Shown in pieces: positions 1 through 64,000 of a stretch of DNA of 64,000 nt (its first letter is position 1; the number at the start of each line of letters is the position of its first letter). The stretch lies in the NCBI GenBank assembly GCA_035760065.1, contig DASTTQ010000016.1, positions 57,071 to 121,070 of the forward strand, in the 5' to 3' direction. The DNA is from Solirubrobacterales bacterium. GTDB taxonomy: Bacteria; Actinomycetota; Thermoleophilia; Solirubrobacterales; 70-9. The notes below the pieces were generated by a model. It made no database searches. It saw only the letters and a program-made list of their open reading frames with translations, and was not told where the DNA came from. The translations under genes were made by a program, and so were the position numbers.

Positions 1-8921: not shown

Positions 8922-9177
8922 GAACTTCTCTATCCCTTACCGCCGGCCCATTGTCAACGCCCTCCGGCCGCGAGCGGACGATCATATTGGTGCGAATCCC
9001 CCCAATTTGGGGCTTTTCGAAGCCTCGCGCACGCCTCGCGGGCCGCACGGCCGCGCGCCGACGTTGACGCCGGATGCCGAGCCATCGCTCGGCCCGGCTT
9101 TGCGCCCGCCTTCGCTCGTCGCCGCTGACCTCGGCTTCTGGGCCGAGAAACGACGACCTTCGCTCAGGCCGCTGGTC

Positions 9178-9546
9178 TCAGGCCCGGACCAGAAAGTGGA
9201 CCGCGTCGGCGAGCGCCTCGCGCCCAGGCCGCTGCGCGCAGAGCTCGACCAGCGAGTCCGCTAGACCCTCGTAGCCCGCGGGGGCGCGCGAGAAGCGCGA
9301 AGAGAGCGCGATCACGATTCCGGCGTGCCGGCGGTCGGCGGCGCCCCACTCGCCGTAGAGGCGCATGAAGTCGGCGACGTTCTCGCTGACGAGCGCCCGT
9401 CCCTCGCGAGCAGCGACCGCCAACAGCTCTTCGTCGGCCAGCCCGCGCAACGGGCTGCGCTCGTCGACCCCCTCGGCGTCCGCGCCCCGCTCGCGCAGCG
9501 CTCGCGCCAGGCGGGCGGGGTACATCTCGTCCAGCAGCAGCTTCAC
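9178..9546 (-). CDS. PIN-like (DUF5615/Mut7-C-like) putative toxin of a toxin-antitoxin pair
   Basis: 122 aa: MKLLLDEMYPARLARALRERGADAEGV...LADEELLAVAAREGRALVSENVADF...HAGIVIAL. This matches the layout I recall for DUF5615 PIN-like proteins. It starts 18 nt after the upstream partner gene. Confidence 0.65.
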   Translation of the reverse strand: MKLLLDEMYPARLARALRERGADAEGVDERSPLRGLADEELLAVAAREGRALVSENVADFMRLYGEWGAADRRHAGIVIALSSRFSRAPAGYEGLADSLVELCAQRPGREALADAVHFLVRA

Positions 9547-9564
9547 ACGTCGAGCTGAGGTGGC

Positions 9565-9969
9565 TCAGTCGCCGGCGAGTGGCTCGTAGTGGGCGGTTTC
9601 GCGCTCGTGCAACTCAACCCTGGCCTCGATCTCCTCCGGGAACTCGGCCGCGTAGCGCAGCGCCACCGAAACCCGGTCGGGGGTGAGCGAGAGCTCCTCG
9701 GCGAGACGCTCGGCAACCTGCTTCCCGCCGCCGAGGCGACGTGCCGCCCAGCAGATCTCCCAGACGTCGGGCCCGCCCGCGAGGGCGGCGCGGCGTCCCG
9801 CCGGACCGGGGCGGAAGACGATCCCCGGGTGCGTCTCGGCCCGGTCCCCCTCCTCGGCATAGCGGCGCAAGGCATCGGAGAGTCGCTCGCCGCGCGCCTC
9901 GGCACGCGCGCGGATGCGCGCCGCCGTCTCGCGATTCATGCGCACCGACACGTTGGCCGTTTCCGCCAT
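9565..9969 (-). CDS. Putative antitoxin with an N-terminal ribbon-helix-helix-like segment and a DUF433-like C-terminal region
   Basis: Internal ATG at 9969 (MAETANVSVRMNRETAARIRARAEARGERLSDALRRYAEEG...) is preferred over the track start at 10035. The C-terminal part, HPGIVFRPGPAGRRAALAGGPDVWEICWAARRL...LSLTPDRVSVALRYAAEFPEEIE, resembles DUF433, the usual partner of DUF5615. The start choice is uncertain. Confidence 0.5.
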   Translation of the reverse strand: MAETANVSVRMNRETAARIRARAEARGERLSDALRRYAEEGDRAETHPGIVFRPGPAGRRAALAGGPDVWEICWAARRLGGGKQVAERLAEELSLTPDRVSVALRYAAEFPEEIEARVELHERETAHYEPLAGD

Positions 9970-10130
9970 CCGTTGACAACGTAGCACAACGTCCGCAGCC
10001 CCGCCGTCGATCGGCACATAACGGACTTCTGGCACATGTGCCAGAAACGGCGCGGATTTCAGGGTCCGGCTAGGTCCGGATAAGAGACCGATCAGAGGTG
10101 AAACCGCCCATTTGCAGAGCTTTCAAGAGG

Positions 10131-10204
10131 GGTGGCAGACGGGATTCGAACCCGCGACCGCCGGCACCACAAGCCGGAGCTCTACCAACTGAGCTACTGC
10201 CACC
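10131..10204 (-). tRNA. tRNA-His (anticodon GTG)
   Basis: The minus-strand read GGTGGCAGTAGCTCAGTTGGTAGAGCTCCGGCTTGTGGTGCCGGCGGTCGCGGGTTCGAATCCCGTCTGCCACC folds as a cloverleaf. It has the extra 5' G(-1) typical of tRNA-His, anticodon loop TTGTGGT and T-loop TTCGAAT. CCA is not encoded. Confidence 0.9.
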
Positions 10205-10320
10205 GCGATAGACCCCAATTTAGCTTGCGGGGCCGGTGGCTGGCGCCCAGCGGCTAACTGCGGCTCGCGATCACGGCGCCGACGCTTGCCAGGGCGGGCG
10301 GTTCCTCGACTCCGACCTGA

Positions 10321-10539
10321 TCAGCTTTCGGCTGGCGTGCGCTCACCTTCGAGCAGTTGCAGGATCCGTTCGGTGTTCTCGCGGATCGCGCTGATGTTGC
10401 GGAACATCCACTTCGGGGGCGCGTCCTCCGGCATGCGCTCGATCATTTGCCCGAAATCGACTCCGTCGCTCGATGCCCAACGTCGGGCAAGAATGGCCGC
10501 GCCGGCTACCACCGTGCCCGCAATTATCAGCTTCTTCAT
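10321..10539 (-). CDS. Small hypothetical protein with an N-terminal hydrophobic anchor
   Basis: 72-aa ORF MKKLIIAGTVVAGAAILARRW... in a locally AT-richer stretch. I recognise no family. Confidence 0.4.
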   Translation of the reverse strand: MKKLIIAGTVVAGAAILARRWASSDGVDFGQMIERMPEDAPPKWMFRNISAIRENTERILQLLEGERTPAES

Positions 10540-10739
10540 CGCTCACTCCTTTCCGAAGACGGCCTCTTGGCTTCTCGATCTGGCGCTGCCACCGCCCTTT
10601 GAGGATCGATCTGCCATGCACCACGGTAGGCAAAGCAAGCCGGGTGGCATCGGGGCTCTTCCACATTGCTGAAGGCCCCCATTCATGTCATGTGGAGGAG
10701 GGCGGATGTCGAAAATCGAGACGTTCCTAAGCTTGCTGC

Positions 10740-11840
10740 ATGGCCGATCGGGTCAACAGAGCGGGGCGCGTCACCTTCCTCCCCCTCCTCGCCCTCCTAG
10801 CCACGGGGGTGATCCTCGTCTCCGTCCCTGCCGGCGCGGCTGCTCGTGACCGCGACGCGAGGAGGTTCGACAACGAGGAGTGGACGATCGAGAAGCTTGC
10901 CGCGGACATCCCGGAGGCTCCGTTCAAAGTGCGCATCGACGACGTCGCAATCGGAGAAACCCGGCTGCTGACGTTCGCCAATCGGGTCGGGCGGAGCAAC
11001 CGCTTCCCGCAGGTCCTCGTCATCTCCTCATCCGGATACATGCGGCTGAAGCCCGGTGCGGACCCGGTCCCGCCGCTGCCGTTCGGTCAGAGCCTCGTCC
11101 TCGGGCCGGCGGTCTTCGGCTCCTCCACCTCCTTCCCCGCTTCCACGCTCTTCTTCAACCCGCAGGTCCAGCAGGTGAACGTCGACACCAGCAAGCTCCA
11201 CCGCAACGGCAAAGGCACCCTCGTGATCGAAGCGATCGCTCGCGACCGGAGCCTGCCGGCAACCGACACCCACACCAATCAGGTGATGGACCTGAAGTGG
11301 AAGCTGTCCCTTGCCGAACCGACCAAGGCAAGAACGCGGCTCAGGGTCGATGGCAGCTTCCGGTTCACCGAAGCATTCGTGCCGGACCCGGTGCGGACGT
11401 CGGAGCTGCAGTCCTTCCGGCTGGTTCAGGTCTCGAGCATGTTCATCGACGGCGCTCGCCACGACGTCGACGGCTTCCGCTACCCCTCCGACAGCGGGCT
11501 CGTCAACGTCGCTTACAACCCCGGCCAGGCGAATACCCTCTTACCCGCCTCTCCCTCGCCGCTCTCCGCCACCACCCCGATCCTCGACAGCGTCCACAGC
11601 GACGATGTCGGGGCGCCGAACGGCAACACTCCCTCCTACCGGCTCCGCATCGGGGAAGCCGCGGGGCCGCTCTCGGGGCCGCTCTACCCCCGCGCGTACT
11701 TCAACGACAGCCAGGACCTGAACGACGACAACCTCGGCCTATGGATCTACCGCCAGCCGCTTGCGGCGATCCCAGCGGGGACCTCGGGACGAATCCGGTT
11801 CGGGCTCACGGCGACGGCCGATCCGCTGCCGGCCCCCTGA
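10740..11840 (+). CDS. Secreted hypothetical protein
   Basis: 366 aa with an N-terminal signal-like segment (VTFLPLLALLATGVILVSVPAGAAA). Composition is coding-like. I recognise no family. Confidence 0.6.
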   Translation: MADRVNRAGRVTFLPLLALLATGVILVSVPAGAAARDRDARRFDNEEWTIEKLAADIPEAPFKVRIDDVAIGETRLLTFANRVGRSNRFPQVLVISSSGYMRLKPGADPVPPLPFGQSLVLGPAVFGSSTSFPASTLFFNPQVQQVNVDTSKLHRNGKGTLVIEAIARDRSLPATDTHTNQVMDLKWKLSLAEPTKARTRLRVDGSFRFTEAFVPDPVRTSELQSFRLVQVSSMFIDGARHDVDGFRYPSDSGLVNVAYNPGQANTLLPASPSPLSATTPILDSVHSDDVGAPNGNTPSYRLRIGEAAGPLSGPLYPRAYFNDSQDLNDDNLGLWIYRQPLAAIPAGTSGRIRFGLTATADPLPAP

Positions 11841-11860
11841 TCTCGAACTATGATCGGCCC

Positions 11861-12961
11861 GTGGCCGGCCTGATTGCGCTCAACCTCGTGCGCAACCGCG
11901 GCCGCACGGCCCTGACCGCGAGCGGGATCGCGATCGGGGTGGCGACGATCGTCGCCCTCCTCGCCCTGACCCAGGGCCTCAAGCAGAGCGTCGGCGGCCT
12001 CAGCCACCTCGGCGGCGCCAGCCTCGGCATCTTCCAGGACGGCGTCGCCGATCCGACCGCGTCGGTCCTTCCCGAGTCGCTCGTCGAGCGGGTGCGCGCG
12101 CAGCCGGGAGTCGAGGACGCGGCTCCGATCCAGCTCGTCACCGACGCGCTGCCCGACTCTCCCTCGGCGCTTGTCTTCGGCGTTCGCCACGGCAGCTTCG
12201 TCGAGCGCCGCCTCGTCGTCACGGCCGGTCGCGCCTCGGGTCCCGGCGAGGCGATGGTGGGCAGCGGCTTTGCCGACGGCGAAGGCGTCGGCCCCGGGGA
12301 CACGGTCGTCCTCAAGGGCAGGAGGTTCCCGGTCACCGGCGTCTACGAGAGCGGGGTCGCCTTCGAGGATGCCGGCGTCGTGGTCCCGCTCCCCGCGGCC
12401 GACGAGCTGGCCGGGCGCGAGAAGACCGTGACGACGATCGCCGTCGTGCTCCAGCCGACCGCCTCTGCCGACAGCGTCAAGGCCGAGTTCGCCCACACCC
12501 TGCCGGGCACGACGACGATCTCCAACCCCGGCGAGGCCGCGAGGTCCAACCCGGGCTTCGAGATCGTGACCAAGGCGGTGCTGGTGATCGCGGCCCTGGC
12601 GCTGATCCTCGGCGGCATCGCGGTCACCAACACGATGGCGATGGCGGTGCTGGAGCGGCGGCGCGAGCTGGCGCTGATGTCGGCGATCGGCTGGAGCAGG
12701 CCGCAGGTGGCCGGGATCGTCGTCGGCGAGGGCGCCGGCGTCGGCCTGCTCGGCGCCGGGATGGGCATCCTCGGCGGCATCCTGATCAGCCGGCTGATCG
12801 TCAACCTGCTCGGCGCCGGAGATTTCGTCAGCCCCGAACTGACCGCATGGGCGATCGGCCGCGGCCTCCTGGTCGGCCTCGCGATCGGACTACTGGGCGG
12901 GCTCTACCCGGCCTGGAGCGTCACCCGCCGCCCGCCCGCCGAGATGCTCGGCCGCTTCTAA
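11861..12961 (+). CDS. ABC transporter permease, FtsX/MacB-LolE type
   Basis: This is the C-terminal part of track ORF 10880..12961. GTG at 11861 gives (M)AGLIALNLVRNRGRTALTASGIAIGVATIVALLAL..., a typical FtsX-type N-terminus, followed by an extracytoplasmic domain and the C-terminal FtsX TM bundle (AVLERRRELALMSAIGWSRPQV...). The upstream part of the track ORF is out of frame over the preceding gene. Confidence 0.8.
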   Translation: MAGLIALNLVRNRGRTALTASGIAIGVATIVALLALTQGLKQSVGGLSHLGGASLGIFQDGVADPTASVLPESLVERVRAQPGVEDAAPIQLVTDALPDSPSALVFGVRHGSFVERRLVVTAGRASGPGEAMVGSGFADGEGVGPGDTVVLKGRRFPVTGVYESGVAFEDAGVVVPLPAADELAGREKTVTTIAVVLQPTASADSVKAEFAHTLPGTTTISNPGEAARSNPGFEIVTKAVLVIAALALILGGIAVTNTMAMAVLERRRELALMSAIGWSRPQVAGIVVGEGAGVGLLGAGMGILGGILISRLIVNLLGAGDFVSPELTAWAIGRGLLVGLAIGLLGGLYPAWSVTRRPPAEMLGRF

Positions 12962-13662
12962 TCGGGTCGGTCTTCGCCGACGATCGCCCCGTCGGCCATG
13001 TGCACCCGCCGGTCGGCCCGCTCGCCGAAAAGGGGATCGTGGCTGGCCACGATCATCGTCATCCCCCGTCGTTGGCGGGCGCGCTCGAGGAGCGACAGCA
13101 CGAGCTCGCCGCTCTCGGAATCGAGCGAGCCGGTCGGCTCGTCGGCGAGCAACAGGCGCGGCCCGTTGACGAGCGCCCGCGCCACCGCGACCCGCTGGCG
13201 CTCACCGCCCGAGAGGACCGCCGGCCGCTGGTCGGCGCGCTCGCCGAGGCCCACCTCTTCGAGCAGCTCCCCGGCACGGCGGTGACGCTCGGTCCTGGGG
13301 ACCCCCGCGGCGATCAGCGGCAGCTCGACGTTGGCCCGAGCCGTCAGCATCGGCAGCAGGTGGTGGAGCTGGAAGACGATCCCGATCGTCTGGCGGCGAT
13401 AGCCCGCAGGGTGGGAGAGCTCGGTCACCCTCACCTCGTCGACGACGACGTGGCCGCTGTCGGGCCGCTCGATCGAGGCGATCACGTTCAGCAGCGTGGT
13501 CTTGCCGCAGCCGGAGGGGCCGGTCAGCGCCACCGCCTCGCCGGGCGCGACCTCCAGCGAGACGTCGCGCAGCGCCCGCACCTGGCCGTAGCTCTTCGAA
13601 ACGCCCTCGACCGTGACTCTCGCGCCGGTCGTCTCCGGACGATCGCTGCGGGTGCCGGCCAC
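12958..13662 (-). CDS. ABC transporter ATP-binding protein (MacB/LolD-like)
   Basis: Walker A GPSGCGKTTLL, signature LSGGERQRVAVARAL and Walker B LLLADEPTGSLD are all present. Confidence 0.9.
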   Translation of the reverse strand: MAGTRSDRPETTGARVTVEGVSKSYGQVRALRDVSLEVAPGEAVALTGPSGCGKTTLLNVIASIERPDSGHVVVDEVRVTELSHPAGYRRQTIGIVFQLHHLLPMLTARANVELPLIAAGVPRTERHRRAGELLEEVGLGERADQRPAVLSGGERQRVAVARALVNGPRLLLADEPTGSLDSESGELVLSLLERARQRRGMTMIVASHDPLFGERADRRVHMADGAIVGEDRPD

Positions 13663-13667
13663 GACCG

Positions 13668-14147
13668 CTATCGCCGCACCTGGACGTCGTAGTCGAGCCT
13701 GCGAGTCCCGAACCGCGTCGTCACCACCGCACGGAAGGTAAGGGGAACACCAAGCGAGCGGGCCGGCCAGCGAAACGTGTCGTGGAAGGTGCCGCGAAAC
13801 CGGTAGTGGGAGCGTCGGGCTACGACCGCTCCCCCGAACAGGTACTGGTAGCGCACCTCGGCGGCCAGGGGGCGACCTGCCGGGTCATGAGCCCGGATCA
13901 CGATCGGCCAGGGAGCCCCGGCCCGCGGATGGTGAGTCTGCGCCCGCAGGGTGATATCCGGAGCCGACCCGGTCCCGCGGGTCTTCGAGACGGTCCCGGC
14001 CTGATCCGAGCCTCCGCCGCAGGCCGGCAGCGCGACCATGGCCGCGACGAATGCGACTCCCGCTGCAAGGCGCGTCCCTTTCACCGCCGCCGACCCTACC
14101 GCGAGGAGTGCGTGCGTCCTGGTGCCGCCGCGGGTGCGGGTGGGCAT
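13668..14147 (-). CDS. Putative lipoprotein
   Basis: Internal ATG at 14147 gives MPTRTRGG...VAFVAAMVALPACGGGSDQ with a lipobox-like LPAC. The upstream part of track ORF 13668..14570 is antisense to the esterase-family gene. Confidence 0.5.
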   Translation of the reverse strand: MPTRTRGGTRTHALLAVGSAAVKGTRLAAGVAFVAAMVALPACGGGSDQAGTVSKTRGTGSAPDITLRAQTHHPRAGAPWPIVIRAHDPAGRPLAAEVRYQYLFGGAVVARRSHYRFRGTFHDTFRWPARSLGVPLTFRAVVTTRFGTRRLDYDVQVRR

Positions 14148-14183
14148 CCGGCGTCCCCCGGCATTTCGGTGCGGCTTTTCCCG

Positions 14184-15527
14184 ATGGCGGAGCGCCCTGG
14201 TGTGCCTACCGTGAGCGAAGTGCAGCTGAGGCCCAGACCAACCGAGATGGTGGGATCGCGTGGCGACTACGACGGCCTGCTCGATTTGATCGGGGAGAGG
14301 CCGTTCGTGCTGATCGGGGAGGCCTCTCACGGGACGCACGAGTTCTACCGCGAGCGCGCCCAGATCACGCGACGCCTGATCGAGGAGAAGGGGTTCAGCG
14401 CGGTCGCCGTCGAGGCCGACTGGCCCGACGCCTACCGGGTCAACCGCTACCTGCACGGCGCCCCCGACGACGCCGACGCGGAGGAGGCGCTGCGGGGCTT
14501 CCGCCGCTTCCCCACCTGGATGTGGCGCAACGCCGAGGTGCTCGACTTCGTCGGCTGGCTGCGCTCCCACAACGAAGACCGCGCCGAGGCCGAGAAGGTC
14601 AGCTTCTTCGGACTGGACGTCTACAGCCTCTTCTCATCGATCGAAGCGGTGATCTCCTACCTGGAGAAGATGGACCCGGCCGGCGCCGAGCGCGCGCGTG
14701 AGCGCTATTCCTGCTTCGAGCAGTTCGGCGGCGAGCAGGCCTATGGCCGAGCGGCAACGCTCGGGATCAGCGCCACCTGCGAGCGCGGCGTCGTCGAACA
14801 GCTGCTCGAGCTGCAGCGCAACGCCGACGCCTACCTGAGGCGCGACGGGTTCGCCGCCGAGGACGAGCAGTTCTGCGCCGAGCAGAACGCCCGCGTCGTC
14901 GCCGGTGCCGAGAGCTACTACCGGTCGATGTTCGGCGCCCCCCACGCCTCTTGGAACCTTCGTGACCGCCACATGGCGGAGACCCTGGATCATCTCGCTG
15001 CCCATCTCGGCCGGCACCGGGCGCCGGCGAAGCTCGTCGTCTGGGAGCACAATTCCCACCTCGGCGACGCCCGGATGACCGAGATGAGCCGCCGCGGCGA
15101 GCTGAACGTGGGCCAGCTGGTCCGCGAACGCCACCGGGACGACGCCTTCCTTATCGGCTTCACCACCTACGCGGGGACCGTCACCGCGGCCTCGGACTGG
15201 GGTGGGTCCGCGGAGCGCAAGCGCGTCCGCCCCGCTCTCCCCGGCAGCTGGGAGGAGCTGCTGCACCAGGTACCGAGCGAGCGCTTCTGGCTGGACCTGC
15301 GAGCGCCGGATGTCGCCGGGGAACTTTCCGGGTCGCGACTGGAGCGGGCGATCGGCGTCATCTACCGGCCCGAGACCGAGCGCCAGAGCCACTACTTCTT
15401 CGCCGACCTCGCCGGCCAGTTCGACGCCGTCATCCACGTCGACGGGACCCGGGCGGTCGAGCCGCTGGAGCGCACGGCAGGCTGGGAGCTCGGCGAGCCG
15501 CCGGAGACCTACCCGACCGCGCTCTAG
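14184..15527 (+). CDS. Erythromycin-esterase-family protein
   Basis: FVLIGEASHGTHEFYRERAQITRRLIEEKGFSAVAVEADWPDAYRVNRYL is characteristic of the erythromycin esterase/EreA-like family. The start is taken at ATG 14184, with ATG 14247 as an alternative. The track start 13782 is an artefactual extension. Confidence 0.75.
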   Translation: MAERPGVPTVSEVQLRPRPTEMVGSRGDYDGLLDLIGERPFVLIGEASHGTHEFYRERAQITRRLIEEKGFSAVAVEADWPDAYRVNRYLHGAPDDADAEEALRGFRRFPTWMWRNAEVLDFVGWLRSHNEDRAEAEKVSFFGLDVYSLFSSIEAVISYLEKMDPAGAERARERYSCFEQFGGEQAYGRAATLGISATCERGVVEQLLELQRNADAYLRRDGFAAEDEQFCAEQNARVVAGAESYYRSMFGAPHASWNLRDRHMAETLDHLAAHLGRHRAPAKLVVWEHNSHLGDARMTEMSRRGELNVGQLVRERHRDDAFLIGFTTYAGTVTAASDWGGSAERKRVRPALPGSWEELLHQVPSERFWLDLRAPDVAGELSGSRLERAIGVIYRPETERQSHYFFADLAGQFDAVIHVDGTRAVEPLERTAGWELGEPPETYPTAL

Positions 15528-15671
15528 GGTCGCTGCTCGAGCGTAGGCGCAGTCACGCGGTCTCTCATCGGGGGAAGCCGCACGAAATGGCTGCGGGTTA
15601 CTCCCGATGCCCCGGCGGGCAGCCGCGCTGAGAATCGAAGAACGGCAAAATGACGACCAGGAGGTCGACCC

Positions 15672-15872
15672 ATGGCGGTAGCGAAGATCATCGAGATCAC
15701 GGCACAGTCGAGCGCCAGCTTCGAGGACGCGATCCAGCAGGGGATAGAGAAAGCCTCGGAAACCGTGCACAACATCGAAGGCGCCTGGGTAAAGGAGCAG
15801 AAGGTGGTCGTCGAAGACGGCAGCATCACCGGGTACCGAGTGGACCTGAAGGTCACCTTCGTGCTCGACTGA
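15672..15872 (+). CDS. Dodecin-family flavin-binding protein
   Basis: 66 aa: MAVAKIIEITAQSSASFEDAIQQGIEKASETVHNIEGAWVKEQKVVVEDGSITGYRVDLKVTFVLD. This matches the dodecin pattern and length. Confidence 0.85.
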   Translation: MAVAKIIEITAQSSASFEDAIQQGIEKASETVHNIEGAWVKEQKVVVEDGSITGYRVDLKVTFVLD

Positions 15873-15936
15873 GATCAGCCCCAAAGGGGGAGCCGTTTAC
15901 GCAGATCAAGCCCATGCGCTGTCGGCCGCTGAGGTC

Positions 15937-18405
15937 GTGCGGGCGCTCGGCGCCGATCCCGGCCTCGGCCTCAGCGAGGACGAGGCGAAGAGGCGCTTCG
16001 CCGAGTTCGGCCCGAACCTGCTCGCCCGCCATCGACGTCCCCGCTACGCGGAGATGGCGGTGCGTCAGGTCGCCGACCCCCTCGTTGCGTTGCTGCTCGT
16101 CGCGGCTGCGGTCTCGCTGGCGGTCGGCGAGGAGGTGGACGCCATCGTCATCGGCGCAATCGTCCTCCTCAACGGCGCTCTCGGCTTCGGTCAGGAACTG
16201 GGGGCCGAGCGCGCGGTGATCGCGCTGCGCGGCGCGCTGCGCGATACGGCGAGGGTGGTCCGCGAGGGCCGCGAGCGCGAGGTGCCGGCGCGAGAGCTGG
16301 TGCCCGGGGATCTCTTCGTCCTCGAGGAGGGCGAGCGCGTACCGGCGGACGGCCGCCTCGTCCAGGCGGAGAGCCTCGCTGTGGACGAGGCGCCGTTGAC
16401 CGGGGAGTCCGTGCCGGAGGACAAGTCGACGGCGCCGGTCCCGGCGACTACGCCGCTGGCCGACCGCGTTTCCGTCGCCTACGCCGGCACCGCGGTGACC
16501 CGCGGCCACGGAACCGCGGTCGCAATCGCCACGGGGCCCCGGGCCGAGATCGGTCGCCTGTCCGGGATGGCCGCAGCAGCGAAGCCCCCGACCACTCCGC
16601 TGCAGCGCCGCCTGCGGGACCTGACCGGCGCGATGGTGGTGGTCGGAGTCGGCATCACGGTCGTGCTGGCAGGGGTGAGGTTCGCCCAGGGCGCCTCGCT
16701 CGACGACGCCTTTCTCCTCGGCGTTTCCGTCGCCGTCGCGGCGGTGCCGGAGGGGCTGGCGGTGACGGTGACGGCGGCCCTCGCGATCGGCGCCCGGCGG
16801 ATGGCGGCGCGCGGCGCGATCGTCCGCCGGCTTCCCGCGGTGGAGACGCTGGGCAGTGCGACGACGATCGCCTGCGACAAGACCGGGACCTTGACGATCA
16901 ACCGCCTGCGCCTGCGAGCGCTGAGCCCGGCCCCGGACTTCGACGAGCTCGACCTCCTGCGCGCGGCGGCGCTGGCGTCGACGGTGCGGGAGGTCGAGGA
17001 CGAAGAACACGCGGCGGCGGTCGCGGGTGATCCGGTGGACCGGGCGCTGGTCCTGGCCGCCCGCGAGCGGGGCCTCTCCGTCGAGGGCGCTCACCAAGGG
17101 GCCCGCCTCGTCCGCGAGCTGCCGTTCGACCCCGAGCGCAAGCGGATGACGCTGGTCTACCGGCGCGGCGGCGCGGTGACCGCCTATGCGAAGGGAGCGC
17201 CGGAGGCGATGATCGCCGGCGCAAGCAGCGACGGGGACGGGAAGCGAAGCCTGACGGCGCAGGCGGAGGCGTGGGCGCGGGAAGGGCTCCGTGTGCTCGC
17301 GGTCTCGAGCCGCGAGCTACTCAGCGCCGACCTTCCCGACGAGGAGATCGAGCACGAGCAGACGCTCATCGGCCTCGTCGCCCTTCAGGACCCGCTCCGC
17401 GAGACCGCTCCGGCCGCGATCCGCTCGGCGCAAGACGCCGGTCTGCAAGTGCGGATCCTCACCGGCGACCACCGGTCGACTGCCGCAGCAGTAGCTCGCC
17501 AGCTGGACCTTCCCGTCGAGGCGGTGAGCGCGCGCGTCACGCCGGCGGACAAGCTGGGGCTCGTCGAAGCGATGCAGGCGCAGGGCGAGGTCGTCGCGGT
17601 CACCGGCGACGGGGTCAACGACGCTCCCGCGCTGAGGCGCGGCGACGTCGGGGTGGCGATGGGCCGCTCCGGAACCGAGGCGGCGCGGGAGGCCGCCGAC
17701 CTCGTGCTCACCGACGACGACTTCTCCACCATCGTCGCCGCGATCCGCGAGGGGCGGGCGATCGGCGACAACGTGCGCAAGTTCGTCGCCTTCCTGCTCT
17801 CGGCGAACCTCGGTGAGGTGCTGCTGTTCGCGGTCGCCGTTGTGGCGGGCCTCGGGGCGCCGATGACCGTCGTCCAGATCCTCCTCGTCAACGTCCTCAC
17901 CGACGGACTGCCGGCGGTCGCGCTCGCGGACGATCCGCCGTCCCCGGGCGTGATGCATCGCGGCCCTGACCGCGGCGATGTGCTCTTCGGGCGCGCGGGC
18001 CGCGTCGTGCTCGGACTGATCGGGATGGCCGTCGGCGCCGCCGCCCTCGCCGCCTTTCTCATCGGCCGGGAGACGGACGGCACCGCGGTGGCGCAGACGA
18101 TGGCGTTCGCTACCCTGGCGCTGAGCGAGCTGCTGGTCGTGTTCGCCGTCCGCTCGCCGGATCGCCCGGCCTGGCGGGCGCCTCGCAATCGGCTGCTGCT
18201 GCTCGGCGTCGCCGCCTCGGCGGCCTTCCTGGCGCTGGCGCTGTCGCTCCTGCGCGAGCCCTTCGGGACGGCCGCGCTCGGCCTCGCCCAGATCGGAATC
18301 GTGTGTGCGCTGGGCGTCCTGCCGGCGGCTGCGATCGAGGGAGCCAGGGCGCTCCTCGGTCGCTCCGGGATGCAGGAGCTTGCCGGATCGACTCACACCT
18401 CCTAA
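15937..18405 (+). CDS. Cation-transporting P-type ATPase (type II, Ca2+-ATPase-like)
   Basis: Contains the phosphorylation motif CDKTGTLT, the TGES-like LTGES, the hinge TGDGVNDAPAL and PEGL in TM4. N-terminal-domain-like sequence (HALSAAEV) continues in frame upstream of the first canonical start, so the true start is uncertain. Confidence 0.9.
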   Translation: MRALGADPGLGLSEDEAKRRFAEFGPNLLARHRRPRYAEMAVRQVADPLVALLLVAAAVSLAVGEEVDAIVIGAIVLLNGALGFGQELGAERAVIALRGALRDTARVVREGREREVPARELVPGDLFVLEEGERVPADGRLVQAESLAVDEAPLTGESVPEDKSTAPVPATTPLADRVSVAYAGTAVTRGHGTAVAIATGPRAEIGRLSGMAAAAKPPTTPLQRRLRDLTGAMVVVGVGITVVLAGVRFAQGASLDDAFLLGVSVAVAAVPEGLAVTVTAALAIGARRMAARGAIVRRLPAVETLGSATTIACDKTGTLTINRLRLRALSPAPDFDELDLLRAAALASTVREVEDEEHAAAVAGDPVDRALVLAARERGLSVEGAHQGARLVRELPFDPERKRMTLVYRRGGAVTAYAKGAPEAMIAGASSDGDGKRSLTAQAEAWAREGLRVLAVSSRELLSADLPDEEIEHEQTLIGLVALQDPLRETAPAAIRSAQDAGLQVRILTGDHRSTAAAVARQLDLPVEAVSARVTPADKLGLVEAMQAQGEVVAVTGDGVNDAPALRRGDVGVAMGRSGTEAAREAADLVLTDDDFSTIVAAIREGRAIGDNVRKFVAFLLSANLGEVLLFAVAVVAGLGAPMTVVQILLVNVLTDGLPAVALADDPPSPGVMHRGPDRGDVLFGRAGRVVLGLIGMAVGAAALAAFLIGRETDGTAVAQTMAFATLALSELLVVFAVRSPDRPAWRAPRNRLLLLGVAASAAFLALALSLLREPFGTAALGLAQIGIVCALGVLPAAAIEGARALLGRSGMQELAGSTHTS

Positions 18406-18414
18406 GTTGGTCTG

Positions 18415-19755
18415 ATGGCCGATCGTCTTGCCCTGTTCGTCGATCGCCGAGACGCCGGTCGTCGCCTGGCTGGGGCGCTGGAGCCCCTCCGGGGGCATGA
18501 GCTGCTGGTGGTGGCGCTGCCGCGCGGCGGCGTTCCCGTCGCCTTCGAGGTCGCAAAGGCGTTGGTCGCGCCGCTCGACATCCTGCTGGTACGCAAGCTC
18601 GGGGCGCCCTTCCACCCTGAGTACGGCATCGGGGCCATCGCCGAGGGCGGCGTCCGTTTCATCCGTCGCGACGAGGTCGAGATGATCGGCGTTTCCGACG
18701 AGGAGCTGGAGAGGGCTGTCGCGGCGGAGACCACGGAGTTGGAGAGGCGCCAGCGGCTCTACCGCGGCGCCGAAGAGCCTCTCCCGGTCAAGGACCGCAC
18801 GGTGATCCTGGTCGACGACGGGATCGCGACCGGGGGAACTGCCATAGCCGCTGGGCAGGCGCTGAAGGCCCGGGGCGCCGCCAAGGTCGTGCTCGCGGTG
18901 CCCGTCGCCCCGCCGGGCAGCGAGCAGCGCTTAGCCGACGACTTCGACGGAGTCTTCTGCCTCGCAGAACCGCACGGCTTCTCCGGCGTCGGTCAGTTCT
19001 ACGTCGACTTCGGCCAGGTCAGCGACGAGGAGGTCGCCACTCTCTTGGAGCAGGCGCGCATTCCGGGCCAGGCCGCCGCGGTGGAGAATCTCCCGGTGCC
19101 CGCAGACCCGCCGCCGATCGAACGCGCTGTTGAGATCGAGCCTACGCCGGGAGCGCGCGTGGCCGGCGACCTGCGGGTTCCGGATAACGCTGCCGGCCTC
19201 GTGATCTTCGCCCACGGCAGCGGCTCCAGCCGCCGCAGCCCCCGCAACCGCGAGGTCGCCGAAGCGCTCAACGAGGCCGGCTTCGCGACGCTGCTCTTCG
19301 ACCTCCTCACGACCGAGGAGGAACTCGACCGGGCCAACGTCTTCGACATCGGCCTGCTGGCCGAGCGCCTGCTCGCGGTCACCCGCTGGGCGCAGGGCGA
19401 GGAGGGCGTCAAGGAGCTGCCGATCTCCTACTTCGGCGCCTCGACGGGAGCCGCAGCCGCGCTGCGTGCCGCGGCTCGGGTCGGCGCCGACGTCCGCGCC
19501 GTCGTCTCCCGCGGGGGCCGTCCGGACCTGGCGCTGGAGAGCCTGGCGGAAGTCGTCTCTCCGACCCTGCTGATCGTCGGCGGCGCCGACTGGCAGGTGC
19601 TTGCGCTGAACGAAGAGGCGGCCAATCTGCTGCGCTGCGAGCACGAGGTAGCGATCGTCCCCGGCGCCACCCACCTGTTCGAAGAGCCGGGGGCGCTGGA
19701 GCGGGTCGCCGGCCTCGCGGCCGAGTGGTTTTCCCGCCACACCCGCATCGGATGA
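18415..19755 (+). CDS. Two-domain protein: phosphoribosyltransferase domain plus dienelactone-hydrolase-like alpha/beta hydrolase domain
   Basis: PRTase PRPP loop VILVDDGIATGGT. The C-terminal half has LVIFAHGSGSSRRSPRNREVAEAL...YFGASTGAAAAL, typical of DLH-like hydrolases. Confidence 0.8.
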   Translation: MADRLALFVDRRDAGRRLAGALEPLRGHELLVVALPRGGVPVAFEVAKALVAPLDILLVRKLGAPFHPEYGIGAIAEGGVRFIRRDEVEMIGVSDEELERAVAAETTELERRQRLYRGAEEPLPVKDRTVILVDDGIATGGTAIAAGQALKARGAAKVVLAVPVAPPGSEQRLADDFDGVFCLAEPHGFSGVGQFYVDFGQVSDEEVATLLEQARIPGQAAAVENLPVPADPPPIERAVEIEPTPGARVAGDLRVPDNAAGLVIFAHGSGSSRRSPRNREVAEALNEAGFATLLFDLLTTEEELDRANVFDIGLLAERLLAVTRWAQGEEGVKELPISYFGASTGAAAALRAAARVGADVRAVVSRGGRPDLALESLAEVVSPTLLIVGGADWQVLALNEEAANLLRCEHEVAIVPGATHLFEEPGALERVAGLAAEWFSRHTRIG

Positions 19756-19756
19756 C

Positions 19757-20049
19757 TCATTGTCCAGCGCTCCGAGGAGCTTGCTTCAGGACCAAGGTGC
19801 CGAACTTGCAGTCGGTCCCGATCTGCGAATGGCTGAAGAAGAGCGCGCAGGCCCAGACGGTCCGCGACCCGTGGTAGAGCTGTACGCGTACCAGTCGGCA
19901 TGGCAGCCGGTCCGCGTGAGGCCGTAGGTGAGGAGCTGGTAGTCCTCGTCCTCGATGCTCTCGATCCTCAGAGTGAGGATCACCGGCTCGCCGAGCGAGT
20001 GGGTTGCCTTGGTCTCGAGCCGCGATCTCGGAGATGACCTCTTAGGCAT
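19757..20049 (-). pseudogene. Small gene with a probable -1 frameshift (or sequencing indel) near 19885
   Basis: Track ORF 19786..20049 is coding-like with G/C-rich third positions up to ...CHADWYAY. After that, the G/C-rich third positions move to the adjacent frame (QLYHGSRTVWACALFFSHSQIGTDCKFGTLVLKQ..., stop at 19757..19759). Confidence 0.3.
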
Positions 20050-20191
20050 TTAGAAATGCCTTTCTATTCAGGTATCACCGAGGATCTCCCGAGATGCGCG
20101 GTTGTCAATGAGGAAGGACAGCGCAAATTGCGGGGTAAGTCTCAAGCGCTTAGGGTTTCCGGTCGATAGCCGCGGCTCGCTCCCTGACGGC

Positions 20192-21589
20192 TCAGGCCGT
20201 GGCGGCGAGCCCGCCGTCCCGCCGCGAGCGGATGACGACGGTGGCCCCGTGCCGCGGGATCATCGTCACGTTGCGGTGGAGGGCGCGCTCCGGGCCGGGG
20301 TCGGCGGCCTCGAGATCTAGGCGGCGGGCCATCGCCTCGAGGACGACGCGCTGCTCGGCCATCGCCAGGGCGGCGCCGAGGCAGCGGCGGATGCCGCCGC
20401 CGAAGGGCAGCCACTCGTAGGTGCCGGGCTTGCGGTCGAGCCAGCGCTCGGGCCGGAAGGCGAAGGGCTCGGGGTAGAGGTCCTCGCGGTGGTGGAGAAG
20501 GAGGATGCTGATCAGGACCGGGGTGTTGGCCGGCACCGCGTAGTCGCCGAGGCGCCAGGGCAGCTTGACGCGGCGGCCGACGATCGGCACCACCGGCCGC
20601 GAGCGCATCGTCTCGGTGATCGTCGCCTCGATCGCCTCCTCCGCCCCCTCGCCGGAGCGGACGGCCCCGATCAGCCACTCGTGGGCATCCGGGGTGCGGA
20701 CGAGCCGCTCCCAGGCCCAGGCCAGCGAGTTCGCGGTCGTCTCGTGACCGGCCAGCACCAGGGTCAGCAGCTCGTCGCGGATTTCGGCGTCGGTCAGCGG
20801 CTCGCCCTCCTCCCCGCGCGCCTGCAGCAGCAGCGAGAGGATGTCGCGGCGCTCGCCGAGGTCCTCCCGGCGCCGGGTTTCGATCACCGCGTCCATGCGC
20901 CGGTCGAGCAAGGCCCGTCCGAGTCGGGTGATGCCGACCGGCTCCTCGCGGCGGACGTTCATCAGCTCGGCGACCTGGGCGATCGGCTTGGTCGAGAGCG
21001 CGACCAGCCGCTTGATCGTCGCGCGCAGCCGCCCCTCGGCGCTCCGCGGCGCCGGCCGGCCTTCGATCCCGAAGATGCCGGCCATGATCACGTCGAGCGT
21101 GATCGCCTGCATGCGCGGGGCCAGCGCGAAGGGCCGGCCCAGCGGCCAGCTGTCGATCTCCCGCTCGGCGGCGGCGGCGATCGCCGCCGTGTAGTGCTGG
21201 ATCGCCTCGCCGTGGAACGGCGGCAGCAGCAGCTTGCGCTGGCGCATGTGGCGCTCGCCGAGCGAGGTCAGCACCGAGTCCGGCCCGACGATCGGCCGCA
21301 GCGGCGACTCGGCCGCCAGCGACGGCGCCTCCTCCGGCTTCGCGGTGAAGAGCGAGCGCGCGTCCTCGGGCAGACTGGTCACCACCAGCGGCAGCGGTTC
21401 GGGCGTCTGCAGGGCGAAGACGTCGCCCAGCCGCCGCCGAGCCCCGAAGACGAACTCGATCTGGCGCTGGTTGAAGCGCAGCAGCTGGACCGGCTGCGGC
21501 ATCCGCACGATCGGCGGCGCCGGCAGCCCGGTGGCCTCCTCGGATGCGAGGGGGCCACTCCGCAGCGTCGCGGTCTCCACGGCGCCCAC
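20192..21589 (-). CDS. Cytochrome P450
   Basis: Heme-binding loop FGGGIRRCLGAALA, EXXR (ETMR) and I-helix LAGHETT are present. The gene starts 10 nt after the ethA-like stop. Confidence 0.9.
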   Translation of the reverse strand: MGAVETATLRSGPLASEEATGLPAPPIVRMPQPVQLLRFNQRQIEFVFGARRRLGDVFALQTPEPLPLVVTSLPEDARSLFTAKPEEAPSLAAESPLRPIVGPDSVLTSLGERHMRQRKLLLPPFHGEAIQHYTAAIAAAAEREIDSWPLGRPFALAPRMQAITLDVIMAGIFGIEGRPAPRSAEGRLRATIKRLVALSTKPIAQVAELMNVRREEPVGITRLGRALLDRRMDAVIETRRREDLGERRDILSLLLQARGEEGEPLTDAEIRDELLTLVLAGHETTANSLAWAWERLVRTPDAHEWLIGAVRSGEGAEEAIEATITETMRSRPVVPIVGRRVKLPWRLGDYAVPANTPVLISILLLHHREDLYPEPFAFRPERWLDRKPGTYEWLPFGGGIRRCLGAALAMAEQRVVLEAMARRLDLEAADPGPERALHRNVTMIPRHGATVVIRSRRDGGLAATA

Positions 21590-21599
21590 CGGGTCGGCC

Positions 21600-23117
21600 C
21601 TAGGCGGCGACCTCGACCGCCGCGTCCGGTCGCGGCGCCGCCGCCGGACCCCGCGAGAAGTCGATCTCGTCGTCGATCGGCCCGTGCTTGAAGAGGCGGA
21701 TGTCGCGGGCGTAGTTCTGGTGCAGGCGCCAGGGGTGGGTCTCGCCCTGCATCGGCAGCTGGTCGAGCGCGCGCAGGACGTAGCCGGACTTGAGGTCGAT
21801 GAACGGTTCGCGGGCGAGGGCGGCGCCGGGCTCGCGCGGGGTCGCGACCCGGTAGCCGTGCGCGTCCATGTGGTTGAGCAGGCGGCAGACGTACTGGGAG
21901 ACGAGGTCGCACTTGAGGGTGAACGAGGCGTTGGTGTAGCCGAGGGCGATCGCCAGGTTGGGGACGCCGCCGAACATCGCGCCCTTGTAGCCGACCAGCT
22001 TCGCGGGCTCCTTGCGCTCGCCGTCGACGGTGAGCTCGATTCCCCCCAGCACCAGCAGGTTGAGCCCGGTCGCGGTGACGATGACGTCGGCCTCCAGCTC
22101 GCGGCCCGAGGCCAGCCGGATCCCCTTCTCGGTGAAGGTCTCGATCGTGTCGGTGACGACGTCGGCGCGGCCGGAGCGGATCGCCTCGAAGAGATCGCCG
22201 CCGGGAACGAGGCAGACGCGCTCGTCCCAGGGGTTGTAGCGCGGTTCGAAGTCGCGGTCGACGTCGTAGCCCGCCGGCAGCTGGCGCTCCACCCCGCGCC
22301 GGATCAGCCTGCGGGTGAAGCGCGGCGCCCGGCGCGAGAGCTGGTAGAAGGCCATCTGCATGAGGACGTTCTTCCAGCGGACGATCGAGTAGACGGCCCT
22401 GGCGGGCAGCACCCGGCGCAGCGCCTTGGCGATCGGGTCCTGGCCCGGCAGGGTGACGACGTAGCCCGGCGAGCGCTGCAGCATCGTTATGTGCTCGGTC
22501 TCGGACGCCATCGCCGGGATCAGCGTCACGGCGGTGGCGCCGCTGCCGATCACGACCACGCGCTTGCCGCGGTAGTCGAGGTCCTCGGGCCAGTGCTGGG
22601 GATGGACGATCTCGCCCTGGAACCGCTCGCTGCCCGGGAACTGGGGCGAGAAGCCCTCGTCGTAGCGGTAGTAGCCGGTGCAGCCGTAGAAGAAGTCGCA
22701 GGTCAGCTCGACCGTTTCGCCCCCGTGCTCGGCGCGGACGGTCCACAGCGCGTCCTCGCTCGACCACGCGGCGGAGAGGACCCTGTGGCCGAAGCGGATG
22801 TGATCCTCGACCCGGTACTCGCGCGCGGTCTCGCGGATGTAGCTGCGGATCTTCTCGCCGGCGGCGATCGAGTCCTCGTCGCGCCAGGGCTTGAAGGAGT
22901 AGCCGAGGGTGAACATGTCGGAGTCCGAGCGGATGCCCGGGTAGCGGAAGAGGTCCCAGGTGCCGCCGATCGCCTCGCGCGACTCGAGGATCGCGTAGCT
23001 CTTGCCGGGGCAGTTCCGCTGCAGGTGCGCACCGGCGCCGATGCCGGAGAGGCCGGCGCCGACGATCAGGACGTCGAAGTGCTCACGGGGCGTGGGGCCT
23101 CCTCGGGACTGGCTCAC
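21600..23117 (-). CDS. ethA: FAD-dependent Baeyer-Villiger monooxygenase, EthA-like
   Basis: GTG start. FAD motif VLIVGAGLSGIGAG, BVMO fingerprint FQGEIVHPQHWPEDLDYRGKRV and second Rossmann motif VVIGSGATAV are present. Long stretches match M. tuberculosis EthA as I recall it (KSYAILE.RE..GGTWDLFRYPGIRSDSDM, YNPWD.R.CLVP.GDLF.AIR, GYTNAS.TLK.DLVS..VCRLLN.MD). Confidence 0.9.
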   Translation of the reverse strand: MSQSRGGPTPREHFDVLIVGAGLSGIGAGAHLQRNCPGKSYAILESREAIGGTWDLFRYPGIRSDSDMFTLGYSFKPWRDEDSIAAGEKIRSYIRETAREYRVEDHIRFGHRVLSAAWSSEDALWTVRAEHGGETVELTCDFFYGCTGYYRYDEGFSPQFPGSERFQGEIVHPQHWPEDLDYRGKRVVVIGSGATAVTLIPAMASETEHITMLQRSPGYVVTLPGQDPIAKALRRVLPARAVYSIVRWKNVLMQMAFYQLSRRAPRFTRRLIRRGVERQLPAGYDVDRDFEPRYNPWDERVCLVPGGDLFEAIRSGRADVVTDTIETFTEKGIRLASGRELEADVIVTATGLNLLVLGGIELTVDGERKEPAKLVGYKGAMFGGVPNLAIALGYTNASFTLKCDLVSQYVCRLLNHMDAHGYRVATPREPGAALAREPFIDLKSGYVLRALDQLPMQGETHPWRLHQNYARDIRLFKHGPIDDEIDFSRGPAAAPRPDAAVEVAA

Positions 23118-23193
23118 GGGCCAACTGTATCAACACCGTGTCGAGAGGGTCAACTACTTGTCGAATTCGTCGACGCTGTGTATCGTGAGGGCG
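23118..23193. promoter_or_regulatory. Divergent ethA-like/ethR-like intergenic control region (76 bp)
   Basis: The spacer lies between GTG 23117(-) and ATG 23194(+). It is AT-richer and has reiterated GTCGA/GTCAA and TGTATC elements (gtatcaacaccgtgtcgagagggtcaactacttgtcgaattcgtcgacgctgtgtatcg). No operator is defined. The call rests on analogy with the mycobacterial ethA-ethR spacer. Confidence 0.35.
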
Positions 23194-23853
23194 ATGGCAA
23201 CCGCCGCCAAAGCCACTCCTGCCGCCAACGGACGCGGACGCCGCGGCGTCCGCACCAGCGGCGACGACCGCGAGCGGGCGATCCTCGATACCGCCGAGGG
23301 GCTGCTCGAGGAGCGGCCGCTGAGCGAGATCTCGGTCGACGACCTCGCCAAGGGCGCGGGCATCTCCCGCCCCACCTTCTACTTCTACTTCCCCTCCAAG
23401 GACGCGGTGGTGCTGACGATCATCGACCGCCTCGTCGCCGCCACCGCCGACAGCCGCGAGGAGGCGCTGAAGATGCTCGCCGCGGGCGAGCCGCGGGCGG
23501 GGCTGCGCCAGGCTCTCGAAGACCTCTACGGAGCCTTCCGCTCGCGCCGCGCCGTCTCCCTCGCCGCCGCCGAACTGCGGATGACCAATCCCGAGGCGCG
23601 TGAGCTCTGGTCGCAGGTGATGGAGGGCTGGGTCGCCGACACCGCCGCCGTGATCGAAGCCGAGCGCGCCCGCGGCGCCGCCCCAGACGGCCAGCCCGCC
23701 CGCGACCTCGCGATCGCCCTCGTGCAGATGAACGAGCGGGTCCAGTACGCGGCCTTCACCGGCGAGTCCCCCTCGCTCGACGAGGACCGCGTCCTCGACG
23801 TCCTCGTCGACATCTGGCTGCGGGCGATCTACGGCACCGCCGAGCCGAGCTGA
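23194..23853 (+). CDS. ethR: TetR-family repressor, EthR-like
   Basis: GRRGVRTSGDDRERAILDTAEGLLEERPLSEISVDDLAKGAGISRPTFYFYFPSKDAVVLTIIDRL closely parallels M. tuberculosis EthR as I recall it. The start is taken at ATG 23194 inside track ORF 23002..23853. Confidence 0.9.
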   Translation: MATAAKATPAANGRGRRGVRTSGDDRERAILDTAEGLLEERPLSEISVDDLAKGAGISRPTFYFYFPSKDAVVLTIIDRLVAATADSREEALKMLAAGEPRAGLRQALEDLYGAFRSRRAVSLAAAELRMTNPEARELWSQVMEGWVADTAAVIEAERARGAAPDGQPARDLAIALVQMNERVQYAAFTGESPSLDEDRVLDVLVDIWLRAIYGTAEPS

Positions 23854-24280
23854 CCGCGAGTCCGCGATAACGGGCGTACTACGACCTTTTTCGCGGACTC
23901 GCGTTTCCCAGGCCGCGATTTCCTCGGTTTGCCGCACTCATGGAGGGGTATCCGGCGGGAGCGGCACCGGCCCGGATCCCAGCGGCTTTCCACCGAGCCC
24001 GACTCGGTTCCCGCTTGGGTGAGAAGACCAACCGCTTGAGCGGCGAGGCGTCCGGGCTCGGTGCTGGTCCTTTGTCCACAGTTGCCGTGACCTTCGGCCT
24101 GCCCCGCTACCACGCCCGGAAGGACGAAGAAGCCCCAGCGCGTAGGGGTGGGTTGACCCGCCCGCGTCGCTCTCCCCCCTGCGCCGTCGTGAAGAGCGCC
24201 GCGAGCATCCATTCCTGCTGATTTGCCCGCATTGGAATGGGTATCTGAGCCAAGAGGGACACCCGCGAGGAGAGAGGCCG

Positions 24281-24808
24281 ATGGCTCAGACCCAAACCAA
24301 ACCCAAAGCGAAAAAGCGGTCCGCGCCGAAACGCGCGAAACCGTCGACGAAACCGAAATCGAGCGCGAAATCAGCGAAACCGAAAGCGGCGAAAAAAGCC
24401 GCGCAGCCGAAAAGCGCGAGCTCGAAAACCGGCGCGAAAGCGCCGAGCTCGAACGGCGCGAGCGCCAGCAACGGCGCCGGCCCGATGAGGACCGTCGGCA
24501 GAGTCGCCGGCAAAGCGAAGGTGCCCCTCGTCGCAGGCGGGGCCGCCCTCGTCGGAGCCGCCGGCGGGATGGCGCTCGCAGCGAGCAAAGGCGCCGGCAG
24601 GAGCAGCGTCGCCAAGGCGATGGCCCGCCGGCCGAAGATCAAGATCAAGTCGGGGGACGTGGCGAAGGCAGCCAAAGAGGTGGGGAACTTCAGCGCGCAG
24701 GTGGGCGAGCTCACCACCGAGCTTCAGCGCGCTCGAGAGTCGGCGAACGGCTGGAAGCACCGCTCGCCGGTAGAGGTCGTCCTACAGGGGCTCACCGCGA
24801 GGCGCTAG
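24281..24808 (+). CDS. Hypothetical protein with a Lys/Ala/Pro/Ser-rich basic N-terminal tail
   Basis: GAGGAGAGAGG lies 5 nt upstream of the ATG. Third positions are G/C-rich apart from the AAA lysine codons. N-terminus: MAQTQTKPKAKKRSAPKRAKPSTKPKSSAKSAKPKAAKKAAQPKSASSKTGAKAP, then a Gly/Ala hydrophobic segment. The overlapping frame 24223..24831 was rejected. Confidence 0.6.
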   Translation: MAQTQTKPKAKKRSAPKRAKPSTKPKSSAKSAKPKAAKKAAQPKSASSKTGAKAPSSNGASASNGAGPMRTVGRVAGKAKVPLVAGGAALVGAAGGMALAASKGAGRSSVAKAMARRPKIKIKSGDVAKAAKEVGNFSAQVGELTTELQRARESANGWKHRSPVEVVLQGLTARR

Positions 24809-24930
24809 TCGGGCTGGCCCGCAGGCCCTGAGGACAGACGGCTGCGACCGCGCGTACGGGACGCGCGGTCGCCGGCCCTCAACCCTGCTGTTTGCTCCCG
24901 ATGTCGTCTTTGTCCTCGCCGGCGTCGAGG

Positions 24931-25077
24931 TCAGGCGGCGCCGCGCCGGAAGACCAGCCGCCAGGCGCGGCCGAGCACCGCGAGCACGGTGAAGGCGACC
25001 GCCAGCCCGATCGCGCCGAGCACGAGGAGGAACAGCACGAAGGCGACGATCGCCAGGGGAACGAGGAGAAGTTTCAC
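24931..25077 (-). CDS. Possible 48-aa single-pass membrane peptide (below the ORF-track length cut-off)
   Basis: Manual translation from GTG 25077 gives VKLLLVPLAIVAFVLFLLVLGAIGLAVAFTVLAVLGRAWRLVFRRGAA, with strongly G/C-rich third positions. The ribosome-binding site is weak. Confidence 0.3.
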   Translation of the reverse strand: MKLLLVPLAIVAFVLFLLVLGAIGLAVAFTVLAVLGRAWRLVFRRGAA

Positions 25078-25100
25078 GCGTCCGTAGTCTTTCAAGGAGC

Positions 25101-25823
25101 ATGGGACCTGCGGCCGCGCTGGCGACGGTGATGATCGCCTTCGGCCACGTCGGGATGGGCGTGGCCGGGGGTGACCGTGCGATCGACACCGTCGGCGACA
25201 GCCTGGCGCTGGTCAGCGTCCGCCACCAGCTCGGCGCCGAGGCCGCTGGCCGGCCCGATCCCGAACCGGCCAAGGCCACCCCCACCGCGGCGGAAATCGC
25301 CGCCGACCCCTCGAAGCTTCCCCCCGCCTCGGCCGGCAGCAACGGCACCGACGTCCCACACTCCTCCAGCCTCCCGCGGAATGCGATCTTCGCCCACCGC
25401 CGCGCCGGCGACTCCAGCTCGGCGATCCTTCTCACCGGCGTCGCCCTCGCGCCGCCCGACGCACCCGAAGCGGTCAAGGGGGCGATCAACGCCGCCAACA
25501 CGATCATCGGCCGCCCCTACATATGGGGCGGCGGCCATACCTCGTTCTACTCGCGGGGCTACGACTGCTCGGGCTCGGTCAGCTTCGCTCTCTTCGGCGG
25601 CGGGCTCATCCCCCGCCCGCTCACCTCGAGCGACCTGGAGCACTGGGGCGCGCCGGGGCCCGGCAGGTGGATCACCGTCTATGCCAACGCCGGCCACACC
25701 TTCGCCGAGATCGCCGGCCTGCGCTGGGACACGGTCGGCGACGAGCAGGGGACCGGCCCCCGCTGGCACCTCGCACCAACTTCCACCGCCGGCTTCGTCG
25801 TGCGCCACCCGCCCGGCCTGTAA
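25101..25823 (+). CDS. NlpC/P60-family cell-wall hydrolase
   Basis: IIGRPYIWGGGHTSFYSRGYDCSGSVSFAL contains the NlpC/P60 catalytic Cys context, with a downstream His (AGHTFAEI). Confidence 0.8.
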   Translation: MGPAAALATVMIAFGHVGMGVAGGDRAIDTVGDSLALVSVRHQLGAEAAGRPDPEPAKATPTAAEIAADPSKLPPASAGSNGTDVPHSSSLPRNAIFAHRRAGDSSSAILLTGVALAPPDAPEAVKGAINAANTIIGRPYIWGGGHTSFYSRGYDCSGSVSFALFGGGLIPRPLTSSDLEHWGAPGPGRWITVYANAGHTFAEIAGLRWDTVGDEQGTGPRWHLAPTSTAGFVVRHPPGL

Positions 25824-25986
25824 CCAGCCGGTCGAACCGTAAGCGTCACTCCGCAGGTAATGGTGGAAACACTGTCAGCGCTGCAAATGTCTGCAGTAAC
25901 ACGCCTGAGAAATTGAACAAGCTGTTCATTCCTTCAACTACGATCAGGCCCTCGGCAGTAATCAGCCACCGATAAGAGAGCGAGCG

Positions 25987-26577
25987 ATGTCAACCAAAGC
26001 CGAACGGCGCAAGGCGGCCGAAAACCGGATCAAGGCGATGAGCCACCCCCTGCGGGCGGCGGTCCTCCGCATCCTCGTCGACCGCACCGCGAGCCCAGCC
26101 GAAATGGCGCGTGAGCTCGAGGAGGAGCTTTCGAATGTCAGTTACCACACCAAACAGCTCGTCGAGTTCGAATGCGCCGAGCTGGTCGGCACGCGCCCGG
26201 TGCGCGGCGCTCTGGAGCATTTCTACAGCGCCACCGAGCGCCACCTGATCGAGACCGACGAGTGGGAAGAGATCGACCCGGTGATAGCAGAGGACATCAT
26301 CTGCGAAACGCAGCAGAAGATGCTCGACGACTTCGTCGCCTCGGTCCGCGCGCAGATGATCGGCACAGACAAGGACTTCCACCAGACCCGGACCTCGCTC
26401 GTCCTCGACGCGGAGGGGTTGCAGGAGGCGCTCGACGCCCACGAACGGACGCGGATGGAGCTGATCGAGATCGCCGCCCGCGCCGCCAGCCGGATGGTCG
26501 AGTCAGGCGAGGAGGGGGTCAACGTCTCGAGTATCCAGGCCTGCTTTCGGGTGCCGGGGCCGAACGCCGTCCGCTGA
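25987..26577 (+). CDS. ArsR-like winged-helix transcriptional regulator with a C-terminal extension
   Basis: IKAMSHPLRAAVLRILVDRTASPAEMARELEEELSNVSYHTKQLVEFECAELV fits the ArsR/SmtB HTH. It is preceded by an AT-richer 160-bp spacer. Confidence 0.7.
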   Translation: MSTKAERRKAAENRIKAMSHPLRAAVLRILVDRTASPAEMARELEEELSNVSYHTKQLVEFECAELVGTRPVRGALEHFYSATERHLIETDEWEEIDPVIAEDIICETQQKMLDDFVASVRAQMIGTDKDFHQTRTSLVLDAEGLQEALDAHERTRMELIEIAARAASRMVESGEEGVNVSSIQACFRVPGPNAVR

Positions 26578-28431
26578 GCCGCCCTCGACGATCACCCGGC
26601 AGGGGCGCTTGGCCAGCAGGTAGCGGGTCGTCGGGCCCAGCAGCCGCTCGTCGCTTGGGGCGTGCTCGGTGCTGACGTAGACCAGGTCCGAGCGCCGCTC
26701 CCGCGCCTCCTCGACGATCGCCCGACCGGGGTTGCGGGTGCGGATCAGCTTCGTCCGCACCTTCAGCCCGCGGGCGCGCGCCTGCAGCCTGGCGATGTCC
26801 AGCACGCAGCGGGCTTCGTATTCCTGGGCGTCGAAATCGGTGTCCGGGAGCGCGTGGGCGGGCGGGATTTTCAACACGTAGAGGGCCTCGACGGTGGCGT
26901 CCGGGTCGACCACCGCCGCCGCCCGGTGCATCGCCTCGCCGTCGACGTTGGTGCCGAAGATCGGCACCAGGACCGATTTGTAGGAGACCTCGAGGAAGTC
27001 GAGCGGGCGCTCGCGGCGGTGGACCTGCGCCAGCGCCCGCGGGTCGATCCCGAGCCGGCGGCGGTAGAGCAGGTAGCCGACCACGCCCGCCCCGAGCCAG
27101 GCGGTGCCGATGATCCGCGCCTCGGGGTGGAGGATGACCACCGAGACGAAGGCGGCGCCGGTCCCGATCGCGCCGATCACCGCCGTCAGCGGGATCTCGC
27201 TCCCCCGCCAGGGCACGTTCCAGGGCGCCCTGTAGGGCCGTTCGACGTCGGGCCGCCGGCGGCGCAGGGCGATGATCGAGAGGTGGGCGATCGTGAACGA
27301 GAGCATCGCCCCGAAGCTGTAGAGATTGCCGAGGAATTCGGTGTTGCCCGGCAGCACCAGCAGCGCCGCGAGCACCGAGAAGAAGAGGATCGTGATCCAG
27401 GGGGTGTGGTAGCGGCGGTGGAGGCGGGCGAAGGCACCGGGCAGCTGGCGGTGCTCGGCCAGCGACCAGGAGAGGCGGGAGATGCCGATCATCCCCGCGT
27501 TGGTGGCGATGATCAGGATCGTCGCCGCCAGCGCTCCCACGTAGTAGTTGGCGAAGGTGGCGACGGCGCCGTGCAGGCCGAGCGCGGAGACGATCCCCAG
27601 CACCGGGTCGTCGGCGTAGGTGGTGCCGAGCGCGGTCGCGTAGTGGCCCGGCGCGACCTGGTGGACCGGCAGCGCCGAGAGGGCGATGACCGAGATCCCG
27701 GCGTAGAGGCCGAGTACCGCGACCAGCACCATGTTCACGGCTTTCGGCACCTGCTCGCCCGGGTCGCGCGCCTCCTCGGCCATGTTGGAAACGGTCTCGA
27801 TCCCGGTGTAGGCGAGCATCGAGATGGAGACCGCGAAGACGAGCTGGGTCCAGCTCGGGGCGAGGCCGAGGTGGACCTGGTCGATCAGGGTCGAGGGATG
27901 CAGGACCAGCGCGGCGCCGATCACGACCAGCGCCAGCTGGGTGCAGAGGTCGAGCACGGCGAGGCCGATGTTCAGCTTCGCCGACTCCCCCAGGCCGCGG
28001 ATGTTGACCAGGGCGAGGAGGCCGATCACGGCGACGCCGCCGATCACGTCCCCGGGCTCGCGCCCCAGCGCCGGGAAGAACGCCGCCAGGTAGTGGGGGA
28101 CGAAGAAGGCGCTGATCGCGATCGTGAGGATGTAGTCGAGCGAGAGCCCCCAGCCGGCGACGAAGGAGACGACCTCGTTGAAGGCGTGGCGGGCGAAGGA
28201 GGAGGAGCCGCCGGCCTCGGGGAACATCGCCGCCCCCTCGGCGTAGGTCTTGGCGGTGAGGGCGAAGAGGCCGCCGGCGAAGAGGAAGACCAGCGGCGTC
28301 AACCCCAGCGCGTGGGCGGCGACCAGCCCCAGCGCGTAGTAGATGGACGAGCCGACGTTGCCGTAAGCGGTCGCGAACAGGCCGGGGACGCCGACCGTCT
28401 TGCGCAGCCCCCGCACCTTCAGTTGAGCCAT
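26503..28431 (-). CDS. APC-family amino-acid/polyamine permease fused to a C-terminal universal-stress-protein-like domain
   Basis: GVPGLFATAYGNVGSSIYYALGLVA is followed by about 12 hydrophobic segments. The C-terminal roughly 150 aa are soluble and USP-like (SVLVPIFGTNVDGEAMHRAA...LVYVSTEH...RPCRVIV). Confidence 0.85.
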   Translation of the reverse strand: MAQLKVRGLRKTVGVPGLFATAYGNVGSSIYYALGLVAAHALGLTPLVFLFAGGLFALTAKTYAEGAAMFPEAGGSSSFARHAFNEVVSFVAGWGLSLDYILTIAISAFFVPHYLAAFFPALGREPGDVIGGVAVIGLLALVNIRGLGESAKLNIGLAVLDLCTQLALVVIGAALVLHPSTLIDQVHLGLAPSWTQLVFAVSISMLAYTGIETVSNMAEEARDPGEQVPKAVNMVLVAVLGLYAGISVIALSALPVHQVAPGHYATALGTTYADDPVLGIVSALGLHGAVATFANYYVGALAATILIIATNAGMIGISRLSWSLAEHRQLPGAFARLHRRYHTPWITILFFSVLAALLVLPGNTEFLGNLYSFGAMLSFTIAHLSIIALRRRRPDVERPYRAPWNVPWRGSEIPLTAVIGAIGTGAAFVSVVILHPEARIIGTAWLGAGVVGYLLYRRRLGIDPRALAQVHRRERPLDFLEVSYKSVLVPIFGTNVDGEAMHRAAAVVDPDATVEALYVLKIPPAHALPDTDFDAQEYEARCVLDIARLQARARGLKVRTKLIRTRNPGRAIVEEARERRSDLVYVSTEHAPSDERLLGPTTRYLLAKRPCRVIVEGGSADGVRPRHPKAGLDTRDVDPLLA

Positions 28432-28526
28432 ATGGATCGCTTCGATCGTCCTCCCGACCCCGTGAAGGCCGCGTCAAGAAGCGGCGAGCGCGTATACAGA
28501 TCTTGTGAAGATCGGAGGTAGGAGCC

Positions 28527-29204
28527 TCAGGTGAGAACGAGCTCGAGCGTGCCGCGGATCAGCAGCAGGACGCCGATCGCTATCGCCACCCTCGCTCCCG
28601 CGATCCGGCCCCGCTCGCTGAGCCAGCGCCGGAAGCGGTCGACCGCGTCCTGGGTCCACTCGGGCGAGATCGCGTAGCCGACCAGCGGCACCTCGAGCAG
28701 CACGTCCTGGATCACGCAGAAGAGGACGACGAGGAAGATCGTCGCGCCGACCCCGGGGTCGAGGTGGACCAGCCGGTTGAGCGCGACCAGGTAGGAGGCG
28801 CCGGGAAAGCTGAGCAGGGCGCCGAGCGCAAAGGCGACCTTCGGCGAGCCGCGGCCGAGCATCCGCTGCGTCCACGGTTCCTTCGCCGCTTCCTTCTTCC
28901 GCCGCCGCCGCTCCTCGCCGAATTCGCTGCGCAGGACGAGGCCGACGATCACGGCGATCGCGCCGAAGACCAGGTCCTCGGCCGGCGTCAGCGTCGTCTT
29001 CGCGGTTTCGACGCTGCCGCTGCCGTGGAAGGAGAAGGCGATCAGCAGCCCCGCGGCGATGCTGGTCAGGTAGCTGCCCAGCAGGTAGCCGAGCATCAGC
29101 CGTTTCGTCTCGGGCAGCAGCATCATCACCGTCGCCGCTGCGAGCAGCGTCGGGTTCAACATCGCCGTGAGCGACAGCGCTAGGAAGCTGACGAGATCGC
29201 CCAC
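28527..29204 (-). CDS. Integral membrane protein (GAP/Sap-like family)
   Basis: 225 aa with about 6 hydrophobic helices and a central charged loop (EERRRRKKEAAKE). The family call is from memory only. Confidence 0.55.
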   Translation of the reverse strand: MGDLVSFLALSLTAMLNPTLLAAATVMMLLPETKRLMLGYLLGSYLTSIAAGLLIAFSFHGSGSVETAKTTLTPAEDLVFGAIAVIVGLVLRSEFGEERRRRKKEAAKEPWTQRMLGRGSPKVAFALGALLSFPGASYLVALNRLVHLDPGVGATIFLVVLFCVIQDVLLEVPLVGYAISPEWTQDAVDRFRRWLSERGRIAGARVAIAIGVLLLIRGTLELVLT

Positions 29205-29230
29205 GGCGATGGAGTTTCACTCTCGGGGGT

Positions 29231-29662
29231 TTATTCCTCCCAGCGCGCGGTCAGTTGGTAAATGATCGTGACGTCGAGGATGATGATCAGGAACGCCCAC
29301 AGCGGCGCCGCCGGGAACCAGACGATCTGGGCGACGGCGTTCACCGCGACGAAGAACACGGCCGCCACCCGCGCCGCCTGAGCGCCGGCGAAGAGGCCGA
29401 GACCGGTGGCCGCGACCAGCGAGCCGAGGATGAGGTGGATCCATCCCCAGGTGGTGATGTCGGCGATGATCACGCCCTGGCCGCCGACGATCACGACTTC
29501 GTTGTTGAGGATCGCCGCCAGCCCGTAGAGCGCGTCGAGCGAGCCGACGATCAGCAGCAGCACGCCGGCGAAGACGGTCCAGCCGGTCGGCTGCCGCTCC
29601 GCCCCGTACCTCCCCTCACTCCTGCTAGGTGGTGCACTCGCCTCCATAGGGACTCCTTTCAC
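29231..29662 (-). CDS. Integral membrane protein (conserved actinobacterial DUF7144-like family)
   Basis: WTVFAGVLLLIVGSLDALYGLAAILNNE...WGWIHLILGSLVAATGLGLFAG...AVAQIVWFPAAPLWAFLIIILDVTIIYQL fits that family as I recall it. Confidence 0.55.
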   Translation of the reverse strand: MKGVPMEASAPPSRSEGRYGAERQPTGWTVFAGVLLLIVGSLDALYGLAAILNNEVVIVGGQGVIIADITTWGWIHLILGSLVAATGLGLFAGAQAARVAAVFFVAVNAVAQIVWFPAAPLWAFLIIILDVTIIYQLTARWEE

Positions 29663-29775
29663 ATGGGCCGCGTGGCCGTTTGCCTTTCAGCACCCCCTGC
29701 CCCGCGCAAGCGCGAGTGCAATGAAGAACCTAAGGGGTACTGCCGACGAGCGCCATCCGCAATGTTCCGAACGGT

Positions 29776-30456
29776 TTACGCTGCGAACCTGTAGCCAACG
29801 CCGGGGTCGGTGCGGATGAAGACGTGCTCTCCGGGCGGCTCGATCTTGCGGCGCAGGTTGGCGACGTGGGCGCGCAGGACCTGGAGGTCGTCTTCGTACT
29901 CGACCCCCCAGACCTCGACCAGGAGAGCGCGGTGGGTCATCAACCGGCCCCTGTTGCGGACGAGGACGCGCAGCAGCTCGAACTCGGTCGGGGTCAGGTG
30001 GACCTCCTCCCCGTCGCGCTTGACGACGCGGGCTGCGAGGTCGACCTCGAGGCCGTCCACCTCGAGCGCCGGCTCGGCATCCTCCGGGCGGGCGCGCCGC
30101 AGCGCGGCTTCCAGCCGCGCCACCAGCTCACGCGGGCCGAAGGGCTTGGTCACGTAGTCGTCGGCGCCCGCCGTCAGCGCCTCGACCTTGCGGTCCTCCT
30201 CGCCCACCGCGGAGAGGACGACGATCGGCATCTCGCTCCACTCGCGGATCCGCCGCGTCACCTCGATCCCGTCGATGTCGGGCAGCATCAGGTCGAGGAT
30301 CGCTGCCTGCGGTGGGCGGACGGCGAGCAGGTCGAGCGCTTCCTCGCCGCTCGTCGCCGGAACCGCCTCGAAGCCGGCGTCGCGGAGGATCACCCGCAGC
30401 GCCCGCACGATCTGCGGCTCGTCGTCGCAGACGAGGACGCGCCGCTGCTCGCTCAA
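29776..30456 (-). CDS. OmpR-family response regulator, KdpE-like
   Basis: Receiver domain VLVCDDEPQI...ILDLMLPDIDG...KPF and winged-helix output LTPTEFELLRVL...IRTDPGVGYRF are present. Confidence 0.9.
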   Translation of the reverse strand: MSEQRRVLVCDDEPQIVRALRVILRDAGFEAVPATSGEEALDLLAVRPPQAAILDLMLPDIDGIEVTRRIREWSEMPIVVLSAVGEEDRKVEALTAGADDYVTKPFGPRELVARLEAALRRARPEDAEPALEVDGLEVDLAARVVKRDGEEVHLTPTEFELLRVLVRNRGRLMTHRALLVEVWGVEYEDDLQVLRAHVANLRRKIEPPGEHVFIRTDPGVGYRFAA

Positions 30457-31601
30457 CTCGCCCCCCCGTTGAGCGGGAACGAGACGACGAAGGTGCTCCC
30501 CTGCCCCGGGACCGACTCGACCGCGATCTCGCCGCCGTTGGCCTCGATGAAGCCCTTGGCGATCGCGAGCCCCAGGCCGAACCCCTGCTGCCCGCCCGGG
30601 CGCCGGTAGAACGGCTCGAAGATCCGTTGCCGTTCCCCCTCGGGGATGCCGGGCCCCTGGTCGACGACCCGCACCACGAGGCGGCCGCCGCTCTCACGCG
30701 AGCGCACCAGCACCGGGCGCCCGCCGCCGTGCCGGACCCCGTTCTCGAGCAGGTTGGCGAAGGCGCGCTCCAGCTGCACCGGGTCGGCGATGATCGCCGG
30801 GATCGCCGGGTCGACCCCGAGCCTGACCTCGGCCCCGCCGCCGCCGATCGACTCTCGCGCCGCCTCCAGCACGCCCGCAAGGTCTACCGGCTCCTGCCGC
30901 GGCTCGGCGCTGCCGGACTCCAAGCGCGAGACGTCGAGCAGGTTCTCGACCAGCCGCGCCAGCCGCTGGCCTTCGACGACCACCGCCTCGCTCAGCTCGT
31001 GGCGCTCCTGCTCGGTCAGGGTCGGCGAGTCGAGCGCGGTGCCGGCGGCGATGATCGAGGTCAGCGGGGTGCGCAGGTCGTGGGAGACCGAGCGCAGCAG
31101 CGCCGTCTTCAGCTCGTCGCTGCGCCGCAGCGCCCCGGCCTCGATCGCCTCGGCTTCGATCCGGTCGCGATCGGCGGCGAGCTCGCGCAGCTCGGCGAGG
31201 ACTTCGTCCGTCTCTTCGCGCCGCCGCTCGGCCTCGGCGGCGCGGCCCCGTGCCATCTCGGCCACCGCGCTGCCGGCGATCGCGACGATGACGAAGGTGA
31301 CGAGCGCCACCGCGTCGCGGTCGGCGGCGATGTCGAAGCGGCCGGTCGGGGGGATGTGGAACCAGTTGAAGGCGAGCGCGCTGACGACCGCGGCGAGGAG
31401 GCCGATCCGCCACCCCCAGACAGTCGAGATGAAGAGCACCCCGGGGATGTAGACGACGCCGAGCGAGACCGCGGGAGCCACCGACTTCAGGGGGTAGACG
31501 AGCAGCGTCGCCAGCGCCACCGCCGTCGCGGTCGCCAGAACTCCCAACCACCAGGGAGGGGCCTCGGACCCCAATCCGAAGCTGAGAGCGCGGCGGTGCA
31601 C
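30453..31601 (-). CDS. Sensor histidine kinase resembling the C-terminal half of KdpD (DUF4118-like TM domain, HisKA and HATPase) but lacking the N-terminal KdpD/Usp sensor
   Basis: TM region GVVYIPGVLFISTVWGWRIGLLAAVVSALAFNWFHIPP, H-box SVSHDLRTPLTSI, N-box FANLLENGVRH and G-box GFGLGLAIAKG are present. The stop overlaps the response-regulator start by 4 nt. Confidence 0.85.
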   Translation of the reverse strand: MHRRALSFGLGSEAPPWWLGVLATATAVALATLLVYPLKSVAPAVSLGVVYIPGVLFISTVWGWRIGLLAAVVSALAFNWFHIPPTGRFDIAADRDAVALVTFVIVAIAGSAVAEMARGRAAEAERRREETDEVLAELRELAADRDRIEAEAIEAGALRRSDELKTALLRSVSHDLRTPLTSIIAAGTALDSPTLTEQERHELSEAVVVEGQRLARLVENLLDVSRLESGSAEPRQEPVDLAGVLEAARESIGGGGAEVRLGVDPAIPAIIADPVQLERAFANLLENGVRHGGGRPVLVRSRESGGRLVVRVVDQGPGIPEGERQRIFEPFYRRPGGQQGFGLGLAIAKGFIEANGGEIAVESVPGQGSTFVVSFPLNGGAS

Positions 31602-31659
31602 GCTGCCAGCGTAAAGATCCAGGTGCGGATCGTTCAGGAAGCCGTCGGCACCACGGTCC

Positions 31660-32229
31660 TCATGCGCTTCGGGCCCAGCCGATCGATGCCGCCGCGAGCC
31701 CCGTCAACCCATAGGCCAGCGAGAGGCCGATCGCACCGAACTTGAGCAGCGCGGCGATGCGAGCCACCTCAGGCCAGGGGGAAGCGGGTTCCCCCCAGAG
31801 CGAGATGTCCAGCCCGAGGTTCTCGACGTAGTCGAAGGCCGCTGCGGCGACGGCGACCCAGGCCATGGCGATCCCCGCCGCGGCGATGCGCTCACGGCCG
31901 AGCCGGCGCCAGGCGCCGGACGCCGCGATGCAGGCGCCGGCGAGCGCGCCTGCGTAGATGAGCGGATAGAGGAAGTCGGACAGCTGGATCGCCTTCGCCT
32001 CTTCGATCACGCCTTCCGCTTCCCAGGTCGTGACGATCTCCTGCGCGCGCTCGACCGAACCGGCAAGCTCGAAGGCGACGATGTCCTCGCCGCCGGGCCT
32101 GTCTTCGTGCAACGGGTGCAGCACCGTGCCGAGAACGAGCGGGAGGAGCGCCAATGCGGCGAGGCAGGCGAAGGCGAGGCGCCGGTGCCTGCGCGGCCGG
32201 CGCTGGAGCGGATGGGTGAGCGCCCCCAT
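31660..32229 (-). CDS. Hypothetical membrane protein
   Basis: 189 aa with several hydrophobic segments and coding-like composition. I recognise no family. Confidence 0.5.
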   Translation of the reverse strand: MGALTHPLQRRPRRHRRLAFACLAALALLPLVLGTVLHPLHEDRPGGEDIVAFELAGSVERAQEIVTTWEAEGVIEEAKAIQLSDFLYPLIYAGALAGACIAASGAWRRLGRERIAAAGIAMAWVAVAAAAFDYVENLGLDISLWGEPASPWPEVARIAALLKFGAIGLSLAYGLTGLAAASIGWARSA

Positions 32230-32774
32230 TACGGCTGGGCGCCGCAGACCTTGAAGCCATACTGCCTGGCCAGGTCGGCCGTTGCGCGCGTTTCGGCGTC
32301 GGCCCTTTCGGCCGTTGCCTGGGCCTTGGCGTCTTCGTGATGCACCAGCGCCGCGCCATAGGCGAGGCTCCCTTCGAACGCCGATTCGATCTTCCGGAAG
32401 ATCGCTTCGAGCTGAGTCGAGTCGGCCTTCGGAATCCCAAGCGCCCTGACCCGCGTCAGACTGGCTTCGGCCATCGCGACGATCTGCCCCAACGTCCGGG
32501 CCAGTTCCCGGCGAGTGCCGTCCGTAAGGCCCTCATCGCTCTGTTCCTCACCCCTCGCCTTCCGAGTCACCTCTTCCAGCCTCCTCCGCAGCGGTTCCTG
32601 CCGCGCCTTCGACTCTTCACAGAGCGCATCCGCCTTGGCCACGAACTCGGCCTTGCTCAGCGACGCTTCCCCACTCGTTGCGGCGTCGATCGCAGAGCTC
32701 GAGCTCGCCGAGGAAGAGCCACAGCCGGCGACGAGGGCAAAGGCAACGAAGACGAGCGGAGCGAAACGCTTCAC
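32229..32774 (-). CDS. Putative lipoprotein
   Basis: Signal plus lipobox MKRFAPLVFVAFALVAGCGSS. The remainder is helical and charged. Confidence 0.65.
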   Translation of the reverse strand: MKRFAPLVFVAFALVAGCGSSSASSSSAIDAATSGEASLSKAEFVAKADALCEESKARQEPLRRRLEEVTRKARGEEQSDEGLTDGTRRELARTLGQIVAMAEASLTRVRALGIPKADSTQLEAIFRKIESAFEGSLAYGAALVHHEDAKAQATAERADAETRATADLARQYGFKVCGAQP

Positions 32775-32798
32775 GGCCGTGGAACCTACCTCTTGGAA

Positions 32799-32873
32799 AG
32801 CCCCCGGCTGGATTCGAACCAGCGACCGTCGGATTAGAAGTCCGATGCTCTATCCAGGCTGAGCTACGGGGGC
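32799..32873 (-). tRNA. tRNA-Arg (anticodon TCT)
   Basis: The minus-strand read GCCCCCGTAGCTCAGCCTGGATAGAGCATCGGACTTCTAATCCGACGGTCGCTGGTTCGAATCCAGCCGGGGGCT folds as a cloverleaf with anticodon loop CTTCTAA. Confidence 0.9.
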
Positions 32874-32934
32874 TTGGGGGGCGAGCGGAGCGTAGCGTTG
32901 CAGTGAGCGGATGGGCGACGGTAGGATCGTCGCC

Positions 32935-33195
32935 ATGGCAATCAAACTGCATCGCTGCCGGCTCGAGTGGGTCAAGATCGGGGCGCACCCCTGCTGGAAA
33001 GTCCAGAAGGCGCTCGACGAGCAGGGAGTCGACTACGAGGTGGTCAGGGAACCGCTGCGCGACCGGAGCGGGGTCGAGGAGCTGTCGGGGCAGGGCAAGT
33101 ACCCGGTGATCGAGTTCGAGGACGGGCGCGTCTATCGCGAGGAGTCCAAGGACATGGCCACCAGGATCCGCGCCGGCAAGCTGTTCGACGCCTGA
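32935..33195 (+). CDS. Glutaredoxin/GST-N-like thioredoxin-fold protein
   Basis: MAIKLHRCRLEWVKIGAHPCWKVQKALDEQGVDYEVV...GKYPVIEFEDGRVY. The size and pattern fit small Grx2/GST_N-like proteins. ATG 32935 is preferred over 32911. Confidence 0.55.
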   Translation: MAIKLHRCRLEWVKIGAHPCWKVQKALDEQGVDYEVVREPLRDRSGVEELSGQGKYPVIEFEDGRVYREESKDMATRIRAGKLFDA

Positions 33196-33199
33196 GCCC

Positions 33200-34009
33200 G
33201 TGCCGAGCATCCGCACTCCCGCCGCCGAGCTGCATTACGCGCGCAGCGGCTCCGGCGAGCCGCTGCTGCTGATCCAGGGGATGAGCGGCACCCACGTCTC
33301 CTGGGGGGAGCCGTTCCTGGCGCCGCTGCGCGAGCGCTTCGAAGTCGTCGCCTTCGACAACCGCGGCATCGGCCTCTCCGCCCCGATCGACGGGCCGTTC
33401 ACGATCGCCGAGATGGCCGAGGACACGGAGGCGCTGATGGCGGAGCTGGGCCTGGACAGCGCCCACGTGGTCGGCATCTCGATGGGCGGGATGATCGCCC
33501 AGGATCTGGCCCTCGCCCATCCCGAGCGACTGCGCTCGCTGACCCTCGGCTGCACCTACTGCGGCGGCCCGGGCTCGCAGCTGATGCCGGAGGAGAACGC
33601 CCGCAAGCTGATGGAGGGGATGGCCTCGGGCGACCGCGAGAAGGCGATCCGGGCCGCCTACGAAGTCAACCTCTCCCCCGCCTTCCGCGCCGACGTGAGC
33701 CGCTTCGCCCCCTTCCACGAGATGGCGACCACGGTGCCCGCCGCCAAACAGACGATCGAACTGCAGGTGCAGGCGATCTTCGGCCACGACACCAGCGGCC
33801 GCCTCGGCGAGATCTCGATCCCGACGCTGATCGTCCACGGCACCGAGGACGGCGTTCTCCCCTGCGCCAACGGGGATCTGATCGCCTCGCTGATGCCGGC
33901 CGCCCGCCTCGAGACCCGCGAGGGAGTCGGCCACATGTTCTGGTGGGAGCAGCCCGAGGTCTCAGCGGACCTGATCCGCGAGCACGCGTTCGCCGCCGGT
34001 CGCGCTTAG
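33200..34009 (+). CDS. Alpha/beta-fold hydrolase
   Basis: The nucleophile elbow GISMGG, an HG-like oxyanion region (LLLIQGMSG) and a C-terminal GHMFWWEQPE are present. Confidence 0.8.
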   Translation: MPSIRTPAAELHYARSGSGEPLLLIQGMSGTHVSWGEPFLAPLRERFEVVAFDNRGIGLSAPIDGPFTIAEMAEDTEALMAELGLDSAHVVGISMGGMIAQDLALAHPERLRSLTLGCTYCGGPGSQLMPEENARKLMEGMASGDREKAIRAAYEVNLSPAFRADVSRFAPFHEMATTVPAAKQTIELQVQAIFGHDTSGRLGEISIPTLIVHGTEDGVLPCANGDLIASLMPAARLETREGVGHMFWWEQPEVSADLIREHAFAAGRA

Positions 34010-34043
34010 GCGAGTTTGTCAACTTCTGGTTGACAAACTCGCC
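34009..34043. terminator. Perfect 15-bp-stem hairpin between convergent genes (candidate bidirectional terminator)
   Basis: GGCGAGTTTGTCAAC-TTCTG-GTTGACAAACTCGCC. It begins at the last base of the hydrolase stop codon and ends 15 nt before the stop of the minus-strand membrane-protein gene. Confidence 0.6.
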
Positions 34044-34057
34044 AGCCCTGCCAGCGT

Positions 34058-36277
34058 CTATTCGATCGCTTCTTCTTCCGGCACTTCGGGCCGCTCTTCC
34101 GGCTTGCAGGCGGCCGGGTCGAGCCTGCCGTTCACCTTGAAGACGTAATCGGCCTCGGGGACGATCGTCGGCTCGGAGATCAGCAGCTTCATCGCCGGGT
34201 CGCTCTTCACCCAGGCGTAGATCGGGAACTGGTAGGGGTTCGGAGTGCCGGTGTTGTAGGGGCCGGTGTCCTCGGTGTACTGGCTCATGATCACGAATTC
34301 GTAGCCGCCTTCGTCGATCAGGCGGCGCAGCTGCGGGCAGCTGGTCGGCAGCCGGTTCGCCCCGTGCGGTCCCCTGACGCCGATGAATTCGACCTGGTTC
34401 GAGGCGTCGTTGCCGTAGAAGCCGTACTGGCCGAAGATGATCTCGCTGGAGCCGATGATCCCGATCTTGCGGTCGTGCTGCTTCTGGGCGAATTCGTAGG
34501 CTTTGCGCGGCCCGCCTTCGGCGAGGAACGGCAGCGGATTGACGTAGTGCTGATCGGCGTACTGGACCTCCTGCGCGCGCCCGAGCACGACCGCCAGCAA
34601 GACAACCCCCGCGCCGATACCGGCAACAAGGGCGCGGCTGATGCCGAGCCGGTTGCGCGCCAGCGACAGCCCCGCCGGGGCCCAGACAAGCGCCAGCGTG
34701 AGGAAGATCGTGCCGACGACGTAGGTGGTGAACCAGCGCGGCGTCGTCAGCACCGTGACCGCGTAGACCGCGGTGAGGAAGTAGAGCGTCAACCGAGCTC
34801 GGCGGTCCGGCGCCCGCAGCGGCCGGGCGATCGGCAGCATCGCCATCGCCAGCACCAGCCCCGGCGCCAGATAGCGGGTGTTGGTGAAGAAGCCGGTCGG
34901 CGAGCCCTCCTGCCCGGCTGCGGTCAGCGGCGTGAACACGTAGACGAGCGCGGTCAGCAGCGAGGCGACCGCGATCACCCGCAGGATCTTGTTGCGCGAG
35001 CGCCAGGCGATGTAGACGGCGGCGCAGACGGCGATGATCAGGATCAGCGGCCACAGGGGCCCGAAGGCGTTCTCGAGCTCGGGGAAGAACCAGCGCCGGT
35101 AGATGGTCGGTTCGAGGAGGTAGTGGGCGACGGCGAAGCGAGGGCGCGGGTCGAGCGGCATCTGGTTGGGCGTCGGCAGACCGAGGGGCCCGAACTTGGT
35201 GATCGGGATCGGGTTGCCGCCGCTCTCGATCGCCGCCCGCAGGTACCAGTAGCCCCCGACTATCAGGAGCGCCAGGCCCATCACCCAGGTCGTCGTCCAG
35301 CGCCTACCCCTGCCGCTGAAGACGATCACGCCGATCGTGATCGCCACCACCGGCACGAGGAAGGTCGTCTTCACCGAGGCGGCGAGCCCGGCGGCGATCC
35401 CGGCCACGACCAGCGGTCCCTTGTCGAGCAGCGCCGCGCCCCTCTCGGGGGCGTCCTGCACCGCCCCGGCCGCCGGCGCCCGCCGCTGGTGGCCGTTGAT
35501 CAGCAAGGCCGCGAAGGCGAGCAGGAAGGCGAGCCCCATGATGTCGTTGCGCCCCTCCCCCGGCTGCGTTTCGATCATCACCCCCGAGTCGAGGACGAGC
35601 GCTGCGGCTACGAGCGTCGCCGAGCCGACCTTGTAGGGACGGCCGATGCAGTAGGCCGCGAGCAGGGCGATCGCGATCCAGAAGAGGTTGATCAGCGGCG
35701 AGAGCCAGTCGCTCTTGAAGATCACGATCCCGGTCGCGTGGACGAGTTCCGAGGTCTGCGGGTAGAACCAGGCGGCCAGCCGCAGGGGATCGGTGAAGTG
35801 GAGGTGGATCGTCGAGTGGGTCTGGGCGATGCCCGCGGCGAAGGGCATGTGGTACCAGGTGGTGTCGCCGCCGAACATGCCGAAGTCGAGGCTCTGCTGG
35901 GCGGGGAAGGTCCACTCGGCGACGGTGAAGGAGGCGACGGCGAGGGCGATCAGCAGGGCGAGGTCCTCGACCGGCGGCGCCGCGATCTCCGCCCCGGCCC
36001 CGACGGCCTTCGAGCGCCCGAGCCAGGCCGCGGCGAGGCCGGCACCGATGCAGCCGAGGATCGTCCAGCCGAGGGTGAGGATCGAGAGCGTGCCGAGGAT
36101 CTCCAGGGTCACGACCAGCAGGGCGACGCCGATCGTCGCCTCCGCGAGCCGCGCCAGCGCGCCGCTGAATTCGGGCACGATCCAGCGCCGCAGCCAGTAG
36201 GCGCCGAGGCCGAGCGCCGCGACGATGCCGATCACGGCGAGGCAGCCGACTATGTAGGAGCCGAAAGACGGTGCCAC
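34058..36277 (-). CDS. Large polytopic membrane protein, possibly a GT-C-type (ArnT/PMT-like) glycosyltransferase
   Basis: 739 aa with more than 12 hydrophobic segments followed by a soluble C-terminal domain. The family call is tentative. Confidence 0.55.
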   Translation of the reverse strand: MAPSFGSYIVGCLAVIGIVAALGLGAYWLRRWIVPEFSGALARLAEATIGVALLVVTLEILGTLSILTLGWTILGCIGAGLAAAWLGRSKAVGAGAEIAAPPVEDLALLIALAVASFTVAEWTFPAQQSLDFGMFGGDTTWYHMPFAAGIAQTHSTIHLHFTDPLRLAAWFYPQTSELVHATGIVIFKSDWLSPLINLFWIAIALLAAYCIGRPYKVGSATLVAAALVLDSGVMIETQPGEGRNDIMGLAFLLAFAALLINGHQRRAPAAGAVQDAPERGAALLDKGPLVVAGIAAGLAASVKTTFLVPVVAITIGVIVFSGRGRRWTTTWVMGLALLIVGGYWYLRAAIESGGNPIPITKFGPLGLPTPNQMPLDPRPRFAVAHYLLEPTIYRRWFFPELENAFGPLWPLILIIAVCAAVYIAWRSRNKILRVIAVASLLTALVYVFTPLTAAGQEGSPTGFFTNTRYLAPGLVLAMAMLPIARPLRAPDRRARLTLYFLTAVYAVTVLTTPRWFTTYVVGTIFLTLALVWAPAGLSLARNRLGISRALVAGIGAGVVLLAVVLGRAQEVQYADQHYVNPLPFLAEGGPRKAYEFAQKQHDRKIGIIGSSEIIFGQYGFYGNDASNQVEFIGVRGPHGANRLPTSCPQLRRLIDEGGYEFVIMSQYTEDTGPYNTGTPNPYQFPIYAWVKSDPAMKLLISEPTIVPEADYVFKVNGRLDPAACKPEERPEVPEEEAIE

Positions 36278-36322
36278 GAAGGCCGAGATGCTATTCGGCG
36301 CGCCCGGCGGGCACCGCCGCGG

Positions 36323-37000
36323 TCAGGCCACGGCAGCCGGGATGGTGCAGGCGACGCCGGTCCCCTTGAGGCCGCAGTAGCCGTTCGGCACCTTGTGCAG
36401 GTACTGCTGGTGGTAGTCCTCGGCGTAGTAGAACGGTCCGGCCGGCTCGATCTCCGTCGTCACGGGGTCCTTGCCGGCGGCGCGCAGCGCCCGGTCGTAG
36501 GCCTCCAGTGCCATTTCCGCGGTGACCTTCTGGGCATCGTTCGTGAAGTAGATGCCGGAGCGGTATTGCGTGCCGACGTCGTTGCCCTGGCGCATGCCCT
36601 GGGTCGGGTCGTGCTCCTCGAAGAAGACCTTCAGCAGATCCGCGTAGGAGACCTTCTGCGGATCGAAGGCGACCAGCACCGCCTCGGCGTGGCCGGTCCT
36701 CGCCGTGCAGACCTCCTCGTAGGTCGGGTTCGGCGTGGTCCCATTCTGGTAGCCGACCGCCGTCGTGTAGACGCCGTCGAGCTCCCAGAACAGCCGCTCC
36801 GCCCCCCAGAAGCAGCCGAGCGCGAAGTAGGCGACCTCGATCCCCTCCGGGAACGGCGGCTCCAGCGGCGTCCCGAGCGCGGCGTGCGTCTTCGGCACCT
36901 CGAAGCCGCGCTCGCTGCGGCCCGGCAGCGCCGCCTCCGGCGCGACCATCGTCGTCTTCTGCGGATGCATCATCGTCATCAGCCTTCCGAGTCTGCTCAT
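36323..37000 (-). CDS. msrA: Peptide-methionine (S)-S-oxide reductase
   Basis: The active-site GCFWGAE is present. There is an extended match to E. coli MsrA as I recall it (ALPGR...[13 protein letters not shown]...[10 protein letters not shown]...TGHAEAV...[21 protein letters not shown]...[18 protein letters not shown]). The start is taken at ATG 37000. Confidence 0.9.
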
Positions 37001-37084
37001 TGAATCTGTTCCTTTGTTCTGGCCGCCTACAAGAACGTTACGGAAGAGAGACAACCAGCCGATCAACCGGGTAGCGTCAGCGCG

Positions 37085-37354
37085 ATGGGCTGCCTCGTCG
37101 TCCTCCTCGCCTTTCTCTCCCCCCGCCTGGCGCTGTTCGTCATCTTCCTCTTCTCGGACCTGCTGAGCCGGGCCTTCGACAGCTGGTTCGTTCCCCTCCT
37201 CGGGTTCTTCCTGCTGCCGTGGACGACGCTCGCCTACGCACTGATGTGGTCGAGCTCGAACCGCGTCTACGGCTTCGAGTGGTTCATCGTCATCCTCGCC
37301 TTCTTCATCGACCTCAGCGCCTACGCGAGCCGCAACCGCGCCCGCCGCACCTGA
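37085..37354 (+). CDS. Small membrane protein
   Basis: 89 aa with three hydrophobic segments ([23 protein letters not shown]...). Confidence 0.5.
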
Positions 37355-37360
37355 CGCCGG

Positions 37361-37651
37361 TCAGTGCCCGGTCGGGTAGGCGACCCGGATGTGGCGCTTG
37401 GAGAGGACGAGGAAGGGCAGCTCGGCGACCGTGCCGTCCTCGAGGGAGGTGACCCTGGCGTTGGTCAGCGGCACGAACTCGAACTCGCCGCGGTTGAGGG
37501 AGTCGGAGAAGCGGCTCTGGTAGCCCGCCGGCGGCAGCGTCAGATCCCCTTCGACGACCTGCCGGTCGGTTTCGAACGCGGCCCGTTCCACGCGCCGGCG
37601 CGCCGGGTCCTCGGCCGGCTCCTGGGTCTGGCTTTGCAGCACGTGGTCCAT
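37361..37651 (-). CDS. Small conserved hypothetical protein, paralog A of a tandem pair
   Basis: ATG 37651 follows AGGTAGGG. The sequence ...FETDRQVVEGDLTLPPAGYQSRFSDSLNRGEFEFVPLTNARVTSLEDGTVAELPFLVLSKRHIRVAYP matches the neighbouring gene at 52 of 73 positions by my hand count. Confidence 0.6.
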   Translation of the reverse strand: MDHVLQSQTQEPAEDPARRRVERAAFETDRQVVEGDLTLPPAGYQSRFSDSLNRGEFEFVPLTNARVTSLEDGTVAELPFLVLSKRHIRVAYPTGH

Positions 37652-37772
37652 AGCCCTACCTGAGCGTTTTCGGCTCCGAGGCGGGAGAGCTTGAACGTCC
37701 TCAACGTCCCGATCCGCTCTTGGCCCCACGCCAGCACCGCCGACACCGCAGTCGGGTGACCACCCTGCGACG

Positions 37773-38060
37773 CTAGGCGTCGCAGGGATAGGCGACCCGG
37801 ATGTGCCGCTTCGAGAGGACGAGAAAGGGCCGAAGGATGGCTTCCCCGTCCTCCAGTGTGGTGACTTTTGCGTCCGTCAGAGAAAGGAACTCGGCCTTGT
37901 CCCGGTTGAGCCAATCCGAGAAGCGGCTCTGGTAGCCGGCCGGCGGCAGAGTCATGTCCCCCTCGATCAATTGCCGGTCGGTTTCGAACACGGCGCGCTC
38001 CAGGCGCCCGTGCGTCCTGCCCACGGCTTCCCCTTGCGGGAGTCCCGACACCTCGTCCAT
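37773..38060 (-). CDS. Small conserved hypothetical protein, paralog B of a tandem pair
   Basis: ATG 38060 follows GAAAGGGGTAGGG. Sequence: ...FETDRQLIEGDMTLPPAGYQSRFSDWLNRDKAEFLSLTDAKVTTLEDGEAILRPFLVLSKRHIRVAYP. Confidence 0.6.
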   Translation of the reverse strand: MDEVSGLPQGEAVGRTHGRLERAVFETDRQLIEGDMTLPPAGYQSRFSDWLNRDKAEFLSLTDAKVTTLEDGEAILRPFLVLSKRHIRVAYPCDA

Positions 38061-38179
38061 CCCTACCCCTTTCTCCGCCCGGCTTTCGGCTTTCCCATCC
38101 GAAAGTCCAGGCGCAGCCTAGCTCGACAGTCTGTCCACTATCTCCTGCCGGGACAGACCGGGTCAAGGGGCGACATATG

Positions 38180-38560
38180 TCACTCGGTGTTGTGCTGAGC
38201 TGCTTTCTCCCGAGCTTGCGCCTTCTCCTCCAGCGTCATCGCGCCTGGATGGCCGTCGCCGGGCCAGGGGGTGAGGACCAGAAGGAGGCGCGCGTCGGAG
38301 CGGGCGACGATCGTCCGCCGCTCGCCGGGGGCGAATTCGAAGAGGTGGCCGGCGCTTGCGTTGGCGAAGTCGCCGTCGGCCTCCGCCACGTCGACGTCGC
38401 CGTCCACGACCAGCACCCGCGCGCGCTCGTGCACCTCGTGCTCCTGCAGTTCCTCGCCGTCGGGCAGCTGCAGGAGGATCGTCCGCGCGTCGTCGGCCGA
38501 GGCGAGGATCCGCGGCTGGTGCGGTTCCGCTTCCACGGTCTTCAGGTCCCAACTCTCCAT
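38180..38560 (-). CDS. Cupin-domain protein
   Basis: 126 aa. HEVHERARVLVVDGDVDV...GHLFEFAPGERRTIVA fits a small single-cupin fold. Confidence 0.6.
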   Translation of the reverse strand: MESWDLKTVEAEPHQPRILASADDARTILLQLPDGEELQEHEVHERARVLVVDGDVDVAEADGDFANASAGHLFEFAPGERRTIVARSDARLLLVLTPWPGDGHPGAMTLEEKAQAREKAAQHNTE

Positions 38561-38678
38561 CTGCTGCCTCCTCGATTCAGGTTACCCGGTTGATGAAGTC
38601 GCTCTTGCCCTCGGTATAGCCCTCTCGGTCATTCCGAAAACGGCCGCCGACGACGGTGATCGGTTCGTCGTGCAGACA

Positions 38679-38752
38679 TCGGGGTGCCCGGATTCGAACC
38701 GGGGACCTCCGCCACCCAAAGGCGGCGCGCTACCAGGCTGCGCCACACCCCG
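38679..38752 (-). tRNA. tRNA-Pro (anticodon TGG)
   Basis: The minus-strand read CGGGGTGTGGCGCAGCCTGGTAGCGCGCCGCCTTTGGGTGGCGGAGGTCCCCGGTTCGAATCCGGGCACCCCGA folds as a cloverleaf with anticodon loop TTTGGGT. Confidence 0.9.
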
Positions 38753-38775
38753 ACTAAGGGCAAGTGTAGGTTCTG

Positions 38776-40062
38776 GTGGCGATGGCGGAGGTGCTCCCTT
38801 TCAAGGCGCTGCATTACGACCTCGGGAAGGTTGGGACGCTCGATGCCGTGGCCGCCCCGCCTTACGACGTGATCGACGCAGCGCAGCGGGCGGCGCTGCT
38901 CGAGCGCTCGCCCTACAACGCGGTCGCGATCGACCTGCCGAGACCTTTCGACACCGCCGGCCCGGACAGCGACCCGAGCGGCGACCCCTACGCCGGGGCG
39001 GCGGCGACGATCGGGCGCTGGCTCGGCGAGGGGGCGCTGGTCCAGGACGCCGAGCCCTCGATCTGGGCGCTGACCCAGGACTACACTGCGCCTGACGGGC
39101 ACACCTACAGCCGCAACGGGATACTCGCCAGGGTCAGAGTCGAGGACTACGAGACCGGCACCGTGCGCCCGCACGAGCGCACCCACCCCGGACCGCTGCT
39201 CGACCGCCTCGAGCTGACCCGTGCCACCGGCTACAACCTCTCGCCGATCTTCTCGCTCAGCACCGAGGACGCCTGGCCGCTGGTCGCCCCGGCGCTCCCG
39301 GACCAGCCCTGGGGCGAGACCCGCGACGAAGACGGCACCGTCAACCGGCTCTGGAAGGTCGACGACCCGGCGATCCACGAGGCAGTCACCGAGTGCCTCG
39401 CAAACGCCCAGCTGCTGATCGCCGACGGCCATCACCGCTACGAGACCGCCCGCGCCTTCCGCGACGAGGTCGGCGGCGAGGGCCCGCACGACTACACGCT
39501 GATGTCGCTGACCGGGCTCGGCGACCCCGGCCTCACCGTCTTCCCTACCCACCGCCTTCTCTCACGCTTCGCCGACCCGGACAAACAGGCGCGGCTCGGT
39601 ACCGGCCTGCGCGAGCTGTTCGACGTCGAGGAGATCCCGCGCGAGGAGATCGACCCGAACGGCGAGGACGGCGTCGGCGTCTTCGGCCTCTACGACTCCT
39701 TCCACAAGCGCGCCTTCCGCCTCCGGCTGAAAGATGTCGGCGAGCTCGACCGCCGGCTAGAGGGCAAACCCGAGGCCTACCGCCGCCTCGACTCGGCGAT
39801 CCTCGAGACCTTGGTCCTCAAGGGCCTGGTCGGGATGAGCGACCACGACATCGACGAGCGCAACGGCCTCGAATACGCCAAGACCGTCCCCGCTGCGCTG
39901 GAGATGGTCGACGGGGGCGGATACGACGTCGCCTTCATCCAGCGCCCCGTCCCCGTCGAGCAGGTGAAGGCGGTGGCGGAAACCGAGGAGAACATGCCGC
40001 CGAAGAGCACCTACTTCTTCCCCAAGGTGATGACCGGCTTCGCCTTCAACCCGGTGCGCTGA
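38776..40062 (+). CDS. DUF1015-family protein
   Basis: The N-terminus VLPFKALHYD...VAAPPYDVI and the later ADGHHRYETA are hallmarks of DUF1015. Confidence 0.8.
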   Translation: MAMAEVLPFKALHYDLGKVGTLDAVAAPPYDVIDAAQRAALLERSPYNAVAIDLPRPFDTAGPDSDPSGDPYAGAAATIGRWLGEGALVQDAEPSIWALTQDYTAPDGHTYSRNGILARVRVEDYETGTVRPHERTHPGPLLDRLELTRATGYNLSPIFSLSTEDAWPLVAPALPDQPWGETRDEDGTVNRLWKVDDPAIHEAVTECLANAQLLIADGHHRYETARAFRDEVGGEGPHDYTLMSLTGLGDPGLTVFPTHRLLSRFADPDKQARLGTGLRELFDVEEIPREEIDPNGEDGVGVFGLYDSFHKRAFRLRLKDVGELDRRLEGKPEAYRRLDSAILETLVLKGLVGMSDHDIDERNGLEYAKTVPAALEMVDGGGYDVAFIQRPVPVEQVKAVAETEENMPPKSTYFFPKVMTGFAFNPVR

Positions 40063-40063
40063 C

Positions 40064-40630
40064 GTGGTCAAGATCTACACCAAGAAGGGCGACGACGGGA
40101 CCACCTCGCTCTGGTACGGCGGCCGCGTCCCCAAGCACCACGGCCGCACCGACGCCTACGGCACCCTCGACGAGGCCTGCTCGCAGCTGGGAGTCGCCCG
40201 CGCCCTCTGCGGGTCCGAGCAGGAGGAGCTTGCCCGCGACATCCTCCGCCTCCAGGACGACATCTTCATCGCCGGCGCCGAGCTGGCGACGGCGCCGGAG
40301 GCTTCCGAGCGGCTGGAAGACGGCGTCAGCCGGACCACCGAGGAGATGGTCGCCGAGCTCGAGCGGCTGATCGACCGCTACATGGCCGAGGTCGACCTGC
40401 CGCCGCAGTTCGTCATCCCCGGCGGCAACCAGCTCTCCGCCCAGCTCGACGTCGCCCGGACGGTGGTCCGCCGCGCCGAGCGCCGGATCTCGGAGCTGAA
40501 CGAGGCGGGCGAGCTCGCCTCGGAGACCGTGATCCACTTCGTCAACCGGGCCTCCGACCTCGCCTACGCGATGGCGCGCTGGGCCGACGTCGACGATCCC
40601 GCCCTGTTCGAGGGCCGCCGCCGGAGCTGA
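40064..40630 (+). CDS. ATP:cob(I)alamin adenosyltransferase, PduO type
   Basis: (M)VKIYTKKGDDGTTSL...GRTDAYGTLDEACSQLG...FVIPGG is the classic PduO/MMAB N-terminal pattern. GTG start. Confidence 0.85.
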   Translation: MVKIYTKKGDDGTTSLWYGGRVPKHHGRTDAYGTLDEACSQLGVARALCGSEQEELARDILRLQDDIFIAGAELATAPEASERLEDGVSRTTEEMVAELERLIDRYMAEVDLPPQFVIPGGNQLSAQLDVARTVVRRAERRISELNEAGELASETVIHFVNRASDLAYAMARWADVDDPALFEGRRRS

Positions 40631-40632
40631 GC

Positions 40633-41028
40633 GTGCGGATCGTCGCCCGCCGGGCCGAGGGCTATGCCCACGACGTCGAAGTCGACGGGCACACGCTGCG
40701 CGCCGACGAGCCGCCGGAGGCGGGCGGGTCCGGCACCGGCCCGCGGCCGACCCCGCTGCTCGGTGCCAGCCTCGCGAGTTGCGTCGCGATCACGGTCGAG
40801 ATGTACGCGGAGCGCAAAGGCTGGGACGTCGGCGCGCTCGAGGTCGACGTCGAGATGTCCTACGACGGCCCGCTGCCGAGAGGCTTCGAAGTCGGACTGA
40901 AGTTGCCGGGCCACCTCGACGAGGAGCAGCGGCGGCGGCTCTTGGTGATCGCGACCAAATGCCCCGTTCACAAGATCCTTGCCGACGAGGCGCACGTCAC
41001 CGTCACCGAGCGCCTGGAGAGCGGCTGA
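40633..41028 (+). CDS. OsmC/Ohr-family protein
   Basis: Contains GGSGTGPRPTPLLGASLASCVAIT and the C-terminal KCPVHKIL (the two conserved Cys). Confidence 0.8.
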   Translation: MRIVARRAEGYAHDVEVDGHTLRADEPPEAGGSGTGPRPTPLLGASLASCVAITVEMYAERKGWDVGALEVDVEMSYDGPLPRGFEVGLKLPGHLDEEQRRRLLVIATKCPVHKILADEAHVTVTERLESG

Positions 41029-41840
41029 TGGACCTCGGCCTGGCCGGGCGCGCCTGCGTCGTCACCGGCGCCAGCAGCGGCATCGGCCGCGAGACCGCGC
41101 TGCAGCTCTGCGCCGAGGGGGCAAAGGTCTTGCTGGTCGCGCGGGGCGAGGAGCGGCTGGCGGCGGTTACCGAGGAGGCGGCGCGGGCTGGGGAGTCAGC
41201 CGGCGGGACGGCGGCCGCGATCTCGCTCGACGTCACCGACGAGGACGCGGGCGAACGGATGCTGGCAACGGCCGAAGACCTCTTCGGATCGCTCGACGTC
41301 CTGGTCAACAACGCCGGCGCGGCGAAATGGCGCGACCTCGACGACGTCCCCGACGAGGACTGGCGCGCCCAGTACGAGCTCAACGTGATGGCGCCGCTGC
41401 GGGCGATGCGGGCGGCGATCCCGCCGATGGCGCAGCGCGGCTGGGGCCGCGTCGTCAACGTCTGCTCGACCGCCGGCAAGCGCCCCTCGGCGGCGATGGC
41501 CGAGTACTCGGTCGCCAAGGCCGCCGAGCTCTCGCTCTCGCGCCTCTTCGCCGACCGCTACGCGAAGAGCGGGGTCCTCGTCAACGCCGTCGCCCCCGGG
41601 CCGGTCGAAGCCGAGATGTGGATGGAGGGGGGCGGCCTCCTCGACCAGTCGATGCAGCTCTCCGGCGCTGAGAGCCGTGAGGAGGCGCTGGCAGAGGCGG
41701 GGTCCAAGCGCCCGATCGGCCGCCTAGCCCGGCCCGAAGAGATCGCCACGGCGATCGTCTTCCTCTGCTCCGAGCGCGCCTCCTACGTAGCCGGCGCCGC
41801 CTGGAGCGTGGACGGCGGCACTGTCCAAGTAATCATCTGA
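41028..41840 (+). CDS. Short-chain dehydrogenase/reductase
   Basis: TGASSGIGRE cofactor motif, NNAG, and catalytic S...YSVAKAA. The ATG overlaps the preceding TGA (TGATG). Confidence 0.85.
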   Translation: MDLGLAGRACVVTGASSGIGRETALQLCAEGAKVLLVARGEERLAAVTEEAARAGESAGGTAAAISLDVTDEDAGERMLATAEDLFGSLDVLVNNAGAAKWRDLDDVPDEDWRAQYELNVMAPLRAMRAAIPPMAQRGWGRVVNVCSTAGKRPSAAMAEYSVAKAAELSLSRLFADRYAKSGVLVNAVAPGPVEAEMWMEGGGLLDQSMQLSGAESREEALAEAGSKRPIGRLARPEEIATAIVFLCSERASYVAGAAWSVDGGTVQVII

Positions 41841-41984
41841 CGGGCCGAAAAGACGCACTTGATCCGCCGACGGGACGAAAAGACTCCTATAGAGAGACAG
41901 ATCGGCCCGTCGGCATCTGCGGGTGGACATTTCGGCCCGTCGGCGTTGGGGGAGCTGCTGCTATCGCCGGAGGAGGCGGCTCGT

Positions 41985-42491
41985 ATGGCGGGACGGCGGG
42001 GGACGCGGGCGGCGGTGCTGCTGGCGCTCTACGGGTGGCCGGATGAGCCGGGGCTGATCTTCACCGAGCGCCGCGCCGACCTGCGCCGCCACGCGGGCGA
42101 GATCTCGTTCCCCGGCGGCCGCCAGGACCCGGGCGATCCCGACCTGCCGGCGACGGCGCTGCGCGAGGCGCAGGAGGAGATCGCCCTCGACCCGGGCGCG
42201 GTCGAGCTGGCCGGGGCGCTGCCGCCGGTCTCGACCTTCGTCACCGGCTACCGGGTCCACCCCTTCGTCGGCACCGTCCCCCACCCCGGCGAGCTCGGCC
42301 TCGAGCCGAACCCGGGCGAGGTCGAGACCGTCCTCACCTTCACCCTCGAGAAGCTGCGCGAGGGCTACGCGATGCGACGCCTGATCCGCCGCGGCGTCCC
42401 CGTCCACACCCCGACCTACGAGGTCGAAGGGCAGCTGATCTGGGGAGCGACCGCCCGCATACTCGGCGATCTCCTGCAGCGTCTCGGCTAG
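41985..42491 (+). CDS. NUDIX hydrolase, CoA-pyrophosphatase-like
   Basis: Nudix box GGRQDPGDPDLPATALREAQEEIAL, preceded by ISFPGG. ATG 41985 has GGAGGAGG 8 nt upstream and is preferred over the track start. Confidence 0.75.
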   Translation: MAGRRGTRAAVLLALYGWPDEPGLIFTERRADLRRHAGEISFPGGRQDPGDPDLPATALREAQEEIALDPGAVELAGALPPVSTFVTGYRVHPFVGTVPHPGELGLEPNPGEVETVLTFTLEKLREGYAMRRLIRRGVPVHTPTYEVEGQLIWGATARILGDLLQRLG

Positions 42492-43160
42492 CTAGGCCGC
42501 TTTATCCGGCTGGGGGACGATCCGGATGTAGGGCTTCGGTTGCTCCCAGCCCTCCGGCCACAGTTCTCTCGCCTCGTCCTCTTTGACCGAGCCGGAGATG
42601 ATCACGTCGTCGCCCTGCTGCCACTGGGCCGGCGTCGCCACTTTGTGGTTGGCGGTCAGCTGCAGCGAGTCGATCACCCGCAGCACCTCGTCGAAGTTGC
42701 GGCCGGTCGTCATCGGATAGACGAGGATGAGTTTGATCCTCTTGTCGGGGCCGATGACGAAGACGTTGCGGACGGTCTGGTTGTCGGCCGGCGTGCGGTC
42801 CGCCGGATCGCCGGAAACGTCGGCCGAGAGCATCCCGTAGGCCTTCGAGACCTCGAAGCTGGGATCGCCGATCAGCGGGTATTCGGGCCGCGCGCCCTGC
42901 GTTTCCTCGATGTCGTCGGCCCACTCCTCGTGCTTGTCGATCGGGTCGACCGAGAGGCCGATGATCTTGACGCCGCGCTTCTCGAACTCGGGCTGGATCC
43001 GCGCCATGTAGCCGAGCTCCGTCGTGCAAACGGGGGTGAAGTCCTTCGGGTGGGAGAACAGCACCGCCCACGACCCCTCGATCCAGTCGTGGAATCTGAT
43101 CCGTCCCTGGGTGGTATCGGCCTCGAAATCGGGTGCTACGTCACCGAGCTGCAGAGCCAT
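42492..43160 (-). CDS. 1-Cys peroxiredoxin (Prx6-like)
   Basis: MALQLGDVAPDFEADTTQGRIRFHDWIEGSWAVLFSHPKDFTPVCTTE contains the PVCTTE peroxidatic-Cys motif. The start is taken at ATG 43160. Confidence 0.9.
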   Translation of the reverse strand: MALQLGDVAPDFEADTTQGRIRFHDWIEGSWAVLFSHPKDFTPVCTTELGYMARIQPEFEKRGVKIIGLSVDPIDKHEEWADDIEETQGARPEYPLIGDPSFEVSKAYGMLSADVSGDPADRTPADNQTVRNVFVIGPDKRIKLILVYPMTTGRNFDEVLRVIDSLQLTANHKVATPAQWQQGDDVIISGSVKEDEARELWPEGWEQPKPYIRIVPQPDKAA

Positions 43161-43211
43161 CTTTCCTGCTCCTCTCGCGCTTCTCTCAATTACCTGAATT
43201 CCCATCGGAGT

Positions 43212-43697
43212 TTAGCTCTTTGGCTTCGCCGGCCAGAACGCCCGCACCTCCTCCGCGAGTCTGTCTGAGTGTCCGCTATGCGGATACTGAGACAGACTCG
43301 GCGAGAGGCTCCGCACGGGGATCCGCCAGGTGCGGCCGGCAGCGCGCACGACCTCCTCGCCCGCCTCGGTTCCCTCGTAGACGACGCCCCGCACAGGCGT
43401 TTCCACCAGGTGTTCCATCAGCCGCTCCAGGCGCGGCCCGTGGATCGCCTCCAGCTCCTCGTCGCTGCCGCGGACGCTGCCTAACAGCAGCACCAGCACC
43501 GCCACGTCGTTGACCAGCTCGAGGATCGTCGGCGGCCGCTCCGGGTCGGCGAGCGCCGGCTCGATCCCGGCCGCCTCGATCGCCGCCAGGCCCTCCTCGC
43601 GACGGCTGGTCCCGCGCACCTCCCAGCCTTCGGCCAGCAACCTCCTCCCCAGCTCGCGGCCGCGGCAGCCGCAGCCGACGATCAGCGCTCGAGCCAT
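43212..43697 (-). CDS. NAD(P)-binding Rossmann-fold protein
   Basis: [32 protein letters not shown] is a dinucleotide-binding N-terminus. Function is unknown. Confidence 0.55.
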
Positions 43698-43707
43698 GCC
43701 GACCGGC

Positions 43708-44001
43708 CTACGAGGGTTCGAACGGCCCGCGGCCGCGCAGCCGCACCCGCTCGTCTTCGGCGACTCCGCGGTGGAGATCCTCCTCGGTCATCTCCGGGAC
43801 CCCGCGCCGCCGCCGCATCTCGTTCTGGGCCTCCAGCATCTGGCGCACGTCGTCGATCTCGTTCTGCGCCTCGACCTCGGGGGAGCGAGTCGGGTACCAG
43901 TCGACGAGACTCGCCGAGCTGCCGGGGTAGTAGTGGCCGACGAGCAGCAGGATGCCGACCATGAAGGCGACGATTCCGAGAGTCCCCAGAACGAAAAGCA
44001 C
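43708..44001 (-). CDS. Small membrane-anchored hypothetical protein
   Basis: The C-terminal 97 codons of track ORF 43708..44595 (from GTG 44001) read [27 protein letters not shown]...[26 protein letters not shown]. The upstream part is antisense to the thiolase gene. ATG 43962 is an alternative start. Confidence 0.45.
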
Positions 44002-44025
44002 CCGCCAAGGATACGGTTCATTCCC

Positions 44026-45225
44026 ATGCCCGAGGCCTACGTAGTCGAGACCGTCCGCACTCCCATGGGCGCCTACCGCGGCGCCCTCTCCGGCGTCCGC
44101 CCCGACGACATGGCCGCACATGTGATCGGCGCCGCCGTCGAGCGCAGCGGCGTCGACCCGGAGCGGATCGTCGACGCCTACTTCGGCGCCGCCAACCAGT
44201 CGGGCGAGGACAACCGCGACGTCGCCCGGATGGCGGCGCTGCTCGCCGGCCTGCCGCAGAGCGTCCCCGGCGCCACCGTCAACCGCCTCTGCGCCTCCGG
44301 CCTCGAGGCGGTCAACAGCGCCGCGCGCGCGATCAAGGCGGGCGAGGGCGACCTCTACCTGGCCGGCGGGGTCGAGTCGATGAGCAGGGCGCCGTGGGTG
44401 GTCGAGAAGCCGGAGCGCGGTCTCCCCCGCGGCCCGCAGACGATGCACGACACCACCCTCGGCTGGCGGATGATCAACCCGCGGATGGCCGGCCTCGGCG
44501 TTTCCACCGAGTCGATGGGCGAGACCGGCGAGAACGTCGCCGAGCGCTACGCGATCAGCCGCGAGGACCAGGACGCCTTCGCCCTGCGCAGCCACCGGCG
44601 CGCGGTCGCCGCGACCGAGTCGGGCAGGCTCGCCGAGGAGATCGTCCCGGTGCAGGCGCCCCGAGGCCGCGAAACGGTCACGGTCGGGACCGACGAGGGT
44701 CCCCGCCCCGACACCTCGATGGAGAAGCTCGCGAAGCTGCGGCCCGCCTTTCGCGAGGGCGGCACCGTCACCGCCGGCAACGCCTCCAGCCTCAACGACG
44801 GCGCCGCCTGCCTCGTGCTCGCCTCCGAGAAGGGGGCCGAGGAGCTCGGCGCCGAGCCGCTGGCCCGCGTCGTCACCACCGGCGTCGCCGGCGTCGACCC
44901 CGCCTACATGGGGATCGGACCGCTGAAGGCGATCCCCAAGGCGCTCGCCAACGCCCGCCTCTCACTCGAGCAGATCGACCTGCTCGAGATCAACGAGGCC
45001 TTCGCCTCCCAGGTCCTCGCCTGCGCCCGCGAGCTGGGGATCGACGAAGAGCGCCTCAACGTCAACGGCGGTGCGATCGCCCTCGGCCACCCGCTCGGCT
45101 GCTCCGGCGCCCGCCTCGCCGGCACCCTGGTCCGCGAGCTGCGCCGCCGCGGCGGCAGGTACGGGATCGCCAGCCTCTGCGTCGGCGTCGGCCAGGGCCT
45201 CGCGACCGTCTTCGAAGCCGTCTAA
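44026..45225 (+). CDS. Acetyl-CoA C-acetyltransferase (thiolase)
   Basis: Contains [12 protein letters not shown] (active Cys), [24 protein letters not shown] and CVGVGQG. Confidence 0.9.
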
Positions 45226-45290
45226 AGAGCTTCCTGTTCCTTATGGCTGTATAGCGACCAAAAGGAACAGGCGACTCGCCTCAACCTTCG

Positions 45291-46514
45291 GTGACCAATA
45301 GGCTGTCGCTGATGAAGGCTTGGAGAAACAGCCGCGCCCGCGCCATCTCAATGGCCCTGGCCTGCGCGCTCGCCATTCTCCTCGTCCCAGCCGCCGCCTC
45401 GGCCGCCCCCGGGGCGACCGCCTCGATCATCGGCGGCAAGCCGGGGACGATCGACGAATTCCCCTCGCTGGTCTACGTGCAGGCGATCGAAAGCAAGAAG
45501 CACGGCTTCTCCTGCACCGGCACGGTCGTCGCCCCGCGGATCGTCCTCACCGCCGCCCACTGCGTCGAGGACGTCGAGAAAGGGACGATCACGCCGACCC
45601 GGGACTACGCGGTCTCGACCGGGGTCGCGGACCCGACCAAGGCCGGGCCCGAAAACATCTTCCACATCGTCGCCACCCACGTCTTTCCCGGCTTCGACCC
45701 GGGCGTCCTCCACGGCGACGCGGCGATCCTGGTCCTCGACCGCCCCACCACCGCGCCCGTGCTGCCGATGGCCGGTGCGGCCGACGCCGCCCTGTACGCG
45801 GGCGGCGCCGAAGTGCGCCTGACCGGCTGGGGGCTGACCAGCGCCCGCGCCAAGGAAGCACCGGCCAACCTGCGGACGACGACGATGCTGGTCCAGACCT
45901 CGCAGACCTGCAGGCAGAAGGTCAAGCCCTTCTACAGGCCCTACCTGCCGGCGGCGCAGGTCTGCGTCCTCGCCGCCGACCGCAAGAGCGGCGGTTGCTT
46001 CGGCGACAGCGGCGGGCCGGCGATCGGCCAGCGACCCGACGGCACGCCGGTCCAGCTCGGGGTCACCAGCACCGGCGGGCCCGCATGCAGCACCAAGACG
46101 CCGACCGTGCTGACCCGCGTCGACTTCGTCTCCAGCTGGGTCTCCGAATGGGCGGCCGCGACCGAAAGCGGAGCGCCGCCTCCGACCGTCGACCCGAACG
46201 GGCCGCTGCCGCCGATGCTGCGCGAAAGCGCCGAAGAGTTCACGGTCTTCACCCTGACGAACGCGATGGGCAAGCGGTTCGAAAGCGCCCAGCAGATCTT
46301 CGGCGGCTGCAAGAAGCGCGGCAGCGCCTTCCGCTGCGAAGTCGACTGGATCGCCGGCCGCAACATCTACGTCGCCACCGTCTCCCCCTTCTACCTCCGC
46401 CGCCAGGAAGCGGTCGCCTGGGACAGCCACTACCGGGTGGAATGGGCGGCGGTGAACTGCATCGAAAGCAAGGCCAAGAACCGCCGCTGTCCGATCCACA
46501 AGAAGCGCGGCTGA
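45291..46514 (+). CDS. Secreted trypsin-like (S1) serine protease with an extra C-terminal domain
   Basis: Has a signal peptide, IIGG at the mature N-terminus, TAAHC (His) and GDSGGP (Ser). ATG 45312 is an alternative start. Confidence 0.85.
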   Translation: MTNRLSLMKAWRNSRARAISMALACALAILLVPAAASAAPGATASIIGGKPGTIDEFPSLVYVQAIESKKHGFSCTGTVVAPRIVLTAAHCVEDVEKGTITPTRDYAVSTGVADPTKAGPENIFHIVATHVFPGFDPGVLHGDAAILVLDRPTTAPVLPMAGAADAALYAGGAEVRLTGWGLTSARAKEAPANLRTTTMLVQTSQTCRQKVKPFYRPYLPAAQVCVLAADRKSGGCFGDSGGPAIGQRPDGTPVQLGVTSTGGPACSTKTPTVLTRVDFVSSWVSEWAAATESGAPPPTVDPNGPLPPMLRESAEEFTVFTLTNAMGKRFESAQQIFGGCKKRGSAFRCEVDWIAGRNIYVATVSPFYLRRQEAVAWDSHYRVEWAAVNCIESKAKNRRCPIHKKRG

Positions 46515-46549
46515 CAGCCGCAGCGGTCGAAAAGGTAGCCTCGGCCGCT

Positions 46550-47350
46550 GTGAGCGAAGGCTTCGAAGAGCTGGCCAGCGTCGACGGCGCTATCGCGCCC
46601 ACCGTCGAGGCAAAGGTCGGACTCAAGGACGACGGTCTCTACCGCGGCGACGGCGCCTTCGAGGTGATCCGCCTCTACGAGGGCAAGCCGTTCGCCCTGG
46701 ACGAGCACCTCGACCGACTGGAGCGCTCGGCCGCGGCGATCGAGCTCTCCTTCGACCGCGCCGCGCTGGAGTCGGAGATCGAGGCGCTGCTCGCCGACGC
46801 GGGCCCGGTCGAAGGCCAGCTGCGGCTGATCGTCACCCGCGGCGGGCGGCGGATCGCCGCGACCGAGCCGATCCCGCCCCACGGCGACACGGTCAGCCTC
46901 GCCACCGTCGCCTACAACCCGAGCGTGATCCTCGACGGCGTCAAGTCGCTCTCCTACGCGGCGAACATGCAGGCGACGCGGATCGCCAAGGGCAAGGGCG
47001 CTGACGAGGCGGTGCTCATCCGACCCGACGGGACCGTGCTGGAGCCGCCCACCTCCACGGTCTTCTGGGTCTCGCCCGAAGGCGAGCTGCGGACGCCCGC
47101 CCTCACCGACGGCGTCCTGGAGTCGATCACCCGGGACCGGATGATCAAGGCCCTGCACGTGGAAGAGGGCAGCTGGAACGTCGGTGACCTGCGGGCGGCG
47201 AGCGAGGCCTTCCTCGCCTCGACCACGCGGGAGATCCAGGCGGTCTCGGCAATCGACGGCAGGGCCTTCCCGGCCGCCCCGGGCCCGCGCACGCGCGAGG
47301 CGCAGGAGGCCTTCGCGGCGACGCTGGGCAGGGAGCTGCGCGAGCTTTGA
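46550..47350 (+). CDS. Class IV aminotransferase (branched-chain aminotransferase / aminodeoxychorismate-lyase family)
   Basis: GDGAFEVIRLYEGKPFALDEHLDRLERSA...LRLIVTRG...GVKSLSYAANMQA fits the fold-type IV PLP enzymes. There is no ATG. GTG 46550 is the first plausible start, so the boundary is uncertain. Confidence 0.7.
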   Translation: MSEGFEELASVDGAIAPTVEAKVGLKDDGLYRGDGAFEVIRLYEGKPFALDEHLDRLERSAAAIELSFDRAALESEIEALLADAGPVEGQLRLIVTRGGRRIAATEPIPPHGDTVSLATVAYNPSVILDGVKSLSYAANMQATRIAKGKGADEAVLIRPDGTVLEPPTSTVFWVSPEGELRTPALTDGVLESITRDRMIKALHVEEGSWNVGDLRAASEAFLASTTREIQAVSAIDGRAFPAAPGPRTREAQEAFAATLGRELREL

Positions 47351-47378
47351 ACCGACGACGAGGAGGAGACCGAGGAAG

Positions 47379-48548
47379 ATGGACTTCCGGCTGAGCGACG
47401 AGCAGAAGCTGATCCGCGAGGCGGCGCGCGAATTCGCCGAGCGCGAGATCCTGCCGAACGTGCGCGAGAACGACCGCGCCGGGCGCTTCGATCGCGAGCT
47501 CGCGCGCAAGCTCGGCGAGGTCGGCTTCCTCGGCGCGCCGGTCGCCGAGGAGTACGGCGGTCGCGGCCTCGACTACGTCAGCTACGGGCTGATCGCCGAG
47601 GAGATCGGCCGCGCCGACTCCTCCGCCCGCACCGTGATCTCGGTGGTGACCTCGCTGGTCGCCGGCCCGATCGAGAAGTGGGGAACCGAGGAGCAGAAGC
47701 AGCGGTGGCTGCCGCGGCTCTGCTCGGGCGAGGGCCTCGGCTGCTTCGGCCTGACCGAGCCCGACACCGGCTCCGACGCCGCCAACCTGCGCACCCGGGC
47801 GACCAGGACCGACGGCGGCTGGTCGATCAGCGGCCAGAAGATGTGGATCAGCCTCGGCAACTACTCCGAGGTGGCGCTGATCTTCGCCCAGACCGACCCG
47901 GCGCTGAAGCACCGCGGCCTCGCCGCCTTCCTCGTCCCCACCGACAGCGAGGGCTTCACCACCCAGGAGATCCACGGCAAGCTCGGCCTGCGCGCCTCCG
48001 ACACCGCCGAAATCTCCCTCGACGAGGTCGAGGTCGGCGACGACGCCCTGCTCGGCGAGGTCGGCGACGGCTTCAAGGTGGCGATGAGCGCCCTGGAAAA
48101 CGGCCGCTACAGCGTCGCCGCCGGCTGCGTCGGCATCTGCGAAGGCTGCGTCCAGAGCTCGGTCTCCTACGCGAAGGAACGCAAGCAGTTCGGCGTGCCG
48201 CTGGCCCGCTTCCAGCTGGTCCAGGAGATGATCGCCGAGATGATCCTCAGGCGCGACGCCAGTCGGATGCTGGTCCTGCGCGCCGGCCTGCTGAAGGACG
48301 AAAAGAAGCCGAACGCGACCGAGACCTCGGTGGCGAAGCTGTACGCGACCGAGGCGGCGGTCGAGTGCGCCAACCTGGCGATCCAGGTCCACGGCGGCTC
48401 CGGCTACGTCGACGACTACCCGGTCGAGCGCTACCTTCGCGACGCCCGCGTCACCACCCTCTACGAGGGCACCTCGCAGATCCAGAAGCTGATCATCGGC
48501 CGCGACGCGACCGGGATCAACGCGATGCTCCCCCTCCAGGAGAGCTGA
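47379..48548 (+). CDS. Acyl-CoA dehydrogenase
   Basis: MDFRLSDEQKLIREAAREFAEREI...GCFGLTEPDTGSDA...QVHGGSGYVDDYPVERYLRDARVTTLYEGTSQIQ. Confidence 0.9.
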   Translation: MDFRLSDEQKLIREAAREFAEREILPNVRENDRAGRFDRELARKLGEVGFLGAPVAEEYGGRGLDYVSYGLIAEEIGRADSSARTVISVVTSLVAGPIEKWGTEEQKQRWLPRLCSGEGLGCFGLTEPDTGSDAANLRTRATRTDGGWSISGQKMWISLGNYSEVALIFAQTDPALKHRGLAAFLVPTDSEGFTTQEIHGKLGLRASDTAEISLDEVEVGDDALLGEVGDGFKVAMSALENGRYSVAAGCVGICEGCVQSSVSYAKERKQFGVPLARFQLVQEMIAEMILRRDASRMLVLRAGLLKDEKKPNATETSVAKLYATEAAVECANLAIQVHGGSGYVDDYPVERYLRDARVTTLYEGTSQIQKLIIGRDATGINAMLPLQES

Positions 48549-48550
48549 GC

Positions 48551-49324
48551 TTGGCCGACCTGGTCGAGGTATCGGTCGACGATTCGCACGTCGGCCTGCT
48601 GCGGCTGAACCGGCCGGAGGCGCGCAACGCCCTCTCGCCGGAGATGCGGGCCGAGCTCGCCGAGGCGCTCGAGCGGCTCGACGCCGACCCGGAGGTGCGA
48701 TGCATCGTGATCGCCGGCAGCGACGAGTTCTTCGCCGCCGGCGCCGACATCCGGGCGATGGCCGAGCGGCCGCTCGACGCCCCGCCCGACCCGAAGGGGA
48801 TGGAGTTCTGGCTTCGCCTCAGCGCGATCCAGACGCCCACTATTGCCGCGGTGTCCGGCTACGCCTTCGGCGGCGGCTGCGAGCTGGCGCTGGCCTGCGA
48901 CATGATCGTCTGCGACGAGGGCGCCCGCTTCGGCCAGCCCGAGATCACGCTCGGGATCATCCCCGGCGGCGGCGGCTCTCAACGATTGGCGCGAGCCGTC
49001 GGCAAGCAGCGGGCGATGGAGTACGTGCTCACCGGCCGCCGCTGGGACGCGCAGACGGCGGAGCGCTGGGGCCTCGTCAACAGGGTGGCCGGCAACGGCG
49101 CCTGGCTCAGCGAGGCCGTCGAGTTGGCGCGCACGATTGCCGCCCGCCCGCCGCTCGCCGCGCGCCTGGCGAAACGGGCGGTGCTGACCGCCGCCGAGAC
49201 CAGCCTCAGCGACGGCCTGCGGGCCGAGCGCGAGCTCTTCGACGAGGCGATGGCGACCGAGGACCGGGTCGAGGGGATGACCGCCTTCCTCGAGAAACGC
49301 GAGCCCCGCTTCACTGGCCGATGA
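48551..49324 (+). CDS. Enoyl-CoA hydratase (crotonase family)
   Basis: LNRPEARNALS...FAAGADI...GYAFGGGCELALACD. TTG 48551 is the first in-frame start after the upstream stop. Confidence 0.85.
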   Translation: MADLVEVSVDDSHVGLLRLNRPEARNALSPEMRAELAEALERLDADPEVRCIVIAGSDEFFAAGADIRAMAERPLDAPPDPKGMEFWLRLSAIQTPTIAAVSGYAFGGGCELALACDMIVCDEGARFGQPEITLGIIPGGGGSQRLARAVGKQRAMEYVLTGRRWDAQTAERWGLVNRVAGNGAWLSEAVELARTIAARPPLAARLAKRAVLTAAETSLSDGLRAERELFDEAMATEDRVEGMTAFLEKREPRFTGR

Positions 49325-50523
49325 GCGTTTCCCGCGTCGGCGTGGTCGGAGCCGGGACGATGGGCCGCGGCATCGCCCAGATCGCCGCCCTCGGCGGGCT
49401 GCGGACCTCCGTCTACGACCCCGACCCCGCGGCGCTCGAGGGGGGCGGGCTGAGGCTCGGCGAGGACCTCGTCAAGGGCGAGTCGCGCGGCCGCTGGACC
49501 GCGGAGGAATCCGAAGCGGCGCTGGAGCGCCTCGACCCCTGGACCAGCGACCTCGGGGACCTCGCCGGGTGCGACCTGGTGATCGAGGCGGCGCCGGAGC
49601 GGGTGGAGCTGAAGCGCCGGCTCTTCCAGGAGCTGGCCGCTCTCCTCGGCCCCGAGGCGGTGCTGGCGAGCAACACCTCCTCGCTGCGCGTCGCCGACAT
49701 CGCCGCGGGCGTGCCCGGACCCGGGCGCGTCGTCGGCATGCACTTCTTCAACCCGCCGCCGCTGATGAAGCTGGTCGAGGTGGTCGCCACCGGGGAGTCC
49801 TCAAAGCGGGCGCTCGACGCGGCGACCGAAGTAGCCGAGCTGATGGGCCGCACCCCGATCAGGGCCAAGGACAGCGTCGGCTTCGTCGCCAACCGCCTCG
49901 CCCGCCCGTTCACGCTGGAGTCGCTGCGGATCCTCGGCGACGACGTCGCCGACGCGGAGACGATCGACCGCATCGTCCGCCTCGGCGGCGGCTTCCGGAT
50001 GGGGCCCTTCGAGCTGCTCGATTTGATCGGCCTCGACGTCAACCTCGAAATCGCCCGCTCATTCTTCGTCCAGGGGGGCGAACCGGAGCGCTGGCGGCCG
50101 AGCCCGATCCAGGAGAAGCTCGTCGCCGAAGGCCGGCTCGGCCGCAAGAGCGGTCGCGGCTACCACCTCTACGGCGAGGGCGTCGAGCGCGAGCTCGACC
50201 CCGAGCTGGGGATCCTGGCGCCGACCCTGGATCCGGAGAAGCTGGCGCGGATCGACGACCGCGCCGAAGAGGTCCTCACCCGCCTCTTCGCCCAGATCGC
50301 CAACGAGACCGCCTTCGCGACCGAAGAGGAGATCGCCTCGGCCGAGGACATGGAAACGGCGATGCGCCTTGGGTTCAACTGGCCCGCCGGCCCCCTGAAG
50401 ATCGCGAAGCTGATCGGTCCGGTGCGAGCGGTGGAAGTGCTCGAACGCCTCGAGGAGTCGAGCGGAGACGCCTACGCCCAGGCACCTCTGCTGCTGGCCG
50501 AAGCCGACGGGGTCGCGAATTGA
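49321..50523 (+). CDS. 3-hydroxyacyl-CoA dehydrogenase family protein
   Basis: VGVVGAGTMGRGIAQ NAD motif, NTSSL, HFFNPPPLMKLVEV and GFVANR. The ATG overlaps the preceding stop (ATGA). Confidence 0.85.
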   Translation: MSVSRVGVVGAGTMGRGIAQIAALGGLRTSVYDPDPAALEGGGLRLGEDLVKGESRGRWTAEESEAALERLDPWTSDLGDLAGCDLVIEAAPERVELKRRLFQELAALLGPEAVLASNTSSLRVADIAAGVPGPGRVVGMHFFNPPPLMKLVEVVATGESSKRALDAATEVAELMGRTPIRAKDSVGFVANRLARPFTLESLRILGDDVADAETIDRIVRLGGGFRMGPFELLDLIGLDVNLEIARSFFVQGGEPERWRPSPIQEKLVAEGRLGRKSGRGYHLYGEGVERELDPELGILAPTLDPEKLARIDDRAEEVLTRLFAQIANETAFATEEEIASAEDMETAMRLGFNWPAGPLKIAKLIGPVRAVEVLERLEESSGDAYAQAPLLLAEADGVAN

Positions 50524-52415
50524 ACGCCGCGCGCAGGGCCGCCACCGAGGCGACCGAGCAGCGAAACCGGGAGGCCGCAACGGAGCTGCCGCCGGAGCGG
50601 GAGGAGGACCTCGCGGACGCCTCCCGCGGCCTGGTCGCCCGCTTCGAGCCGGCGACCGTGAAAGGCGAAGACGGGCGGGTCGTCTGGGACCTCGAGTCCT
50701 ATGCCTTCCTCGACGGGGAGTGTCCCGCCACCGCCCACCCGAGCCTCTGGCGCCAGAGCCGTCTCAACCGCATCGCCGGGCTCTTCGAGATCGCTCCCGG
50801 CTTCTACCAGCTGCGCGGCTTCGACCTCTCGAACATGCACGTGGTCGAGGGCGAGGAGGGAATCGTCGTCATCGACCCGCTGATCTCGGCTGAGACCGCC
50901 GCGGCGGCGCTGGCGCTCTACCGCGAGCACCGCGGCGAGCGCCCGGTCACCGGCCTCGTCTACACCCACTGCCACATCGACCACTTCGGCGGTGCCAAGG
51001 GCATCGTCACCCCTGAGGAGGTGCGCGACCGCGGCATCCCGGTCCTCGCGCCCGAGGGGTTCCTCGAGCACGCGGTCAGCGAGAACGTCTACGCGGGGAC
51101 GGCGATGGGTCGCCGCGCCGGCTACATGTACGGGGCGGCGCTGCGGCGCGGGCCCGACGGCCAGATCGGCTCGGGTCTCGGGCAGACGACCTCGCTGGGG
51201 ACGATGACGCTGATCCCGCCCAACCGCGACGTCACCGCAACCGGTCAGGAGGAGGCGGTCGACGGCGTGCGGATGGTCTTCCAGCTCACCCCCGGCACCG
51301 AGGCGCCGTCGGAGATGAACTTCCACTTCCCAGACCATCGCGTCCTCTGCATCGCCGAGAACGCGACCCACACGATGCACAACACCCTGACCCTGCGCGG
51401 CGCCCTGGTCCGCGACCCGCATGTCTGGGCGCAGTACCTGGACGAGGCGATCGAGCTCTTCGGCGCCGATTCCGACGCCCTCTTCGCCGGCCACCACTGG
51501 CCGCGCTGGGGCAGCGAGCGGATCGTCGACTACCTGAAGAAGCAGCGTGACCTCTACGCCTACATCCACGACCAGACCCTGCGCCTGATCAACAAGGGCC
51601 TGACCGGGCGGGAGATCGCCGAGGAGCTGGAGCTGCCGCCGGAGCTGGCGGAGGAGTGGCACTGCCGCGGCTACTACGGCTCGCTCAGCCACAACGCCAA
51701 GGCCGTCTACCAGCGCTACATGGGCTGGTTCGACGGGAATCCGGCGCACCTCTGGGAGCACACCCCGGTCGAGTCGGCGGAACGCTACGTCGAGTTCATG
51801 GGCGGCGCCGAGCGCGTGCTCGAGCAGGCCCGCCGCTCGTTCGAGCAGGGCGACTACCGCTGGGTGGCCGAGGTCGTCAACCACGTCGTCTTCGCCGAGC
51901 CCGAGAACGAGGCGGCGCAGCTGCTCCAAGCCGATGCCCTGGAGCAGCTCGGCTACGGCGCCGAGAACGCGACCTGGCGCAACTTCTACCTGGCCGGCGC
52001 CGAAGAGCTGCGCGAGGGCATCACCGGCACCCCGACCGAAACGCGCCCACTCGACATCCTCGCCAACCTCTCCGTAGCCCAGATCCTCGACGGCATGAAG
52101 GTCCGCCTGGACGGCCCCCGCGCCTGGGGCAAGCGCCTGACGATCGCCTGGCAGGTAACCGACCCCGACGAGACCCACCTGCTCGAGTTGGAGAACGGAG
52201 TCCTCCACCACCGCGTAGCGAAGGAGGACCGCGAGGCAGAATCAACGCTCGTGATCGAGCGCACCGCCCTCAACGAGCTGCTCTCCGGCGAGGGCGATCT
52301 CGCCGGGTTAGCGACCAGCGGCCGTCTGCGGGTCGAGGGGGACGGGACGAAACTCGGCGAACTGCTCGGCCTGCTCGAGGAGCCCGATCCCGCCTTCCCG
52401 ATCGTGACGCCGTGA
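50520..52415 (+). CDS. Alkyl/aryl-sulfatase (metallo-beta-lactamase fold, SdsA1/BDS1-like, with dimerisation and SCP2-like C-terminal domains)
   Basis: Contains the MBL motif THCHIDHFGG, AHPSLWRQ, FYQLRGFDLSN and HHWPRWG. The TTG start overlaps the upstream stop. No ATG is available upstream of the conserved N-terminal region. Confidence 0.8.
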   Translation: MNAARRAATEATEQRNREAATELPPEREEDLADASRGLVARFEPATVKGEDGRVVWDLESYAFLDGECPATAHPSLWRQSRLNRIAGLFEIAPGFYQLRGFDLSNMHVVEGEEGIVVIDPLISAETAAAALALYREHRGERPVTGLVYTHCHIDHFGGAKGIVTPEEVRDRGIPVLAPEGFLEHAVSENVYAGTAMGRRAGYMYGAALRRGPDGQIGSGLGQTTSLGTMTLIPPNRDVTATGQEEAVDGVRMVFQLTPGTEAPSEMNFHFPDHRVLCIAENATHTMHNTLTLRGALVRDPHVWAQYLDEAIELFGADSDALFAGHHWPRWGSERIVDYLKKQRDLYAYIHDQTLRLINKGLTGREIAEELELPPELAEEWHCRGYYGSLSHNAKAVYQRYMGWFDGNPAHLWEHTPVESAERYVEFMGGAERVLEQARRSFEQGDYRWVAEVVNHVVFAEPENEAAQLLQADALEQLGYGAENATWRNFYLAGAEELREGITGTPTETRPLDILANLSVAQILDGMKVRLDGPRAWGKRLTIAWQVTDPDETHLLELENGVLHHRVAKEDREAESTLVIERTALNELLSGEGDLAGLATSGRLRVEGDGTKLGELLGLLEEPDPAFPIVTP

Positions 52416-52479
52416 AACGACTTGGTCCACCAGTTACGCGACCCCTTGTCAATTTTCGAGAAGCAGGGGACGGCGGCTT

Positions 52480-53139
52480 ATGGGAGTCTCTTCGCCCATG
52501 CAGATCATTGAGGCGCTTGACATTGTCGGCGGCGGTCGATTTCCGAAAACTAAGACCTGGCTCCGGGCGACGGCAGACGTAGAGGCAGCGATAGCCGAAG
52601 CGGACTGGCCGTTTGGCTCTGGGAGTTTCTCGCTAAATCCGGAACCGAGGGTCGACAGGAAAGGACGGGTGGATCGCCACCCCAATGGTGTAGTGCCAAT
52701 CAAGGTGCCAATGCTCCGACACCTTGAAACGCGAGGGTGGGAAACGGAGACTTTGCCCGAGCTACCCGTGGGTTTCGAGGGTCGTGATGTTCTCACGACC
52801 GGAGATCTAGATGCCTTACTCTTCGATCGAGATCGGTACGTAGGTTTTGAGTGGGAGACCGGAAATGTCTCCTCAACGCACCGCGCCGTCAACAAGCTGT
52901 TGGATGGCATTGCCCGAGGGACGTTGAGCGGAGGCATTCTTGTACTTGCGATGCGCGCTACTCAGCGCTACCTGACCGACCGAGTCGGGAACTTCGAGGA
53001 GGTCGCCCCGTATTTCGAACTATGGAGCCGCTATCCCGTTCCAGAAGGCGTTCTGCGCGTTTACGGAGTAGGCCACGATGAGCTTGATCCGTCGGTAGCT
53101 CACATACCGAAGGGCAGGGACGGGCGCGCCCTTGGCTAG
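52480..53139 (+). CDS. Type II restriction endonuclease, BamHI family
   Basis: NGVVPIK, GDLDALL, VGFEWETGNVSSTHRAVNKLL, RYLTDRVGNFEEVAPYFEL and IPKGRDG line up with BamHI segments NGVVPIK, GPIDVYK, VGMEFETGNISSAHRSMNKLL, YYLTDRVTNFEELEPYFEL and IPKGSDG as I recall them. The catalytic D and E-x-E are conserved. Codons ending in A/T are frequent, unlike in the flanking genes. Confidence 0.8.
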   Translation: MGVSSPMQIIEALDIVGGGRFPKTKTWLRATADVEAAIAEADWPFGSGSFSLNPEPRVDRKGRVDRHPNGVVPIKVPMLRHLETRGWETETLPELPVGFEGRDVLTTGDLDALLFDRDRYVGFEWETGNVSSTHRAVNKLLDGIARGTLSGGILVLAMRATQRYLTDRVGNFEEVAPYFELWSRYPVPEGVLRVYGVGHDELDPSVAHIPKGRDGRALG

Positions 53140-54023
53140 GCCGCAATAGGTTCAGCCGGTTCGACCCAATCAGAATTCGGGTGGCGATGAAGCTCTGCCT
53201 CGCGAAGCCGCTCGACAATGACGTCGCATTTCTCGATCTCCGAGCCAATCCAATAGCGCGAATGCTGCTCGGCGACATCAAACGTCGTGCCACTTCCTCC
53301 GAATGGGTCCAGCACAATGTCTCCCTCGTTGGTCGAGAGGTGAATTATCCGCTCAAGAATCTTGGTTGAGAGCTGGTTCGCACTGCGTTTCCTGCTCTTG
53401 AATTTCCAATGGCGAACCGGGGGAACATCGGTCCATACATCGGTTAGATTGACTCCATCCGGGTGCATTGCCCCCCGATGGCCACCGTAGTCCTTAATCT
53501 CACCGCCACAGTGTCGGCAAGTCTCGATTGGCGTACGAATCTTTCGAAAGACCTTGGGCTTGCCTTTGGAGTAATAGAGGAGGCTGTAGTGAGCTGGGTA
53601 AAGCCTCTTCGGGATTGGCAGTCCAGCCTTGATACTGATCGCGATCCAGTGGCGGAAGTCAAGCCCTCTCGACATGAGGTGGGCCCCGAACAAAATATTC
53701 CAGCGCGGAAGGTTGTAGAGGAAGAGTGATCCGCCTGGCTTGAGGATTCGGACACACTCATCGAGCCAGGAGTTCCCCCAGCCCACGTACTCAGCCTCGG
53801 TGATCTCATCGTTTACCTGCGGTCCGTACACCTTGCCCAAGTTGAACGGTGGATCTGCAAACACCGTGTCGATCGATTCGTCCTTCACTCGAGACAAGAA
53901 ATCGATGCAGTCTTCGTTGAAAAGTGCCCCGTGGTGCGTTATAAGCGCGGGCTTTCGCCCCGGGCGGGGGACGATCTCAGAGAGGTCAAGAGGGGAGAGG
54001 ACTGTCATTCGCTCCTGTCGCAT
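53136..54023 (-). CDS. Beta-class N4-cytosine/N6-adenine DNA methyltransferase (partner of the BamHI-like endonuclease)
   Basis: Catalytic motif IV DPPFN lies near the N-terminus and the AdoMet motif I, VLDPFGGSGTT, lies near the C-terminus (beta permutation). It is convergent with the endonuclease gene and overlaps it by 4 nt. GAAGGAG lies upstream of ATG 54023. Confidence 0.9.
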   Translation of the reverse strand: MRQERMTVLSPLDLSEIVPRPGRKPALITHHGALFNEDCIDFLSRVKDESIDTVFADPPFNLGKVYGPQVNDEITEAEYVGWGNSWLDECVRILKPGGSLFLYNLPRWNILFGAHLMSRGLDFRHWIAISIKAGLPIPKRLYPAHYSLLYYSKGKPKVFRKIRTPIETCRHCGGEIKDYGGHRGAMHPDGVNLTDVWTDVPPVRHWKFKSRKRSANQLSTKILERIIHLSTNEGDIVLDPFGGSGTTFDVAEQHSRYWIGSEIEKCDVIVERLREAELHRHPNSDWVEPAEPIAA

Positions 54024-54224
54024 TATCGCTCCTTCTCACAAGGTATCTGCGCGACCAGTCGGCCTTAGGCGACTTCCGCTTCTGGCACGAACACTAGTTC
54101 GGTCGTCGGTCGAGATGCTCGGCGGAATGCCGTCACGCACAACGTCTCCCTAGTCCAACCCGGCAGCTCCCCTAAGCAGACACTCCATGGAGGATGGCCA
54201 GGTCAAGCCGCTTCACAGAGCTGC

Positions 54225-54482
54225 CTACCCGCCGCTCAACCGCATCGCGACCTCGTCGACGTAGCACCAGCTCCAGTCCTCGCCGGGCTCGGCCGAGCGG
54301 ATTATCGGGTGACCGGTGTCCTGGTGATGGCTGGTCGCGTGCTCGCCGGGGGAGTTGTCGCAGCAGCCGACGTGGCCGCAGGTCTGGCACATGCGGAGGT
54401 GGACCCAGGTGGTGCCGAGCGCGAGGCACTCCTCACAGCCCTCGACCTCGCCAGGAAGACCGAGGTGGGTGACCGCGTCGAG
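54225..54482 (-). CDS. UBP-type zinc-finger protein; N-terminal boundary unresolved (no canonical start codon upstream of the first Cys pair)
   Basis: GCEECLALGTTWVHLRMCQTCGHVGCCDNSPGEHATSHHQDTGHPIIRSAEPGEDWSWCYVDE is a clear zf-UBP pattern. The only in-frame ATG (54392) would delete the CEEC pair. The rest of track ORF 54225..54947 is off-frame over trxB. Confidence 0.5.
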   Translation of the reverse strand, partial: LDAVTHLGLPGEVEGCEECLALGTTWVHLRMCQTCGHVGCCDNSPGEHATSHHQDTGHPIIRSAEPGEDWSWCYVDEVAMRLSGG

Positions 54483-54492
54483 CTGCGTGCGC

Positions 54493-55497
54493 TCAGCCGC
54501 CCGTGGCGATCTCGGCGGGCTCGCCGCCGGGGAACCAGTGGGCCTCGACCGGCGGCGGCGCGTCGCGCAGGTAGCGCTCGGCGTCGAGCGCGCCCATGCA
54601 GCCGGTGCCGGCGGCGGTGACCGCCTGGCGGTAGGTGTGGTCGACGACGTCGCCGACGGCGAAGACGCCGGCGAGGTTGGTCCGGGTCGAGCCGGGCTCG
54701 GTGACGATGTAGCCGTCCTCGTCGGTGTCGACCTGGTCCCTGACGATCTCCGATTTCGGCACGTGGCCGATCGCGACGAAGGCGCCGTCGGTCTCGATCT
54801 GCTCCTCGGCGCCGGTCTCGACGTTGCGGAGGCGGACCTTCTCGAGCTTGCCGCTCTCGCCGGCGACGAACTCCTCGGCGACGAACGGCGTCTTGAGGGC
54901 GATGTTCTCCTTGTCGCGCGCCCGCTCGAACATGATCTTCGAGGCACGGAACTCGTCGCGGCGGTTGACGATCGTCAGCTCGCTGGCGAACTTGGAGATG
55001 AAGATCGAGTCCTCCATCGCCGAGTCGCCGCCGCCGACCACGATCACCCTCTGGTCTTTGAAGAAGGCGCCGTCGCAGACGCCGCAGGTGGAGACGCCGC
55101 GGCCGCCGAGCTCCATCTCGCCGGGGATGCCGAGCCGTTTCGGCTCCGCCCCCGTCGCCAGGATCACGGTCTTGGCGCGATGCTCCTCGTCGCCGAGGAA
55201 GACCTTCTGCACACCGCCGTCGGAGAGCTCGACGCGGTCGACGTCGTCGGTGACGAAGCGCGTCCCGAAGCGCTCGGCCTGGGCGCGGAACTGGGCCATC
55301 ATCTCCGGCCCCATGATCCCCTCGGGGTAGCCCGGGTAGTTCTCGACGTCGGTCGTGTTCTGGAGCTGGCCGCCCCACTGGAAGCCCTCGAAGACGAGCG
55401 GCTCGAGGTTGGCGCGGGCGGTGTAGAGCGCCGCGGTGTAGCCCGCCGGCCCGCCGCCGACGACGATCACGTTCTCGACTTTCTTGCTCTCAGCCAT
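54493..55497 (-). CDS. trxB: Thioredoxin-disulfide reductase
   Basis: Contains VIVVGGGPAGYTAALY, the redox-active CGVCDG (CxxC), VVGGGDSAMED and FAVGDV. The start is taken at ATG 55497 (MAESKKVEN...). Confidence 0.9.
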   Translation of the reverse strand: MAESKKVENVIVVGGGPAGYTAALYTARANLEPLVFEGFQWGGQLQNTTDVENYPGYPEGIMGPEMMAQFRAQAERFGTRFVTDDVDRVELSDGGVQKVFLGDEEHRAKTVILATGAEPKRLGIPGEMELGGRGVSTCGVCDGAFFKDQRVIVVGGGDSAMEDSIFISKFASELTIVNRRDEFRASKIMFERARDKENIALKTPFVAEEFVAGESGKLEKVRLRNVETGAEEQIETDGAFVAIGHVPKSEIVRDQVDTDEDGYIVTEPGSTRTNLAGVFAVGDVVDHTYRQAVTAAGTGCMGALDAERYLRDAPPPVEAHWFPGGEPAEIATGG

Positions 55498-55531
55498 ATC
55501 TCGCCGCCTGGAGTCTATTACTTTACTTTTT

Positions 55532-55560
55532 ATAGTAGCTCGATTCCGAGCGTAACTCAA
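55532..55560 (-). promoter_or_regulatory. Candidate sigma-70-type promoter for trxB
   Basis: The minus-strand read is TTGAGT - 17 nt - TACTAT, inside the only AT-rich patch upstream of trxB. The -10 lies 34 nt before the ATG. This is a sequence pattern only. Confidence 0.35.
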
Positions 55561-56685
55561 TCACCCTACGGCCGGCTCGAGGTCAGAGGTCGCCGAGCCG
55601 CCGCGTTCGATCGGCAGCCCCTCCTCTTCCCAGCGTTTGACCGTGTTCCGGAGCTGGAAGAAGGCGAAGATGCCCGGCGGGATCGGCATCCAGAAGGAAA
55701 CGAGGCGGAAGATCAGGACCGCCGGGAAGACCGTCTCCTCGGGAATCCCGAAGAGGACGAAGGCGCCGATCATGCCGGCGTCGACCGCCCCCACCCCCGC
55801 CGGCGCCAGCGGGAAGAGGTTGGCGACCATGCCGAGGAAGTAGCCCTGGACGACGACGGCGAGCGGGACGTGGACGCCGAAGGCGTGGAAGCAGGCCCAG
55901 AGGACGCCGATGCTGAAGGCCCAGAAGCCGGCGGCGCCGACCACCGCCAGGCCGCCGCGCGAGGGATGGGCGAAGAGGCCGAGGGCGAAGCGAAAGCCTT
56001 CGCCGAGCGTCGCCGGCACTTTGCCGGCTTTCTCGAGGACCTGGTGGGAGCGCTCGCTGTTGGCAAAGCGGGCTAGGCGGCGCCCGGTGTCGGCGGGGAT
56101 CAGCGTGATGAGGACGCCGACGATCAGCAGCAGCCCGGCGACGGCGGCGGGGACGATCGTCAGCTCGACCGAGCCCTTGCCGTTCATCACCCCGGTCCGC
56201 AGCAGCACCCCGAAGAGGATCAGGGCGATCGGATAGAAGACGTAATGAAGGGAGACGAAGGCGACCATGCGCCGGCCGACGTCGCGGCGCCCCATCCCCG
56301 CTTTGCGCAGCGCCCAGTAGGTGAGCGCGACGCCGCCCGCGCCGCCGGCCGAGAACAACAGCGTCGCGGCGACCCCGGCCATATTGATCTCGTAGGTCTC
56401 GGTCCAGCTCAGCCGCAGCGCGTCGCCGCCGACCACCGCTTTGAAGAGAGCGATGTAGGTCGCGTAGGCGGCGACGTTGAGCGCCACCGCGATCGCGATC
56501 CAGAGCGGATCGGCTTCGTCGAGCCGGCTGAGGGCGTCGCCGAGCCCGACCAGCTTCGGGAAGAGGAAGTAGATCGCGACCAGGAGGACGAGAACCAGGA
56601 CGACGGTCTGGACGATCCTCCGCGTAGTAAAGATCGGCAATTCGGCGTAGCGATTGGTCCCGTTCGCCGAGTCTTCCGGAGACAC
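55561..56685 (-). CDS. Flippase-like membrane protein (lysylphosphatidylglycerol-synthase TM-region family)
   Basis: 374 aa with about 8 TM segments. The pattern LFPKLVGLGDALSRL...WIAIAVALNVAAY fits the LPG_synthase_TM-type family as I recall it. Confidence 0.65.
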   Translation of the reverse strand: MSPEDSANGTNRYAELPIFTTRRIVQTVVLVLVLLVAIYFLFPKLVGLGDALSRLDEADPLWIAIAVALNVAAYATYIALFKAVVGGDALRLSWTETYEINMAGVAATLLFSAGGAGGVALTYWALRKAGMGRRDVGRRMVAFVSLHYVFYPIALILFGVLLRTGVMNGKGSVELTIVPAAVAGLLLIVGVLITLIPADTGRRLARFANSERSHQVLEKAGKVPATLGEGFRFALGLFAHPSRGGLAVVGAAGFWAFSIGVLWACFHAFGVHVPLAVVVQGYFLGMVANLFPLAPAGVGAVDAGMIGAFVLFGIPEETVFPAVLIFRLVSFWMPIPPGIFAFFQLRNTVKRWEEEGLPIERGGSATSDLEPAVG

Positions 56686-56695
56686 CCCTCGGAAA

Positions 56696-57643
56696 CTACC
56701 CGCTCGCGATCTTCTCCAGGCGCCGCAGGGCCCCGTTTACCCCGCGTACGAGGGGTTCCGCCAGCGGCTCGCCACGTCGCACGGCGGCAACCAGAAGCGC
56801 CCCGGCGAGGAGGTCGGTGACGTAGTGCTCGCCGAGATAGACGAGGGCGAAACCGAGCGTCCCGGCATAACCCCACCCGAGCGCGCCCTCGACCGTGCCG
56901 GCCTCGGAGAGCGCCAGGGCGGCGGTGAGCGAGGTGGCGAAGTGCAGCGAGGGCATCGCCGCCCAGGGGTTGCCGCCGAGCGCGTCGTACATCTTGGGCC
57001 AGGCCGAGCCCCAGGTGCTTTCGCCGACCTCGACCATGATCCGCCGCACCTCTTCCTCGCCGGTCAGCCCGTTCTCCGACGCCCACCACGGCGGCGCGGT
57101 CGGAACGGCGAAGTAGACGGCACAGCCGATGTCGAAGACCGCTGCCATCTGCCGCGCCGCGCGCGGGAAGCGCTCGGGGTGCCGGGCGAGGATGATCGCC
57201 AGCGCGAGATATGGCTCGAAGAACCAGAGCCAGTGGGCCCAGGTGAGGAAGCGGTTGACGGTGCCCGCGCGGGACAGCCGGGCAATCGCCCGCTGCAGCC
57301 GGGTGTTCGGCAGGGCGCCGAGGCCGATTGCGCGATCGGCGACGATCGGGTAGCGGCTGCGGAGGCGGCTGCGGAGGCGGTCGGGCCGATCGAAGGGGAG
57401 CTCGTGGACCATGATGAAGCCCCACATCTGCAGCGCGAAGAGGGCTACGTCGCGTTTCTTGGAGCGGGGGCGGATCACCGCCACCGCCAGCGGCCCGGCC
57501 GCGCAGGCGGCGATCGTCACCGGCGCCGGGATCCGCAGCCGGCGTCGCACCAGCGGAGTCACGACCGCGGCGCCGATCACGGCAGCAGCTGCCGCCCGAG
57601 TCGACCGGCGCAGGGCAGGGGATGGCCGGGAGCGCCTCCTCAT
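56696..57643 (-). CDS. PAP2-superfamily membrane phosphatase/transferase-like protein
   Basis: The C-terminal motifs AAMPSLHFATS and YLGEHYVTD resemble PAP2 C2/C3 motifs (SxH, HxxxD). The start is taken at ATG 57643. Confidence 0.65.
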   Translation of the reverse strand: MRRRSRPSPALRRSTRAAAAAVIGAAVVTPLVRRRLRIPAPVTIAACAAGPLAVAVIRPRSKKRDVALFALQMWGFIMVHELPFDRPDRLRSRLRSRYPIVADRAIGLGALPNTRLQRAIARLSRAGTVNRFLTWAHWLWFFEPYLALAIILARHPERFPRAARQMAAVFDIGCAVYFAVPTAPPWWASENGLTGEEEVRRIMVEVGESTWGSAWPKMYDALGGNPWAAMPSLHFATSLTAALALSEAGTVEGALGWGYAGTLGFALVYLGEHYVTDLLAGALLVAAVRRGEPLAEPLVRGVNGALRRLEKIASG

Positions 57644-57725
57644 AGGGGCGGCGAGTATAGGTAGCCGCACAGCAGGGTGACGGAGAAACCCCGGCGCCGC
57701 TCCGCCTGAATAGAATGGCCGCGCC

Positions 57726-58424
57726 TTGACGCCCCACTCGCCTGGCGCTGACCAGATCGACACTCTGCTTTGGATCGGCTTCGTCGCCGCCGCGATCCTC
57801 GTGGTCGCGGTCAACGTCGCGCTGTTCTACGCGGTGCGGCGGTTCCGCTCCGAGCGCGGCGGCGAGCCGCGCCAGCTGCTGAGCGGCCGCGGCCTGCAGT
57901 TCCGCGTCGGTGCCGTGCTCAGCATCTTCGCCCTCGTCCTCTTCGTGCTCGGGGTCGTCTTCACCGACAGGGCGCGCGAAGCTCCTTCGACCGGGGAAGC
58001 CGGCCTCGCCTCGGCGAAAACGCAGCCGTTGAAGATCAAGGCGACCGGCCAGCAGTGGCTGTGGCGCTACGACTACCCGAACGGCGCCTTCTCCTATTAC
58101 AAGCTGGTGGTGCCGGTCGACACCGCGGTCGAACTGGAACTGCTCTCCACCGACGTCGTCCACACCTGGAACGTCGACGACCTGGCCCCCAAGGCCGACG
58201 CGGTCCCGGGCAAGAGCCACGAGGTCGTCTTCCGCGCCGAAGACGAAGGCGTCTACGAGGGCGACTCCTCGACGCTCTCAGGGCAGGCCTACGCGCCGAT
58301 GCGGACCGCGGTCGAAGTGGTCTCACCCGCCGAATACGAGGAATTCGTCGAAAACCAGCAAGCTGAGATCGAATCCGCCCAGGAAACCGTCGTCGGCCAG
58401 ATCGAAAACGGAGAAGTGCCATGA
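57726..58424 (+). CDS. Heme-copper oxidase subunit II-like protein lacking the CuA cysteines
   Basis: Two N-terminal TM helices and a cupredoxin-like domain (QQWLWRYDYP..., DVVHTWNV). Where CuA oxidases have C-x-E-x-C-G-x-x-H-x-x-M, this protein reads SSTLSGQAYAPM. It has a TTG start and its stop overlaps the subunit I ATG (ATGA). Confidence 0.75.
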   Translation: MTPHSPGADQIDTLLWIGFVAAAILVVAVNVALFYAVRRFRSERGGEPRQLLSGRGLQFRVGAVLSIFALVLFVLGVVFTDRAREAPSTGEAGLASAKTQPLKIKATGQQWLWRYDYPNGAFSYYKLVVPVDTAVELELLSTDVVHTWNVDDLAPKADAVPGKSHEVVFRAEDEGVYEGDSSTLSGQAYAPMRTAVEVVSPAEYEEFVENQQAEIESAQETVVGQIENGEVP

Positions 58425-60100
58425 GCCCAAGCCCGCGCCCCGAGCTCGTCGTCGACGGCTTCCCCGCCGAGCGTCCCCGCTGGATCGAGCTGGCGACCAG
58501 CGCCGACCACAAGGACATCGGCCGGATCCTCCTCTGCGGCGCCCTCGGCTTCCTCTTCATCGCCGCCGTCGAGCTGGTGCTGATGCGCCTGCAGCTGCTG
58601 GTGCCGGAAAACACCTTCCTCTCGCCTGTCGCCTTCAACCGCATGCTCTCGCTCTACGGCGCGACCGCGATCTTCTTCTTCGCCCTGCCGCTCGCCCTCG
58701 GCCTCTTCTACTACGTGGCGCCGCTGCAGATCGGCGCCCGGGGCACCGCGCTGCCGCGGCTCGGCCAGGTCGGGGTGGGGCTCTGGGTCGCCGGCGCGAC
58801 GATCCTCTACGCCGGTTTCCTCTTCACCCCCTCTGAGGCCGGCGTCAACCCGCTGCCGCCGCTCAGCGAGCTCGCCTTCCTCTCCAACAACGGCGTCGAC
58901 GCGTGGGCCGCGGCGACCGGCCTGGCGACGCTGGGCTTCGTCCTCCTCTCGGTCAACCTGGTGGCGACGCTGCGCACGATGCGGGCGCCGGGCATGGCCT
59001 GGCGACGGGTCCCGGTCTTCGCCTGGGCCGCGGCCGTCTCCTCCTGGCTGATGGTCGTGATCGGCCCGGTGCTGCTGGCGGCGCTGACGATGCTGATGAT
59101 CGACCGCAACTACGACGGCATCTTCTTCGCCGACGGCTCCGGCGGCGCACCGTTGCTCTGGCAGCACCTCAGCTGGATCTTCTTCTCGGGCACCTACGTG
59201 TTCCTGCTGATCTTCGCCTTCGGCGCGATCGCCGAGATCCTCGCCACCTTCGCCCGCAAACCCCTCTTCAACCGCAACGTGACGATGGCCTCGCTGGCCG
59301 CGATCGCGATCCTCGGCACGCTCGCCTGGATGCAGAACATGCTGACCGCGCCGATCGGGATCGGCTGGATGTACTTCGCGATGCTGATGTCGCTGGGGCT
59401 CGTCGTCCCCTTCGGCCTCGTGATCTTCAACCTGATCGCCACCGTCGCCGGCGGCACCCTGCGGATGCGGGCGCCGGTCCTCTTCGCGATCGGCGCGATC
59501 TCGGCAATCTCGATCGGCCTCGCCGCCGAGCTCGAGCAGTCGCTGGTCGGCGCCGCCTGGCACCTGCACAACACCACCGACGCCACCGCAGCCACCCACT
59601 TCGCCCTCGTCGGCGGCGCCGTCCTCGGCGGCTTCGCGGCGCTCTATTACTGGTTCCCGAAGATGACCGGGCGGACGATGGGCGAGAACCTCGCCCGCTT
59701 CTCGTTCTGGGCGATCGTCGTCGGCCTGCTGCTCGGCTTCGTGCCGCTCTTCCTCGCCGGCGCCGACAAGGGCCAGGTCGCCGACGCCTACAAGTACTTC
59801 AGCGAAAACGGCGTCACCGCCTACAACGTGATCGCCTCGATCGGCGTGATCGTCCTCTTCGTCGGTCTGCTGCTGACGATCTGCAACGCGATCTTCAGCC
59901 GCGTCAACGGGCCGGCCGCCGGCCACGATCCCTGGGGCGGCGACTCGCTCGAGTGGTTCGCCCTCTCGCCACCGGAGCCGCACAACTTCGACATCCTCCC
60001 CGACGTCCGCAGCCCGCGGCCGCTGCGCGACATCCGCGAGGCGATCGGCAACCGCACCCGACGCGAGGAAACGACTCGCGAGACGCAGCCGGTAGCCTGA
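58421..60100 (+). CDS. Heme-copper oxidase subunit I-like protein with most canonical histidine metal ligands substituted
   Basis: Collinear with A-family subunit I (DHKDIG, PLQIGA, MRAPGM, LLWQHL, WFPKMTGR, DPWGG.SLEW). However it reads LSLYGATAIFF (Y79 for the helix II His), SWIFFSGTYVF (for FWFFGHPEVY), LAWMQNMLTA (for WAHHMF) and ATHFALV (for AHFHYV). Confidence 0.85.
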   Translation: MSPSPRPELVVDGFPAERPRWIELATSADHKDIGRILLCGALGFLFIAAVELVLMRLQLLVPENTFLSPVAFNRMLSLYGATAIFFFALPLALGLFYYVAPLQIGARGTALPRLGQVGVGLWVAGATILYAGFLFTPSEAGVNPLPPLSELAFLSNNGVDAWAAATGLATLGFVLLSVNLVATLRTMRAPGMAWRRVPVFAWAAAVSSWLMVVIGPVLLAALTMLMIDRNYDGIFFADGSGGAPLLWQHLSWIFFSGTYVFLLIFAFGAIAEILATFARKPLFNRNVTMASLAAIAILGTLAWMQNMLTAPIGIGWMYFAMLMSLGLVVPFGLVIFNLIATVAGGTLRMRAPVLFAIGAISAISIGLAAELEQSLVGAAWHLHNTTDATAATHFALVGGAVLGGFAALYYWFPKMTGRTMGENLARFSFWAIVVGLLLGFVPLFLAGADKGQVADAYKYFSENGVTAYNVIASIGVIVLFVGLLLTICNAIFSRVNGPAAGHDPWGGDSLEWFALSPPEPHNFDILPDVRSPRPLRDIREAIGNRTRREETTRETQPVA

Positions 60101-60107
60101 GCTCCGC

Positions 60108-61004
60108 ATGAGCGGTGCCCAGACTGCGACCCTCGCGCGGCGCCCGGCTGTTCCGACGCTCGTCCGCGACTACCTGACGCTGACCAAGCCGAAGGTGCAG
60201 TCGCTGTTGCTCTTCACCACGATCACGACGATGTACGTGGCCGGGAACCCGTCGCTCGAGCTGGTCTTCCTCACCTGCCTCGGCGGCGCCCTCTCGGCTG
60301 GCGGCGCCGGCGCGATCAACCACGCCGTCGACCGCGACATCGACCGCACGATGGCCCGCACGGCCGACCGTCCCGTAGCTTCGGGGCGCGTTTCGGCCGG
60401 CGCCGCGACGGCATTCGGCCTCGGCCTCGGCGCCGCCTCGTTCCTGCTGCTGGCATCGACCGTGAACCCGCTGGCGGCAGCGCTTTCGCTCTCGGGCCTG
60501 CTCGGCTACGTCTGCGTCTACACGCTCTGGCTGAAGCGGACGACGCCGCAGAACATAGTCATCGGCGGCGCCGCCGGCGCGGTGCCGCCGCTGGTCGCCT
60601 GGGCGGCGGTCACCGGCGGCCTCTCCGGCATGGCCTTCTACATGTTCGCGATCGTCTTCTTCTGGACTCCGCCGCACTTCTGGGCCCTCTCGCTGCTGAT
60701 GAAGGACGAGTACGCGAAGGCGGGGATCCCGATGCTCCCCGTCGTCCGCGGCGAGGAGGAGACCCGCCGCCAGATCCTCCTCTACACCGTCCTCCTCTAC
60801 GCCGTCACCCAGCTGCCCTTCTGCGCCGGCGGCCTCGGCGTCGCCTACCTGATCCCCTCGATGCTCTTGGGCGCGGCCTTTATCTACTCTGCGACCCGCC
60901 TCTATCGCAGCCGCAACCGCCGCTGGGCGCTCCGCACCTACCTCTTCTCCCTGGCCTACCTGGCCCTGCTCTTCCTCTCGATGGCCGTCGCCGCCAACGT
61001 CTGA
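60108..61004 (+). CDS. ctaB: Protoheme IX farnesyltransferase (heme O synthase)
   Basis: LTKPKVQSLLLFTT..., NHAVDRDIDRTMARTADRP, IVIGGAAGAVPPL and FFWTPPHFWAL are typical of CtaB/CyoE. Confidence 0.9.
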   Translation: MSGAQTATLARRPAVPTLVRDYLTLTKPKVQSLLLFTTITTMYVAGNPSLELVFLTCLGGALSAGGAGAINHAVDRDIDRTMARTADRPVASGRVSAGAATAFGLGLGAASFLLLASTVNPLAAALSLSGLLGYVCVYTLWLKRTTPQNIVIGGAAGAVPPLVAWAAVTGGLSGMAFYMFAIVFFWTPPHFWALSLLMKDEYAKAGIPMLPVVRGEEETRRQILLYTVLLYAVTQLPFCAGGLGVAYLIPSMLLGAAFIYSATRLYRSRNRRWALRTYLFSLAYLALLFLSMAVAANV

Positions 61005-61046
61005 GCAGGTTCAGCTAGTTAGAAACGGGGGGCACCTGGGGGATCG

Positions 61047-61148
61047 GGAGGGCCGTGTGCCCCTCGACAAAGGCTCCTGAGACCACGTTGGCGCCCAAGG
61101 CCACGACCAGCTGCGCGACGGTCTTTGGCGAGGGGCACACGGCCCTCC
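61047..61148. repeat. Long inverted repeat (hairpin with about 27-bp stem and 46-nt loop) in the ctaB-downstream spacer
   Basis: GGAGGGCCGTGTGCCCCTCG (61047..61066) is the exact reverse complement of CGAGGGGCACACGGCCCTCC (61129..61148). After one mismatch, pairing continues inward for 7 more pairs (61068..61074 with 61121..61127). Confidence 0.75.
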
Positions 61149-61191
61149 GCCAATCTCCTTCCCTCCCCCGCGCCTGATAGAACTCCGGCCA

Positions 61192-61305
61192 ATGGATCGC
61201 GAGACCGCACGCCGGAACCTGCGCGCCGGGCTGGTCGCCGGGGGCATCGCCGCCGGGATCTTTGCGCTCTCGTTCGCGGCGGCTTTCCTCTACATCGCCC
61301 AGTAG
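61192..61305 (+). CDS. Possible 37-aa single-TM peptide (below the ORF-track cut-off)
   Basis: ATG 61192 gives MDRETARRNLRAGLVAGGIAAGIFALSFAAAFLYIAQ, with stop at 61303..61305. Third positions are G/C-rich. It ends 4 nt before the next ORF's ATG. Confidence 0.3.
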   Translation: MDRETARRNLRAGLVAGGIAAGIFALSFAAAFLYIAQ

Positions 61306-61309
61306 AACG

Positions 61310-61603
61310 ATGGCCGAGCACCGACACGTTCCCGAGCCGGACGAGACGATCTACACGCCGCGCCTTTCCTGGGCGCCGGCAATCCTCGCCTTCGGGGCGG
61401 TCGGCCTCGTCTGCGGGATCTTCGCCGCCGGCTTCATCTTCGCGCCCTTCGTCTACGCGATCATCGGCGCGATCATCGCCCTGCTCGCCTTCCGCGGACT
61501 CGTCCGCGGCTCGATCCGCGACTACCACAGGCTCCCGCGCCGCCAGGAGACCCGCAGCGCGGCTCTGCCGGTGGAAACCATCAGCGGCCCCCCGCAGGCC
61601 TAG
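61310..61603 (+). CDS. Small two-TM membrane protein
   Basis: ATG 61310 inside track ORF 61262..61603 gives MAEHRHVPEPDETIYTPRLSWAPAILAFGAVGLVCGIFAAGFIFAPFVYAIIGAIIALLAF... Confidence 0.5.
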   Translation: MAEHRHVPEPDETIYTPRLSWAPAILAFGAVGLVCGIFAAGFIFAPFVYAIIGAIIALLAFRGLVRGSIRDYHRLPRRQETRSAALPVETISGPPQA

Positions 61604-61610
61604 AAAGTCC

Positions 61611-62027
61611 TCAGCCCTGGCTCTGGCCGGGTAGGGACATATCAGAAGTCGCTCCATCCGAGGTCCAGCACCTGACGATGTCGCGCATCGAGAGGACGCC
61701 GACCGCATCGCCGGCGTCGAAGACGACGAGGTGGCGGACGTTGCGCCGCGACATCTCCGCCGCCGCCCGCTCGAGGCTCCAGTCTGGAGCGGCACTGAGG
61801 ACTCCCTCGCTCATGTGATCGGCGACCCGCTCGTTGTCGGGACTCTGGCCGCGGGCGACGGAGATCAGCAGGTCGCGCTCGGTGACGACCGAGGGAGTGG
61901 GCATCTCGCCGTCGATCACCAGCGCCGCGCCGGTCCCCTTCTCGACCATCTTCGCCGCCGCCTCGCGCAGCGTGTGGGACGGGCCCACGGTCAACGTGAT
62001 CTCCGACATTCCGTCCCTCACCTGCAT
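61611..62027 (-). CDS. CBS-domain pair protein
   Basis: 138 aa with two CBS repeats (ITLTVGPSHTLREAAAKMVEKGTGAALVID...; VLSAAPDWSLERAAAEMSRRNVRHLVVFD...GVLSMRDIV). Confidence 0.8.
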   Translation of the reverse strand: MQVRDGMSEITLTVGPSHTLREAAAKMVEKGTGAALVIDGEMPTPSVVTERDLLISVARGQSPDNERVADHMSEGVLSAAPDWSLERAAAEMSRRNVRHLVVFDAGDAVGVLSMRDIVRCWTSDGATSDMSLPGQSQG

Positions 62028-62154
62028 CTACGGCCTCCCATCGCATCGGTTCAGAGTTAGTGCGGATCGCCTCAAAGATTAGCCCACCCGCGGGTGCCTG
62101 ACGGGACGCTCGTCCGGGGTCCCGACATATAGACTCCCGCTCGCACTCTGCCCC

Positions 62155-64000: not shown

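Follow-up and report, generated by a model that had tools for sequence, protein, structure and literature searches.

A cytochrome oxidase-like gene cluster in Solirubrobacterales

The window, by which we mean the whole 64,000-nucleotide stretch of Solirubrobacterales DNA that was analyzed, contains the following cluster of oxidase-related genes. Loci in related genomes are called canonical where the subunit I gene keeps its six ligand histidines, and degenerate where it shares the losses described below.

57726-58424, + strand: subunit II (CtaC)-like protein of 232 aa, with two TM helices and a cupredoxin domain (Pfam COX2, E 1e-17)
58421-60100, + strand: subunit I (CtaD)-like protein of 559 aa, a 12-helix COX1 homolog (Pfam, NCBIfam and PDB-chain alignments)
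60108-61004, + strand: heme O synthase CtaB (NCBIfam 351.6 bits, cutoff 246; TIGR01473 330, cutoff 210)
61192-61305, + strand: 37-aa ORF with a single TM helix (Pfam Coa3_cc, E 0.0019, below cutoff, a weak resemblance to the assembly factor Coa3)
61310-61603, + strand: 97-aa ORF with two TM helices; canonical loci have a 73-78-aa ORF in this position
61611-62027, - strand: CBS-domain protein (Pfam CBS), a neighbor in degenerate and canonical loci alike
62155-62862, + strand: di-heme c-type cytochrome (Pfam Cytochrom_C, two stretches), in the same place in degenerate-oxidase loci
62903-63880, + strand: heme A synthase CtaA of the COX15 family (Pfam COX15-CtaA, 89.8 bits; PDB match 6a2j, heme A synthase)

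The subunit I-like ORF opens with ATG, runs without a break, and has a GC3 of 0.96, as do other genes of the window. Its product belongs to the heme-copper oxidase (HCO) superfamily, with 12 TM helices and full-length homology to Pfam COX1 (PF00115; 292 bits, E 1e-86, profile positions 1-435 of 436), and phmmer aligns residues 23-539 collinearly with the M. smegmatis CtaD structures (E 7e-82), in agreement with the sequence-only reading that the protein follows A-family subunit I over its full length with no frameshift. Against the functional families it scores below cutoff, with 370.9 bits for NCBIfam CtaD TIGR02891 (equivalog cutoff 670.75) and 326 for the actinobacterial aa3 model NF050116 (cutoff 880). 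The NCBI label of the protein, HEU4706108.1, is "cbb3-type cytochrome c oxidase subunit I", and public records of the family read either "cytochrome c oxidase subunit I" or "cbb3-type oxidase subunit I". An AlphaFold2 prediction with 40 close homologs, all at least 83% identical, gives the helical pattern at low confidence (pLDDT 41, pTM 0.31).

The stop codon of the subunit II-like ORF overlaps the start of subunit I (ATGA), an arrangement that implies translational coupling. The 232-aa protein, a "hypothetical protein" in NCBI, scores 128.5 against NCBIfam CoxB, below the cutoff of 147.7, and lies far under the cutoff for CyoA/QoxA. Its CuA motif, GQCANLCGRGHARM in canonical orthologs, reads GDSSTLSGQAYAPM, with Cys, Cys, and His replaced by Ser, Ser, and Tyr, such that the ligand pattern H...CxExCxxxHxxM, which in canonical orthologs takes the form CxxLCGxxHxxM, is here H...SxTxSxxxYxxM. 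A cupredoxin domain without the CuA cysteines is also found in quinol oxidase subunit II of the E. coli CyoA type, but CyoA has a functional subunit I partner and quinol-site residues, whereas the partner here is itself predicted to be cofactor-less.

Downstream, ctaB starts 7 nt past the subunit I stop, and its product is 66 to 75% identical even to that of canonical-oxidase loci. The ctaC-ctaD-ctaB order and the tight spacing are equally present in canonical loci and are ancestral, so the adjacency of ctaB is no specific argument for a CtaB-related role. A tighter cox1-ctaB spacing was considered as a mark of the degenerate lineage and was rejected, canonical loci being just as tight. Unusually long homologs, searched for fusions of COX1 to CtaB or UbiA, contained COX1 domains only. 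The 37-aa ORF is present in degenerate and canonical loci, and is 44% identical (E 1e-12) to its canonical-locus counterpart. The divergence of subunits I and II extends to the 97-aa ORF, where IHLPGPS has become IYTPRLS; this ORF shows no pairwise BLAST similarity to the canonical 73-78-aa counterpart, itself a weak match to Pfam Cyt_c_ox_IV (E 0.007), and its homology is read from position and motif alone.

A ctaA gene lies within 10 kb in 21 family loci, compared with none of the 31 canonical loci examined. In most related loci an A2-type cox2-cox1-cox3 operon, with the motif FWFYSHPAVY and every ligand, is found 7 to 8 kb away. A tblastn search found no canonical oxidase paralog within the window, and a COX3 gene lies about 1.4 kb beyond the window end on Logan contig L088, which comes from the same sample and bears the exact CtaA protein. 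The operon in related loci and this COX3 gene together place a separate canonical oxidase near the gene.

Loss of cofactor ligands and proton channels in subunit I

Ligand columns were read from three agreeing alignments, one by phmmer against the M. smegmatis CtaD structures and two by MAFFT with canonical sequences. A-family oxygen reductases have six invariant histidines, and the 559-aa protein keeps one. Tyr79 occupies the helix II His column. Where GHPEVY would stand, Ser256 replaces the CuB His and the Glu is missing through a deletion of one residue. The HH pair of CuB is Gln305-Asn306, and the heme a3 His of helix X is Ala391. The sequence-only reading had named the helix II Tyr, the CuB Ser, the Gln-Asn pair, and a single remaining His on helix X, and all of these are upheld, with no His at five of the six columns in profile and structure-sequence alignments; the last can be sharpened, in that the sole surviving ligand His is the low-spin heme ligand, His393. 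The His-Tyr cross-link motif, GHPEVY in A1 and YSHPAVY in A2 enzymes, reads FFSG-TYVF. The further claim that the position of the cross-linked Tyr also differs is ambiguous, as phmmer places Tyr259 in that column (kept) and MAFFT Val260 (changed), but the question is moot because the CuB His is absent. The protein does not resemble a nitric oxide reductase either: that class has a high-spin heme His, three FeB His, and a conserved Glu, and none of the four His is present here.

The residues of the D- and K-channels, whose roles in A-family oxidases are well established, are also replaced. In the D-channel the positions are Gly108, Gly115, and Tyr97, which we take, from motif matches, to be the equivalents of R. 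sphaeroides Asp132, Asn139, and Asn121; GARDxAFPRLN has become GARGTALPRLG, and the helix II Asn is Tyr97. In the K-channel the Thr and Lys are Phe331 and Val334, and PTGxK reads PFGLV. Neither channel of a functional A-family oxygen reductase is present. Around the former hemes, the propionate-binding RR pair is Ala454-Asp455, with the Asp invariant in the family, Val142 stands where a loop Trp is conserved, Leu367 and Glu370 take the place of invariant glycines in helix IX, and small residues of helix I are swapped for bulkier ones (G49A, A52L), while Arg56, which corresponds to the residue that pairs with the heme a formyl group, is kept.

The variant HCO families (cNOR/qNOR, NOD-like qNOR, eNOR, bNOR, sNOR, gNOR, and nNOR) belong to the same superfamily and likewise have an altered CuB/Tyr site, but both hemes and a metal site with three ligands are preserved in them, whereas the window protein is without five His and without the FeB Glu/His set. 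The gNOR family, which has a CuA-less cupredoxin subunit, is described as the first to replace even one active-site His (bioRxiv 10.1101/2021.10.15.464467).

Orthologs, synteny, and selection

The gene is found with open frames and the same substitutions in 120 protein clusters at 83 to 100% identity, and in about 24 species-level orthologs from uncultured Solirubrobacterales genomes down to 55% identity; no intact gene occupies the position in close relatives. The frame is open in the window and in roughly 140 independent sequences, and the replacement residues are identical across assemblies of different projects. Residues Y79, Q305, N306, and H393 are invariant in all 120 clusters, and His393 is kept in 23 of the 24 species-level orthologs. 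Deeper orthologs in the same synteny, at 45 to 55% identity, have F/F, L/W, or G/G at positions 79 and 393, which covary across deeper lineages (Y/H, F/F, L/W, G/G), and they vary at several former active-site positions (QS, LN, E/K). In the deeper orthologs P0122, P0124, and L023 all six ligand His are gone.

The gene block TrxR - LPG synthase - PAP2, followed by cox2-cox1-ctaB-37aa-small TM and then CBS, is common to the degenerate loci L002-L027 and to loci L028-L058, and at the same position the latter carry a gene in which the six His, GHPEVY, the D- and K-channel residues, and the CuA partner are intact. By position, the gene for the 559-aa protein is orthologous to that for the A1-type (aa3) subunit I of Solirubrobacterales. 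It shares with A1-type CtaD (M. smegmatis PDB 7rh5/6adq and L028-L058) full-length collinearity, with 38 to 41% identity to syntenic orthologs, the ctaC-ctaD-ctaB operon with its small ORFs and flanking genes, many structural Pro, Gly, and Trp residues, and the C-terminal DPW...LEW...SPP..HNF. Unlike those proteins, it is without five of the six His, and the CuB-Tyr unit, both sets of channel residues (D and K), and the Arg pair for the heme propionates are missing too, as is CuA in its partner. In a neighbor-joining tree the degenerate clade is the long-branched sister of the canonical Solirubrobacterales A1 CtaD, and its identity to the Chloroflexi outgroup is 33 to 38%, versus 53 to 56% for the canonical proteins. 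Partially degenerate intermediates exist (P0127, with CuA intact, and P0145), and together with the canonical orthologs in the same synteny they let the order of loss be reconstructed.

Purifying selection holds the diverged subunits, hereafter CtaC' and CtaD', as tightly as it does the active orthologs. The dN/dS is 0.39 for the cox1-like and 0.44 for the cox2-like gene, with values of 0.22 to 0.34 for neighboring genes and 0.16 for A2 subunit I, and synonymous codon variation is seen at 112 of the 145 invariant residues of the cox1-like gene. Mean site entropy is 0.60 in the degenerate family versus 0.68 in canonical orthologs of similar divergence. Constraint is relaxed around the heme a3 helix and what were the channels, and is raised on helix VII (WMQNMLTAPIGIGW), on loops 61-80 and 141-160, and on both termini. 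Conservation in the family peaks at helix VII with its loop, the former CuB helix (entropy 0.18 vs 0.77 in canonical orthologs), and residues invariant specifically in the family include Asp455, Leu367, and Ala302. The invariance of Tyr79 and His393 and the rank of the former CuB helix as the most conserved segment would also fit a new ligand-binding function, as opposed to a passive scaffold.

A retained module and its possible roles

Read from these sequences, the pair is very probably what remains of an aa3 oxidase, redox-dead but selected, and the earlier suggestion of a pseudo-oxidase stands, with ligands lost, frames open, selection acting, and a separate canonical oxidase nearby. In one Solirubrobacterales lineage subunits I and II shed the ligands of heme a3, CuB, and CuA and one of the two low-spin heme ligands, along with both proton channels and the residues holding the heme propionates, and the proteins stayed full-length. 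From the gene layout, CtaC' and CtaD' are predicted to be coupled in translation and to share one transcript with heme O synthase. The resulting complex would be unable to accept electrons, reduce O2, or pump protons, and respiration would fall to the neighboring canonical A2-type oxidase, supplied with heme A by the CtaB and CtaA encoded next to the dead pair. That pair would persist in the membrane as a module without catalytic function, probably joined by the small two-TM subunit that diverged with it. The most plausible job for it may be as a scaffold, one that stabilizes or organizes either the making and transfer of heme O and heme A or the assembly of the oxidase. This specific scaffold or assembly role, drawn by analogy, is put forward tentatively; the statement as a whole, that the CtaC/CtaD remnant is redox-dead, shares a transcript with heme O synthase, and is kept for a non-catalytic role, is one that we modestly favor.

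The analogy is with Acetobacter. The passages on this genus in Degli Esposti et al. (2023, PMC10715153, citing Matsutani et al. [quoted passage not shown] The same features are found here: metal-binding residues are lost (five of the six His in the window protein, six of six in P0122, P0124, and L023), the cluster holds a functional-looking ctaB, and another HCO, the A2 oxidase, lies nearby. The two proteins are likened by description only, and Acetobacter, one of the Alphaproteobacteria, belongs to a different phylum; the family here also goes beyond that report in that the loss reaches subunit II, extends over many species under purifying selection, and leaves a Tyr/His pair in the main clade. 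An origin independent of Acetobacter is likely because of the difference in phylum and the orthology to actinobacterial A1 CtaD. The sequence-only reading had held that known variants change one or a few ligands and not nearly all, which is too strong in view of the ligand-less Acetobacter gene as those passages present it (PMC10715153). The window case is an independent, much better documented instance of the Acetobacter-type loss, and not a wholly new kind. In the literature, no cofactor-less HCO family was found described for Actinomycetota.

The behavior of positions 79 and 393 raises a different prospect, namely that one heme is still bound at the low-spin site via Tyr79 and His393. The protein would then handle or sense heme, for example by holding heme O or heme A briefly on the way from CtaB/CtaA to the A2 oxidase. 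Such ligation is common among heme-trafficking proteins, the pair is invariant in all close clusters and its His almost so among species-level orthologs, covariation shows the two positions to be coupled, Arg56 is kept, and ctaB and ctaA adjoin. The covariation is explained equally well, however, if the two side chains touch directly in a core without heme, and the site itself has changed, with an invariant Asp in the former propionate Arg pair (Ala454-Asp455), the conserved loop Trp at position 142 gone, and a bulkier helix I (G49A, A52L). Same-operon orthologs at 45 to 55% identity, in which F/F, L/W, or G/G would be unable to ligate heme, are equally retained, and this is evidence against heme at the low-spin site. 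A bound heme is in our judgment unlikely, and the earlier alternative of a different cofactor arrangement is weakened, surviving for the Tyr79/His393 site. It is similarly improbable that the CtaC'/CtaD'/small-subunit module has been recruited as a membrane relay of heme O and heme A, with Tyr79/His393 as a transient site and with CtaB and CtaA coupled to the A2 oxidase, though if true it would be the first HCO scaffold turned heme chaperone, and would explain the convergent occurrence of a dead COX1 beside ctaB in two phyla.

Actinobacterial bcc and aa3 complexes form obligate supercomplexes, and the PDB matches of the window protein come from such structures, which suggests that the dead CtaC/CtaD might serve as a structural placeholder in the aa3 position beside bcc, needed for the stability of the latter, with electrons passing via cytochrome c to the A2 oxidase. 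The di-heme cytochrome c gene in the locus would suit such a route, conservation is kept or raised on loops and termini and not in the core, and an analogous proposal, of a deranged bc1 complex kept to stabilize Complex I, appears in the relevant passage of PMC10715153. The idea is made doubtful by the qcr genes, none of which occurs in the window or in the retrieved related loci.

The tight constraint on helix VII and its loop (0.18 vs 0.77), which followed a long stem branch, and the family-specific invariance of Asp455, Leu367, and Ala302 could alternatively reflect a new non-redox activity, as a transporter, channel, or receptor, built on strongly conserved polar residues of what was the active site (Gln305, Asn306, Thr/Ser256, Tyr259, Glu370, and Asp455). 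We give this little credence: a coherent new polar pathway is not evident, the known proton pathways are now Gly or hydrophobic, no neighboring gene hints at a substrate, and several of these residues change among deeper orthologs (QS, LN, E/K). Finally, a decaying pseudogene or a sequencing, assembly, or alignment error, for which one could cite the score far under the CtaD equivalog cutoff and frameshifts in neighboring genes of a few nanopore-derived MAG loci (L019 cox2-like, L027 split hits), is refuted by about 140 independent open frames with identical replacements across projects, by dN/dS (0.39), GC3 (0.96), and synonymous variation at invariant residues, and by the concurrence of three alignments.

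For the preferred reading, a redox-dead but selected remnant, the consequences begin with annotation, since the "oxidase" label would be wrong and metabolic reconstructions of the widespread soil Solirubrobacterales would count an enzyme that is unable to work. The case also amounts to a clean natural experiment: the core of the enzyme, both subunits, is without the ligands of heme a3, CuB, and CuA, one low-spin heme ligand, and both proton channels, and still selection holds it as tightly as the active enzyme. This indicates a second use for the HCO scaffold outside redox chemistry. Read alongside the Acetobacter report, the window case points to a recurrent functional tie of apo-COX1 with heme O synthase, and such a tie would bear on the delivery of heme O and heme A to oxidases, a process that is still poorly understood.

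Ligand columns of the subunit I and subunit II pair

The window, from an uncultured member of the Solirubrobacterales, has a G+C content of about 70% and carries two genes that overlap by ATGA:
57726-58424, forward strand, COX2/cupredoxin protein (cox2-like)
58421-60100, forward strand, 559-aa COX1 homolog (cox1-like)

The cox1-like product is identical to NCBI HEU4706108.1, and its frame is uninterrupted, with a GC3 of 0.96 that is similar to that of the window's other genes. It aligns along the full length of the Pfam COX1 profile (292 bits), scores 371 bits against the NCBIfam CtaD equivalog (cutoff 671), and has mycobacterial CtaD chains as its top matches among solved structures (E 7e-82), with residues 23-539 collinear, which bears out the sequence-only reading in describing an open frame collinear with A-family subunit I. 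The AF2 model has a pLDDT of 41. Ligand columns were read from three alignments that agree: one by phmmer to M. smegmatis CtaD and two independent ones by MAFFT that include canonical sequences. Tyr79 replaces the helix II heme a histidine, and Ser256 replaces a CuB histidine where GHPEVY has become SG-TY(V), with a one-residue deletion that removes the channel Glu. Gln305-Asn306 stand where the canonical HH pair was, and in helix X the heme a3 histidine is Ala391, with the low-spin heme histidine retained as His393. Histidine is absent from five of the six columns, as had been proposed from a manual alignment.

Other replacements were placed by motif equivalence, with residue roles taken from established knowledge of A-family oxidases. 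The D-channel positions, one Asp and two Asn, are occupied by Gly108, Gly115, and Tyr97; Phe331 and Val334 replace the Thr and Lys of the K-channel; the heme-propionate-binding Arg pair is Ala454-Asp455; and a conserved loop Trp is Val142. At several invariant positions that line the core, a small residue has given way to a larger one (G49A, A52L, S173F, G367L, and G370E). Because the ligand columns agree and channel, propionate, and core residues are also changed, the original observation is not only confirmed but extended.

The CuA motif of the cox2-like protein is GDSSTLSGQAYAPM, compared with GQCANLCGRGHARM in syntenic canonical orthologs, with both Cys replaced by Ser and a His by Tyr. 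Across the pair, the ligand sets of CuA, heme a3, and CuB are gone, and heme a retains one of two ligands. The residue changes show a pair that lacks proton pathways and that, as judged from sequence, cannot accommodate heme a3, CuB, or CuA in the established manner. A survey of heme-copper oxidase diversity found the active-site histidines fully conserved in every family but gNOR, which replaces one (bioRxiv 10.1101/2021.10.15.464467). Unusual ligand patterns also occur in other COX1 homologs of our representative library (P0153, P0171, P0199, and others), some of which retain both low-spin heme histidines and lack those of CuB and heme a3; by sequence these may be further uncharacterised heme-copper oxidase derivatives.

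Conservation and origin of the pair

A homolog search of 5.8 billion proteins gave 120 clusters at 83-100% identity, all of 556-563 aa and drawn from soil metagenomes and Solirubrobacterales MAGs, in which Y79, Q305, N306, T392, H393, and F394 are invariant; a scan of species-representative genomes gave 26 loci at 55-86% identity. Median NG86 dN/dS, computed from codon alignments that cover 11 fully sampled loci, was 0.39 for the cox1-like and 0.44 for the cox2-like gene, compared with 0.22-0.34 for neighbouring genes and 0.16 for the active subunit I of A2, a second oxidase class; extreme GC3 compresses NG86 dS, so these values should be judged against those of the neighbours. Synonymous codon variation occurs at 112 of the 145 residues invariant among 24 orthologs. 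The substitutions are thus conserved across the clade under purifying selection, a check the sequence-only reading had suggested, and the full-length clusters, invariant replacements, dN/dS, and synonymous variation lead us to reject a pseudogene.

Between 23 degenerate and 26 canonical orthologs of similar divergence (mean within-group identity 76% versus 73%), mean site entropy was 0.60 versus 0.68, and the pair is conserved as strongly as the active enzyme. Constraint is relaxed at residues 81-120, 261-280, and 361-380, the sites of the former channels and the heme a3 helix, and is tighter for helix VII together with its loop, WMQNMLTAPIGIGW (entropy of 0.18 degenerate versus 0.77 canonical), as well as at loops 61-80 and 141-160 and both termini.

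All degenerate loci share the order TrxR, LPG synthase, PAP2 (minus strand), cox2-like, cox1-like, and ctaB, the heme O synthase gene, followed by a 37-aa ORF, a two-TM ORF of 90-100 aa, and a CBS protein gene (minus strand). The order is identical in 31 other Solirubrobacterales loci (L028-L058 and L074), where the same position holds a fully canonical A1 (aa3-type) CtaD of 38-41% identity with an intact CuA partner. By position, therefore, the window gene is orthologous to the subunit I gene of a working aa3 oxidase, and three findings support this orthology. In an NJ tree, in which long-branch artefacts are possible, the degenerate sequences form one long-stemmed clade sister to canonical Solirubrobacterales CtaD. 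Identity to a Chloroflexi outgroup is 33-38% for degenerate versus 53-56% for canonical sequences, which indicates strong acceleration on the degenerate stem. P0122 (L082), P0124 (L083), L023, P0127 (L085), and P0145 (L086), which are deeper orthologs with this synteny, differ in residual ligand patterns. The partly degenerate P0127 still has CuA in subunit II, the helix II histidine, and one CuB histidine, and P0145 one CuB histidine and the heme a3 histidine; these two look like intermediates or independent losses.

Complete MAG chromosomes that bear the degenerate gene mostly measure 2.5-2.9 Mb (OY970238.1, 1.57 Mb), compared with 3.2-3.3 Mb for the three complete genomes bearing the canonical ortholog, a hint that genomes of this lineage may be streamlined.

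Neighbouring oxidase and other genes of the window

Downstream of ctaB, with which the pair is predicted to be co-transcribed, lie the following:
61192-61305, forward strand, 37-aa small membrane ORF (44% identity between degenerate and canonical loci; sub-threshold Coa3 resemblance)
61310-61603, forward strand, 97-aa two-TM ORF whose canonical counterpart weakly resembles subunit IV
62903-63880, forward strand, CtaA, matching heme A synthase

The counterpart's IHLPGPS is IYTPRLS in the 97-aa ORF, and the CtaA residue corresponding to His60 of the B. subtilis protein is Asn (IEYTNR versus IEWSHR), which is conserved in the family loci shown.

The genomes carrying the pair also encode a separate, canonical oxidase, which answers a question raised earlier. 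Most degenerate and canonical loci carry, 7-8 kb away, an operon of cox2, a 634-aa cox1, and cox3, whose subunit I bears the A2 signature FWFYSHPAVY, all six histidines, and the channel residues (499 bits against Pfam COX1). For the present locus, the operon would fall outside the window, after base 64000; on a same-sample contig encoding the identical CtaA protein, a minus-strand COX3 gene lies about 1.4 kb beyond the end of the window. As the ctaB product exceeds its equivalog cutoffs and CtaA matches heme A synthase, heme A is presumably made for the A2 enzyme. In locus L003, an IS21-family IstB gene (18757-20193) lies downstream of ctaA at the usual A2 position, suggesting a rearrangement in that genome.

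Elsewhere the window holds:
1275-8921, reverse strand, 2548-aa ORF with SpvB, TcdB middle-N and middle-C, FG-GAP, and RHS-repeat domains
10740-11840, forward strand, 366-aa ORF with coding-like GC3
34058-36277, reverse strand, 739-aa ORF with coding-like GC3
52480-53139, forward strand, BamHI-like restriction endonuclease
53136-54023, reverse strand, N4/N6 DNA methylase

The first, here in a soil actinobacterium, resembles in its domains a TcB/TcC-like fusion of the Tc-toxin type. For the 366-aa and 739-aa ORFs, Pfam gave no hit with an E value under 1e-5. The restriction-modification genes lie within an island of lower G+C (0.59 versus about 0.70) and were probably acquired horizontally.

Possible roles of the pair

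We infer a non-catalytic role, and we favour one in which the pair would act as a scaffold or assembly factor connected with the synthesis of heme O/A or with oxidase biogenesis. Adjacency to ctaB should not be over-read, since the arrangement of ctaD and ctaB, like the distance between them, is ancestral and occurs in canonical loci too, and no cox1-like/ctaB fusions were found among long homologs. A residual heme site may persist at Tyr79/His393, positions that are F/F, L/W, or G/G among the deeper syntenic orthologs. Alternatively, the pair may be a placeholder in a bcc supercomplex, or a new activity may have been built around the hyper-conserved ex-CuB helix.

A scaffold or assembly role is best argued, indirectly and by analogy, from recurrence of the arrangement in an unrelated phylum: Acetobacter keeps a ligand-less COX1-like gene beside ctaB, for which a role of this type has been proposed (PMC10715153, citing Matsutani 2014). 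That brief mention is the only precedent we found, and no description of the actinobacterial family turned up in the literature searched. The two cases, both ligand-less and beside ctaB, are likened by description; the actinobacterial case appears independent and far better supported, and its loss extends to subunit II. We therefore rate the pair as an independent example of a cofactor-less oxidase remnant, of a kind apparently already reported in Acetobacter.
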